Assembly (NCBI GenBank): GCA_026770705.1
Contig: JANJGN010000036.1
Span: 1,550,001-1,614,000, forward strand
From: Isurus oxyrinchus
Taxonomy: Eukaryota
Direction of reading: 5' to 3'
DNA: 64,000 nt
Positions 1 to 64,000 of this stretch are shown piece by piece (position 1 is the stretch's first letter; every line of letters begins with the position of its first letter). The position numbers and the translations under genes were made by a program. The notes below the pieces were generated by a model. It worked only from the letters and a program-made list of their open reading frames with translations. It did no database searches and had not been told where the DNA came from.

Positions 1-69
1 AAATTCAGAAAGCAAAACACTGAAGCGATGAGATATATGAGAATGGAGTAAGGGGTCAGAAATTATACA

Positions 70-328
70 AAGGTACATGATCAGAGAATAGAGACTCCAT
101 GTGCCGTTAACTTCCCCCGAAAATACACTTGTTAGATGGTTATATTCTGTCACTGTGTAAACCAGTTGCAGGTGCGCCCGGTTTAGACAAGGGGTCCGCC
201 CCCGCCCCCGCCCCTCCTCCTCCCCAGCACCGTCATCTAAGCCGTGCCATAGTGCACCATGTAGCTACTTCCAAGCGAGAGAATCTGAACCGCCGGAGAC
301 CGGGACAAAACTGCCTGAGATGCAATAA
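70..328 (-). pseudogene. Truncated V-exon paralog of the 8437-8099 exon
   Basis: Clear similarity to 8390-8450; reads IASQAVLSRSPAVQIL...LQLVYTV...YSLIM. Acceptor mutated (ctcac), in-frame TAG, G-rich disruption, no F strand. Confidence 0.75.
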
Positions 329-1842
329 GTGAGAGGTACAAAAAACAAGACCCTGGGTTTTTTTATGGCAGGGATAGAGAAAATTATTTCCATGAAGAAG
401 CGGCTACAACAGTGCGGCAGAGGAAACTGCGCAGAACAACACCCACAAATAAGAATGCGCTTGTGACACAAATTATGCCTTTAATGATGTTGATCGCGGG
501 ACAAAAATGGGCCCCAGGGACACAAGGGGGCGGGGGAACTCTGCTCCCACCCGCGGCCCCCACCACTACCACCCCCCCCTCCCCCCCCACCGCCGCATAC
601 ACATATGCACTCACTGGAAAAAGCAGCGCGTTGCACGTTTTAGCTGAGGGTTTCCTGTTTACAGTTTAGGAGACCACACGCGGCTCTGCTGCAAAGGGCA
701 ACATGCTAAAGATCATGGTAAACACGCGTCACAGAAGGAGCGCAGCCCAGACTGGGTCAAACTGAGGTCAAAAGGCAGTGGTTCTAAATTCAACAACTTT
801 GCTCTTTATGATATTAGCCTGAAGGCAGGAAAAGTCTCCTAAATAGCATTGTTATTTTTAATTAATCGAGAACAGATTAATTTATTCTGGTCTCAACAGG
901 AACACAACAGATTGAAGAAACGTGGAATCAGATGCTAATATTTTAGTAACTGTTGGTGTGGCTGTGTGAGTGCGGCGACCCTCTCTGGATCCCGGTTGCG
1001 ACTGAACAGCCCCATCATTTCGTACTCTTCTGTTTGATTTTCCTTCTCTTCATGAGTCATAAAACCCATTGGAAATGCAGGTATACAAAGAGGGTTTTAG
1101 GCCTGCTGCCTCCTATAAAATATGGAACTAGATGCCAGTTTGCACTTTTCAATCCACAAATAGGAAAAATTATGAATGAAAGTGCGAACTAAACGTATAG
1201 CGTATTCTTAACACACCCAAACAAACATGTAACTTGCTTAAAATATCTGTTTCCTAACTTCAGCCATCATCCGATTGAATTCCAGATCCAACACAAGAGA
1301 GGAACTGAACGGCCTTCTCCTTCTCCAATGTGCCTGTCGGATTAGCCATTCAGGGTATTAGGAGGACTGATGTCTGATGGTCGATGAAGCACCGAGTGAT
1401 CAGCTCACAGAATGGTTCGCTGGGTGGGGTCAATGGTGAAGCGGTTGCGAACCCTCTGATTTTTATTCCTTTAAGAAACAGTTGTTTTCCTGCATGTTGG
1501 GGAGGACAGAACCTTGCCCGATATATGAACTGTGCTTAGCAAATAGACGTTTTCCACCTGCATCTTGTAATATTTGTCCCGAAATACTCTCGAAATACCT
1601 GTACATAATGTCTCTTTACTTTAGAATTAGCGATTAGGGAGTGTTTCGATCTGTTCAGGACAAGTATCACAAGGGGATCTGCGGATCAGAGTTTACTCGC
1701 CAAGAAAACTGTCCAGTAATCAGCACACGAAGGGATTCCAGGGCAACTTTTTAAATATTTACGATATTAAAGTTGTTATGGAAATGTATCACATCATCTC
1801 ACAGAAACATCATCTCAAACTTACGTTAGCGTTTGACTGATC

Positions 1843-3477
1843 GCATGGTAAAATCCGGCAAAGTCAGCTTGGTTTCATTTAGGGGAGGTCATGCCTGACA
1901 AATCTGTCAGAATTCTTTGAGCAGATATCTAGTAGGTTAGACAAACGAGAGCCAATGGATGTTATCTTCTTGTCTTCCAGAAGTCCTTTGACAAGGTGCC
2001 GCACAGGAAGCTGCTCAGTAAGATAAGAGCCCATATGATAAACACAAAAAGTGGCGGATGCTGGAAATCCAAAACAGAAACAGAATCAGAAATACCTGGA
2101 AAAACTCTGCAGGTCTGGCAGCATCGGCGGAGAAAAGAACAGTTGAAGTTTCGAGTCTTCTTGACCCTTCAACAGAGCTAAGTAACAATAGGAAAGGAAT
2201 GAATTATAAGTTGGTGTAAGGCGGAGGTGGGGGGGTGGTGGGTGGAGGGGCGGCGGTTTGTTAAGACAAGCAGTCAGTAATATGTGGAGATAACCAAAAG
2301 ATCTCACAGACAAAAGAACAAACAGGTGTTGAAGGTGGTGAGCCCATGGTGTTAGACGCAACGTAGTAGCATGGTTAGAAGATTGGTTGTCTGGCAGGAG
2401 GCAGAGAGTGGGGATAAGGGGGTCCTTTTCAGGATGGCGACCGATGACTAGTGGAGTTCCGCAGGGGTCTGTGTTGGGACCAAACATTTTCACTTTATAC
2501 ACTAATGTTCTAGATGGAGGAACTGAGGGCATCCTGGCTAAATTTGCAGATGATACAAAGGTAGGTGGAGGGACAGGTAGTATTGAGGAGGCGGGGAGGC
2601 TGCAGAAGGATTTGGACAGGTTAGGAGAATGGGCAAAGAAATGGCAGATGGAATGCAACGTGGGGAAGTGTGAGGTTATGCACTTTGGTAAGATGAATAA
2701 AGGCATGGACTATTTTATAAATGGGGAGAGCATTGAAAAATCTGGAGTGCAAAGGAACTTGGGATTCGTAATCCATGATTCTCTTAAGTTAACCTGCAGA
2801 TTGAGTCGGTAGTTAGGAAGGCAAATGCAATGTTGCTATTTATTTAGAGAGGACAAGAATATAAAAGCAGGGATGTGTTGCTTAGGCTGTATAAGGCTCT
2901 GGTCAGACCACATTTAGAACATTGTGAGCAATGTTTGGCCCCGTATCTCAGGAAGGAATTGATGGTCCTGGAGAGGGTTCAGAGGAGGTTCACGAGAATA
3001 ATCCCAGGAATGAAAGGTTTAACATATGAGGAACGTTTGAAGACCCTGGGTCTATACTTGATGGAGGTTAGAAGGATGAGGGGGGATCTGATTCAAACTT
3101 ACAGAATACTGAGAGGCCTGGATAGAGAGGACTTGGGGAAGATGCTTCCAGTAGTGGGAGAGAATAGGACCCGAGGGCACAGCCTCAGGGTAAAGGGAAG
3201 ATCTTTTAGAACAGAGATGAGGAGAAACTTCTTAAGCCAGAGAGTGGTGAATCTATGGAATTCATTGCCACAGAAGGCTGTGGAGGCCAGGTCATTGAGT
3301 GTATTTGAGACCGAGGTAGATAAATTCTTGATTGGTAAGGGGATCAAAGGTTACAGGGAGAAGGCGGGAGAATGGGGTCGAGAAACCTATCAGCCATGAT
3401 TGAATGGCCGAGCAGACTGGATGGGCTGATTGGCCTAATTTCTGCTCCTATGTCTTATGGACTTATGATCTTATGAT
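1843..3477 (+). mobile_element. 5'-truncated CR1-type LINE (RT C-terminal half and 3' tail)
   Basis: SGVPQGSVLGP, KFADDTK, LYKALVRPHLE, RRMRGDLI; (tcttatg) tail; frameshifts. Confidence 0.92.
2035..2339. mobile_element. Penelope-derived short insertion nested in the CR1
   Basis: Similar to 44450-44770; flanked by direct repeat gagcccat (2027-2034 and 2340-2347). Confidence 0.75.
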
Positions 3478-4375
3478 GTGAGGTGAGAATTTTGTTCACG
3501 CTTGTGCATTATTAACATCGCCAGCAAGCCACTTTCAGTTGCAGCTGATGAGTTGTGCTGTGAGCAGGATAGTGGGAGGTGTGTTACAAGAGCACTAATT
3601 CTACTGGTCATGAGGAGACAGCTGGGTTGTGGGACAAAAGTGCACATTCAAAGAGCTGGCTCCGGGTGAAGGGCCAAATATCCACCTTCTGTGCTTTAAA
3701 TGTCTGCGAAATAGTGAGTTAAGTCGGTAAACCCACTCAACTGTATTATCAAAGAGGTGGATGGTTTGTAATTATTCTTCTTTCACAATTAAATGTAATA
3801 TTGGTCAAACCTGGGTCACAACCAGTGTAGGCTAGGGGTCCACTAACACTGCTGCTTTCATATCAATGCAGCCTAAATCCCAATGCATTACCTGTCCGTT
3901 CTTAACTTCTATACTTTTACATTCGCTCGATAAATGACTTTGTAGTTTGGTCTCAGAGATACCCTGGGTGCATCTGGCGTGAATTATCAAAACAACTCGA
4001 ATCACAGAGCAGTCATTGATTTCCACATCTCTTTTAATATGTAGTTAACTCGAGCACAGATAAATTGTAAGAACTAATTGAACAATATATTGTTCACATA
4101 CTGCATAAAGTTGCATAATTCAATAATAAACGCTAATACCTAATAACAGAATTCTGGAGAGTGTGGCGTGAACAGCAGGCGCTATTTCATAGTTGGAAAA
4201 GCGGGCATTAACAGGTTATTCAGTTCCTGCTTTGGTGGATATCATGAAATTACATCGAAAATGCGCCTGAATTTGCACCTGTTGAAGTTTCAGACTGTCC
4301 CAAAAACACAGGACCTTCTACAACACATCATGTTTAGGAATCAGATTGTAAGCTCTCTCCCTCGTTCCTCTCCAA

Positions 4376-4420
4376 TTAGAGTGTGCGATCCTCCTTAAGC
4401 GCCAAGCGGGCATAAAATGT
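4376..4420 (-). CDS. Exon 6, terminal TFYARLALKEDRTL* with ITIM/ITSM-like tyrosine motif
   Basis: tttttctccacag| acceptor, phase 0, T-x-Y-x-x-L motif, TAA at 4378-4376. Confidence 0.78.
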   Translation of the reverse strand, partial: TFYARLALKEDRTL

Positions 4421-7400
4421 CTGTGGAGAAAAATAATTACAGAATCTATTAATATAGCAAACAACAACATCGTAGGGAAATGCATATATTTCACCGCAGT
4501 TCTACATTTCTTTAGTTCTGATGAAGAGTCATAAGGACTGCAAACGTTAACTATATTACTCACCGCAGATGCTGTCAGACCTGCTGAGGTTTTTCAGCTA
4601 TTTTTGTTTATGTTCCAGATTTCCAGCATCTATAATATTTTGCTTTATACATCATCATAGGGATAGAAGGACGCCAGCCAGCCCCTCCAATTTATTCAAT
4701 TAGATCATGGCTGGACTGTATCGTAACTCCCATCTACCCACCTTGGTTCCACAACGCTAAATCCCCTAATCCAACAGAAATCTGTCAATCCTAATTGTGT
4801 CATTCCCAGTTGAAGCCGCAGGCTCAGCAGCTTTTGAGGGGAGAGAGTTCCAGGTTTCCACTTGCCTTTGTGTGACTAGTGTTACTGACATCACCCTTGA
4901 ACAACCTGGCTCTAATTTTAAACCTGTGTGGCCTTCACGCCATCCCAGCCCAGTTTAGCCCAGCCCAGCACACCCCAATCCACCCCAAGTAGCTATCTGC
5001 CCCCACACCCAACCCCCAGCCACCCCCCACCCGCCCCCCCACGCCAACAGCAAAGCAAATAGTTTATCTCTACAGACACGGTCGTATCCTTTTATCATCT
5101 TACACCCCTCAATTAGATTAACCCTCAATCTTCCCCACGAGAAAGATTGAAGCCTAGTTTCTGCCATCCTACTGTACCCATGATGCAATGTTTTCCTGAC
5201 ACTTACAACAATAATGATGACTTTTAAACCATAGATTCAAATACAGTGAAATGCATCTACTTGAGTTGCAACACTTTCATTCTTTTACCTCTTCATTGTG
5301 TCGGTGTGCTCTTGAATCTGTCAGTTCCTGATCATTGTTCATGTTTCCTGGTAGAAAGTGAAATTTGAACTGAGCATGAGTAGTTACATTTCACACTGAA
5401 CCGGCTGAAAATGTCAATAACTGATTGATAAATGAATGTATTGAGAGCGCCGCGGAGTTACAGCGTCTCCCAACAATCATTACCTGTTTGTTGATTCCTA
5501 CATCTCTTTCTCCCGGCCACAAGTATCAGCCCCAGAAGGAGAAGTGCCGCTGAAGACAAACTCCCGAAAAGCGGAAAAATGCAGGTGGCAGGTAGCGGAG
5601 AATCTGCAAAAAAAAAAAAATCATTGAAAAGAAATCTTGTTAAATTAATTAAACAATTGAATGAAAGGACAACCCTGAATTTGTGATTTCACCTGAAAAC
5701 GGACGTATATTTTTCCATATTTCATTATCCTGAAATAAAGCAGTGATCTTATAGAGCAATGCTGATACAGGACAGAAGTGGGAAGAGAAAGAAAGAGGGA
5801 GAAGAGATAGACGGAGAAATTGGTAGCAAGAGACAACAAAGATCTTACAGAACCCTGTAAAATAGAATAGTGAGAGAGAGAGAAAGAGACGTAGATAGAG
5901 CACTGTTTATATGAGACAGAAATAGAGAGAGAGAAAAAGCAAGAGAGAGAGAGACGGAGCAACAATATTATGGAGCATTGATTCAAAAGTAGAAGCATAG
6001 AGAGGTAAGGAGGGATAAAGAGAGATAAAGGGAGATTGACAGAGAGAGATACTTAGAACACTATTTGAATAGCACAGACATTTTAAGCCGGAGAGGGATG
6101 AGCAGAGTGTGATCGAGAGAGCAGATCACTTATACAAAACTTTCAACTAGGTTAAAAAAAGAGAGAGAGATGTTGAGAGGGGGAGAGAGGTGAGATGGAA
6201 AAGGAGGGGAAAGGGCCTGAAGAGAGGGAAATTAGTGTAGAGAGGGAGAGTGGGAAGATGGGGAGAAAGGGGGAAATTAGTGTGAGAGAGTGAGAAAGGG
6301 AGGTATGGGGACAGAGGGAGAGAAGCTGGAGAAAAGGAAAATTGGGGAGAGAGAAGGAGAGGGGGAGAGGGGGAGAGAGTGACAGAGAGGGAGAGATGGT
6401 AGATAGGGGAGAAAGTGAGAGTTGGATAGATTGAGAGTTGGAGAGAGATGGGGGCGGAGAGGAGGGTGGAGAAGATAGGGAGAGATCGGACATAGGCAGA
6501 GAGGCACTGAGGGAGATTGTGAAAGGGGAGGATTGGGTGAGATGGGGAGAGAGGGGGAGAGAAAGAGGGAGATAAGGAGAGGGCGAGGCAGTGGAGAGAT
6601 GGTTGAGAAATGGAGAAATGGGTGGAGAGATGGATGGCGAGATAAATAGACGCATACACAGGGATGAAGAGAGCAAATAACGGTTTAACTGCATTGAAAA
6701 TGACAGCGAGAGAAAAACAGATAAAGGCAAATTGAGAGAGAGATTGAGAGTAATGGAGACAGAGAGAAAGAGTGATAGAGAAAAGTATGGAGACAAATCG
6801 AGAGATAGAAAGATAGATAAATGTCACAGATTTCTTTTAACGCACCATTCAACAAGGATAAAAATAAACAATATAAACAGCGAGAGAGTGAGATAGATAG
6901 AGGGATAAATCGATGTATCACTAGATAAAGACAGAGCGTGAGACAGGGAGAAATTGACAGACAAACAATTGGAGGGACTGGGAGAGACACGGAAAGAGAG
7001 CGATAGTTGTAGAGAGCGTTTCAGGGACAGAGAGAGTCAGACAAACAATGGAAACAGATATCTTACACTGCAGCAGGACACAAATGGATTGACTGATAGA
7101 GAGCGAGAGAGATGGGCAGGCAGATAAACAGACAGTGACACAGAAGGGGAAGATACCTTAAAGTTCATTGTTTAACTAAGGCAGAGTGAAATATTGTGAC
7201 GTTAAGTAGATGGATGAATAGATAATAGTGCACACACATGGTGAGACAGAATGGTGCACATCTTTCAATTTTACACATTGACAAGTCAGCCACTGGCAGG
7301 CAACTATGTCAATACGCCAAGCCAAATAAAACAACACCAGAACTAGAAGTAGGAGATAATTCGGCCCCTCAAAGTAACCCGCCATTCAATAAGACCATGG

Positions 7401-9057
7401 CTAATGGTGTAGATCAACTTTACATTCCCGCACTGTCCACGTCCCTTATTCCCTTAATGTACAAAAATCTATCTCAGTGACTGAGGACCCATAGTTCTGG
7501 CTTAGACAGAACAGATAGAGTTGAAATGTCATAAAGCAAAACTCTGAAAGATTGAGAGATCTGTGACAGGTCATTGATAAAATTTTGATCCATGAACACA
7601 CATGCAAAGATGGACAATTCTAAGTTACAAAATTGCAAAGCCTGCCAGCAGCATTAAATAGATATTTAAACTGTCACTGTTAAAAGATACCTCTCTGAGA
7701 TGAGACATTTGCACTGAGAAGATTTTCACTGGAGTTGATTTGAATGGCGCAAGTACAGAGAGCGCCGCTGCTCCAAGTTTCCGCCGAGAGGCTGATATAA
7801 CTCTTGATAGTGTATGTCCCGTCCGATTCAATTGTCCCGGAATCGGTCTGTCCCTCGGTATCCCCCGAGAAAACATTCCAGCGGACGGGAAAGGAATCGG
7901 GAGACAAGCCTCTGATGAAACACAACAACGGGACCCTTTCCAGCGAAGGGATCTCATCCTCCGGCGGGGTGAGGAGGAATATGGTCGGGGAGCCCTCTAA
8001 ATTTGGTAAATGAAACAGTTGTGCCATTAACAACTGAGACCAGAGACAGATGGTTGCTGTAGAAATGCCCAACGCGATGGAATAATGATGAAATTTACCT
8101 GTAACCACTAACTGGGAGCCATTTCCGAATATAAAAGTCTGGTTCTCGGAATTGCGGATTGCACAGTAATACATTCCAGAGTCATTTCTCCGGGTATCCG
8201 CAATGATCAGTGAATATTTACCCGCTTTTTCAGAAATCCCGCTGGAAAACCTCCCCTCTGCTGGGATGTCCTTATGCGCTGTGTAAACCAGCTTGCTGTC
8301 GCTTCGCTCCTGCTGTCTGTACCAGAAGATGAACCGAAATTTATAGCTCTCCGTGTAGCAGCTCAGTTTAGCGCGACTCCCCGCAGGGAGTGTCTGAACC
8401 GGCGGAGACTGGGACAAGACGGGCTGAGACACAATAACTGAGCAAGGGAGAAAAAATAAGCGTCACTTCAACTTACGATGCAGCCCGTCACCCCGCAACC
8501 TCAACCCCACTAGCCCGAAGCCAGCCTCCGGCGAGGACACCCTGATATGGAGGAGGAAGAATCATTTATTAAACATCATCTATATCGGAAAATGTCACAC
8601 CCGCATCGCGCACAATTAAAATCAGGCTGATTAAGTGAGTATTTGCACTGTTTTCACCCGGTTTTCCAAAGACACAGTATGAGTCCATTCACCAGTAAAT
8701 GTGTTTTAATCAGTGGGGTACGCACATGGGAGCTGTATGAAGTTATAATCTTAAAAGATCTTCTTCAAATCTAAAATTCCAAAAAAACTGTTTTCTCTCA
8801 TCCACTTTTCGCTTCTTCTTATTTTGCGTTGACTTTGTGCATTTTATTTTGTTCAAGAGATTATAACTTTCACTAATAATGTACCTGAAACGCTCTCCTT
8901 TCCTTAACCATTTTTCCCCTGATTACCGGCCTTCCTGCCAGTAGAAAGATTTTCTCCTTATTCGCTCTACACCAACCCTCCTCCACTCTATCTGAACATG
9001 TTAAGATATCTTACCCTGGAAGAGATGGGACAATGCACACACAGAGAGGAAGTTCAT
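4376..9057 (-). CDS. Intact non-rearranging VJ-C1-TM-cytoplasmic Ig superfamily receptor (antigen-receptor-like, PRARP/VJC1-type architecture), 6 exons, 303 aa
   Basis: Exons 9057-9015, 8437-8099, 7996-7691, 5603-5484, 5347-5289 and 4420-4376 all have GT/AG ends with compatible phases (1,1,1,1,0). They sum to 912 nt with no internal stop. Confidence 0.88.
4505..4648. mobile_element. Penelope-related terminal fragment with degenerate hammerhead-like core
   Basis: CTGATGAAGAGTCATAAGGACTGCAAACGTT; same family as 13670-13863, opposite orientation. Confidence 0.55.
5289..5347 (-). CDS. Exon 5, cytoplasmic GNMNNDQELTDSRAHRHNEE
   Basis: ttctaccag| acceptor, GAG|GTAAAA donor, phase 1 to 0, open frame. 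Confidence 0.75.
5484..5603 (-). CDS. Exon 4, connecting peptide with Cys, transmembrane segment and basic stop-transfer
   Basis: DSPLPATCIFPLFGSLSSAALLLLGLILVAGRKRCRNQQT; poly-T tract + gcag| acceptor, G|GTAATG donor, 120 nt. Confidence 0.88.
5760..7150. repeat. GA-rich low-complexity tract in the C1-TM intron
   Basis: Strongly purine-biased + strand; the S/L/P-rich ORFs here are artefacts. Confidence 0.9.
7691..7996 (-). CDS. Exon 3, C1-set Ig domain
   Basis: GSPTIFLLTPP...VPLLCFIRGLSP...VRW...DGTYTIKSYISL...W...LCTC; C1-set motifs; ttag| acceptor and G|GTATCT donor, 306 nt. Confidence 0.92.
8099..8437 (-). CDS. Exon 2, germline-joined VJ-type Ig V domain
   Basis: SQPVLSQSPP...KLSC...IFWYRQ...GRFS...YSLII...NDSGMYYC...FIFGNGSQLVVT. 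Canonical Cys/Trp/Cys plus J-like FGxG in one exon; no RSS; acceptor ctcag|, donor G|GTAAAT. Confidence 0.93.
9015..9057 (-). CDS. Exon 1, leader peptide MNFLSVCALSHLFQ
   Basis: ATG at 9057, hydrophobic stretch, phase-1 donor CAG G|GTAAGA; joins in frame to give ...LFQVIVSQPVLSQSP. Confidence 0.85.
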
Positions 9058-9230
9058 TGTCCGTGACTTCTGATGGTCAGAATCTGAACCCCGATCCGAA
9101 ACTCTCTGAGAACTCGCCCTCTGTCTCTCGGTGTGAAGGGGGTGTGTAATGTGCAGACTGAATAGTGTTCTGTGTTTATTAATAGATACACGAAAGGGGT
9201 TGGTAATTGGTGCCGAGGTAGACAACTCTC

Positions 9231-9282
9231 TGTGGTTTTCCTGTTTAGCGCAGGTCAAAGTGCTGTCACGTACTCACCACCT
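9231..9282. promoter_or_regulatory. Candidate promoter: adjacent RUNX (TGTGGTT) and ETS (TTCCTGT) sites plus E-box
   Basis: About 180 bp upstream of ATG 9057; tttcctgttta also occurs at 651-661 upstream of the V pseudogene. Motif match only. Confidence 0.4.
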
Positions 9283-9419
9283 GTTTTCCAAAGTACACCA
9301 GTTATGTACTCACATCAGTTAGATAACACTTGTTCTGCATGTTCTAGAAATATGATCTATATTCAGATACAGTTAATGTTTCACAGTGATGATATCTGAT
9401 CTGAGAGCTTATATATATT

Positions 9420-11190
9420 AGGAACGAATGAACCGACTGGGGCTCCTGTCTCCAAACGGTGTTGTGGGGGCTGGTGTGGAGAGATTGAGGGGTGACCTGA
9501 CCGAGGTATTTAAAATTACGAAATGGTTTATTTAGGCCGACGTAGGTAAGATAGCTCTAATTCTGCAGATTTCAAAAATATTGGTCATCAATCAATCCGA
9601 CCGGAGAATTCAAGAATTCTCATTGAGGTTTCGAGGAATGAAAGGTGATCTTATTGAAATATGTACGTTCCTGAGGGGCATAGATAAAAGGGCTACCAGG
9701 AGGATGTTTCCTGTTGTCTCCAAAACTTGGGATATAGTTAAAAATAGAGGTCTCCATTTAAAGCAGAAATTACGAGATTTATTTTCACCAAGTGGGTTGT
9801 TGGTCTGTGCAATAGTCTTCCCCAGAAAGTAGTCGCGATTGGGTCTTTGAATTTATTCAAGGCCCCGTGTTAGACAGATTTTTGTTAGGTCAGGGATTGA
9901 AGACCTATGGGCGGCAAACAGGAAAGTGTAGTTGAGACCACAACCAGGTCAGCCATTATTTTATTGAATGGTGAAGCAGGCTCGAAGGGCCCAGTGGCCT
10001 CATTCTGCTCCTCTGTTGCTTTCGTCCTCTGTAACAAGAGGTCGTTAATATGAGATAAACCGAGTCCGGAATTCAGGGGAAACCGCTCTACGCAGACCGT
10101 GGGTAGAACGTGGAACCCGTTTGCACAGGGGTTGGTCCAGGTTATTTTAGTGTTACAGTTAAGTGGCAAGCTGGATAAACAAACGCGGGGGAAATGAATA
10201 AAGGAAATGTTGTTGGGCTGAGATGAAGAGGAGGTGTGAGGAGGCTCATGCGGAGCACGAGAAATTGGGTCATATTGCCAGTTTCTGTGATGTAAATTCT
10301 ATCTAACTCTGTAAACTGCAAAATCAAGAGAGCTTAACAACAACTTCAAAGTAATAACTGTGCAGATAATTTTCCATTGAACTGCTGTAAATGCGCTTGG
10401 AGGGCAATGCAAAGTGAAACTTGTAATATTATTTGAAACTCGCTTCAACGGGACCTATCTATCAAATCATTGGTAATTAGAATACAAAATGAACTCAGAG
10501 CACTGAAATCATGATAATCCCCAATGGCGCTTTATATAATAGAACAAAGCAGTCCGCAAACCTATTCAATGTGACTTAACTGACAGGAAGACAGTCCACG
10601 GACATTTTAAGGAACAGAACTGAATTGAAAGAGATTCGTTCATTTAGATTCTCAATAAGTACAGTAAATGACCGTGTTTGATGCATTAGAATTCCAATCT
10701 ATATCTCTGCATAATTTGTGCATGTTGAATAAGATAATAGCAATTAAAATTAAAATCAATCCACATACATTTCATCCAATATTCATCCAGTCTCTGTGTT
10801 GACCAGAATGTCTCACGATTCTTGTAAACCTGTTTATAGAATAGATACTATTGATTATTATCACACGACACTCCGAATTCCTGGCGTTTACTTTCCAAAC
10901 CTGCGACCTCTGCAAACTTGAAGTGCAAGTGCAGCAGTTACATGGGAACACCACCCACTGCAAATTACTCTCCATGTCAATCATCACCTTGACTTGGAAA
11001 TATATCACAGGTCCTTCAGTATCACTGATTCAAAATCCTGGAACTTCCTCACTGAAAGCACGGTTGGTGTACCTACACCACAGGGACTCCAATGGTTCAG
11101 GAAGGCAGTTCACCACCATCTTCTCAAGTGACAATCGGTGATCGCTAATGCATTCTGGCCTTTCCAGCGACTCTGACATCTCGAGAATGA
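9420..11190 (+). mobile_element. Decayed LINE 3' fragments between the divergent genes
   Basis: RLRGDL / RGMKGDLIE motifs and CR1-like 3' UTR pieces. Confidence 0.65.
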
Positions 11191-13669
11191 ATCAATCTTT
11201 GACAACAATAGTTAGCATCCATCCATCCAAATTAGTAATCTTTGAGCCCCGCGCCCCCACACTCTGAGCGACATCCCAGTAAAGTTCTTTATAGACCTGT
11301 TGCCACTTGCCCGCTGTGACGCACAGACCGTGACCACAGTATGAAAAATGCAAGTGATATTCACCAGGACACCCACTCAAAATGGCGTCATACTTTCCAC
11401 AGCATAGCTCGTCATGGTTTCCACCGCATCTGAAAGGGGAGCTATTGACTGGAGCTGAGCTCAAGTCAGTCTGAGGCCACTCCACCTGCGGTAACAAACT
11501 GGTGAGAGCGAAAACAGGCAGAACACGCCGCGACAAGATGTCCAAGGATTATTTATCTCTGATGCTTATTTTCCAAATATTGCGGGTTTATGGTGAGTAA
11601 GAGGCTGGTGAGAATTTGAAACTAGACTTAGCCAGAATCCGTGTTTCCTAAGCTGAAAATGTAACCCAGGGACAAGGTGAAGGGGTTTGACCTGATCATG
11701 TGAGTTTATTTACTGGTTCCTCTTATAAAGCGAAGAAAATCAAATTGGAGTATTAATCTGACCAAGAATATTTAAAGACAATGATGTGACTGTTTTAAAA
11801 TAAGAGTGAAATGTTTCAAAGCGGCTGCTTCTTATCTCTAAATCGTGATAATGCAACAATACCCCCTCGAGTTGCAGAATCCGAGACCTCTCTGTCTCAG
11901 AACCCCATCATAATGACAGTTGAATTCGGAGAGATTGTGGAATTAACTTTTCAGTGCATTTACGAAGTGGAATCGGTGTATTTCTATTTCTGATACAAAC
12001 AGCGTATGGGTGGAGCCCCGAAAACAATCAAAAGCCAGTCCTGTCAGGGGGCTGATTGTAAGTTTATTTCCAAAAAATGCAGCATCACAAACGTGTTGAT
12101 TCTGGAAATTCGCAATGTCCAGATGAATGACTCGATTTCCTGCTGCTGTGCTCGTAGGGGTAGCTATGTACCTCTACAGAATGCAACAACACTATTAATT
12201 TTAGATAAGAGAGCATAAGAATTCAGATATTACACAGCATTAACATTTGGAGCAAATTAATCTCTCTCCAGACAGTTCCACCAAGAAACGGCTTTGCGGG
12301 TGCTTGCCCCGCCGGGTGAGCTGCAGCTGAGGGAAACCGTCCCCTTGGTGTGTTTGGTCAGTGGAGTTTCTTACCAGCAGGTTGCTATTTTCTGGAAAAT
12401 TTCAGGCCTGGTCACCGAGGGACCGAGAGATCCCGGCGCAAAGGAAGCGGACGGGACTTACAGCATCAGAAGTCACGTCATAGTGTCGAGGGAAACCTGG
12501 AAAACTTGCGGTTTCTGTACTTGTATTTTTCGACTGGCGTCTCTAGGGAAATATTAGACAAAGTACGACACGCTCTTCACCAAAGCAGCAGGGACAGGGA
12601 GAGGTGAGCTGGTGATCTGTTCAAACAATCAGTACAGGAATTCACTAGACTCAAAGAATCTGCAGTCTCCAGTCTCCGAATTAAACACCTCAACCAAATA
12701 AAAGATAACTATGGATAGAAAAAATATATATTTGTGAGTGTGTCAGAGTATGTGTGTGTGTGCGTGTGTGTTTATATGTTTGCGCGTGCGTTTTTCTGTG
12801 TATATAGAATTTATAGGTTATATATATGTATGTCTGTATACATTTATGTCTGTCTACCTCAAAGTAAAAAGCGCGTTCAAAGTTTTTGAAATAAATTAGT
12901 GATGTCCTTTGTCCGAGAGGGAGGCTTTGTCTTGTAAAATATTTCTCGGCTCGCCTTAAGTTCCTGTGTGACATTTTTGAATCATAGAGTAACACAGCAC
13001 ATAAAGAGGATATTCAATTAATCCCACCTTTTCCCAATCATCCTGTAACACGTTCCCGTTCATCATAATCCATTTAATAATCCGATTTCCCTCATGGAAG
13101 CTATTCCTTAATCTGCTTTCCCCATCCTTTCAGGCAGTGGATGAGGAATAGGTTTGAGATTAGTTCAAAATAGGATGAGATAATGAACAAAAGGCTGTGA
13201 AGAGATAAGATTGTTTTGAACGACAAACTATCTGAAGGGGCGTGACTCTCGCTCATTTGCCCGGTCTCCTTCTTCATTTCCTGGAATCTCCCTTATCAAT
13301 CTCTATTTTCCTGTTAAAATCCAGTTTATTATTAACATCAGTTGGTGATATCAGCAGTCGCAATTTTACATTAACCTCGTGTGATGACACGTCAGTGAAA
13401 TTAGGTTGGTAAGGAACTGATCGAGTTTCACACGCATCAGGCAGATCGCGCACATATATTAATCTCAGAATGTGGCAGAACAACTTGATATGGCCGCGAA
13501 AAAATCATAGCGAAACCTGGGCTTCATTAATAGCGCAAAAAATACAAGACAATTTCCTACATTATGAAGATCTGGTCAGACCCCAGCTGGAGTACTGTGC
13601 CCAATTCTGGGGGAAATATGTTGGGTTTTCTTTACCCAAAGAGCTGAAACAGACACGTTTAGTCGAATT

Positions 13670-13863
13670 AAAAACAAAAAAACTGCGGATGCTGGAAATT
13701 CAAAACAAAAACAGAATAACCTGGAAAAACTCAGCAGGTCTGGGAGCATCGGCGGAGAAGAAAAGAGTTGACGTTTCGAGTCCTCATGATCCTTCGACAG
13801 AACTCAGTTCTTCTCCGCCGATGCTGCCAGACCTGCTGTGCTTTTCCAGGTAATTCTGTTTAA
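13670..13863. mobile_element. Penelope-derived inverted-repeat insertion with 13-bp TSD
   Basis: TSD gtttagtcgaatt at 13657-13669 and 13864-13876; internal inverted repeat of about 50 bp. Confidence 0.85.
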
Positions 13864-14859
13864 GTTTAGTCGAATTGCCTACTTCTGTGTTGTTTTATTC
13901 TATTATTCCACAATTCACTTTCCAGGTAGACATCGGTATGATGCTTTAATTATAATTTTGGACCAATCCTGACAGTGTTGTCCGTCAATTGATCTCTATT
14001 CGAAAACATTGCTCCATTTATTTTATTCTGTGTGTCCACAAGCCGCGGCCTGTCGCACTGGCTATTTGAGACACAGACTATTAACTGGGTCACGTTTCCC
14101 ATGAGAGAATTCCAGGAAATAATGATTTGACCGAGCAGCAGTTTCTAATTGTTTTGTCTCTGCAAGATGCTGCATTCCGACCCTTAATGTTAGCAGAATG
14201 GCGGCGGCGATCGCAGTTCTACTCTTGATTCTCATTTTAATTGGGACACATAAAAGCGGCAGATCAGGTCATGATCAATGTTTATCAGGGACATTTTCAT
14301 AACTGGTTGTCCAATCTGATTCCCTTCTCGCAATTTTAAATTACTAATTACTGACTCTCATTTCTGGAGAACAAGACATGAGATCCCACAATGAAAAGTG
14401 AGTAACTGAACCATTTAGAAAGTTTAACCCGAACAACTTGTCTATATTTAAGACTCGGCGTAACCCAGTTCAACCTCAACACTGATTCCAACGATTCCAA
14501 CTGACATGTCCCATCATCTTTCAAGGTTGATTCTAAGACTGCTCGACAATTTTCCTCTCAAATATTTCCGGCAGCTGAACCAGGATTTACAGGACATAAC
14601 AATTGTTTGATATTTTTGTTCGAATCCAGTTTGAGCTTGAGAGGAAGAGAGACGGCAAAGCGATATGCAGAATGAATGACAAAAGGTCAATGGGACTGAA
14701 AGTTTTGTGCAGATTAAATGTTAAATTCTAGAAATTCTGAAGGTCAATAACTGCATCTCTCTCCATAAAGATATTCTGAAATCATTGGCCAGCCTGTTGG
14801 TCCCATAAAAAAGGCCAATGATTGGGTATTAATTGAGACTGCAGGAAAGTGGAGCTTGG

Positions 14860-15670
14860 CGTTCTACTGGGCTTTGCTTTGAGGGCCCGGGCATGTCCTG
14901 ATGTGCATTACAGACCTAGACATAGGTGTACAGGGTACAACCTTAGCGTTTGACACAAAACGTGGAAGTTTTCTGACCTGTGAGGAGGAGATTGCTAGAC
15001 TGCAAGCGGTCACAGACAGATTGGTGGAATGAGCTGACAGGTGGAAGATTAAATTAAATGCACAGAAGTGTGAAGTGATCAATTTGTTAGCAAGAATGAG
15101 GAGAGACAATAGAAAATAAAAGATACGACTCTAAAAGTGTTCCAGGAACAGCGTCATCTGCTTGTATATGTATTGAAATCATTGAAGGTGATAGAATAGG
15201 TTGACAGATGATTTAGCAAAGCATGAGGAGACTCAGACACTTGTTCGTGTGGACATAGAGTACAAAAGTTTAAAGTTATAATAAAGCTAATTAAAAGTTT
15301 GAGTTCGGCCTCAGCCAATGGATTGTGTCCCGTTCTGGTCACCACACTTTGGGAAGGATGTGACGGCTTTAGAGGAGATGCAGACTATATTGTTGAAAAT
15401 GTTTCCATGGCGGAGGGACTTCAGTTAAAAAGTTAAATTGGAGAAACTGCGGCTGTTTTCCTGGGAGAAGAGAAGGCTGAGAGGGGATTTGATGGACTTA
15501 TTCAACATTAAGAGGGGTCAGGAGACAGTGGATAGGGAGAAATTGTTGCTATTGGAGAAAGGGTCCCGAATGAGGATATTGGTTAATTGTGAGAAGATAG
15601 AAAGAATAAATCATTTCTAGGGCTACAGGGAAATTGCAGGGATGGCAAGCGGGTGGACTATGTGATTTCC
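14860..15670 (+). mobile_element. Decayed CR1 LINE fragment
   Basis: LEKLRLFSWEKRRLRGDL and degenerate RT motifs. Confidence 0.75.
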
Positions 15671-16719
15671 TCCTTCAGAGACCGACACAAGAAGCTGCAA
15701 TAATTGTTTCTGTGATATATCCATTTGATGAGTCTAACATTGGCAACATTGTGTCAGGGGTACATTTAGGCATGGCCACTGCGGCGTTGGCGAGGCACGG
15801 GTAGTTAGTTTGTGTACATTGTCCATGTCCATCCATTGTCATGTTGTGGAAGTAATGCAATATTTGGGAAGCATTGGCTTATTGGGGTATTTGTCATTCA
15901 ATGTGCCTCTGATTGATTTTCGCTTATCTACACAGGAATAAAACATCAATTCATAGCTAAACCATTAATACACAGGTGGCCACTGTCAGAAAGGGGCGAA
16001 GCGACACATCAGGGTGCAAAAGAGGTGAATGTATTGAGCTTTCGTAATAGTATACAGTCACTTCATTCTTGGGGCAAGGTGCACAATGCTGGATATTTCA
16101 TGCAGTTAACAGCGATCATGTCACAATCTATTTGTATCAACTCCCACTCAGCCCCCAAACTGAAATCAGAACATATCCTCCAGCCTCTCTGCCGATTGAT
16201 TATTCAAATGATAGGATAATATTCCATGCAGAATATCTCCGGCAGTCTCCAATTCAGATTCCCAACAGTTTCTAGTACAGATTTCCAGCTTTCTGCTTTT
16301 TAAACAAAAATCTATTTAACTTTGCAATCATTTACAGAATTAGAGAACAACACGAGAGGGAAGTGGCCAGTGATGCTGGAAACTTGTGATGGTTCCATTT
16401 TACTTTTGTACCGTGTTTTGGATTGATATTAGTTTTAAACTAACATGTCTATGCCATAGGGTCAGTGCCCTGTTTCGGCAGAACTGTTGACTGTGAAGTT
16501 ATGTTTCCCAAAGCTCTTTATCACGGAGGGAATCTCTCGCCTCATATCTGGGCATGATGTGGACAAATTGATGTTAATCTATTGCCAGAATAACCCAATT
16601 ATCATTGCATCATAGAAAAACGAGGATGGTGGAATGCATTCCAGCTGGGATTTGGTATTATTCCTTCCAGATATTCGCATTTTCCTAATTCTGTGTTTGC
16701 ACAGTGTTGCAACAAGGCA

Positions 16720-17755
16720 TTCGAGTGTTTCTGAAAAAGGAGACATTTTTGTCGAAGCTTTTCACCTTGCAATCATCAGGTCAATTCGCATGATAATAAC
16801 AATTTCTGGGGTGTAAAAACAATCCACCTGAGAGGAAACTGTTGCTTGATTGGCAAGTGGGCTCTGATTTGTCGAGGCGTTGCCTTGGGGACTGCAAGAG
16901 TTAATGTTGACTGAAAGTTAACTGCCAAGCATTGTTTGAAACATTTCCCTGGCAGTTTGGCGCTGATTGGTCAATATATTGCCATGAGGAATGGACTAGT
17001 GAATGGCTGACACCTATTTTTGTTTAGCTGAAACAGACATGTTGTATGCACATGTGATTTCTGCCTGCAAAGAATACGGTCACGTGTAATAATATACATA
17101 GATTCAAGCACATGTAAATACGTCCCACTCTGAGTTCAACTGACTATCTTAAATTGGTTGCCAGCATGATTCTTAATGCCCTGACGATTATTTAGCAAAG
17201 GTGGTCCCATCACAGAACCAGTTTTAACGTTGAACACTGTGTTTTGAGCTTTGCAAGAACAGGCTGGTTTTGTACTTTGCTTACCTTGCACATTGTGAAA
17301 GGGAGAAGGGACAGGCTGTTTGATACAATAGGCCAGGCTTTGGGATATATGGCCTAGATGCCTAGCATCGCATTGGCACTGGAATCCATGGCCGACGTTA
17401 GTCTTTAGTGTGATAGGCAGAACGTCTTTTGGGTTTGAAGGCAGCTTCCTATTAATGGCGAATACGACTCGTGTTGCTAGGGCATAGCAACAACGTTGAA
17501 CAGCTAGCTTCACCTGTTGCTGATATTTATGAGAAACCTGGCTTGGCATTTAGCTCCTGGTTAATTTGAACCAATGCATTCGACATTGGAACGCCTCTAC
17601 CAAACAGAGTCCACTTGCCAAACAACCAACACTTCCTTCTCGCACTTTATAAATAGGTGTCTTCCCCAGAAATTACTATATTCTTGTGAATTTCAAGGAT
17701 GAGTTCAGAAAGAAAAGCTTAAATAAAAATTCTCCTTTTTTCATCAATACTCGTG
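16720..17755 (-). mobile_element. Penelope-like element fragment (GIY-YIG remnant) with inverted termini
   Basis: ORF 17136-17549 KDVLP...FQCQCDARHLG resembles the PLE endonuclease; 16720-16870 is inverted relative to 17600-17755. Confidence 0.75.
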
Positions 17756-18069
17756 TTCCACACCTCTAAACAACTATTAACAAGATATTTCGTTCTAAGC
17801 AAAAAGGGTTACACCACACCTGGTTAGACTGAATTACCGATCAGAGTCACATCATTCTCTATGTTCCCATTCTGATTACTCCAGAAACGGCAGGTACAAC
17901 AGGATCAGATTCAGCAGCAGCAATGGCAGTTCCAATCAGACAATTGTTCCAAATCCATCTCCGTGAACGTATCCAAGAAATCTTTTGGAGATTTAAGTGA
18001 TCTCTCACACTCCTCTTAAAGTGCACCTAGATTTTGTTATCTGCTTACATAACGCAAACTTATGTTCAC

Positions 18070-19080
18070 AGGGGCTTAGAGGGTTAACTTACGAGTACAG
18101 GGTGGATAGGCTAATTTTCCATTATTCCAGTTTAGAAGAGGACGGGGTGATCGAACCGAGGTGTTTAGGATTATGAAAGAATTCGATTGGGTGGAGAGCG
18201 AGAAGCTATTACTTCTGGTGGAAGTAGTCAGGGCGTCCAGAACAAAGGGGATAAACCTTCAAATCAGAGCGAGGCCGCTCAGGACTGATTTCAGGAAGCA
18301 ATTCTTCACACAAAGCTGAGTGGACATCTTCAACTCTCTTCTCCAAAAAAAGCAGTTAACGCTGCGGTTAATTCGTTTTATTCAGGTGAGGGGATTAAGG
18401 GATCCGGAATGAAAGCTCTTAGGTGGAGTTCAGGAACAGATTGCACGCGATCTATTAGAATGGTGAAACAGGCTCGAGGGGCTAAATGGCCTCATCGTAC
18501 TCGAAATTCCTGTTCCCAGTAAGAATGAGAAGTAATACTTTGAGGACTGATGTCAGGAGCTCTGTCACACACTGCACGAACAGCATTGAGGATGGTTTTC
18601 TGGGTAGAGCGATTTTGGGTTTGGGAGATTGTGTCTGTGAAACTCCCTGAAATTGTTTAAGAAATAATTGTTGCCCTGATGATTGAGGAGGACAGAACCC
18701 TCCCGGGTGGATGAGCTGTGTTTAGCAGAATGAACTTTTCCATCTGTATCTTGTAACAATTGCTCCCAAATACTCTTTACATTGTGGTTGCAGAATACAA
18801 AATATAAAACCCCCACAAGGATCTTGTATTCCGTTATCAAGTCTCCACTTATCCATCTTTTCTGCAAGGAAAACACTCCCATCTTCTCCAATCTATGTCC
18901 GCAGCTGAAGTTCCTCATCCCTGGAATCATGCTCGTGAATCTTTTCTGCACACTGCACAGTGGCTTCACACCCTTCCTAAAGTGTGACACCCAGAACAGG
19001 GCACAATACTCGAGCTGATGCCTAACTCGTGTCTGATACAAATTAAACATAAAACCCCTTGCTCTTGTAATCAATGTCCC
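18070..19080. mobile_element. CR1 fragments on both strands flanking a non-repeat exon-like segment
   Basis: VRHQLEYCALFW...VQKRFTSMIPG (minus, 18820-19080); plus-strand 3' fragment at 18070-18510. Confidence 0.7.
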
Positions 19081-20557
19081 TATTAATAATTGATGTTCCC
19101 TGGTTATTGGCCTCTCTTTGTCTCTCTCTCTCTCTCCCTCTTTCTCTCCTGGAGTCAGTAAAACAAATAGAAAAATAAACATCAGTCAGGCATTTTATCT
19201 TTCTTAACACTGGCCATTTTCTTCCTAATCCCTGCATCATCGCAGCAAGATTTACTCTTGTGCACCAAATATCTGGCAATAAAAACTAATTGCATACGAC
19301 AATTGATGCTATGTCATTTGTTAAACCTTAAATGTGAGTTTGATAGATTTTTGTTAATCAGAAGAGAGCAGTCATGATCTCATTGAATGTCAGAACAGGG
19401 TTGACGTTTTAAACGGAATCCTCTTCTTCCCCTTGTGTTAACAGTTGTGAATTTCAAAATTCGCCAGCCTCAGCCAATGGGTTGTAAGCAGTTCAGCTGC
19501 TCACATTTGCGAGGAGGTATAGTATAAGAGAATTAACTCTCAGGGTCATGAGGAGAGTGCTGGGATTGGGCTAATGTGCACAAGCGAAGTCTTGGCACAG
19601 ACGTGGCCTGCAGCAATATCATTTGGCAGGGTACTCTCATAATCACACACGCACACAAACACACACACACACAAACACAATCTCTCTCTCTCTCTCTTTC
19701 TCAGACACATTCACACGGCAAATTGCACACCGACACACAATCACTTGCACACTTACAGTCGCATACACAGACACCCTCACCCACAACCAGATACACAAAC
19801 AAATACACAGACACATACTGGCACACACATGTATCCACACACGGCTTCATACATACACATTCTCTCACGCAGACAAACACACACAAACAAACACACAGAC
19901 TTACACACACATTCACACAAACACACCTTCACACACACACAGACACAGACACGCACACAGACACACACAGACAGAGCAGACAGAGAGCAGGGAGAGATAA
20001 TTTCAATCTCACTCTAGTCAACCCAGGGAAATTCTTAGAAGAATAATAGAAGCAGAGTTGAAACTGTTTGTTCTTTATTGTTAAATGAGACAATGCAAAT
20101 ATATCCCCATCGCTCTGGTTGGGAGTGTAATTGATGATGTAACTGATGTCTGACCCCAAAACAATTATTAAATGTGACCCAGGAATAGTTTTGCTGTAAA
20201 CATCTCAGGGTGTAAAGTACCTGGGAGCACAGTTACTATGAACAAGGTGGTATACAGGGTGGGAATGGAGAGTGAAGCTGCTCTGCAGAGGGAATGGTTC
20301 TTGTTGGTGGTGGATTTAGAAGCTGAACTTTATATTTCAAGAGGTTCCCAGAGCCTCAAGCAACTGAACTGGGGTCTTTGGGAAGAGACAGTTTCTGCTG
20401 CTGTTTCCCTTTCTCTCCGCTAGAGGCCGGTCTCACTCACCTCAGGACCTCCTGCTTAACCCGCTGCTCTTGTCAAAGTGTCCTCCTGCCAAACCCCGGC
20501 GCAGCCGCTGCTCTTTGTCCAACTGCCCGTTGGGGAGGGCGGGGCACCGGCCGCCAT
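18722..20557 (-). pseudogene. Candidate decayed multi-exon gene of unknown identity
   Basis: GC-rich first exon with caacATGGCGGC (20557) and AG|GTGAGT donor (20441); exon 20220-20013 with one stop; last exon ending RYRWKSSFC*; diverged paralog at about 1350-1770. Confidence 0.45.
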
Positions 20558-23500
20558 GTTGGCGTGATGTCACCGCCGGCTCCATCCCTTTTATTTTAAT
20601 AATGCGAAAAGAAACAAGCAACGCTTCATGATGAGCCGGGAACTGGAATTCTGAAACGGGGGGGAGGTGAGTACTATTATTAATAATAATAAATAAAAAT
20701 CAGTTGGCGAGTGTGGGGAGCGGTGCTTTGCATGTGTACTGGGCTCTGCCTCCCAGAGTGCAGCGCGGCACGTGTCAAAGATAGAGGACTTTCCCAGCCG
20801 CGGGGGATTGTGGGAAAATGTTGCAAGAACAACTGAGACACTAGATTTCCCGCCTGAACGTGGAGCAAACGTATAGGTTAACACATCATTTTCAATATTA
20901 ATCTGGTTAACAAGCACCGCACACAACAGAGGAGACACTGTTGCAAATTTCCCCAGGTATACGTTCAAAACGCAGAGATATATCAACCTGCAATGCAGCT
21001 CTGAATTACCCCAATCACATTTACTGTTTAAAACACTTGTTGGATAATGTCAGAATTACACACACGCCTTTACTGTTCTAACCCTGTGCTCGAAGCTTTC
21101 AGATTTGCTGTGTATATACACGGCTTTGGGGATAAAAGGGTCAAAGCCTCTTCTCAAATGTTAATCTCTGTCTTGTGATTAAAGTGATGCAAACCCACCC
21201 TCTGCAGCAGCTCACTGCCACTACAGGCGTTGCTCTTTACCACTCTCAGAGAAGTTCAGCTCCTGTATGGCTGCATCTGGAAACAGGTTGATGAAGAGTG
21301 AATATTGAACAACGTTGTAAGTTTGCAGCAGGGTGCACAATTTTCTTGAGCGGTCCATTCGCTGTTTTACCACCTGACCCTGTACATGAGCTCTCTCCAC
21401 AGTCCCCATTGGAGATATTGGCTGGAGGTGGTAGTTGGGGATTATTATACACGCACATAATCTTTCACACAAACACACACTCACCTGCACACTTGCAGTC
21501 GCATACACAGACACCCTCACCCACCATCAGATACACAGACACACACTTGTACACACAATCATAAACAGACACATACATTCACGCGTACACTTACACAAAC
21601 ACATAGTCTCACACACACAGAAACATACACACAAACACACCCTCACAGAATTTCACCCACCCCCCACACACACCCTCACGCACACATCGACACAAACGCA
21701 TCCTCACACCCTCAAACACACACACACACAAATACACAGACAGAGAGCAGGGAGGGTTAATGTTAAGGAGGAAGCCGCCATTGCAGCAGCAACAAGAGAG
21801 ACAGATTTTATGCCTGCAGGTGGAGGAAGGTATAGTTTAACAAATCATTTTCAATATTAATCAGGTTAACGAGGACCGGACATAACAAAGGGGGCACTGG
21901 TGCAAATTTCCCCAGGTACGAAAAATTCAAAACGCAGAGATATCATATCAACCTACATTGGAGCTCTGGTTTATGATACTCACTTTCACTGTTCCAAACC
22001 CCTGCTGGATAATATCAGAATCACACACACACACACAAACACACCTTTACTGTTCTTTGCCTTAGTAAAAGGAAAAGCATCGAAAACACAAACAATATAT
22101 TGTAGAGAATTTATGTTCACTTTCTAGGAGCGTTTATTCACCTTGTGTCCGTGCTGGCCCAGAGGTGAAGAGCTCTGCAATCTATTCCCATTTCGCACCT
22201 CTTGATCTGCACCCCTGTAGCTTTCGGTGACACAGAGAGAGACCAGCTGAGTTGCAATCCAAATGCACTACCTCCACTCCTGCCCCTTATTTATCTGCCA
22301 GTCACAAACATTAAATAAAACTACAACAGAATTGCCAAGGAATGTTTTACTTTCCACATATCAGTGTTGACTCTGGTGATACTAATAGCCCTTCCCCAAA
22401 GCACAGTAAACATACTGAGGCTCAATGATATCTCAGTTATTTCTGGAAATTGTTAACAATAACAGGTCACAGGGTAGGTAACGTGATTCTGTTCCAAAGC
22501 TGACATGTGCAGCTGCTTTATAATATCAATCTCACACAGACACACTCAATCGCACACACACTTACATAGCCGGATACATACACATTTTCACCCACATTCA
22601 GAAATGCACATTCATACACACTCACTCACACACATACACTCGCATAGACAAACCCCCTCACACGCACTCAGCCATATTCATGCACACACACGCAGTCTCG
22701 TAGATACACACAGACAAGCACACATGCACTTGCATACAAAGAGACACACAAAAGACGGTCACCCACATGTATAAACACACATACTCTCTCACACAGACAC
22801 ACACTCACTTGCACACTTACAGTCGCATACACAGACACCCTCACCCACAATCAGATACACAGACACACACTTGCACACACAATCATAAACACACAAACAC
22901 ATTCATGCGTGCACACACACAAACACATAGTCTCACACACACAGACACATTCACATAAACACACCCACACAGACTCTCACCCACCCCCACCCCACACACA
23001 ACCTCATGCACACATAGACACAAACAGATCCTCACACCCTCAGACATACACACACAGACAGAGAAGGGGGAGTTTTAACATTAATGACAGAGCCGCCATT
23101 GCAGCAGCAACAACTGAGGCACTGGATTTTACGCGTGCAGTTGGAGGAAGGTATAGGTCAACAAGTCATTTTCAATATTAATCAGCTAAACAAGTACCGG
23201 ACACAACGAAGGGGACACTGGTGCAAATTTCACCAGGTGTAAAAAGTTCAAAACACATATTATATCAACCTGCAATGGAGCTCGGGTTTACCACACTCAC
23301 CTTCACTGTTCCAAACGCCTGTTGGACAATATCAGAATCACACACACACACCTTTACTGTTCTAACCCTGTCCTTGAAACTTTCAGATTTGCTGTGTATA
23401 TAAAGTGTTTTGGGGATAAAAGGGTCAAAGCCTCTTCTCAAATGTTAATCTCAATCTTGTGATTAAAGTGATACAAGCCCACCCTCTGCTGGCAGCTCAC

Positions 23501-24873
23501 TGCCACTACAGGCGCTGCTGTTTGCCACTCTCAGAGAAGTTGAGCTCCTGCATGGATGCTTCTGGAAACAGGTGATGAACAGTACTTATTGAACAACGTT
23601 GTAAGGGATTGAAGCTGGCAGCAGGGTGCACAGTTTGCTCGGGTGGTCCATTCGCTGCTTTACCACCTGACCCTATACATGAGCTTTCTCCTCAATCCCC
23701 ATTGGAGATATTGGCTGGAGATGGTATTTGGGGATTATTTCAGTCTGTAAAGTGCACATTCGGTTCAGTTAACAGAGTGTAATTTCATTCAGAATGGGAG
23801 TAGATAAACTTTGCTGTACTCTGCAACTTCTCTGCAATACATTGTCAATGTTTAACCCGACACATTAGATTTTGCTAGAGATTTTTATTAATTATGTTTC
23901 CAAGATATTTTTCTCAATTCCTCACACGGATTCTTTGCCCTAGAAAAGAAAATCATTGAAAACACTAACAATATATGGGAGAGAATTTATGTTCACTTCC
24001 TTACAGCTTTTATTCACATTTTCTCCGTGCTGGCCCAGAATGGAAGAACTCTGCAATCTATGCACATTTTGCAGCTCTTGGTGTGCTCTCTTGTAGGTTA
24101 TGGTGATAGAGAGAGAGGCCAGCTGAGTTGGAATCCAAATGCAATACCTCCACTCCTGCCCCTTATTTATCTGCCAGCCACAAACATCAAATACAACTAC
24201 AACAGAATTGCCATGGAGAGTTTTACTTTCATATATCGGTGTTGACTCTGGTGAAACTAGTGACCCTTCCCCAAAGCACAATAAACACATAGAGGCTGAA
24301 TGATATCTCAGTTATTTCTGGAAATTGTTAACAACAACAGGGCGCAGTGTGTGTAACGTGATTCTGTTCCAAAGGTGGCATGTGCAGCTGCTTTATAATA
24401 TCAATCTCACACAGACAGACTCATTCACACACACACTTGCCTAGACCTGACACATACACACTTTCTCCCACATTCATAAGTACACATTCACACATATTCA
24501 CTCTCACACATACACTTTCATACACAGACACCCTCACACACACTCGGCCATATTCATGCACGCACACTCAGTCTCGGAGACACACACAGACAAGCACACG
24601 TGCAGTTGAATACAAGGAGACACACAAAACACAGTCACCCACATGTATAAACATACACATACTCTCCCACACAGACACACACTCACTTGCACACTTACAG
24701 TCGCATACACAGACACCCTAACCCACAATTAGATACACAGACACACACTTGCATACACAATCATAAACACACACACATTCCTGCGTACACTCGCACAAAC
24801 ACATACTAACTCACACACAGACACATTCACACAAACACACCCTCACAACTCTCAACCCCCACATGCACACTCC

Positions 24874-24906
<33 letters not shown>

Positions 24907-25260
24907 AGAAGGGAGGGTTAATGTTAATGAGGGAGACGCCATTGCAGCAGCCACAACTGAGACATTGGATTTTCCGCCTGTAGGTGGAGGAAGGTATAGG
25001 GTAACACGACATTTTCAATAACAATCAGGTTAACAGGCACTGGACACAACAAAGGGGGCACTGATGCAAATTTCTCCTGGTATAAAAAGTTCAACATGCA
25101 GAGATATTTTATCAACCTGTAATGGCGCACTGGTTTACCCCACTCAACTTCACTGTTCCATACCCCTGCTGGATAATATCAGAATCACACACACACCTTT
25201 ACGGTTCTAACCCTGTGCTTGAAACTTTCAGATTTGCTGTGAATGTACAGGGCTTTGGAG
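19640..25260. repeat. Complex tandem duplication: non-repetitive modules separated by degenerate CA tracts
   Basis: Four copies of one module (about 20820-21140, 21770-22060, 23090-23470, 24930-25260) and two copies each of two others (21195-21450/23480-23745; 22060-22530/23930-24410). Confidence 0.85.
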
Positions 25261-28200
25261 AAAAAATGGCCACCATCGATAAAGACAAAATGACTGATTG
25301 ATGTAGGTGGAGATCTACAGAGCCTCTCAGAGGTGTGTGTAGGGGGTGGGGGGGGGGGGGGGGGTGGGTGGTTGGGGGTTGGGGGTGGTTCGGGGGTGTG
25401 GGGGCGTGGTGTGGAGTGAAACAGAAACATACACAAGGGTATATAGAGTGACAGAATAAATTAAGTTCAATATTATATTTTTAAAAATGAACAATTGTCT
25501 GAATATCAATCATCAAAGGCGGAAGGCAGTTCCAAACCTCTCCGACCCAAGCATGTTGAAGTGCCAGATGAAATCACCCCTGATCTTTTTAAATTCCAGA
25601 GAACACATTCAGATCTTGTGTAATCTCACTTTGTAATTTACCCCTTCCTGCTATCATTTGAGTAAAGCTGCCCTGCGCTAAAATGTATGGACCCTCAACT
25701 CTCTTTCAATGTCCACTGTTTGTAGGTCTGTGTTATTTCAGCAAGCATTCTATCATATCATCTTAAATCACGAATACATACATTGAATCTTAGAAACACA
25801 CACACAGACATTTTTTTGCAAAATTATTCTTTATTCATAAAATATTTGAGAGGAGATTACACAACATTTCAGCAAGTGCAATGATATTCAGATTTTCTAC
25901 TTAAATCATGTAGCACTCTGAGGTGCTTCAATACAATAAAAGAAACATTACAGACATTTCAAAATGGTTCTTACTGAAAAGGCAATGATGTTTAACAACA
26001 TTTGCAGCATTTCCAAAATGTAACATACATTGCTATCTGTGTTGTGTGAGTCCAGCTGTGAAATATCTGTACATTTTAGTATTGATTTGTTGACAGTCAC
26101 GTGAAGATAAGGTCAACCTTAGATTTAAAAATCATCCAGTGACTCAGCATCAATTGCTGCCTGGGGAAGTCACCTCCAAGCTAATACCCATCAGTTCCCC
26201 TTAACACTTGGACAACTTTGTCCATTCCCTTAAAACCATGGGACTGATTGGGAGGCAGCATTTGGGGAAGCGAATTCCAAACTTCTATCAACTTTTGTGT
26301 TTCGAAATGTTTCAAAATTCGCTCTTAAAAGTGTAAAGCTCTAAAATCCAATGTCCCTTTATCTGTGTTCGCAAAGAGCAGGGGAGCGATGCAGACGTTG
26401 TGGATAAGGAGGAGGAGTGAGAAATATTATGTGGAATAAACAGACTGAAATGGGAAACATCGAGGTATTTTGAACCTTTGAGAGTGGATTAATCAGCAGA
26501 AATGAGAGATGTTAGCTCCATGGTGAGTTTGGAGAAATTGGGTTTGACCCCCTTGAGGGGAGCTTTGCACAATATGTGCAAGATTAGGAGAGATTGTGAT
26601 GCTCAGGTCACACTTTGATATGAACTTGAAGGATTACCTTCTCCACATCCAACACTGAGTGAAGGTACAGCACGGTTTAGGTACAGAGTGAAGCCCAGTT
26701 TCTATTGTCTCTGGAATTAAGCCTTGTCACGTACACACCTTGGTCAGGATCGATACTCACCAGTCTCAGTAACTCAGACGCCACTGTGTCACTTGCCTTA
26801 TTGCAGTTGGATGCCGTGTTTGGGAGCAGGACAGGTGCACAGGATTAGGACGACTGCTCATGTGGAGGATAAACAGCAGGAATCTTTCAGAGAATCAGAA
26901 CAGACCAGGCAGAATCAAACAAGGAAAATCGTGTTGGATTTGTGAGCCTTGCTTTGTAGAACAGTTTAGTGCTTGGTGAGAATGTTGACCCACTGAAAAT
27001 TGGTACTGGAGGATGGTGTGGCAGTAGGAGATAGGGAGGGGCCATTTACAGAATTTCAACATCCCCTTTTGTGAGGAAGTGTTTCTTCATTTCACTCTTG
27101 AAATGGTTTCAGACCATTCTTTAATTTTTAGATTATGATCCTAGTCTTAAGCTCCTCAACCAGAAAGCATTTCTCTCAATCTTCCTATTAGTTTCCATTA
27201 TTCTCCTTAAAATTTTTATCAAGTTGCCCCTAATAGCTCAACAATCATAGTTTGTGTCTGCATAGCTCTCTCTCTGTCATGTACTATTGATACTTTATGA
27301 GGAGACAAATCTGTCGTTAGTTTTTCAGTGCTGTGTTCACATAAAATGGCCACTGCAAACACACTTAAAATGGCTGACTGACATTTGGGGATATTTTCAA
27401 GATTCCCAAAGAGAGAGAGGGGGAAGGGGAGAGACTAAGGGAAGTCACAGGCCGAGCAAGTGTAAAAAAAGAGATAGACACTGATCGAGAGGGGAGCCAA
27501 GAAACAGAGAGTGAAAGAAAGATATTGGTCAGAGCACATGAGAAGAGGAGGATTCAATTTAATCACTGAACCCTGTTCTGACACTCAGTGAGATAACTGG
27601 TTATCTGTGATCTTACTCTATATCAATTACAATTGGTTTACATTGTCAAATATTTGGTGCACAAGAGTAAATCTTGCTCCGATGAAACTTGATTCTGAAT
27701 AGAAAATGGCCACGATGAAGAAACTTAAAATGGCTGACTGTTGTTTGCGAATTTTCTTTTTCACAGATTCCCAGAGAGAGAAAAAGAGAGAGAGGGAGAG
27801 ACAAAGAGAGGTCAATAACCAGGGACCATCGATTAACCGGGATCCTTCAAATGGAGAATCAGATAAATCATTGAATGATAATAACATGCAGGATTATGAG
27901 GGAAAGAGTGTGGCAGTGAGACTAACTGGATTCCTCTTCAAAACAGCCAGCACATCTGGATGAGCCAAATAGCCTCCTCCAGTGCTGGACTATTCTAACA
28001 CTGTATCTAAAACCCTTTTCTGATCACTATTTCTGAATATATTTGTGAGTGTGACTGTGCATGTGTGAGGGTGTGTTTGTTTATGTGTCTGCGTGTATGA
28101 GAGAATATAGCTGTGCGAGCTTGTATGTGTGCATGAGAGCGAGAGAATCTGTGTGTGAGTGTTTGTGAATGTGTGTCTGTCTGCTTGTATTAGAGAATAT

Positions 28201-28809
28201 TTCTGTAGGAGTTTGTCTGTGCATGTGTGTGAGAGATAGAGAAAACGTGTGTCAGAGAGAGAATATATAGTGGCGTGTGTGCGTGTTTCTATGCATGAGA
28301 GAGAAAATATCTGTGTGGGTGTGTTTGTGTGTGAGAGAGAGAATATACCTGTGTGTGTGTGCCTATGCATGAGAGAGAATTTATCTGTATGGGCGTGTGA
28401 GACAGAGAATGTGTGCATATGTGTGCGAGAGGGAGAAAATATCTTTGTGAGTGTGTGTGTGTGTGCGTGTGTGTGAGGGTGTTTGTGCGTGTGTGAGAGC
28501 GAGAGAGACGGAATTGGTGTCTGTACGAGACAGACTAGAGAGAGGGTCAGAGAGTGACAGAGAGATAGAGTGAGACACAGAGACAGAGAGAGGTTGAGAG
28601 GCAGAAAGATGGGGTGAGAGAGAGAGAGAGGAACATAGCGACAGGGAGATGGGGTTTGAGAAACAGAGAAGGCGAGAGAAACAGAGAGACAGTGAGAGGG
28701 TAGTAGGTGTTGGGCATAGACATGGGGTGAGACACAGAATCAGAGAGACGAGTCAAGGAAAGGCAAAAGCTACCGAGAGAGAGAGAACTGACGTAATGGA
28801 GTAAAAACC

Positions 28810-29055
28810 ATCCTCAATATTTAAAATGGAGGCAGACACCTTCTCCATCTTTAAAACGGAGGGAGATTCCTTCTCCATCGTTAAAACTGAGGGAGATCCA
28901 TTTTCCATCTTTAAAATGGAGGGAGACGATATCACTTTTCCATCTTTGCAATAGAGGGAGATCCCTTGTCCATTTTTAAAATGGAGGGAGATCCCTTCTC
29001 CATCTTTAATATGGAGGGTGATCCCTTCTACATCTTCAAAATGGAGGGAGATATC
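28810..29055. repeat. 30-bp satellite TTTAAAATGGAGGGAGATCCCTTCTCCATC
   Basis: Tandem array; more arrays at about 43590-43820, 56220-56330, 60955-61215 and 63005-63510. Confidence 0.9.
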
Positions 29056-32029
29056 TCTATCTCTGTCACATTGAAAGTACTAAAGTCCCATTCGTGAGAA
29101 TACAGCTCTGTCATTAATGTCCCAGTGCTGTGGGCCACAGATAAATTGGCCACTGTGAACAAACCTAAACTGGTTAACTGGTATTTGGGGATTTGTCTTA
29201 CAGAATCTGAGAGAGGCAGAGAGAGGAAAAGAGAAGGCGCAGAATGAGGTAATTTTAAAGAGAGAGACACAGAACGAGAGGAGATGAAGAGGCAGACATC
29301 CAGATTTTCCAAATCCATTTGACGTGTTAGGCTCTGCCTCCACGGAAGGAACGGGAACAGGAGGAAGCCTTTGAGCCTTTGACCCTTTATAGCCACGTCT
29401 ACTATTCAGCAAGTTCTATTCTGATCTCCTAACTCAGCTCCACTTTTCCGCGTTATTCCCTGATCCATTGATTCCCCTAGTGTCCAAAAGTAGATCGATA
29501 TCAGTTCCTTGTACGAGTACAAGCAAAGACATTTGTCTTTTTGTCTATATTTGCAACCAACGTAAATAACGTCACACTTCCCCACATTATCTCCCTTCAG
29601 CCACCTTTCTGGCTACTTACTTAAACTGATTATATCTCTTTGCAGCCTCTTTGTGTCCTCTTCACAGTTTGCATTCCCACAGAGCTTTACATTGTCATCA
29701 AACCAAGATATATTAGTTTTGGTCTCTTCATCTATGTCATTTAAAGAGATTGTAAATAGTTGAGGCGTTTGCACGGTTCCTTTCCGTAGTCCAAATGACA
29801 CACCTTCCAGCTTGAAAGTGCCCAGGTATGATTTGAACACAACCCTATATAATTGCAGTAATACTTCCTTACTTTTACATTCCAACGCCCTTGCAAATGA
29901 AGACTGACATAGTATTTGCCAAAATATTGCTGAACTGAATGTTAACTGCCTGTGATTCGTGCACATGGGCACTCAAAAATGCCTCTGAATGCCAACAATG
30001 ACTGGCCCCTAAACTTAAAAAAAATTTTGCTTTTCCCTTCTCCCCATTGCATGATTAATTGTTACACAGGATGACACAGGACGTACAACAGAGAAACAAG
30101 CGATTCTGCACAACCAGTCCAAACTGGTCTTCATTCTCCTCCCCAGCTTCCTCCATTTTTTCTCGTTTAAATCTAAAAATAACAACCACACTTTTCCCTC
30201 CAATAGTTGTCTAATTTCCAAGAAAACACTTCTACTATTCACCCCAACCACTCCCTCTGGTAGTGACATCCACATTCTCACCACTTTCTGGGTAAAGATG
30301 TTTCTCTTGAATTTTCTTTTGCATTTATTAGTTACTGTCTTATATTGATGACCTCTAATTATGCTCTTTGTTATGGGAAGAAACATTTTATCTGAAGATA
30401 ACGCACACAGTTGACGGTGGGTTGAGGGAGTGACACCTTTAAGACATGTGATACCCTGGGCCCGTCTGGAGATCTCTGTTTTTGGTAGACTTGCCCTTAT
30501 TACCTCGACTCCACTTTCCTGTTTTATCTCCATATGATTTGGTTCCTTGTTCATCCTCTCTCCCCCCACAGTAGGTGTCTCTGTTCACAGTCAGTCCCTC
30601 TATCGCAGGTGTCTCAATTGACAGTTAGCCCCTTTACCGTTGGCACCCTTGTTCACAATCACTTCCTCTAAATTAGGTGAATGTTCACAGTCAGTCCCTC
30701 TAAAGTAGGTGACTGTTCACAGTCTGCAGAAGGTGAAAGGCTCTATCAAATCTCTCTTAATCTTCTGTGTTTTCAGGAAAGAAACACTGTTTTTCAAGTC
30801 TGTCCACACTACTGACGTTCCTCATTCATGGAGTCAAGCAGGGAAATCACATCTAACCCATCTCCAATGCCTTGACAATTCCCGAGAGTGTGGGGACATA
30901 TTTGAACACAAAGCTGCATTTTTGGACTAGCCAGTGTTTTACAAAGGTTTCACGTAGCTTCCGTGCGTTTTTGTATTCAATTCCTCTACTATTTAGAGAC
31001 AAGGGATCTTTTTTTGTTTTTGAAGAAATCGCCTTTGTTTAGCCAGCCACGTTCAAAGCTGCCGCATACAGTGTCTATTAAAATGAGGAGGAATTTCTCC
31101 TGTCAGATTGTCGTTCATGTTTATTCCTGTATCTTATTTTAAAATTGCAGCATTTATTTTCATTGCCTTTCCATAGGTTCATAACAAAATGTTTCACTTA
31201 ATTCTTCTGTTTTAAAAGTGATCTGCTACGTGTCTGCCTCTGCACTCTTGAAGTCCATTGCTTATCATCTCATCATGTACTGGACTCGCGAGTGTTGTAT
31301 CTTTTGAAAAAGTTACAATTATGCCTTTGCAACAGATTCCAGGTCAGTGTTATGCACAAAATACTGTCCCCATGGGAAGTCCTCTGTCTATTTCCATCGA
31401 TATAAGAAATAACTGTTTACTATTCTCTGTTTTTACCATTACCAATCTTGTATCCATATTGCTGCTCTTCCTTTCACCTATTGTTTTGCTAATTAGTCGC
31501 CTATGTGTGATGATACCCTGCGGGGCTACAGAGCAGTGAAATGCAACGTATTTCATCAGTACCTCAATGATGCCTTCTGCTTTTGGAAAGTCTCCTTGTG
31601 GATCCTGAGGTTCAGTGCGCATTAGAGCCAATGTTCTGCCTTGAATGCTTCTCCTGTCAGGAAGTGTCAGCGTCAGCACTGACTAAGTTAATAATAAATC
31701 TGTTGTGCTACAGAAACGTGAGTTGTCGAATGCAGAGATGTGGATTCATTGATACACCTCACCCTGAATCATTGCGATAATGCTCTGAAATCCTGCTTCA
31801 CATTTTAAATTGTTCTGCCTCCCCAAAATACACATTTCATAATAAAATGTCATGAATTTGTCCCAATCATCAATGACACAAAATTTGATTCATCAAACAC
31901 TTTTTAAAAAATCCCTCCTGCATTTGGTTTCGCAGATGATTGGCTTCACTTTGTAATTAAATCTTGGCAGGAAACACTGCTGATTTGGAGTGAAAAGCCG
32001 AGGAGAACAATGGGAAATTAACATCGGAA

Positions 32030-34330
32030 CAGGAGGAGGTGTAATGGATAGAGTGGAAGTATAAAAATATTTCCCTCGATGGAGAATTCTAGAACCAGGG
32101 GACATATCTTGAATCTATGTGGCAGAAGGTGTAGGGGGGAACCTGAGGAAGAACTTTTTTTATGCAGAGGGAAGTGGGTGTCTGGAATTAACTGCCCAAG
32201 TTGGTGGTAGAGGCAGAAACGTTAAACTCTTTTAATAAGTGCCTGGATCTGCACTTAAAGTGCTGTAAGCTGCAGGGCTATGGACCGGGTGCAAGAATGT
32301 GGGATTAGTAAGGGCACCTGGGAGTCCTCGGGCTGGCATGGACAAGATGAGCCGAATGACCTTCTGATGTGCTGTACCTTTTCACTGGTTCTATGTATTC
32401 AGCCCATCAAGCATGCTCCACCATTCAATTCTATCATGGCAGATGATCCACTTCAATGCCTTTTTCCCGCACTATCCCCACATCCCCTTTTTTCATTGGT
32501 ATTTAGAAATCTGTCAATCTCTATTTGAAACATACTCACTGACTGACCTTCCAACTCCCCCTGGGTTGGGAATTGTAAATTTTCAGAACCACGGGAGTAA
32601 AAAGGAAAACTTAAATATCCTATTTTTTTTTCCAAAGTGGCTTCCCACTTATTTTGAAACAGTGTCTCCAGGTTCCAGATTCCTCAACTATCTTTGATTT
32701 GTCTGTGCTGTGTACACTTTTAACTATTTTGTAGGATGCATTGAGATCACCTCTCATTATTCGAAGCTCCAGAGAACACATGCCATGTTTCACGAAAATC
32801 TCCTCATTGAATCGTCCTGTTACCCCGGCAACAAGTCTGCCGAACATTGTTTACACAATTTTTATGGCAGTAACATTCCACCCAAGGTAAGAGGACCAAA
32901 ACTGCACACACTACTCCAGGTGAGATATAACCAACCTTCTAAACAATTGAAGCAATAATTCATTACTCCTATACTCAAATCCTCATGTGATACAGGCTAA
33001 CATTCCATTAGCCTTCCTAATTGCCTGCTGCCCCTAAATGTGAGCCTTTAGGCATAAATTGGATGGTACAACTGCACTTTCAAATCTCTTAATATTTAAG
33101 AAATACTCAGCAAATCTTTTCCTCCAAGCAAATTAGATGACTTGACATTTTTTTCCAAATGCTAATCTACTTGCCGTGTCCTTGCCTGCTCACCAACTCT
33201 AACCAAATCATCATGAAGCCGCTTTGCCTCTTCCTCACAACAAACATTCCACTTAGCTTCGTGAACTTTGAAATATTAAATTCGGCCCCAGATCGTGCTC
33301 ACACTGCAGCCATGAACTGACAGTGAGATCAAACCAAATTACGCCTATTTGTGTCTTTATATCATCTACCTTCTTGCGAATGTTGCGTGCATTCAAGTAG
33401 AGAGCCATTAAGTTTGCGTCTTTCACATTATTCCACATTCTAAGTTAAATTGATGGTCCGCTTCGTTCACCTGCCTTCTAATTTCACTTGCTAATTTTTA
33501 ACTTCCCATTACGGGCTTGATGTCCTTCCAGATTGACTTATCCCTCAGGTCCCCATCTCCCTGACAAGCTAGTTTCAAACCTCCCCAACAACATGAGCAA
33601 ATCTACCTGTCAGGATATTAGGGCCGATCCTGTTAAAGTGTAATCCGTCCAGCTTGTACAGGTCCTAGCAGCCCCAGAACCAGTCATAACGCCTCAGGAG
33701 TCTGATTCCCTGTCTCTTACACCAATTCTACAGCCACCTATTTAATTGATCAGTCCTTCCATCACGTCGCACTGGGAGCAATACTGAGATTAATACTCCA
33801 GAGGTCCTCTTTATAATGTCCTTCCAAAATTACTAAAATCTGCTTTCAGGACCTCTTCACTCTTCCTTCCTATATCGTTGGTACCAATGTGGATGATGAT
33901 CGCTGGCTGTTCGCCTTCCCCCAGAAGGATGCCCTACAGCTGCTCGTGACATCCTTGATCATGCCTCCCTGGAGTAGCGTTTACTGCCACAAAAACGCTT
34001 GTCTGATTCTCTGGCTGTAGAATCCTCCATAAGCATTGCTCTTCCAATCTCCTTCTTCCCCTGCCCTGCAGATCAGCCACTTGTGCTGCCATAAATTTTG
34101 TTCTTGTTGCATTCCCCTGAAAAGCCATTTCCCTCAGAGCATCCAAAATGAAAAAAAAAAAAGTTTAGAAAGCAAGATAGGTTCAGGGAACTCCTGAACT
34201 GCCTGCCTGGCTCTCTCAGACTCTCTTAGACTGACTGGCTGTCACCCACTCACTCCCTGCCTGTACGCTCCGAACCTGCGGCCTGATAAGCCCACTAAAC
34301 CTGCTACCCACTCAGTTTTCTGCACAACAG
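32030..34330 (-). mobile_element. Decayed CR1 LINE pieces including endonuclease start and upstream ORF1 region
   Basis: LYLNARNIRKKVD at 33380-33410; degenerate RT at 32400-33255; plus-strand 3' fragment at 32030-32390. Confidence 0.7.
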
Positions 34331-35457
34331 TGGCTTCAGTCAGCACTGGCCTTCTGAAACCCAGCCCTCAAGCCTCTGCAGAATAAAACTTAACTTCTAC
34401 TTTATGGAATAATGTTACTTAAATGCTAAATCAAAGGGTAAAACAAGGGAAACAATCTCCGCGTAGATAGAAATTAATGCTTTTAACTCTCTCATTCATC
34501 AGCTCTCAATGCGGAGTAAAACAGTACTGAGGAAGGGTCTTTTTAACGCTCAATGAAAAGCAGCTAATTCAATCTTCTTAAAACCAGATTCGTAATTAAG
34601 TAGCTGAAACTCCCAGAGAAATTGAATAACTCTGCATAGGGAGGGGGAAAGCAACATTATGGATCCTACTCCTGATCAGAGAGAATTTGATACTTCACAG
34701 TTTGAGTGGCTCTTTCTGAAGCACTAAACGGTCGTTCAAATTGGGCACAATATTTTTAAATGACAATTTGCCTTTCCATTGCTTCATATTAATTTGTGTA
34801 GTTCCCCCTTGCAAACCCCGTGAGACTTGAGTGACGGCAGGGTCAGAAGTTTCTGGGGCACAAGGACACATGCAGGAGCCGGCTATTCAGCCCCTCAAGC
34901 CCGCTCCACCAAGCAATATGATCATGGCTGATCTGGTTGTTGTTTCAGCTCTACTTACCTGCCTACCCCCATAAAACTTCACTCCCTTGTAAATCAAGCA
35001 TATATCTAACTCAGCTTTACAACATAGCCAATGGACCAGGCTCCACTGCTGGCAGTTGAATCCCTATCTAATTTCTAAATTGTGACCCCTAGTCCGGTCT
35101 TCCCCCGTAAAGGGAAACATTCCCGCAGCACATGCCCTGTCAGATCCCACCTCCCCCAACGCCCCCCCCCTCCCCCCCCCCCCCCCCCCCCCAACAAGAA
35201 TATTATATGTTTCAATAAGGCTCTGTCATGACTCCCAATCTGCCGGGTGTACATCTCAATGTCTCCACACTTTGAGTTTTGATTCGTCTTTCTAAAAATG
35301 AGATTCAAACTAATTTGTTTCAATTACTTTGGGGCCAAAGGGAAATGCATTGAATTCTTCATAGATGGGTTGGCTGGAGATATTAATTTGAAACCAAATG
35401 AATATTTGTTAAATAATTATGTAACAGTGAAGTGAGATAATCTTCAGGGGCGGCAGT

Positions 35458-35460
35458 AAT

Positions 35461-35531
<71 letters not shown>

Positions 35532-35535
35532 CATA
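35458..35535. repeat. (TA)n microsatellite upstream of the IgL promoter
   Basis: Directly visible. Confidence 0.95.
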
Positions 35536-35689
35536 CAATTCTATATATGCAAAGATCTTAGAAATATTGGAATCTTCCTAAACCAGAAATTCCAATTGCA
35601 GATTAAACATTTTAACAATAATTTTACCAGCCAAAAAAAAAATTCGAAATGTAAATTTGCCTGCACCGTTTCCCTGGCCGCTCCCACTC

Positions 35690-35697
35690 ATTTGCAT
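35690..35697 (+). promoter_or_regulatory. Ig light chain promoter octamer ATTTGCAT
   Basis: Exact octamer in light-chain orientation about 120 bp upstream of the leader ATG, followed by AT-rich TATA-like motifs. Confidence 0.85.
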
Positions 35698-35815
35698 TCC
35701 GCTTAATAAATGGAGCTGGAGTGTCCGGTATAACTGGCACTGGAACCGGAGCCGCTCTCGGAGTTGACAACAACCGGTGCAGTGGGAAATTTGGGCAGGC
35801 GCTTCTCCAGAGGAA

Positions 35816-35864
35816 ATGGCTCCAGTGCTGCATCTCTTGTGGGCTCTGCTGCTCCATCTAACAG
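35816..35864 (+). pseudogene. IgL leader exon MAPVLHLLWALLLHLT
   Basis: ATG, hydrophobic core, phase-1 donor G|GTCAGA. Confidence 0.88.
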
Positions 35865-36011
35865 GTCAGATATTAGGGAAGCGGGTTTTGATAACAGAGA
35901 ATCCGCTAAATGCCGAGAACGGTCCGGTTTAAGACCCATGTTTATTGATGAATTAACGACAGTTTTGCTCCTGGTTACTGAATGTTTTCTTCTGTCTCTA
36001 TTTAATTGAAG

Positions 36012-36337
36012 GTGTCCTGGTGGTTCTCGTCCTCAATTAGTCCACAATTTCCGACTGAGTCTCCGTTGGTCAGACCGCCCGATTACAGTGCGAGATGCAG
36101 AACGGGAATGTGGGAAGCTCCACTGTGCGCTGGTACCGGCAGCGAACCGGAGTTGCTCCAGTCTGGGTGTTACAGCACAAGACAGATGGGAGCGTCTCTC
36201 GAGGCACCGGCTTCACTGACCGCTTCGAACCTTCGAGAGACACCTCCAGGAACAATTTCATTCTGACCATTGGAAGCCTGGAGTCCGGTGACTCCGCCGT
36301 CTATTACTGTTCGGTCTGGGATAGCTCAGCTGGGGAG
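36012..36337 (+). pseudogene. IgL V segment with two in-frame stops
   Basis: TAG at 36038-36040 and TGA at 36056-36058 in FR1; remainder open to DSAVYYCSVWDSS. Confidence 0.92.
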
Positions 36338-36365
36338 CACAGTGAGACAGAGCCATACAAAAACT
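36338..36365 (+). other. 12-spacer recombination signal sequence
   Basis: CACAGTG - 12 nt - ACAAAAACT directly after V. Confidence 0.95.
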
Positions 36366-36684
36366 GTATGTAGAAAACCGCTCAGAATTACAACAGCAGC
36401 TGGAGTGTTCCTGGCCGAGAATATGTCATCAACTTCCAAGTTGTTCCTTGTGTAAGTTCCTGAGAAACATAACTGAGATTCCAAGGGTTAATTTACATTT
36501 TCTCCATCGCGGTTCTCAATATTACCCTCTTGAGTAACGATGGATATTATCAGGGTTTCGCGCTATTTTTGAAATATCTCTCTTGTCCTCTGTACTCCAG
36601 CCCATGTGAAAGGGAAAATGTGACAGGAAATGTGATAATATAGAGGTTATTAATATTTCATCCTGTACTTTTGCCCGCAGCCTG

Positions 36685-36723
36685 AGTTTTAGGTGACCCG
36701 TCCGATTACACTGCCGCTCTCTG
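36685..36723 (+). other. Degenerate 23-spacer RSS before J
   Basis: AGTTTTAGG - 23 nt - CTCTCTG (consensus GGTTTTTGT / CACTGTG; critical GTG changed to CTG). Confidence 0.75.
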
Positions 36724-36760
36724 CAGATATTCGGAGGTGGGACTGCCTTGAATTTTCGGA
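36724..36760 (+). pseudogene. IgL J segment QIFGGGTALNFR with dead donor
   Basis: FGxG motif; followed by ATAAGT instead of GTAAGT. Confidence 0.88.
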
Positions 36761-37713
36761 ATAAGTGATTCCCCCTCTCTTTCCATCTTACATTGTTTCA
36801 ATTATTATTAATTTAGAAGCGACTTCATTCTCCAGCGGATGTCAAATCCCCATTTCGTGAATGTTGGATCAGGTCAATTTATATCCAGAATTGTTAACTG
36901 AGTCAGACTTGGAATTGAACTGCACCGGGAGAAAATAATGAAACAGAGAATCAGAGTCAAATTATGAATTAAATTATGAAAGAACAGGCTGCTAGAAAGG
37001 CAGGTGGATGTAGATTCTGTAAATACTTTCAAAAGTGGAAGTGGATAAAGACTTGAAGGGGAAAAATTGCGGGGCTTTGCAAGCAGAGGCGGTGAGTGGG
37101 ACTACTTGGAAAGCTCTTACAAGAGCTAGCAGAGGCGTGAGGAGCCGCATGACCTCTTATTTTGATGGGTCAGCCTCTAATTTTTTGATTTTCTTCCAGA
37201 GCCTTCACCGCCCCCCAAGGCGCCCAAAAGCTAAATAAGCAACGAACTATTATTCACCTAGTCACTGTTACAATGTCAGCAAAGGGATTTAAAGATTGGA
37301 CAGGGAATTATGGGAATAAGAAGTTGTTGGAACACGTGAATTAATCAATAATTTAAGTTAAAGTCAAAATGATTCGTGATTGACTTTCGACGTCCAGTCC
37401 GATTTCAGATCAGCGGGATCTATGTATTAATGAGATTTTTTCTCACTCACACACGCACAGTTCACAGTGTTCTGTATCTTACAGAACCCTCTCTCTCTCT
37501 TTCTTTCTGTCTCTCATAGTCTCCCCCCACCCCCTTCGTCTCTCTATCTCGCTTTCTCTCTCTCACACACACACACACACTCAGGTCAGAGTATATTTGA
37601 GTGCATTTTCTCTCGTCCCTCTCTCACATACGCAAAGTTCACAGTGTTCTACATATTACAGAGCTCTGTTTGTCTTTCTCGCTTTCTTTCTCTCTCATTC
37701 TCTCCCCTCTCCG

Positions 37714-37746
<33 letters not shown>

Positions 37747-38067
37747 TACACGCACACACAGGTCTCTGTGTTCTATACATTAGTAAATTCTCTCACACAG
37801 ACACAGAGACGCACACACACACATAGACACATTTGTTATGAGTTTGAATGAATTTTATTTCAAAGACCCAGACAGGTCAGTCTCCTATATAGTAAGGAAT
37901 CTCTCCATCTCTCTTTCTCTCTCTCATTCTCACACACACACACAGCCGCACACACGTCAGCATTTTCTCTACGTTAAGGGGCATTCTCCCCCCTCTCTCT
38001 CACAAACGTACAGGTCAGAGTTTTCTTTATATTAATATATTTTCTGTACTCCCTCACACACACACAG

Positions 38068-38396
38068 GTACTGAGGATCGAAGGCCATCCGTCATTCTTC
38101 TTCCTCCTTCCTCGCAAGAGATAGATTCAGGCTCGGCCACTCTGTCCTGCCTGGTGAGTGACTTTAAACCGGGTTTCGTGCGGGTCCTCTGGAGTGTGGA
38201 TGGCAAAGAGACAGACAGCGGAGTGAGAACAAGCGTCGTGTCCGCGGATAGCGATCAAACCTACAGCCTGAGCAGTTACCTGACAGTCCCAGCCACTGAC
38301 TGGAAGAAGGGCTCCAGATATTCCTGCAGTGTCAACCACGGCTCCCTGAACTCACCCCTTCTCAACACCATCAGCTTCAGCGATTGCTCACTCTGA
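38068..38396 (+). CDS. IgL constant exon (frame intact) within the pseudogene cluster
   Basis: cacag| acceptor; TEDRRPSVILLPPSSQEIDSGSATLSCLVS...YSCSVNHGSL...SDCSL*; AATAAA at 38649 and 38703. Confidence 0.92.
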
Positions 38397-40349
38397 GAGA
38401 CTTTTGTTGGAGTTAGAGTTTCATTTATTCATGTTTCATGTAATTCCGCAGAAGATTCCATGTGGGCAAAATGTGCCTCTTTTTTACTGCAATGTAGTGA
38501 CTGTGGCAATGTCAGGTTTTGGCGAACAACCTGAGTGTTGAATGAAATCGGAAGCGAGTGAAATGAGTGTCCGACTTTGTGATTCGAAATATCCTGTCGA
38601 ATTGTCCCCAGTAACCTATGTGTAAATTCTCTCTGCTTGTAGGATGGGAATAAATTCCTTCTTTAGACAACGACCATGTACTGTTTGTGAACAGAAGCTC
38701 TGAATAAACATGAAATACAGCCATGAACTTAGAGTTCTCCATTATTATCCAACACTTAAAGGGACATTGAGAGGACCAATACAAAATAATGGCAGCTCAG
38801 GCAATAATACATAGAATTATATAAAAGAGAAATAGGGAAGTATGTGTCTATTCGTCCGCCTCAACCTCTCCCTGGGGAGCTAATTCCACATTCTAACCCA
38901 CTCTCTGGTTTAATAAGTTTCTCCTGAATTCCCCATTAGATTTATTAATTTTAAAGACATGTCTCCTGGTTTTGGACGTCCCCCTTATCAAGAGAGTATT
39001 TTCTCTCTATTTATCCCTTTAATTGTTCCCAAATGCTCAAAATCCCTGTCATATCCTCCCTTAATAATCCCCAGATCAGTGAAGCCAAACTATCCAACTC
39101 CCCCTCGTAATTTAAACCATGGACTCCCAGTAACACGATGGTTAATCTGCGCTGCGCCCCTTCCAATTGATACTTTATGTAATGAGTTGTCGGGAACTAT
39201 ACACAATCTTTCCGATCATGAAGGTTTTAAGAGGGGCGGGGGAAAGGAAGACCAGGTAACCAGGGACCTCTCAGTGTATCGCCAATTGTGGGGGAGCTTT
39301 TAGAATCTGTCATTAAGGATAGGGTGGATGGAGTCTTCAGCAATGTGAACTGAGCAGTGGACGCCAGTACTGTTTGTTAAACGGAAATCCTGTTTGTTTG
39401 ATGTGATTGTAATTCTGAAGGAGATCACTGATCAGACAATGGGATTTCCATGGAAGTTTCTCCTCACTGTCCGTCCGTCCATAAGTCTTTCTCTCTGTCA
39501 CTGTAGTTCTCTCTTTCTCTCCCCCCTCACCCCATGCCTCACATTCACCCCCTTGTCTCTCCCTCTCCATTTCTAACTCAATATCTCCTTCCCTCTCTGT
39601 GTACCTCTCCCCTTCTCTCTCTCTATCACTCTTTCTCTCTCTCTCTCTCTGACAAGTTGCGAAAATGTGCAGTAAATACAATTAAAGCAGATTTAGAATA
39701 TTGTTTCACAATTGTTATTCCCGCACATCAAAAATGAGGTGAGAGAAAAATTTTAAAGATCAGACAAAGAAATGGTGAGAGAGATACAGCCCGAGAGGGT
39801 GAGCGAGAGACAGAGAGCTAGTGATGGAAGGATACTTGGATTTTCAAGAAGGATTCCATAAGGTGCCTGACGAAAGGTTGTTAAACAGGAAAAGGGCTCA
39901 TACTGTGACAACTTGGTCAAATCAGCCCTGATGCTGCTAAATTTCAGGGAATACAACCCGAGACTGTGCAATCTCACTTGGTCGTTTTAACCTTGGAATC
40001 CAGGTCTCATTCTGGCAAAGCAGCGTTGCACTCAAAATTTCTACACTGTCCGTGGAGTGTCGGATTAACCAGGATCATTCACTTTCACCCGGACCAGGCT
40101 CAAGACTCACCTGTCTCACTCTGTGAGACGCTCCTGTATCACTTGCCTTATTGTAGTCGGAGGTCGTATTTGGGAGAAGAGCAGGTACAAGCGATTTGAA
40201 TGACTGCTCATGTGGAGGATAAGCACCATGCATCTATCAAAGAATCAGAACAAACCAGGAAGAATCAAACAAGAAAACTCGTGTTCAATTTGTGAGCCCT
40301 GCATTGTGGAATGCTTTTGTTTTGGGTGAGAATGTTGCCATCAAGTACC

Positions 40350-40870
40350 CCCAGAGATGGTGCAGCACGAGGTTTAATATAGAGTAAATCACCATTTGCA
40401 CTGTCCCCATCATCAATCCCAGGACAGGTATAGCACGGGATTAGATATAGAGTAAAGCTCCCTTTACACTTACCCCATCAAACACTCCCAGGTCAGGAAC
40501 AGCACGGGGTTAGATACAGAGTAAAGTTCCCTCTACACTGTACCCATCCAATTATCCCAGGACAGGTAAAGCACGTGGTTAGATACAGAGTAAATCTCCT
40601 TCTACACTGTCCCATCAAAGATTTCCCGAGCAGGAGCATCACACGGTGAGTTACAGACTTAATTTCCCCTAACAACCTCATCTCAAAAACTTCCAGGATA
40701 GGGATAGTACAGAGTAAAGCTCTCCCTGCAATCTCCCATTTAAACATGCCAAGGTCAGGTACAGCACACGTAAGAAACAGAGAAAAGCTTTCCCTTCACT
40801 GTCACATTAATGCACAGGAACAGCACAGGGTTATACAGAGGTCAAGCTCCCTCTACACTTTCCCATAAAT
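40350..40870. repeat. About 65-70-bp satellite (ctctacactgtccccatcaaacactcccaggacaggtacagcacggggttagatacagagtaaagctcc)
   Basis: Tandem copies; further arrays at about 41990-42510, 45550-46640, 47185-47300, 49975-50150, 56840-57050 and 60720-60950. Confidence 0.9.
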
Positions 40871-42645
40871 TGGTCTAGAATATTAAAGAAGTCTTGGTTT
40901 GAAGACACAGGAATTTGGTTTAAAAATGACCACATGAAACAACTTAAAATGGCGAAATGATGTATGCAGTGGCAGACGGGAGTGAATCATTCCATCCAAG
41001 AGATTTTCTTTCGTTTCAAATTCAGTTTTACAACCTTAAAGAAAACAGTATTTTAATTTACAACAGCCGAATGTGGGTCTTCATAAATTCGTGCTTTCAG
41101 GGTCAGTCCTGTTTTCCAGATTTGAACACATTGTGAACAAGACTCACACCTTCAATTCAGTGGTTAGCTGCCATTTTACCTTTTGTATTTTATAATCTCT
41201 TTGCTTCCTTCATGTGTCTGAAGAATTGGTATTTAGCCAGACAGTGTGGAAGCTTTTAATTGTCTTGGGGCACTTACTGTAAACAGTTTATCGCAACGGG
41301 ACATCATTGAATTTGCTGATAAATAAACCAAAAACCGGCATGATCAGTCAAAAACCCCATCTCCACTTTCTGCAAAGATAACTCACATTTCCACAATGCA
41401 GAAATTCCTGAAGGAAAAATGTTTTTGATAGATTACCCTCATGCAATCGCTAACAGCTTTCAGGATGAACTTTGCAGGACAACCGCCCAACATTAAATCG
41501 GAAAGACATTGAAAGCAACACCGAAATGAAACTGCAGCATTCTCTGCTCTATGCACTCACTTTAACATCGGACAATTTATTTCATATTGCCTCTCCTCAG
41601 TCTAACATTCAAAATGGTTCACGACATGTATCACAATATTCATTTTATCCTTCTATGAGTTTATCCATTTCACCAGAGTGACTATATCCTCCTGAATACT
41701 GCTACTATTCTCTTTACTGTTCAATACATTGTCACTTTGGGAGACATCTGCAAACTGTGAAGTGATGCCCTATGAACACAGGACCAGTTTATTTTTATAT
41801 AACAGAAAAAACAGTGCCTTTGATATGAACCACTGTGGAATAGGACGCCGGACCTCCACCAAATCTGAAACAATCGTTATCGACTACAGTATGTTCTAAC
41901 TCTGAGACAATGTCACATAAATTCTGCCATCGCCCCTTTAATAACTTTTCAAATATGAGACATTATCTCCTCCACAGACCTCTCATTTTCCACTGTCCCA
42001 TCAAAATTCCCTGCACAGGAATAGCACAGGTTCGATACAGAGGAAAGCTCTGTCAGTCCAAACTGTCCTGTGAAACTGTCCCAGGACAGATAGAGCATGA
42101 GATTAGATACAGAGTAAATCTCTATCTAAACTGTCCCCATCCAGCACTCTCAGGAGATCTACAGTATGGGTTTAGTTACAGAGTTAACCTCTCTGGATAA
42201 AACACTCACATGGCATGTGCAGCACAGTGTTAGATACAGAATGAAACTCCATCTACACTCTCCACTTAAACACCTCCAGGGATGTTATAGCATGGGATTA
42301 CATACATGTAAAATTGCCACTAACCTGTGCACATCGAACACTCTCAGGCCAGGAACAGCAACGGGTTAGAAGCAGCATAAAGCTCTCTGAACTGTCCCCA
42401 TCAAACACTCCCAGGACATATACAGTAGAGCGATAGATGAGAGTAAATCTTACTCCACAGTCTCCCCATTAAACACTCACAGGACAGGGACAGCACGGGT
42501 TAAATACAGAATGCAGAGGGGAGGGGTGGGGGGATGAGGTTGTGTTTAATTTGAATTCTTTAGATGTCTTCACCATTTAGGGCAGGAATTCGTAGGGGAC
42601 TGGGAGATACGTCAGAAACACGACAGACACAGACAAACCGAGACA

Positions 42646-42689
<44 letters not shown>

Positions 42690-44447
42690 CACACACACAC
42701 ATAAACAGACACACTGACAGACGCACATACACACTCACAGACACACACACACACACATACTGTACAATGCACTCTGCCACCCATTCTCTGTCACCCTGAA
42801 AATATTTTCCCTTCATATTTAAATCCAATTTTGGATTAAAAGTGACAGGGAAAGGGAGGGGGTGAAAGAGAGAGAGAGACCGAGAGACAGGGCGAGAGAG
42901 AAGGACAGAGCGAGAATGGGGAGAGAGATGGGGTGAGAGGGAAACGGAGGCAGAAAGACGGGATGAGTGATGTATAGACAGAGAGGGACAGGGAGAAGTG
43001 GTGAGAGAGAAAGGCAGGCAAAGAGACAGGGTGAAGGAGAGAGATAAAGAGAGGTGATTAAGTGACAAAAGAGATGTGGTGAGAGAGAACGAGAGAGGGG
43101 GGAGTTTGACAGCTAAAGGAGTGAGGTGAGCTAGAGAAAGAGAAACATAATTAAGGGGTTAGGGTGGCAGAGAAATGGGGCAGGAGGGAGAGAGAGAGAA
43201 CGAATGAGACAGGACGAAAGAGAGAGACAGAGCAGGAGTGAGAGAGGGGAAGGGGCAAGAGGTAGCTAAAGACAGAGAGACATGCAAGAGAGAAAAAAGA
43301 GATGGGATTTGAGTGAAAGATTCGGCAAGAGGGATAGGTGCACACACAAACGGGGCAAGACAGAGAGAGAGGCAGGGCGAAAGAGAGAAAATGTGTTGGG
43401 ATGAGAGAGAAATAAACGGACAGTGAGAGAGAGAACATGGATGGCACGAGTGAGACAGGGAGAGAAGGGGTGAGAGAAGACAGAGATGTGCGGTGAGTAG
43501 TGAGAGAGAGAGTCATGGAGTCGAGAGGAGCTAGAAGATATAGTGAGAGAGGGAGAAAGAGAGAGAGAGGGGGGACGAAAGGGAGAAAGACCACCCTCAA
43601 CATTTAAAATGGAGGATGATCCCTGCTCCATCTTTAAAATGGAAGAGATCTCTTTTCAAAAATAAAATGAAGGGAGATCCCTTAACCAGGTTTGTTGAGG
43701 TCGATCCCTTCTACATCTTCAAAATGGAAGGAGATTCCTTTTCCATCTTTAAAATGCAGTGAAATCCCCACTTCACCTTTATGATGGAAGGGAATCCCTC
43801 CTCCGATGTAAAATGTTACCCTGCATGCTGAGTTTGACAACATTTACAGCATTTCCAAAGTCTAACACACATTGTTGCCTGTATTGTGTGAATGCAACTG
43901 TGAAGAGGTTTAAAATTTTAAAAATCAGGCAGGGAGATGCTGAGAGAGATACAGTCCGAGAGGGTGAGCGAGAAACAGAGAGATAGCGACTGAAGGATAC
44001 TTGGAGTTTCAAGATTGATTCCACAAGGTGCCTGACGAAAGGTTGTTACTCGGGAAAAGGGCTCATACTGTGACAGCTTGATCAAATCACCACTGATGCT
44101 GCTAAATTTCAGGGAATACAATCCGAGTTCATGCAATCTCACTTTGCAATTTTACCCTTGGAATCCAGGTTTCATTTTGACAAAGCTGCGATGCAATCAA
44201 GCTGTCTAAACTGTCCCTGGAGTGTCGGATTAACCCGGGACACTCACAAACACCCGGCTCAGACTCAAGACTCACCTGTCTCACTCACTGAGACGCTCCC
44301 ATATCACTTGACTTATTGTAGTCGGATGCCATGTTTGGGGGCAGGACAGGTACACCGGATTAGGACGGCTGCTCACGTAGACGATAAGCTCCAGGAATCT
44401 ATCAGAGAATCAGAACAGACCAGGGAGAATCAAACAAGTTAACTCAT

Positions 44448-44614
44448 AACAAAAACAAAAACAGAATTACCTGGAAAAACTCAGCAGGTCTGGCAGCATT
44501 GGCGGAGAAGAAAAGTGTTGACATTTCGAGTCCTCATGACCCTGCGACAGAACTTGAGTTCGATTCCAAGAAAGAGTTGAAATATAAGCTAGTCTAAGGT
44601 GTGTGGGTGGGGGG

Positions 44615-44649
<35 letters not shown>

Positions 44650-45488
44650 GGCGGGGGTGGGGGGGGGTTGGGTGTTGTTGTAGGGACATACAAGCAGTGA
44701 TAGAAGCAGATCATCAAAAGATGTCGACAACAATGGTACAAAAGAACACATAGGTGTTAAAGTTAAAGTTGGTGATATTATCTAAACGAATGTGCTAATT
44801 AAGAATGGATGGTAGGGCACTCAAGGTATAGCTCTAGTGGGGGTGTTTTTTTATTTTTTTTTTTAAATAATGGAAATAGGTGGGAAAAGGAAAATCTTTA
44901 TAATTTATTGGAAAAAAAGGAAGGGGCGAACAGAAAGGGGGTGGGGATGGGGGAGGGAGCTCACGACCTAAAGTTGTTGAATTCAATATTCAGTCTGGAA
45001 GGCTGTAAAGTGCCTAGCCGGAAGATGAGGTGTTGTTCCTCCAGTTTACGTTGGGCTTCACTGGAACAATGCAGCAAGCCAAGGACAAACATGTGGGCAA
45101 GAGAGCAGGGTGGAGTGTTAAAATGGCAAGCGACAGGGAGGTTTGGGTCATTCTTGTGGACAGACCGCAGGTGTTCTGCAAAGCAGTCGCCCAGTTTACG
45201 TTTGGTCTCTCCAATGTAGAGGAGACCACATTGGGAGCACCGAATGCAGTAGATTAAGTTGGGGGAAATGCAAGTGAAATGCAGCTTCACTTGAAAGGAG
45301 TGTTTGGGTCCTTGGACGGTGAGGAGAGAGGAAGTGAAGGGGCAGTTATTGCATCTTTTGCGTGGGCATGGGGTGGTGCCATAGGAGGGGGTTGAGGAGT
45401 AGGGGGTGATGGAGGAGTGGACCAGGGTGTCCCGGAGGAAGCGATCCCTACGGAATGCTGTAGGGGGGGCGGTGGTGGTGAAGGGAAG
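44448..45488 (-). mobile_element. 5'-truncated Penelope-like retroelement with GIY-YIG endonuclease C-terminus
   Basis: NLIYCIRCSQCGLLYIGETKRKL...EHLRSV...HFN...LGTLQP (44961-45290); 11-bp TSD agttaactcat at 44437 and 45489. Confidence 0.92.
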
Positions 45489-45549
45489 AGTTAACTCATG
45501 TTCGATTTGTGAACCATGCTTTGTGGAATGTTTTCGTGTTGGGTGAGTT

Positions 45550-46640
45550 TGTTGCCATCAAATACCCCCAGAGATGATACAGCACGAGGTTAAATATAGA
45601 GTAGATCTCTGTCTGCACTGTCCCATCAAACTTTCCCAGGACAGGTACAGCACGGGGTCAGATACAGAGTAAATCACCCTCTACACTGTCCCCATTAAAC
45701 ACTCCCAGGTTGGGTACAGCACAGGGCTAGATACTGAACAAAACTATCTCTATGCTGACCCATCAAACATTCAGAGGACAGGGACAGCACAAGGTTAAAT
45801 ACAGAGTAAAGCTCCCTCTAAACTATCCCCATCAAACACTCCCAGGTCAGGTACAGCACGAGGTTAAATACAGAGTTAACACCCTGTAAACTGTAACATC
45901 AAACACTCCCAGGACATGTCAGGTACAGCACGCTGTTGGATATGGAATAAAGCTCTCGCTACACTGTATATTCGAATACTCCCCTGGCTGATAAAGTCAA
46001 GGATTAGGGACATGTTAAAGTTCTCTTTTGATGCTTACTGATAATTAGTCCCTGGAGGTTTACAGCACATGGATATGTACAGAGAAAATCTCCCTCTACA
46101 CTGTCCCACCATTCACTCCCAGTGCAGGAACAGCACATGGTTAGTAACAAAATAAATTTCCCTTTACAATCTCCTTTCCAACACTTCGAGGAACGGGAAA
46201 GTACAGAGTAAAGCTCTCTCAACTATCTCCCATTCATATACGCCCAAGACACGTAAGAAACTGGGTAAACCTTATTCTTCACTGTCCCATCAGAGATTTG
46301 CAGTAGAGAAACAACACCAGTTTATAAAGAAGGTCCAGCTCCTTATACACTTTCCCTTCAATTACAGAGTAAATTTCCCTTCACAATCTCCTCTGAAACG
46401 CTTGCGGGACAGGGACAATAAAGACTAAGGCTCCTTCTACATTGTCCCTATCAAAAACCCCCAGGAAAGGTACAGTACAGAATAAAGCGCCATCTACAAT
46501 CTCCCATTCAAACATGCCCACGACAGGTGCAGCACATCAAAGAAACAGAGTAAACCTTCCTCTTCACTTTCCATCACACACTTGCAGAAGAGGTACAATA
46601 CAGGGTTATACTGAGCCCCAAACTCCCTTTATACTGTTCC
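45550..46640. repeat. About 65-70-bp satellite array
   Basis: Same unit as 40350-40870. Confidence 0.9.
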
Positions 46641-46890
46641 AGCAATTGGTGTACAATATTAAGGAAGACTTGCTGTGGTAAAACAGAATTTTGGAGTGAA
46701 AATGGCCACCATAAACCAACTCAAAATGGCCAAATCATGTATGTGAAGGCTTCCAGAGTGCCGGAGAGAGCAACAGTGACACACTCACACACGCAGACAA
46801 ACACACACACACAGACACACATTGACACAACCACAGATGCACACAGAAAGAGGTACACGCATACATAGGCACACACAGAATGAAACAGAT

Positions 46891-47045
46891 NNNNNNNNNN
46901 NNNNNNNNNNNNNNNNNNNNNNNNNNNNNNNNNNNNNNNNNNNNNNNNNNNNNNNNNNNNNNNNNNNNNNNNNNNNNNNNNNNNNNNNNNNNNNNNNNNN
47001 NNNNNNNNNNNNNNNNNNNNNNNNNNNNNNNNNNNNNNNNNNNNN
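46891..47045. other. Assembly gap (155 N)
   Basis: Run of N. Confidence 1.
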
Positions 47046-47299
47046 GAGGAATAGAGGCACATTTGGATTTATGAAAGGCATCAGATCAGGTCGGTCATAG
47101 ATTTGAAAATTTAAAAGTGACTCAGCATCAACTACAATTGGTGAGGACAGTTCCAACTACCCACAATCCTTTGTGTGTAGAAGTTATTCCCTCTACACTG
47201 TCCCCATCAAACACTCCTAGGACAGGTACAGCACGGGGTTAGATATAGAGTAAATCTCCCTCTACATTGTCCCCATCAAACACTCCCAGGACAGGTGCA

Positions 47300-47750
47300 G
47301 CTAGATGGGGTCTGGTTGGATTATATGTACAACAACGGACACCCGGGAGAGAGTTACAGACTGGAATCTAATCAAAGGGTTCGGGTGTTTTATATATAGA
47401 ATAACAGATACCCGGGAGTGAGTTACAGGCTGAAATCTAATCGAGGGGTTCGGGGTGGTTTATATTTAGAAAAACAGATACCCCGGACTGAGTTACTGAC
47501 TGGAATCTAATCGAGCGGTTCGGGGTAGTTTGTATATAGAATAACAGATACCCGGGAGTGAGTTACAGACTGGAATCTAATCGAAGCTATCGGTGGTGTT
47601 TACATATAGAATGGAAGATATCCGGTAGTGAGTTACAGATGGGAACCTAGTCGAGAGCTTTGAGGGGTTTATCTATCAAATAACAGATGCCCGGGAGTGA
47701 GTTACAGCGTGGAATCTAATCGAGGGATTCGGTGGTGTTTGTATATAGAA
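47300..47750. repeat. About 70-bp satellite (acagatacccgggagtgagttacagactggaatctaatcgaggggttcggggtggtttatatatagaata)
   Basis: About 6 tandem copies. Confidence 0.92.
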
Positions 47751-48431
47751 TGATTGGTTCAAATCACGAACCATTGAAAATATCATTTTTCTTGTGATGT
47801 GCTGAAATGCAGGTTACAGAGGCTGATTCATAGAATGTGTAGTGTGAGTTGTGAACCAGTTTTACCCCATCGATCACATTTAGTTTCTCATTGTAACGAT
47901 TTGAAGTTTTCTTTGTCTTGGCACAAATGGGCAGGGTCTCCCAAGTCTCTTAGATCCTCACTGTTGCCAGCATTTCATCATTTATAATATAATCTGTTCC
48001 ATCTTTTTTAATGTGAGGGGCCACACATTTGTTTACAATGAAATCCATCTTTCTCTATTTCAGACATTCACTTAAGGTGTTCATATCGCTTTGGACTTTT
48101 AAGCTTCCAGCTACAATGCTGACAATGCTGCCTCTTTTCGTGTCGTTAGCAAACTTGCGACATTCTATCGCACGTTCTTAAATTGTTAATAAAAACAGAG
48201 AAACTGAGACACTCACACTGGATTGCAGCAGCAGACAGAATGTGAATCATTCAATCCCGGAGGTTTCTAACTCCAGATTCAATTTTACAAAATTCACAAC
48301 AGCTAAGTGCGGGATTGGAACCTACTGCTTTCTGAATCATTAGCCAACCTTCACAGATTAATACATCAAAACTGGCATTCTGAAACAAGGAGAGGGCCCC
48401 ACAACTTCAATTCTGTGATTCCGTGGCATGT

Positions 48432-49518
48432 CATAAGATCATAAGACCATAAAACAAGAGAGCAGAAATTAGGTCATTCGGCCCATCGAGTCTGCTCCGC
48501 CATTCAATCATGGCTGATAGGTTTCTCAACCCCATTCTCCCCCCTTCACCCCGTAACCTTTGATCCTCTTACCACTCAAGAACCTATCTATCTCGGTCTT
48601 AAATACACTCAATGACTTGGCCTCCACAGCCTTCTGTGGCAATGAATTCCATAGATTCACCACTCTCTGGCTAAAGAAGTTTCTCCTCATCTCTGTTCTA
48701 AAAGGTCTTCGCTTTACTCTAAGGCTGTGCCCTCGGGTCTTAGTCTTCGATTAATGGAAACATCTGGCCCACGTCCACTCTATCCAGGCCCATCAGTATT
48801 CTGTAACTTTCAATCAAATCCCCCCCCCCTCATCCTTCTAAACTCCAAATAGTCTAGACCCAGAGTCCTCAAACGTTCCTCATATGTTAAGCCTTTCATT
48901 CCTGGGATCGTTCTCGTGAGCCTCCTCTGGACCCTCTCCAGGGCCAGAACATCCTTCCTGAGATACGAGGCCCAAAATTGTTCACAATATTCTAAATGCC
49001 ATCTGATCAGAGCCTTATAACCCTCAGCAGTATATCCCTGCTTTCATATTCAATCCTCTCGAAATAAATGCCAACATTGCATTTGCCTTCCTAACTACCG
49101 ACTCAACCTGCAAGGTAACTCTAAGAGAATCCTGGACTAGGACTCCCAAGTCCCTTTGCACTCCAGATTTCTGAATTATCTCCCCATTTAGAAAATAGTC
49201 TATGTGTCTATTCTTCCTACTGAAGTGCATGACCTTAATCTTCCCCACGTTGTATGCCATCTGCCACTTCTTTGCACATTCTCCTAACCTGTCCAAATCC
49301 TTCTGCAACCTCTCAGACTCCTCAATACTACGTGTCCCTCCACCTATGTTTGTATCATCTGCAAATTTAGCCAGAATGTCCTCTGTTCCTTCGGCTAGAT
49401 CAATAAAGTATAAAGTGAAAAGTTGTGGCCCCAACGCTGACCCCTGCTGAACTCCACTGCAGAACCGGCCTCCAGCCTGAGAATGTCCCTCTTCTCTCCA
49501 CTCTCTGCCTCCTGCCAG
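48432..49518 (-). mobile_element. 5'-truncated CR1 LINE, same subfamily as 1843-3477
   Basis: GPQLFTLY...KFADDT...; closely similar 3' end; absent from the paralogous segment at about 55565. Confidence 0.92.
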
Positions 49519-52269
49519 ACATGACTTGTATCTTAAAATATCTCTGCCCCCTTCATGTGTGAAGACTTGGGAAGTGATGCGGACATTGGGAAACCATTTA
49601 ATTCTCTCAGGACATTTCCTTTGAACAGCTTCTGAAGTATTTCATGGTCCCGAGGCAGTTACAGCAAACGGTTCCTGCAAAGAACATCATTGAAATTTGC
49701 TCATTAGTCAACCAAAACCTGATTTTCCATACAGACTCCCTGGCGCTACATCCTATTGCTTCAAAGATAACTCACATTTCACAATGTAGGAAAGTGTGAA
49801 TGCAAAAATTTTCTTCACACGTTTCCATAATACTAAGGCTCACAATTTTCTGGGTGAAATTTTCAAGAACACATTCATCAAATGACAGATATCCAGCTCC
49901 AAATGGAAGCTTCAAGGTACAGAAAGTGGCACAGAAATGAAACCTCCGATTTAGGTGTTTCTGCATCCGATATTGGACAGCTTGGATTTAGATACGGAGT
50001 AAAGCTCCCTCTACACCCTCCCCATCAAATACTCCCAGGATAACTACAGCACGAGGTTAGATACAGAGTAAAGCTCCAACTAAACTGTCCCCATCAAACA
50101 CTCCCAGGACAGTTACAGCACCGGATTAGATACAGAGTAGAGTTCCCTTAACACTTGAGTTATAAAATTAAAAAGCGTCATTCTCCTTTGAATTAGAGTT
50201 GAAATTAAAAAACAGTGATCAAATTAAAAGTTCATCAGCTGGAGAAAAGGTGACAGCTCCGAATATTTTTCTTCATGCCTCGTTATAAAAACCATTATCC
50301 TTTGACATATCCTTTCCCCATCTTTTAAATGGAGGGAGATCTCTTCTCCATCTTTACCACTGTTATCCAATCTCTTCATTTCCATGATTGTCTTGAAGCG
50401 TTTGAGCAAATCACCCCTTAACCACAATTCCAGCGTTTTAGAGTGAAGCTTTGACTACACTGTTTATCAAACACTCCCAATCCAATTACAGTATGGGGTT
50501 TGATACAGAGTCAAATTCAAAAAGTGTGCTTCAAGGATAACGGGGGATACACAGGCTGAAGGTTTTGGGAAAGGGATGAAAGTGGGGATGTGATGGAGAC
50601 CTTTTTAAATCTGCGAGTGTTAATGACCCGGAACCCGTGGACAATGCGTTGTTTCGGGGATGAATGTTTGATCAGTGTCTCCATAGCTGTGTCTCTGTCA
50701 CATTGAAAGAACGATCGTCACATTTGTGAGGAACGAGCTCTGTGATAAATGTCCCAGCGCTGTGGGAACATAAAATGCTCACGGTGAACAAACCTAAAAT
50801 GGCTGCCTGGTCCTTGCGGATTTTTCTTACGGAATCGGAGAGAGAGAGAGAGAGAGAAAGAGAAGAAGCAGAGTGAGGGAATATTAAAGAGAGAGAGACA
50901 CAGAGCGAGAGGGGATGAAGAGGCAGACGGTGAATGAATGATTGAATTGGTCACGGCACTGGGACATTTATGACTGAGTTGATTTATGGCAAACTTGCGG
51001 CATTCTATCCAGTTATCTTAAACGGTTACAAAACAGAGAAACTGAGACACACACATGGGCTTTTCAGCAGCAGACATAATGTGAATCATTTCGTCCCGGA
51101 GGTTTTTATTTACAAAGTTAGTTTTAGATAATTCAAGACTCAAATTCACAACAGCAATGTGTGGGACTGAACGCCCGGGTCCTTCAATATTCCAGGGAAT
51201 ACACAATGAATTTAGATCCCCATATTTGTCTCTCTGTCACGTCTAAAGTGTTAATGTTATATCATTGAGGGGTCACTCTGTCATTAATGTCCCAATGCCG
51301 TGGGAACATAAAATGGTCACTGTGAACAAACCTAAAATGGCTGCCTGATGTACATGTAACTCATATAGATTCTCAGAGGAAGAGAGGGAGGGAAAGAATG
51401 CACAGATCGCGTGAATGGGAAATAGAGACTCTCAGACCGAGTGGGGGACCGAGTGCCAGAAAGTGAAGAAATGATATTGGTCATAGCGCATGGAAAGAAA
51501 GAGAGGCAAATTAACCCTTCAACCCTGTTCTGGCATTCAATAAGATCCTGGCTGACCTGTGATCTAAACCATTTGTTTCATTTCTCTGCACCCTGTTAGG
51601 TAACATAAACCGATGAACGTCAGATTCATGCATGAACAAGTGGCTGAGCATCAATTTCCATTCATGTGAGAGAGTTCCAAACTAATAACACATTTGTTTT
51701 TTTTTAAAGTTTTTATTAGCTTCTCTCCTGAAATTCTTAATTTCTAAACATCGTTGAAAAACCATTGCTCCAAAGCCGAGACTCCCCAAACTGGCGGAAA
51801 TATTTACTTTTTACCAACCCTGTGCTTCCATTGTAATCCTGAAATATTTCATCAAATCACCCCTCACCTAAATTCCAGTGTAAAGCTTCATCCACACTGT
51901 ACAACAAACACACCCAACACAAATACATTATGGATTATGGGGTTCGATAGAGAGAACATTCCCTCTGCTCTGTCCCATCAGACGGGCCCAGGGAAGGGGC
52001 AGCACAGGGAGAGATCCCAAGCAAAGATAGGGCCTATTGCGTCATAAACAGAAAAATGGCCGTGTGCAGTCCAAGCAGAGGCCGGTGAAGTGTAGCATTC
52101 GCAGAGACATGGCCGAGTGTTATATCAACCTAGAGATTGTCTAGTGTAGTAAAAACAGAGACATGGTCTAGTACAGTCAGAATAGGACCAGGTTGTTCCT
52201 CAGAAACCATTGAAGGCAAGGACAAAATCAATTGTGTGAGGCATTTCTCATGAATCCTGATTTTATGAG

Positions 52270-53220
52270 GAGAGGATTCATATTTTCTTATGAGGAAAGG
52301 TAGGACCGGCTGTGCCTGTATCCATTAGAGTGTAGAATTTGGAGAGGTGATCTTACTGAAACATATAAGATCCTGAGGGGACTTGACAGGGTCGATGTGA
52401 AGAGGATGCTTCCCATTATGGGAGAGACTCGAACTAGGGACCAAGTTTAAAAATATTTTCAAACAGTTTTAAAAATGGACACAAAGCTCCAATTCACACT
52501 CAGTGATGCAGCCTATCAACAAAAGGAATTTTAAAAAAAGATATGAAAATGTGTACAAAACACAGCACACCCCAAATGATGATGATTCCAATATCAAACA
52601 CAGAAGGAGTGTAAATTTCAATTCCATCCCATGTAATCACACTGCCCCAGCAATCACATCCTTCCTATAGTGTGGCTCCCAAGACTGTACACAATACTCC
52701 AGCTGAGGTCTAACTAGTGTCTTATATAAATTCAGCATAACATCCCTGCTCTTGTACTCTATGCCCTTATTAATAAAGCTCAGGATATTTATGCTTTTTG
52801 AATAACTCTCTCAACCTGTCTTGCCACCTTCAATTATCTATGCACATATGCATCCTTACAAAACTACACCCCTAATTTCATTTTGTCTGTCCATGTTCCT
52901 CCTACCATAATGCATCACCTCATACTTCTCCACATTGAACATCATTGGCCACCTATCTGCCCACTCTACCAGCTGGTCAAAGTCCTTTTGAAACTCCACA
53001 CTGTCCGCCTCACTGTTTACAATTCTCCCAAGTTTTGTGCCATCCACAAACGCAGAATTTGGCCCCTGCATACCCAGATCTAAAGCATTTAAATACATCA
53101 GGAAAAGCAAAGGTCCCAATACTGTCCCCTAGTGAACTCCACTACAGTCCTACATTCAGACTGAAAAATACCCATGAACTATTACTCTCTGTTTCCTCTC
53201 CCTCAGCCAATTCTGTATCC
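52270..53220. mobile_element. CR1 fragments in both orientations
   Basis: GPLLFLMYLN..FVDGTKLG (minus); RGDL motif (plus). Confidence 0.75.
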
Positions 53221-53884
53221 ATGTTTGATTGGTCTCACTCGTCTACCTTTTACCTGGGACCCTAATAATATTTTCCATTCAGTTTCACATCCGATTTTGT
53301 CTCAAAAGAGGCTGGGAGAGAGGGAGAGAGAGAGAGAGAGAAAGTGAGAGAGAGAGAGATGGGACGAGAGTGGGACAGAGATAGAAAGAGAGCGACAGAG
53401 AGATGATGTGAGAAGGAGAGAGATGTGGGCGACAGAGATAGGAGCAGAGCAACGGAGGTAAGGAGTGAGAGAGAGAGAGATAGCGGGAAATAGCCGACGA
53501 GAGACTGGGTGAGATAGAAAGAGGGCTGGGGCGAGCAAGTAAGCTAGAGAGAGGAAAAAGAGCGAAAGAAAAAGAGATGAGATGAGAGAGAGGGACATGA
53601 AGAGAAGGGAGCGAGAGTAGGGTAAAGAGGTGGTGACAGAGAGAAACAGATAAATGTGGTAGAGTGGCAGACAGATGGGTTGGGAGAGAGAAGGAAAAAG
53701 ACGGGATGAGAGAAAGAGAAAGTGCAGGGGTAAACTGAAAATGTTCAACAATTTTTAAACATTATTGAGTTTAAAGAACAACATCCTGTGATATAAAGCT
53801 TCTCCATGTTTAAATTAGAGGGCGATCCCCTCTTTGTCTTTAAAATAGGGGTAGAGCCCTTCCTCAACTTGTGATATGGAAGTG

Positions 53885-54880
53885 CTGGAATCTAATCGAA
53901 GGGTTCGGGATGGTTCATGTATACAATAAAAGATACCTGGGAGTGAGTTACAAACTGGAATCTAATCGAGGGGTTCAGGTGATTATATATACAACAACAG
54001 ATACACGGGAGTGAGTTACAGACTTGAATCACGTCGAGGGGTTCGAGGTTGTTTATACATACGATAACAGATACCTGGGAGTCAGTTACACACTGAGATC
54101 TAATCGAGGTTTTCAGTGTGGTTTATATTTTGAATTACAGGTACCCGGGAGTGAGTTACAGAATGAAATTAAATCGAGTGATCCGGGGTGTTTTATATAT
54201 AGGGTAAGATACCCGGGAGTGAGTTACAGACTGGAATCTAATCGAGGGGTTCGGGGTTGTTTATATATAGAATTGAAAATATTCAGGTGTGAGTTACAGA
54301 CTGGCATCTAGTCGGGGTGTTCAGGATAGTTTATATATAGATTAACGGATACCCGAGAGTGAGTTACAGGCTGCAATTTAATTGAGGTGTTCGGGTGATT
54401 TATATGTAAATCATATGTATATAATATATATAGGATAACATAAGCCCGGGAATCAATTACAAACTGGAATCTAATCGAGAGGCTTAGGGGTGGTTTATAT
54501 ATAGGATAACATATATCCTGGAGTGAGTTACTGACTGGAATCTAATCAAGGGGTTCAGGGTGGTTCATATATGGAATTACAGATACGCGGGAGTGAGTTA
54601 CAGTGTGGAATCTAGTCGAGCTTGTCCAGGATAGTTTAGATATAGATTAACATATACCCGGGAGTGAGTTACAGGCTGGAAACTAATCGAGGAGTTAGGG
54701 TGCTTTATATATAATCATGTAGATATAATATGAATTGAATAACAGATATCTGTGAGTGAGTTGCAGACTGGAACCTAATCGAAGGTTTCGTGGTGCATTA
54801 TATATAGAATAACAGATACCCAGGAGTGAGTTACAGACTGGAATGTAATCGAGGGATTCGGTGGGGTTTGTACATAGAAT
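53885..54880. repeat. About 70-bp satellite array
   Basis: About 14 tandem copies of the 47300-47750 unit. Confidence 0.92.
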
Positions 54881-57369
54881 GATTGGTTCAAATCACGAAC
54901 CGTTGAAAATATAATTTTACTTGTGATGTGCTGAAGTGTAGGTTGCAGAGGCTGATTCATGGAATGTGTGGTGTGAGCTGTTAGCCAGCTTTATCCAGAA
55001 GATGATATTTGATTGCTCTTTGGAACTAATTGGTGTTCTCTTAGCCTTGACAAAAATGGAAAGTGTCTCCCAAGTCTCTTTTGACCCTCACTGTTTGCAG
55101 CTTTTCACCATTTATAATGTAATCTGTTCCATCCTTTTTAAAGTGAGCGGCCACACAGTTGCCTACAATGAAATCCATCTTTCACTATTTCACCCATTTA
55201 CTTAAGGCGTTCATATCTCATTGGATTTGCAGCTTCCAACTACAATGATGTCAATGTTGCATCTTTTTGTGCTATTTAGCAAACTTTTGGCATTCTATCG
55301 CATTATCTTAAATCATTCATAAAAACAGAGAAACTGAGACACACACAGGAGCTTTCAACAGCAGACGGAATGTGACTCATTCCATCCAGAGGTTTTTAAT
55401 TCTAGATTCAATTTTAGAAAATTCATAATTCAAATTCGCAACATCCGGGATTGGAAGCTTCTGCTTTCTGAATCATTAGCCCAGGTTCACAGAATAAAAC
55501 ATCAAACTGACATTCTGGAGCAGGAGAGGGCCCCACAACTTCAATTCTGTGATTCTCTGGTATCTCATGATCTGTGTCTTACAATATATCTGCCCCCATC
55601 ATATCTCTGAAGACTAGAAAAGTTATTCAGACATTGGGGAACCTTTTAATTCTCTCAGAACATTTACTGTGAACAACTTCTGAAGCGTTTCATTGTCTCA
55701 GGATATTTAAAATAAACGGTTATGCAAAGCGCATCATTAAAATTCACTCTTTAATCAACCAAAACCTGATTGCCCTTTCAGACTCCCTGGACAGACATCC
55801 TATTGCTTCAAAGATAACTCATCTTTCACAATGTAATACTGCGCGAATGCATGCACCTCCTGCACACATTTCCACAATACTAAGGCTCAGACTTAACATT
55901 GTGAAATTTTCAAGACAATATTCATCAACAGACAGGTTTCCAGCTCCAAATGGAAGCCTTTAGATACAGAAAGTGACACAGAAATGAAAAATCCGATGTA
56001 TCTGTTTCTGCATCCGTTATCGGACAGCATGGCTTTAGTAAGAGGGTAAAGCTCGCAAAACACTAGAGTTATGAGATTAAAAAGTGTCATTCTACTTTGA
56101 ATACGAGTTCAAATTAAAAACAGTGCTCAAATTAAAAGTTCGTCAGCTGGAGACAAGGGTAAAGCTGCAAATATGTTTCAACATGCCTCGGTGTAAAAAA
56201 AATATTATCCTGTGACATATCCTTTTCCCATCTTTAAAATGGAGGGAGATCCCTTCTCCATCTTTTAAATGAAGGGTGATCCCTTCTTCGTCTTTAAAAT
56301 GGAGGGAGATCCCGTCCCCGTCTTTAAAATGTTTCCCTGCATATTGAATGTGACAACATTTGCAACATTTCCAAAATCTAACACACATTGCTATCTCCTT
56401 TGTGTGAATGTAGCTGTGAAGAGGTTTACAATTTTAAACACCAGACAGAGATATGGCGAGAGAGATACAGTCCACGAGGGTGAGCAGGTGAATGAGAGCT
56501 AGTGAAGAGACGATATTTGGATTTTCAAGAATGATTCCATAAATCTCCACAGGAAAAGGACTCATGCTTTGACAACTTGATCAAATCATCCCTGATGCTG
56601 CTAGATTTTAGGGAATAGAACCCGAGTTTGTGCATCTCACTTTGTAATTTCACTCTTGCAATACAGGTCTCAATCTGGCAAAGCTACGATGCAGTCAAAC
56701 ACTCTAAACTGTTCCTGGATGGATAAGCACCACGAAGCTATCAGAGAATCAGAACAGGCCAGGGAGAATCAAACAAGGGAACTCATGTTCAAATTGTGAG
56801 CCCTGCTTTGGGGAATGCTTTCGTGTTGGGTGAAAATGTTGCCATCAAATACTCCCAGAGATCATTCAGCACAAGGTTTAATATAAACTAAATCTCCGTC
56901 TGCATTGTCCCCATCAAACACTCCAAGGACAGGCACAACACAGGGTGAGATACAAAGTATATCTCCCTCAGCACTGTTCCCATCAAACACTGCAGGAGAG
57001 CTACAGCACGGGTTTGATACAGGGTAAATCTCCCTCTACACTGTCCCCAGAAAGAGACATCAGTGACCGGACAGCATCGATTATTATTAGGGACAGAGAA
57101 CACCAATGCAAGGAGGTTATGTTGAGCTTCTTTGAGCCACGAGTTAGGCCTCAGCTCGATTAATGTGTCCTGTTCTGGGTACCACACTTTAGGAAGTGCG
57201 TGAAGTCACTGGGCAGAGTGCAGAAAAGTTTCCCGAGCATGGTTCCAGGGATGAGTAACTTCAGTTACAGAGATAGATTGGAGAAGTTGGGGCTGTTTTC
57301 CTTGGGGAAAAGATGGATGAGTGGAGATTTGATAGAGGTATACAAGATACTGGTGGTGGGGTTTTTGTC

Positions 57370-57655
57370 ACACACTGGTTAGTGTCCCTTCCGCTGAGCC
57401 AGCAGCTCTGGGTTCAAGTCCCACTCCAGGGCATTATGGCCGTGGGAGATGTGTTTATAACATGGCCAGACAGGTTGATTATCAGCCCGGAAATTGTTCC
57501 AATATGTCTGATGGCAGGCAGTAAGATTGGGAGAGTCTGCTGATCAGCCAGAACCTGCAGAAGGCAATGGCAAACCAGTGCAGCACCTTGTCAAGCATAA
57601 CCATGAAGCAAGACATGGAGGTCCAAAGACATCTTCGGACCTGATACCTGAAGAG
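57370..57655 (+). mobile_element. tRNA-derived SINE inside a CR1 fragment
   Basis: A-box-like TGGTTAGTG and B-box GGTTCAAGTCC; CR1 sequence (57080-57350) resumes after it. Confidence 0.6.
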
Positions 57656-60600
57656 AGAGAGTTTCGCTATCATGAGGGGTGTGGACGGAGTTGACAGGGA
57701 GAAACTATCTGTGTGTATTGAGTAAGACAACATATGCAGCATTTGGTAAGGAAATATAGACAGCAAAATATATTGTATGAATACAGCCTTGAAATATCCA
57801 GCCAACAGACACATACACACTCAGGTATACAAATAGAGCCAGACAGACGCACACACACAGGAGGGAATAATTCCCATACGTCACATATCTGTTACGCTTC
57901 CTCAGGTCTGGGAATGAAAACTCTCCTCAGTATTCCAGGTTGGTCTCAGCAAAACACTTGCAGCAAGACGTCGTTACTCTTGTATTCCAATCCCTTTGCA
58001 ATAACAGCCAACACTTCATTTACCTTCCTCCTGATTAGCTGTTCCTGCATGTTAACTTTCTGCGTGATTTCTGTACAAGGACATCCAAATCCCTCAGAAG
58101 ATAAATATATAAAGAAGTATCTGCTAGGGAGGTGTCTAATGATTCAATAGGATCCTTCAAAAGGAGAATCGGATAAATCATTGAATGAGAATAATATGCA
58201 ATATTAACGGGGAAAGAGTGTGGCAGTAAGACTAAAGGGATTCCTCCTCAAAACCGCTAGCATATCTGGTTGGGCCGTATAGCCGCCACCAGTGCAGGAC
58301 TATTCCATAATTCGATCGGTGACCCTTTTCCAATCACTTTTATTTACATTTACACATACTTGCTTCAGGTACAGTTTGTGAATTAAAAAACCCTGTTTTT
58401 CACGTATCCACTCAGCCTTTTCCCTCTGCTCTCTCCAGACGGAATTAACTACATGGCAGCAAGAAACAAACACGAAACATGGATTTCAGGAGAGAAAACT
58501 TTCACCTGATGTTCTTCTCGGTGGATTCCCTGACCCCGGAGATGGCATTGCAGGTTTACAGAAAGTAACAACTCACGAATATAAGGCACAGAATTGGAAT
58601 AAAATAGATACACGAAAGATGAAAACTTTCTGTTAGTCAGCTGATTTCAGAAAAGAGAGACAGACAGACACAGAGCCAGAGAGACACAAAAGCAGGATGA
58701 GATTGTGTTGTACATGTTTCAGAGCTGACACTGAGACACACCAGATGTACAGGAGCTGATGGGATTGAATCATTCTCTTTTAGCTGAAGTTTACTGGGAA
58801 TGAACAGATGTTGGCACTGAGGCACCCAAAGCAATAGCTTGCATTTAGGTAGCGCCTCGATTGGAACTGTCTGAAGATGCTTCACAGGACCCTTATCATG
58901 AAACATTTAACTGGGAAGCACAGGAGAGTTTAGGGCCACGTGCCCAAAAGTAAAGTCCAAGGGGTTGGTTTCAGGAAGTGTCTTAATGGAGGAAGGGAGG
59001 TATTGAGACGGTGAGGTTTAGGGAAGGAAATCCACAGTTAGAGCCCGGGCAGTTGAAGGCATGGTCGCAAATGGTGAAATGAATTACAGACGTTCAGGAA
59101 GCCAGAATTTAAGGAATACTAATATCGGAGGATGATGGTATTGGAGGAGACAGGTAGGAGTCTTTTACAGAAATCTGTTCAAAACATCTAGCAACCTTTG
59201 TGTAAAGAAATATTTCTTACTGTCAATCTTGAAAAGGATTCAGACTATTGTTAAATTTTTACACTATGATCCTAGTCCGAGACTCCAATACCTGCAAGAA
59301 GCGTTTCTATCTATCCAACCTATCAGTTCCCATTATGCTGCTGAAAAGTTTGATCAATTCGCCCCTGATCCTTCGAAATTCCAGGGAATACAAACCTCAT
59401 TTGTGTTAATAAACCTCTTTGTAATTTAACCCTCACTGTCCAGGTATCATTCTGATAAATCTACATTGACACAAATGGACAGGGATTTTCCAAGTCTCTT
59501 TGGACCCCCACTGTTTCCAGCTTCTCACCATTGATAAAGTAATTTATTCTAATCCATTTTTCTCTATTTTTTCCAATTAACTTAAGACATTCATATCTCT
59601 TTGTCATTTGAAGCTTCCAGCTACAATGCTGACAATGCTGCCTCTTTATGTGCACTTTGGCAAACTTGTGGCATTCTATCCAGTTATCTTAAATCGTTTA
59701 TAAATACAGGGAAACTGAAGCACACACGGGCATGCAGCAGCAGACAGAATGAGAATCATTCCATCCTGGAGCTTTATTCATTCCAGATTCAATTTTAGAA
59801 AATTCAGTATTGAAAATCACAACAGCAAAATGTGGGATTGGAACGTGATGCTTTCTAAATCACTAGCCCAGATTTACAGATTAAGCTATAAATAGTCACG
59901 TTCTGAAATAGAAGAGGGCCTCACAACTTCAATTCAGTGATTCTCTGACATTGCATGTTTTGTAAATTACAATCTCTCTGCCTGCTTTATGTGTCTGAAG
60001 ATTTGGAAAGTCGTTCGGAAATTGGGAAACCATTTCATTCTTTCGGGACATTTCCTGTGTACAGCTTCTGCAAAGAGACACAATTCACAGCTTCTGAAAT
60101 CAACTAAACCCGGTATCTCCATTCCAACACCCTTCTGTCTGTCTAAAGAGAACTCACAATTCCACTATGGAGGACTGTCAGCTTTTGTCGCCTTCCCAAA
60201 TGCCATTGTTAATAGTTTCTCATGGATGACAGAAGTAGCTTCAACTGTTAGATTTTGAGCCCCAAATTGAATCTTTAAGATATAAAAATAAAATTGAAAC
60301 CCAGATCTCTCTCCACCCATTTAAAGCTGGTCCCATTTAGATTATACAGCCTCTCCTCAGCCTTTCTTCCAAAATGCATCACTTCACATTTCTCAGCATT
60401 GAAGTTAACTGTCATGTGTCTGTTTCATTTCAATCTCCTCTGCACCCCCTCACGAATCCAAATGTTGGAGATGTATAAAATGGTCAGGGGCTTAGATAGA
60501 CTGGATGGCAATGGCCATTTCCCCTGGCAGCGAGGTCAATAACAATAGATTGAATGTAAATGGTGGCAGGATGAGAAGGGAATTGGGGAGTAATATTTTC

Positions 60601-61444
60601 ACCCAGAGGCTGGTGGGGAACTGGGACTCACTGTCTGAAAGGGTGGGAGAGGTAGAAACGCTCATCATATTTAAAACATTGGAATATGCATTGCAGGAAT
60701 AACTTCTCCATGGCTAAAAGTTCCCATCACACTCTCCCAGCGAGGGTACAGCACAGGTTTAGATACTGAATAAATGTCAAACTACACTGTCCCCATGAAA
60801 CACTCCCAGGACAGGTACAGCATGGGGTTAAATACAGAGCAAAGCTCCATTTAAACTGTCCCCATCAAACACTCCCAGAGGTGATCCAACACGAGGTTAG
60901 ATACAGAATAAAGCTCCATCTACACTGTCCCATTAAACATTCCCAGGCAGGAGGGTGATACCTTCTCTAACTTTAAAATGGAGGGACATGTCTTCCCCAT
61001 ATTTGAAATGGAGGGAAATCCCATCTCCATCTTCAAAATGGAGGGAGATCCCTTCTCCAGCTTTAAAATGGAGGGAGACCCCTTCTTTATCTTTAAAATG
61101 GAGGGGGATCTCTTCTGCATCTTTGAAATCGTGGGAGATCCCTTCTTCATCTTTAAAATGGTGGGAGATCCTTTCTCCAACTGTAAATGGAGGGAAGTCC
61201 ATTCCCTAACTTGTGATGTGAAAATAGTGGAAAATACAATGGAGAAAAGAGGAAAGCTTATTTGAGAAATGAAGAGAACCTGCGTGTGTATCACATGATG
61301 GTCACCTCACAGAAGGAGGCCATTCAGCCAATCGAGCTGTTGACTCTCTGCAAATGCAGTTTCATTGGTTGCACTGGTCTGCCCTTTCCCCATAACCCTT
61401 TAAATATTTTCCTTTCAGCCTCACATTGAAATCTGGTTCAAAAA

Positions 61445-63000
61445 AACTGGGGAAGAGAGAGAATGAGAAAGAGAGAGAGAGAGAGATAAAGGATAGACAT
61501 AGAGAGGGAAAAAGCGACTGAGGGACTGGGCTAGAGAGAGTCAGAGAAAAGGTGGAAGAGGGAAGGACAGAGAGCAACCGAGAGATGGGGTCCGAGAGAA
61601 AGGGAGGGAGAAATGGGGTGAAAGAGAGACAGCGTGAGACAGAGACAGGGTTGGAGAGGGTGAGAGATGTGGCAAAAGAGAGAGGGGCAGAGAGACTGGG
61701 CGAGCCAGAGTGGTAATGAGACGGGGCGAGGGAGGGAGACTCGAGAGAGAGAGAGGGACAGAGAACAACAGACAGACGGGGTGCGAAAGGCGCAGAGGCA
61801 GGTGAAAGAGAGACAAAGTGAGACCGAGAGAGATTGCCACAGAGAGAGAGGTTGCAAGAGAGAGAGAGAAAGACAGTGAGATACGGAGAGAGAGAGTGTG
61901 TGAGGGACAGGGAGCAACACAAAGACGAGGCGAGAGAAAGGGAGAGACAGTGTGAGAGAGAGGGGTAGAGATGGGGTGAAAGAGAGAGAGAGAGAGAGAA
62001 AGACGGGGTGAGAAAGAGAGAGCCAAAGAAATGAGATGAGGGAGAGAGATGCAAAGAGATGTGAGCAAGTGAAAGATGAAGAGATGGGGTGAGAGAGAGA
62101 AAAACATTGAACTGGGGAATAGAGGGAGTAAGTTAGAGAAAGGTAGGTCAAGGAGGAGGCATGGAAAGAGAGAGCAACAGAGGGATGTGGTGAGGAAGAG
62201 AAACAGTTTGGAAGAGAGAAGGACAGAGAAGAACAGAGAAATTGGGTGCGGGAGAGAGGACGAGGAATGGGGTGAAAGAGAGACAGAGAGAGACAGGGTG
62301 AGAGAGAGTGAGAGAGACGGCAAGAGAGAGAGAGGTGGGCTGCATGGGAGAGAGACGTGGCACTATAGAGATAGAGTGAGACCGAGAGAGGCTGCAACAT
62401 AGAGACGGGTTGCAACGGAGACAGAGAGACAGATTGAGACCGAGAGTGTGACAGAGAGACGTGGTGCACGAGAGAGAGATCAAGTGACAGACAATGAAGC
62501 CGAGATGGGCGAGAGAGAGAGGGAGGGGTGAGAGAGAAAGCAGGTCAGAGAAATGGGGTGAGAAAGAGACAGGAAGAAAGGGGAGTGAGTGAATCATAAA
62601 GAGGTGGGGTGAGAGAGAGTAAAACAGTGAGATGGGATGAGAGAGACAGGGAGATGGGGTGAGAATGACAGAGAGATGGGCCGAGATAGAGTGTGAAAGA
62701 GACAGAGCTTGATTGAGAGACAGGGAGACTGAGCAAGAGAGAAAAGGAAGTGAGGTGAGAGCGTTTTATGCAACAGAGAGTGAGGTAGGTTGAGAAAGAG
62801 AAAAAGTTCTGGGTTGACAGAGGAAGACACAGGTGGGTAAGAGCGAGAAAGGGAGAGCGTGTGTGAGAGAGAGAGGCTGAGTGATAGGTTGAGAGGGGAA
62901 AAAGAGATGGGGTGAGAACGAGAGTCAGAGCAATGGGACAATTGAAGGCAAAGGAAGTAGGGACAGAAAGAAAGAGAAAGAGATGTGTAAGTGGAGCAAG
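61445..63000. repeat. GA-rich low-complexity tract
   Basis: Purine-biased with recurrent agagatggggtgaga; similar tracts at 28490-28790, 42840-43590 and 53305-53730. Confidence 0.9.
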
Positions 63001-63004
63001 ACAG

Positions 63005-63510
63005 GGAATGGAAGGAGATCAATTCCACACCTTTAAAATGGAGGGAGATCCCTGCACTCTCTTTAAAATTGATGGGATCCCTCCTCCCTCTACAAAATGG
63101 AGGGGGATCACTTCTCCACCTTTAAAATGAAGGTAGATCGCTTTCCCACCTTTTAAATGGAGGGAGATCCCTTCTCCATCTTAAGAATGGAGAGAGATCC
63201 TTTCCCCATCTTTGAATTGGAGGAATGTCACTCCTCACTCTGCAAAAGAGAGAGGGACCACTTCTCCATCTTTAAACTGGAGGGAAATCTCTTCTCCTTT
63301 TTTAAAATGGAGGGGTCCTGCTCTCCCCCTTTAAAATGGAGGGAGATCCCTACTCCATCTTTAAAATTGAAGGAGACACTTCTCCATCTTTAAAATGTAG
63401 GGAGATCCCTGCTACATCCTTAAAGTGGAAGGAGATCCCTTCTCCATCCTTAAAGTGGAGGGAGATGACTTATCCATCCATAAAATGGAGGGAGATCCCT
63501 TCCCCAACAT
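63005..63510. repeat. 30-bp satellite array
   Basis: About 16 tandem copies. Confidence 0.92.
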
Positions 63511-64000
63511 GTGACGTGTAACTGCAGGAACCTACAATGGAGGAAAGATTAAAGCTTATTTGAGAATGAAAACATAACCTGTGTGTGTAGCACAGAACGG
63601 TTACAGCACCGGAGGAGGCCATTCAGCCTTTCGAGCTACTGTCGACTCTCTGCCAGTGCAGTTTTGCTTCCCACACTTGTCCATCCTTTCCCAGTAACCC
63701 TGCAAAAATTTTCCCCTCAGCCTCACATCCAATTTGTGCTCAAAAAATATGGGATGAGAGAGAGGGACAGAGAGAGAGGGAGCAAGACAGGATGAGAGAG
63801 AGAGAGACAATGTCAAACAGAGAGGTAGAGAGAAAGGGAGAGAGCGAAAGAGCGAGAGGGAAAGAGAGAGAGAGAGAGAGAGAAAGAGATCTGGACAGAG
63901 CAAGAGAGAGGAAACGAGAGACAAAGACAAAGAGAGGGAGACAGTGAGAGAGAGACAGAAACCGGGTGAGAGAGAGGCACGGAGAGGGAGAGAGATTCAG

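What the first reader, a model, noticed from the sequence alone, without database searches (positions are those of the whole stretch)
9015..16024. Head-to-head pair of divergent V-C1-TM chains, suggesting a germline-encoded heterodimer
Seen: a second gene starts 2.5 kb away on the opposite strand with the same exon plan and phases, a very short V-C1 intron (67 vs 102 nt), a shared VPLxC...W...DGTY.I.S...W...CTC C1 signature and Cys just before the TM. Its V is very different (extra CQGADC, no FGxG). This copy has at least five lesions (TGA 11991, dead donor 12205, frameshift near 12286, TAG 12555, dead TM acceptor). Inference: an ancient alpha/beta-like gene pair with shared regulation, forming a disulfide-linked dimer; an intact partner may exist in a sister cassette.
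Basis: partly seen in the sequence, partly recalled or inferred. Interest (0 to 1): 0.78.

Follow-up and report, generated by a model that had tools for sequence, protein, structure and literature searches.

The report
Shark two-chain non-rearranging immune receptor array
This stretch of shark DNA holds a back-to-back pair of T-cell-receptor-shaped genes that never rearrange, one intact and one broken, inside an array of about 185 such genes whose two chain types likely combine into two-chain immune receptors by mixing across the array rather than only with their neighbour.

Summary
An intact 303-aa V-C1-TM gene (type A, minus strand) lies head-to-head, ATG to ATG 2481 bp, with a broken type-B gene; all five named lesions are real. 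Both belong to a 3.5-Mb array of at least 185 loci. 31 of 55 A1 genes face a B gene (chance about 7), and at least 25 of 79 B copies are intact from leader to TM, so an intact partner type exists. Both types occur in other sharks and rays and have bony-vertebrate counterparts (moderate tree support for a split older than sharks). But only 4 of 31 cassettes keep both genes, 18 of 25 intact B genes have no facing A, and A stays under purifying selection beside dead B. A heterodimer is therefore plausible (pre-TM Cys, heavy/light-like interface residue), but probably in trans, not per cassette; a shared promoter is unsupported. The window's B is the Arg-TM (NxxR, likely activating) subtype. Closest known: chicken PRARP1/2 (recalled; papers not held; orthology unproven). 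No complex fold was obtained. The scan found this family before on other DNA of this genome.

The parts
9015..9057 (-). Gene A leader exon (ATG at 9057)
   Evidence: L-V junction 8437/9015 bridged by contigs in 2 of 4 runs of a related organism
8099..8437 (-). Gene A single-exon VJ domain with FGNG J-like motif, no RSS
7691..7996 (-). Gene A C1-set exon (VPLLC...CTC)
   Evidence: V-C1 junction bridged in 1 of 4 runs
5484..5603 (-). Gene A stalk Cys plus uncharged TM exon
5289..5347 (-). Gene A cytoplasmic exon 1
   Evidence: matches RefSeq models of shark homologues
4376..4420 (-). Gene A last exon with TxYxxL tyrosine motif and stop
9058..11537 (.). Spacer between the divergent start codons; evenly conserved among cassettes, no special block
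11538..11592 (+). Gene B (pseudogene) leader exon
11878..12204 (+). Gene B V exon with C-x4-C loop, no FGxG; TGA at 11991; donor dead at 12205
12272..12603 (+). Gene B C1 exon; frameshift near 12286, TAG at 12555
14166..14267 (+). Gene B TM exon of the Arg (NxxR) subtype with stalk Cys; acceptor dead
14367..14397 (+). Gene B tail exon 1, acceptor dead
14630..14686 (+). Gene B tail exon 2, decayed (3' end approximate)
15976..16024 (+). Gene B tail exon 3, 49 nt instead of 50; last tyrosine exon not found downstream

Best explanation
The window holds an intact A-chain gene facing a broken B-chain gene, one cassette of a large shark array of non-rearranging V-C1-TM genes, and A and B chains likely pair into disulfide-linked, Fab/TCR-shaped surface receptors by mixing across the array rather than within each cassette. 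Shown: gene structures, census, pairing geometry, uncoupled decay, spliced contigs of both types in a relative. Inferred: the A V domain would play the heavy/beta-like side and the B V domain the light/alpha-like side; the stalk cysteines would form the inter-chain bond; the variable CDR1/CDR3-like loops would bind ligand; tail tyrosine motifs would give inhibitory signals, and B chains with an NxxR TM and no tyrosine tail (the window's dead copy is one) would signal through an FcR-gamma-type adaptor. The head-to-head cassette is the old unit of duplication, not a present-day requirement.
For: Array of 185 modelled loci: A1 55, A2 13, A3 38, B 79. 31 of 55 A1 face a B, 0 in other orientations within 8 kb. 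Pre-TM Cys in 67 of 67 intact copies scored. Gln at the V-V contact position in 33 of 35 A1, 10 of 10 A2, 22 of 22 B; six residues later A has Met/Leu/Ile (33 of 35 A1, 10 of 10 A2) and B has Pro (20 of 22; 31 of 34 in other cartilaginous fish); a solved heavy chain has Leu and a light chain Pro at that column (role in packing recalled). A groups with tetrapod/lungfish A-like proteins (85/78), B with bony B-like proteins (89/82); AU p=0.042 against a shark-only A+B clade. Trans rather than cis: both genes intact in 4 of 31 cassettes; no coupling, p=0.63 by cassette and 1.0 by 17 lineages; A genes beside long-dead B show 46 replacement to 30 silent changes outside the loops against 102 to 20 in dead controls, p=4e-4. 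Spliced contigs of A and of B type in the same runs X2 and X5. NxxR TMs couple to FcR-gamma in Xenopus XFL (PMC2413239, passages).
Against: No binding or co-expression in single cells was shown. All data on uncoupled decay fit homodimers equally well. B lacks the FGxG bulge in 22 of 22 copies and its model shows no C'/C'' strands, so V-V packing may differ from Fv. An A chain with its own tyrosine motif paired to an Arg-type B would carry mixed signals. One of the intact Arg-type B copies lacks the stalk Cys. Tree support is moderate, with one long outgroup; bony B-like proteins keep the Pro in only 4 of 9 parsed. The RNA runs are guessed to be RNA, come from a related organism and match at mostly under 90%, so they do not show expression of this window's gene.
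Confidence: 0.55

Rival explanations
1. A and B are independent paired receptors that act as homodimers (or monomers); the head-to-head layout is only a duplication relic.
For: Uncoupled decay; 18 of 25 intact B and 13 of 13 A2 have no facing partner; each chain carries its own signalling motif; weak A/B co-phylogeny across paired cassettes, Mantel r=0.2, p=0.11; UrIg2, another shark non-rearranging VJ-C1 protein, is a homodimer (PMC12227049, passages).
Against: The complementary Met/Leu versus Pro interface residue is kept in both lineages across sharks, rays and partly tetrapods; both types stay linked in 9 of 10 cartilaginous species and in a caecilian.
Confidence: 0.27
2. Each cassette encodes its own dedicated A/B heterodimer from a shared bidirectional promoter.
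For: 31 of 55 A1 face a modelled B, 14 more face B fragments, and 5 of 5 further upstream gaps fetched held B remnants; ATG spacing 2309-2849 bp in 30 of 31 measured pairs.
Against: Both genes intact in only 4 of 31; A under purifying selection beside dead B; spacer conservation flat at 0.70-0.89 with no peak; 12 of 15 unpaired intact B genes keep only the B-proximal 0.6-0.8 kb of the spacer; 12 of 12 A-facing Arg-type B copies are broken.
Confidence: 0.1
3. These are germline-joined TCR or Ig light-chain genes made by RAG activity in the germ line, as known for some shark Ig clusters.
For: Rearranging IgL miniclusters lie inside the array; nearest solved folds are Fab chains.
Against: No RSS at either gene; only 22-25% V identity to the neighbouring IgL V; TM plus tyrosine tail unlike Ig or TCR; non-rearranged counterparts across bony vertebrates rank above Ig/TCR in the profile search; best genome hits all on one contig.
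Confidence: 0.04

Closest known systems
PRARP1/PRARP2 of chicken (Fu et al. 2019, PMID 30770416) and the VJC1 genes of Ohta et al. 2019 (PMID 31492741)
   Same: Title seen in a reference list: two non-rearranging IgSF genes. Recalled, not read: single-exon VJ, V-C1 outside birds, ITIM/ITSM tail, disulfide-linked homo- or heterodimers, orthologues in bony fish, amphibians and reptiles. The relatives found here (sturgeon, paddlefish, bichir, eel, lungfish, coelacanth, caecilian, frogs, turtles, crocodilians, lizard) match that range.
   Different: About 185 loci instead of two; a B subtype with an NxxR TM; B lacks FGxG and has a C-x4-C loop; MHC class I lies on other contigs whereas PMC10751288 names PRARP among VJ genes in the MHC; no sequence named PRARP was available, so orthology is unproven.
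T-cell receptor alpha/beta and Ig Fab chains
   Same: V-C1 ectodomain, stalk Cys, FGxG in A, heavy/light-like interface asymmetry, Fab chains as nearest folds.
   Different: No V/J split or RSS, no charged TM residue in A or in inhibitory B, own tyrosine tails.
UrIg / UrIg2 (shark non-rearranging VJ-C1 proteins; PMC12227049)
   Same: Elasmobranch, single-exon VJ, C1 domains, near Ig genes.
   Different: UrIg/UrIg2 have several C domains, lie in the MHC or the IgH/TCR complex and form homodimers; the genes here have one C1, two chain types, signalling tails and bony-vertebrate counterparts.
FcR-gamma-coupled paired receptors (LILRA2, NKp46, GPVI, OSCAR, Fc-alpha-R, Xenopus XFL TM1; PMC2413239)
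   Same: NxxR at the start of the TM in 20 of 77 B copies scored, beside uncharged-TM copies with tyrosine tails; birth-and-death array.
   Different: Those receptors have C2/I-type ectodomains and are single chains; adaptor binding is untested here.

Membership tests
PRARP/VJC1 (features recalled; papers not held) | Pair of non-rearranging genes with single-exon VJ | tested here: met
PRARP/VJC1 (features recalled; papers not held) | V-C1-TM layout | tested here: met
   Pfam V-set and C1-set above cut-off in intact A and B
PRARP/VJC1 (features recalled; papers not held) | Canonical J-like FGxG in both chains | tested here: not met
   45 of 45 intact A, 0 of 22 intact B; some reptile B-like proteins keep it
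PRARP/VJC1 (features recalled; papers not held) | ITIM/ITSM-like tail | tested here: met
   TxYxxL in 29 of 31 fully intact A1, 4 of 10 A2; PxYxx[LMV] in 12 of 12 fully intact B; B motif has Pro at -2, so not a canonical ITIM
PRARP/VJC1 (features recalled; papers not held) | Sequence orthology to chicken PRARP1/2 | not testable with these tools
   no protein named PRARP and no bird among 30 proteins looked up; papers not held
PRARP/VJC1 (features recalled; papers not held) | Location in the MHC as stated in PMC10751288 | tested here: not met
   33 of 33 MHC-I hits lie on C21 or C16, none on C36
PRARP/VJC1 (features recalled; papers not held) | Disulfide-linked dimer at the cell surface | not testable with these tools
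Rearranging TCR/Ig | Split V and J with RSS | tested here: not met
   only canonical RSS in the window belongs to the IgL V at 36338
Rearranging TCR/Ig | Charged TM residues for CD3 and no signalling tail | tested here: not met
   A and inhibitory B TMs uncharged, tails with Tyr motif
UrIg/UrIg2 | Several C1 domains and MHC or AgRC location | tested here: not met
   one C1; MHC-I elsewhere; AgRC location not tested
NxxR FcR-gamma-coupled activating receptors | NxxR at TM start, tail without tyrosine motif | tested here: met
   window B TM reads N-V-S-R; no tyrosine exon after it; four annotated shark proteins have NxxR and a Tyr-free tail
NxxR FcR-gamma-coupled activating receptors | Association with the FcR-gamma chain | not testable with these tools
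   needs co-transfection

The most novel reading that the evidence does not exclude
Sharks keep and have multiplied a pre-RAG, TCR-shaped two-chain receptor system as old as jawed vertebrates: about 24 distinct intact A chains and 15 or more distinct B chains pair combinatorially into a germline repertoire of several hundred V-V binding sites, with the B chain choosing an inhibitory or an FcR-gamma-activating output.
Probability: 0.2. Interest if true: 0.85.

Novelty: new variant of a known kind. Interest (0 to 1): 0.55.

Why it matters
Single-exon VJ-C1 genes are sought as living relatives of the gene that RAG invaded (PMC12227049, introduction passages). A two-type VJ-C1 family shared by sharks and bony vertebrates, expanded in a shark to about 185 loci with inhibitory and likely activating forms and mixed with rearranging IgL miniclusters, gives cloneable intact genes to test whether alpha/beta-like chain pairing existed without rearrangement, and points to an overlooked NK-like receptor array in cartilaginous fish. 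My ten paper searches found no description of this shark array, but the two most relevant papers are not in the library.

Tried and rejected
Complex prediction of A with B: tool not available, no verdict. Co-phylogeny of paired A and B: Mantel r=0.2, p=0.11, 17 lineages, uninformative. Conserved bidirectional-promoter block: none above background in 16 spacers. Positive selection on loops: CDR1+3 dN over V-wide dS is 1.80 (1.35-2.33) in 20 distinct A1 and 1.75 (1.43-2.13) in 15 distinct B, framework 0.53 and 0.52, but with the loops' own dS the pooled B value is 1.02 (0.59-1.76) and dead B copies gave a ratio near 2 under my counting, so faster loop change is shown and positive selection is not established. 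One search misplaced the A1 CDR3; corrected. First models scored three Arg-type B copies as lacking a TM; corrected. No RNA holder listed for the window's own stretch; X16 showed no cover of B exons and X15 covered only the C1 exon without joints: no evidence either way. PDB sequence and fold searches gave only antibody chains. ESM Atlas gave unnamed V-C1 clusters, the same top two for a shark B and a turtle B-like protein. Fu 2019, Ohta 2019, Flajnik 2023 and Ott 2021 are not held; no supplements were read. Flanking-gene synteny was not determined.
Full report
Observation. Reading both strands confirms two divergent V-C1-TM genes with start codons 2481 bp apart. Gene A is intact: six exons, canonical splice sites, 303 aa ending in a TxYxxL motif. 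The shared plan runs from leader to TM; intact B genes have four tail exons and end in a PxYxxL motif. C1 domains are 39% and V domains 29% identical.

Context. Searches of the window's own genome put every close relative on one contig between about 0.58 and 4.11 Mb. I compiled 186 anchors, fetched 200 stretches around them and modelled 182 loci (3 not yet fetched and 1 duplicate anchor dropped), then the 3 remaining: A1 55, A2 13, a wholly decayed A3 class 38, B 79. This is a lower bound: searches score at most 150 candidates and unfetched gaps hold more remnants. Intact from leader to TM: A1 35 of 55, A2 10 of 13, A3 0 of 38, B 22 of 77 plus one plus two Arg-type copies recovered with a better template, 25 of 79; a further copy is frameshifted just after its TM. 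Seventeen B copies have all 8 exons intact. Much of the array consists of recent segmental copies; at under 97% identity there are 20 A1, 4 A2 and 15 B (before the three additions).

Pairing. 31 of 55 A1 genes face a modelled B within 8 kb, none in other orientations; a simple null gives 6.7. Fourteen more face B fragments and 5 of 5 upstream gaps fetched later held B remnants. Spacing is 2309-2849 bp in 30 of 31 measured pairs. So the cassette is a real, repeated unit. Yet only 4 of 31 keep both genes, 19 keep only A, 2 only B, 6 neither; intactness is uncoupled (p=0.63; 17 lineages p=1.0). 18 of 25 intact B and 13 of 13 A2 genes have no facing partner. In two lineages where the B lesions are shared and so predate the copies, A shows 46 replacement to 30 silent changes outside the loops against 102 to 20 in dead controls (p=4e-4). 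The spacer is evenly conserved with no peak. A therefore works without its neighbour, and shared regulation is unsupported.

Checking, 20 of 77 B copies carry NxxR, among them the window's. All 12 that face an A are broken; 2 of 8 stand-alone ones are intact and a third nearly so. Four annotated proteins of other sharks have NxxR and tyrosine-free tails. NxxR TMs bind FcR-gamma in Xenopus XFL and mammalian LRC receptors (PMC2413239, passages); coupling here is inferred.

Relatives. Both types are annotated, under automatic Ig or TCR-like names, in many sharks and rays, on a sequence of equal length in 9 of 10 species with contig data (exception Chiloscyllium plagiosum; orientation unknown). 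A profile search of 1.84 billion representatives returned about 300-aa V-C1-TM-tyrosine-tail proteins which, in 30 look-ups, came from chimaera, rays, sturgeon, paddlefish, bichir, eel, lungfish, coelacanth, caecilian, frogs, turtles, crocodilians and a lizard; a caecilian has both types on one sequence. In a 39-row tree (20 of 59 rows dropped for time; one long IgL outgroup) shark A joins tetrapod and lungfish A-like proteins (85/78) and shark B joins bony B-like proteins (89/82), with a third bony group unresolved; a clade of shark A plus shark B is weakly rejected (AU p=0.042).

Expression. No run on record as RNA holds the window's stretch. In runs guessed to be RNA from a related organism, contigs bridge the A leader-V junction (2 of 4 runs, 2 studies) and V-C1 junction (1 of 4) and B-type TM and tail junctions (clear in 1 of 4, joined forms in a second). 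These are relatives at mostly under 90% identity, in bulk samples.

Mechanism. Shown: conserved stalk Cys in 67 of 67 intact copies scored, conserved V-V contact Gln, and a Met/Leu (A) versus Pro (B) difference at the column where a solved heavy chain has Leu and a light chain Pro. The single-chain model of B has V and C1 sandwiches, no assigned C'/C'' strands and a TM helix, nearest to Fab chains. Loops change faster than framework, though positive selection is not established. Inferred: A and B form Fab/TCR-shaped disulfide-linked receptors, pairing in trans, with inhibitory output from tail tyrosines or activating output from NxxR B chains. Homodimers remain a serious rival. No complex model was obtained.

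Comparison and verdict. It works most like the PRARP1/2 pair of chicken and the VJC1 genes of Xenopus, known to me from titles in a reference list, one-line mentions and recall. Two recalled or stated features are not met (FGxG in both chains; MHC location) and orthology could not be tested, so I call it PRARP-like and do not file it as a member. It is not a rearranging TCR or Ig and not UrIg. Papers seen: PMC10751288 passages and one section; PMC12227049 passages and one section; PMC2413239, PMC11599192 and PMC7916673 passages; Fu 2019 and Ohta 2019 nothing but titles. The scan noted this family four times before in the same array. What this report adds is the array-wide census, the uncoupling test, intact Arg-type copies in this genome and the deep A/B split. 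Verdict: real feature, new variant of a known kind, interest 0.55.

Noticed in passing
window 35.7-38.4 kb (V about 36012-36337, RSS 36338-36365, J about 36725-36760, C about 38075-38395, + strand): A rearranging-type Ig light-chain V-J-C minicluster; its V has two in-frame stops and the J-side RSS looks decayed. Eleven close V copies lie inside the receptor array; V, J and C were confirmed for 4 of 4 fetched, two with open V frames.
   Followed up: partly
window 55-326, - strand: Decayed A3-type V remnant at the left edge of the window.
   Followed up: no
G000:C36:1456522-1476521 (L055, L056): Twin cassette 94 kb upstream, about 99% identical, with the same dead B and an intact A.
   Followed up: yes
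G000:C36 B genes at 734618, 1093849, 673596, 2201783, 3875421, 3939362: 6 of 22 open-frame B copies lack the first canonical V cysteine; two of them lack both cysteines of the canonical disulfide while keeping the C-x4-C loop.
   Followed up: no
G000:C36 A2 genes (for example 2048636, 2456428) and A1 genes 3908217, 3972439: Open-frame A copies that have lost the tail tyrosine (6 of 10 A2, 2 of 31 A1): possible signal-neutral chains.
   Followed up: no
G000:C36 1.76-4.0 Mb: Three to four near-identical segmental copies of a block of several hundred kb; some may be assembly haplotypes rather than true duplicates.
   Followed up: no
G000:C36:2261588-2261932, 3184276-3184620 and 1058546-1058875: More distant Ig light-chain-like V and C pieces (70-75% DNA identity) inside the array.
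   Followed up: no
G000:C36 pairs such as 1274660/1306774 and 2201783/2220816: B genes facing other B genes at 19-35 kb, often an inhibitory and an Arg-type copy.
   Followed up: no
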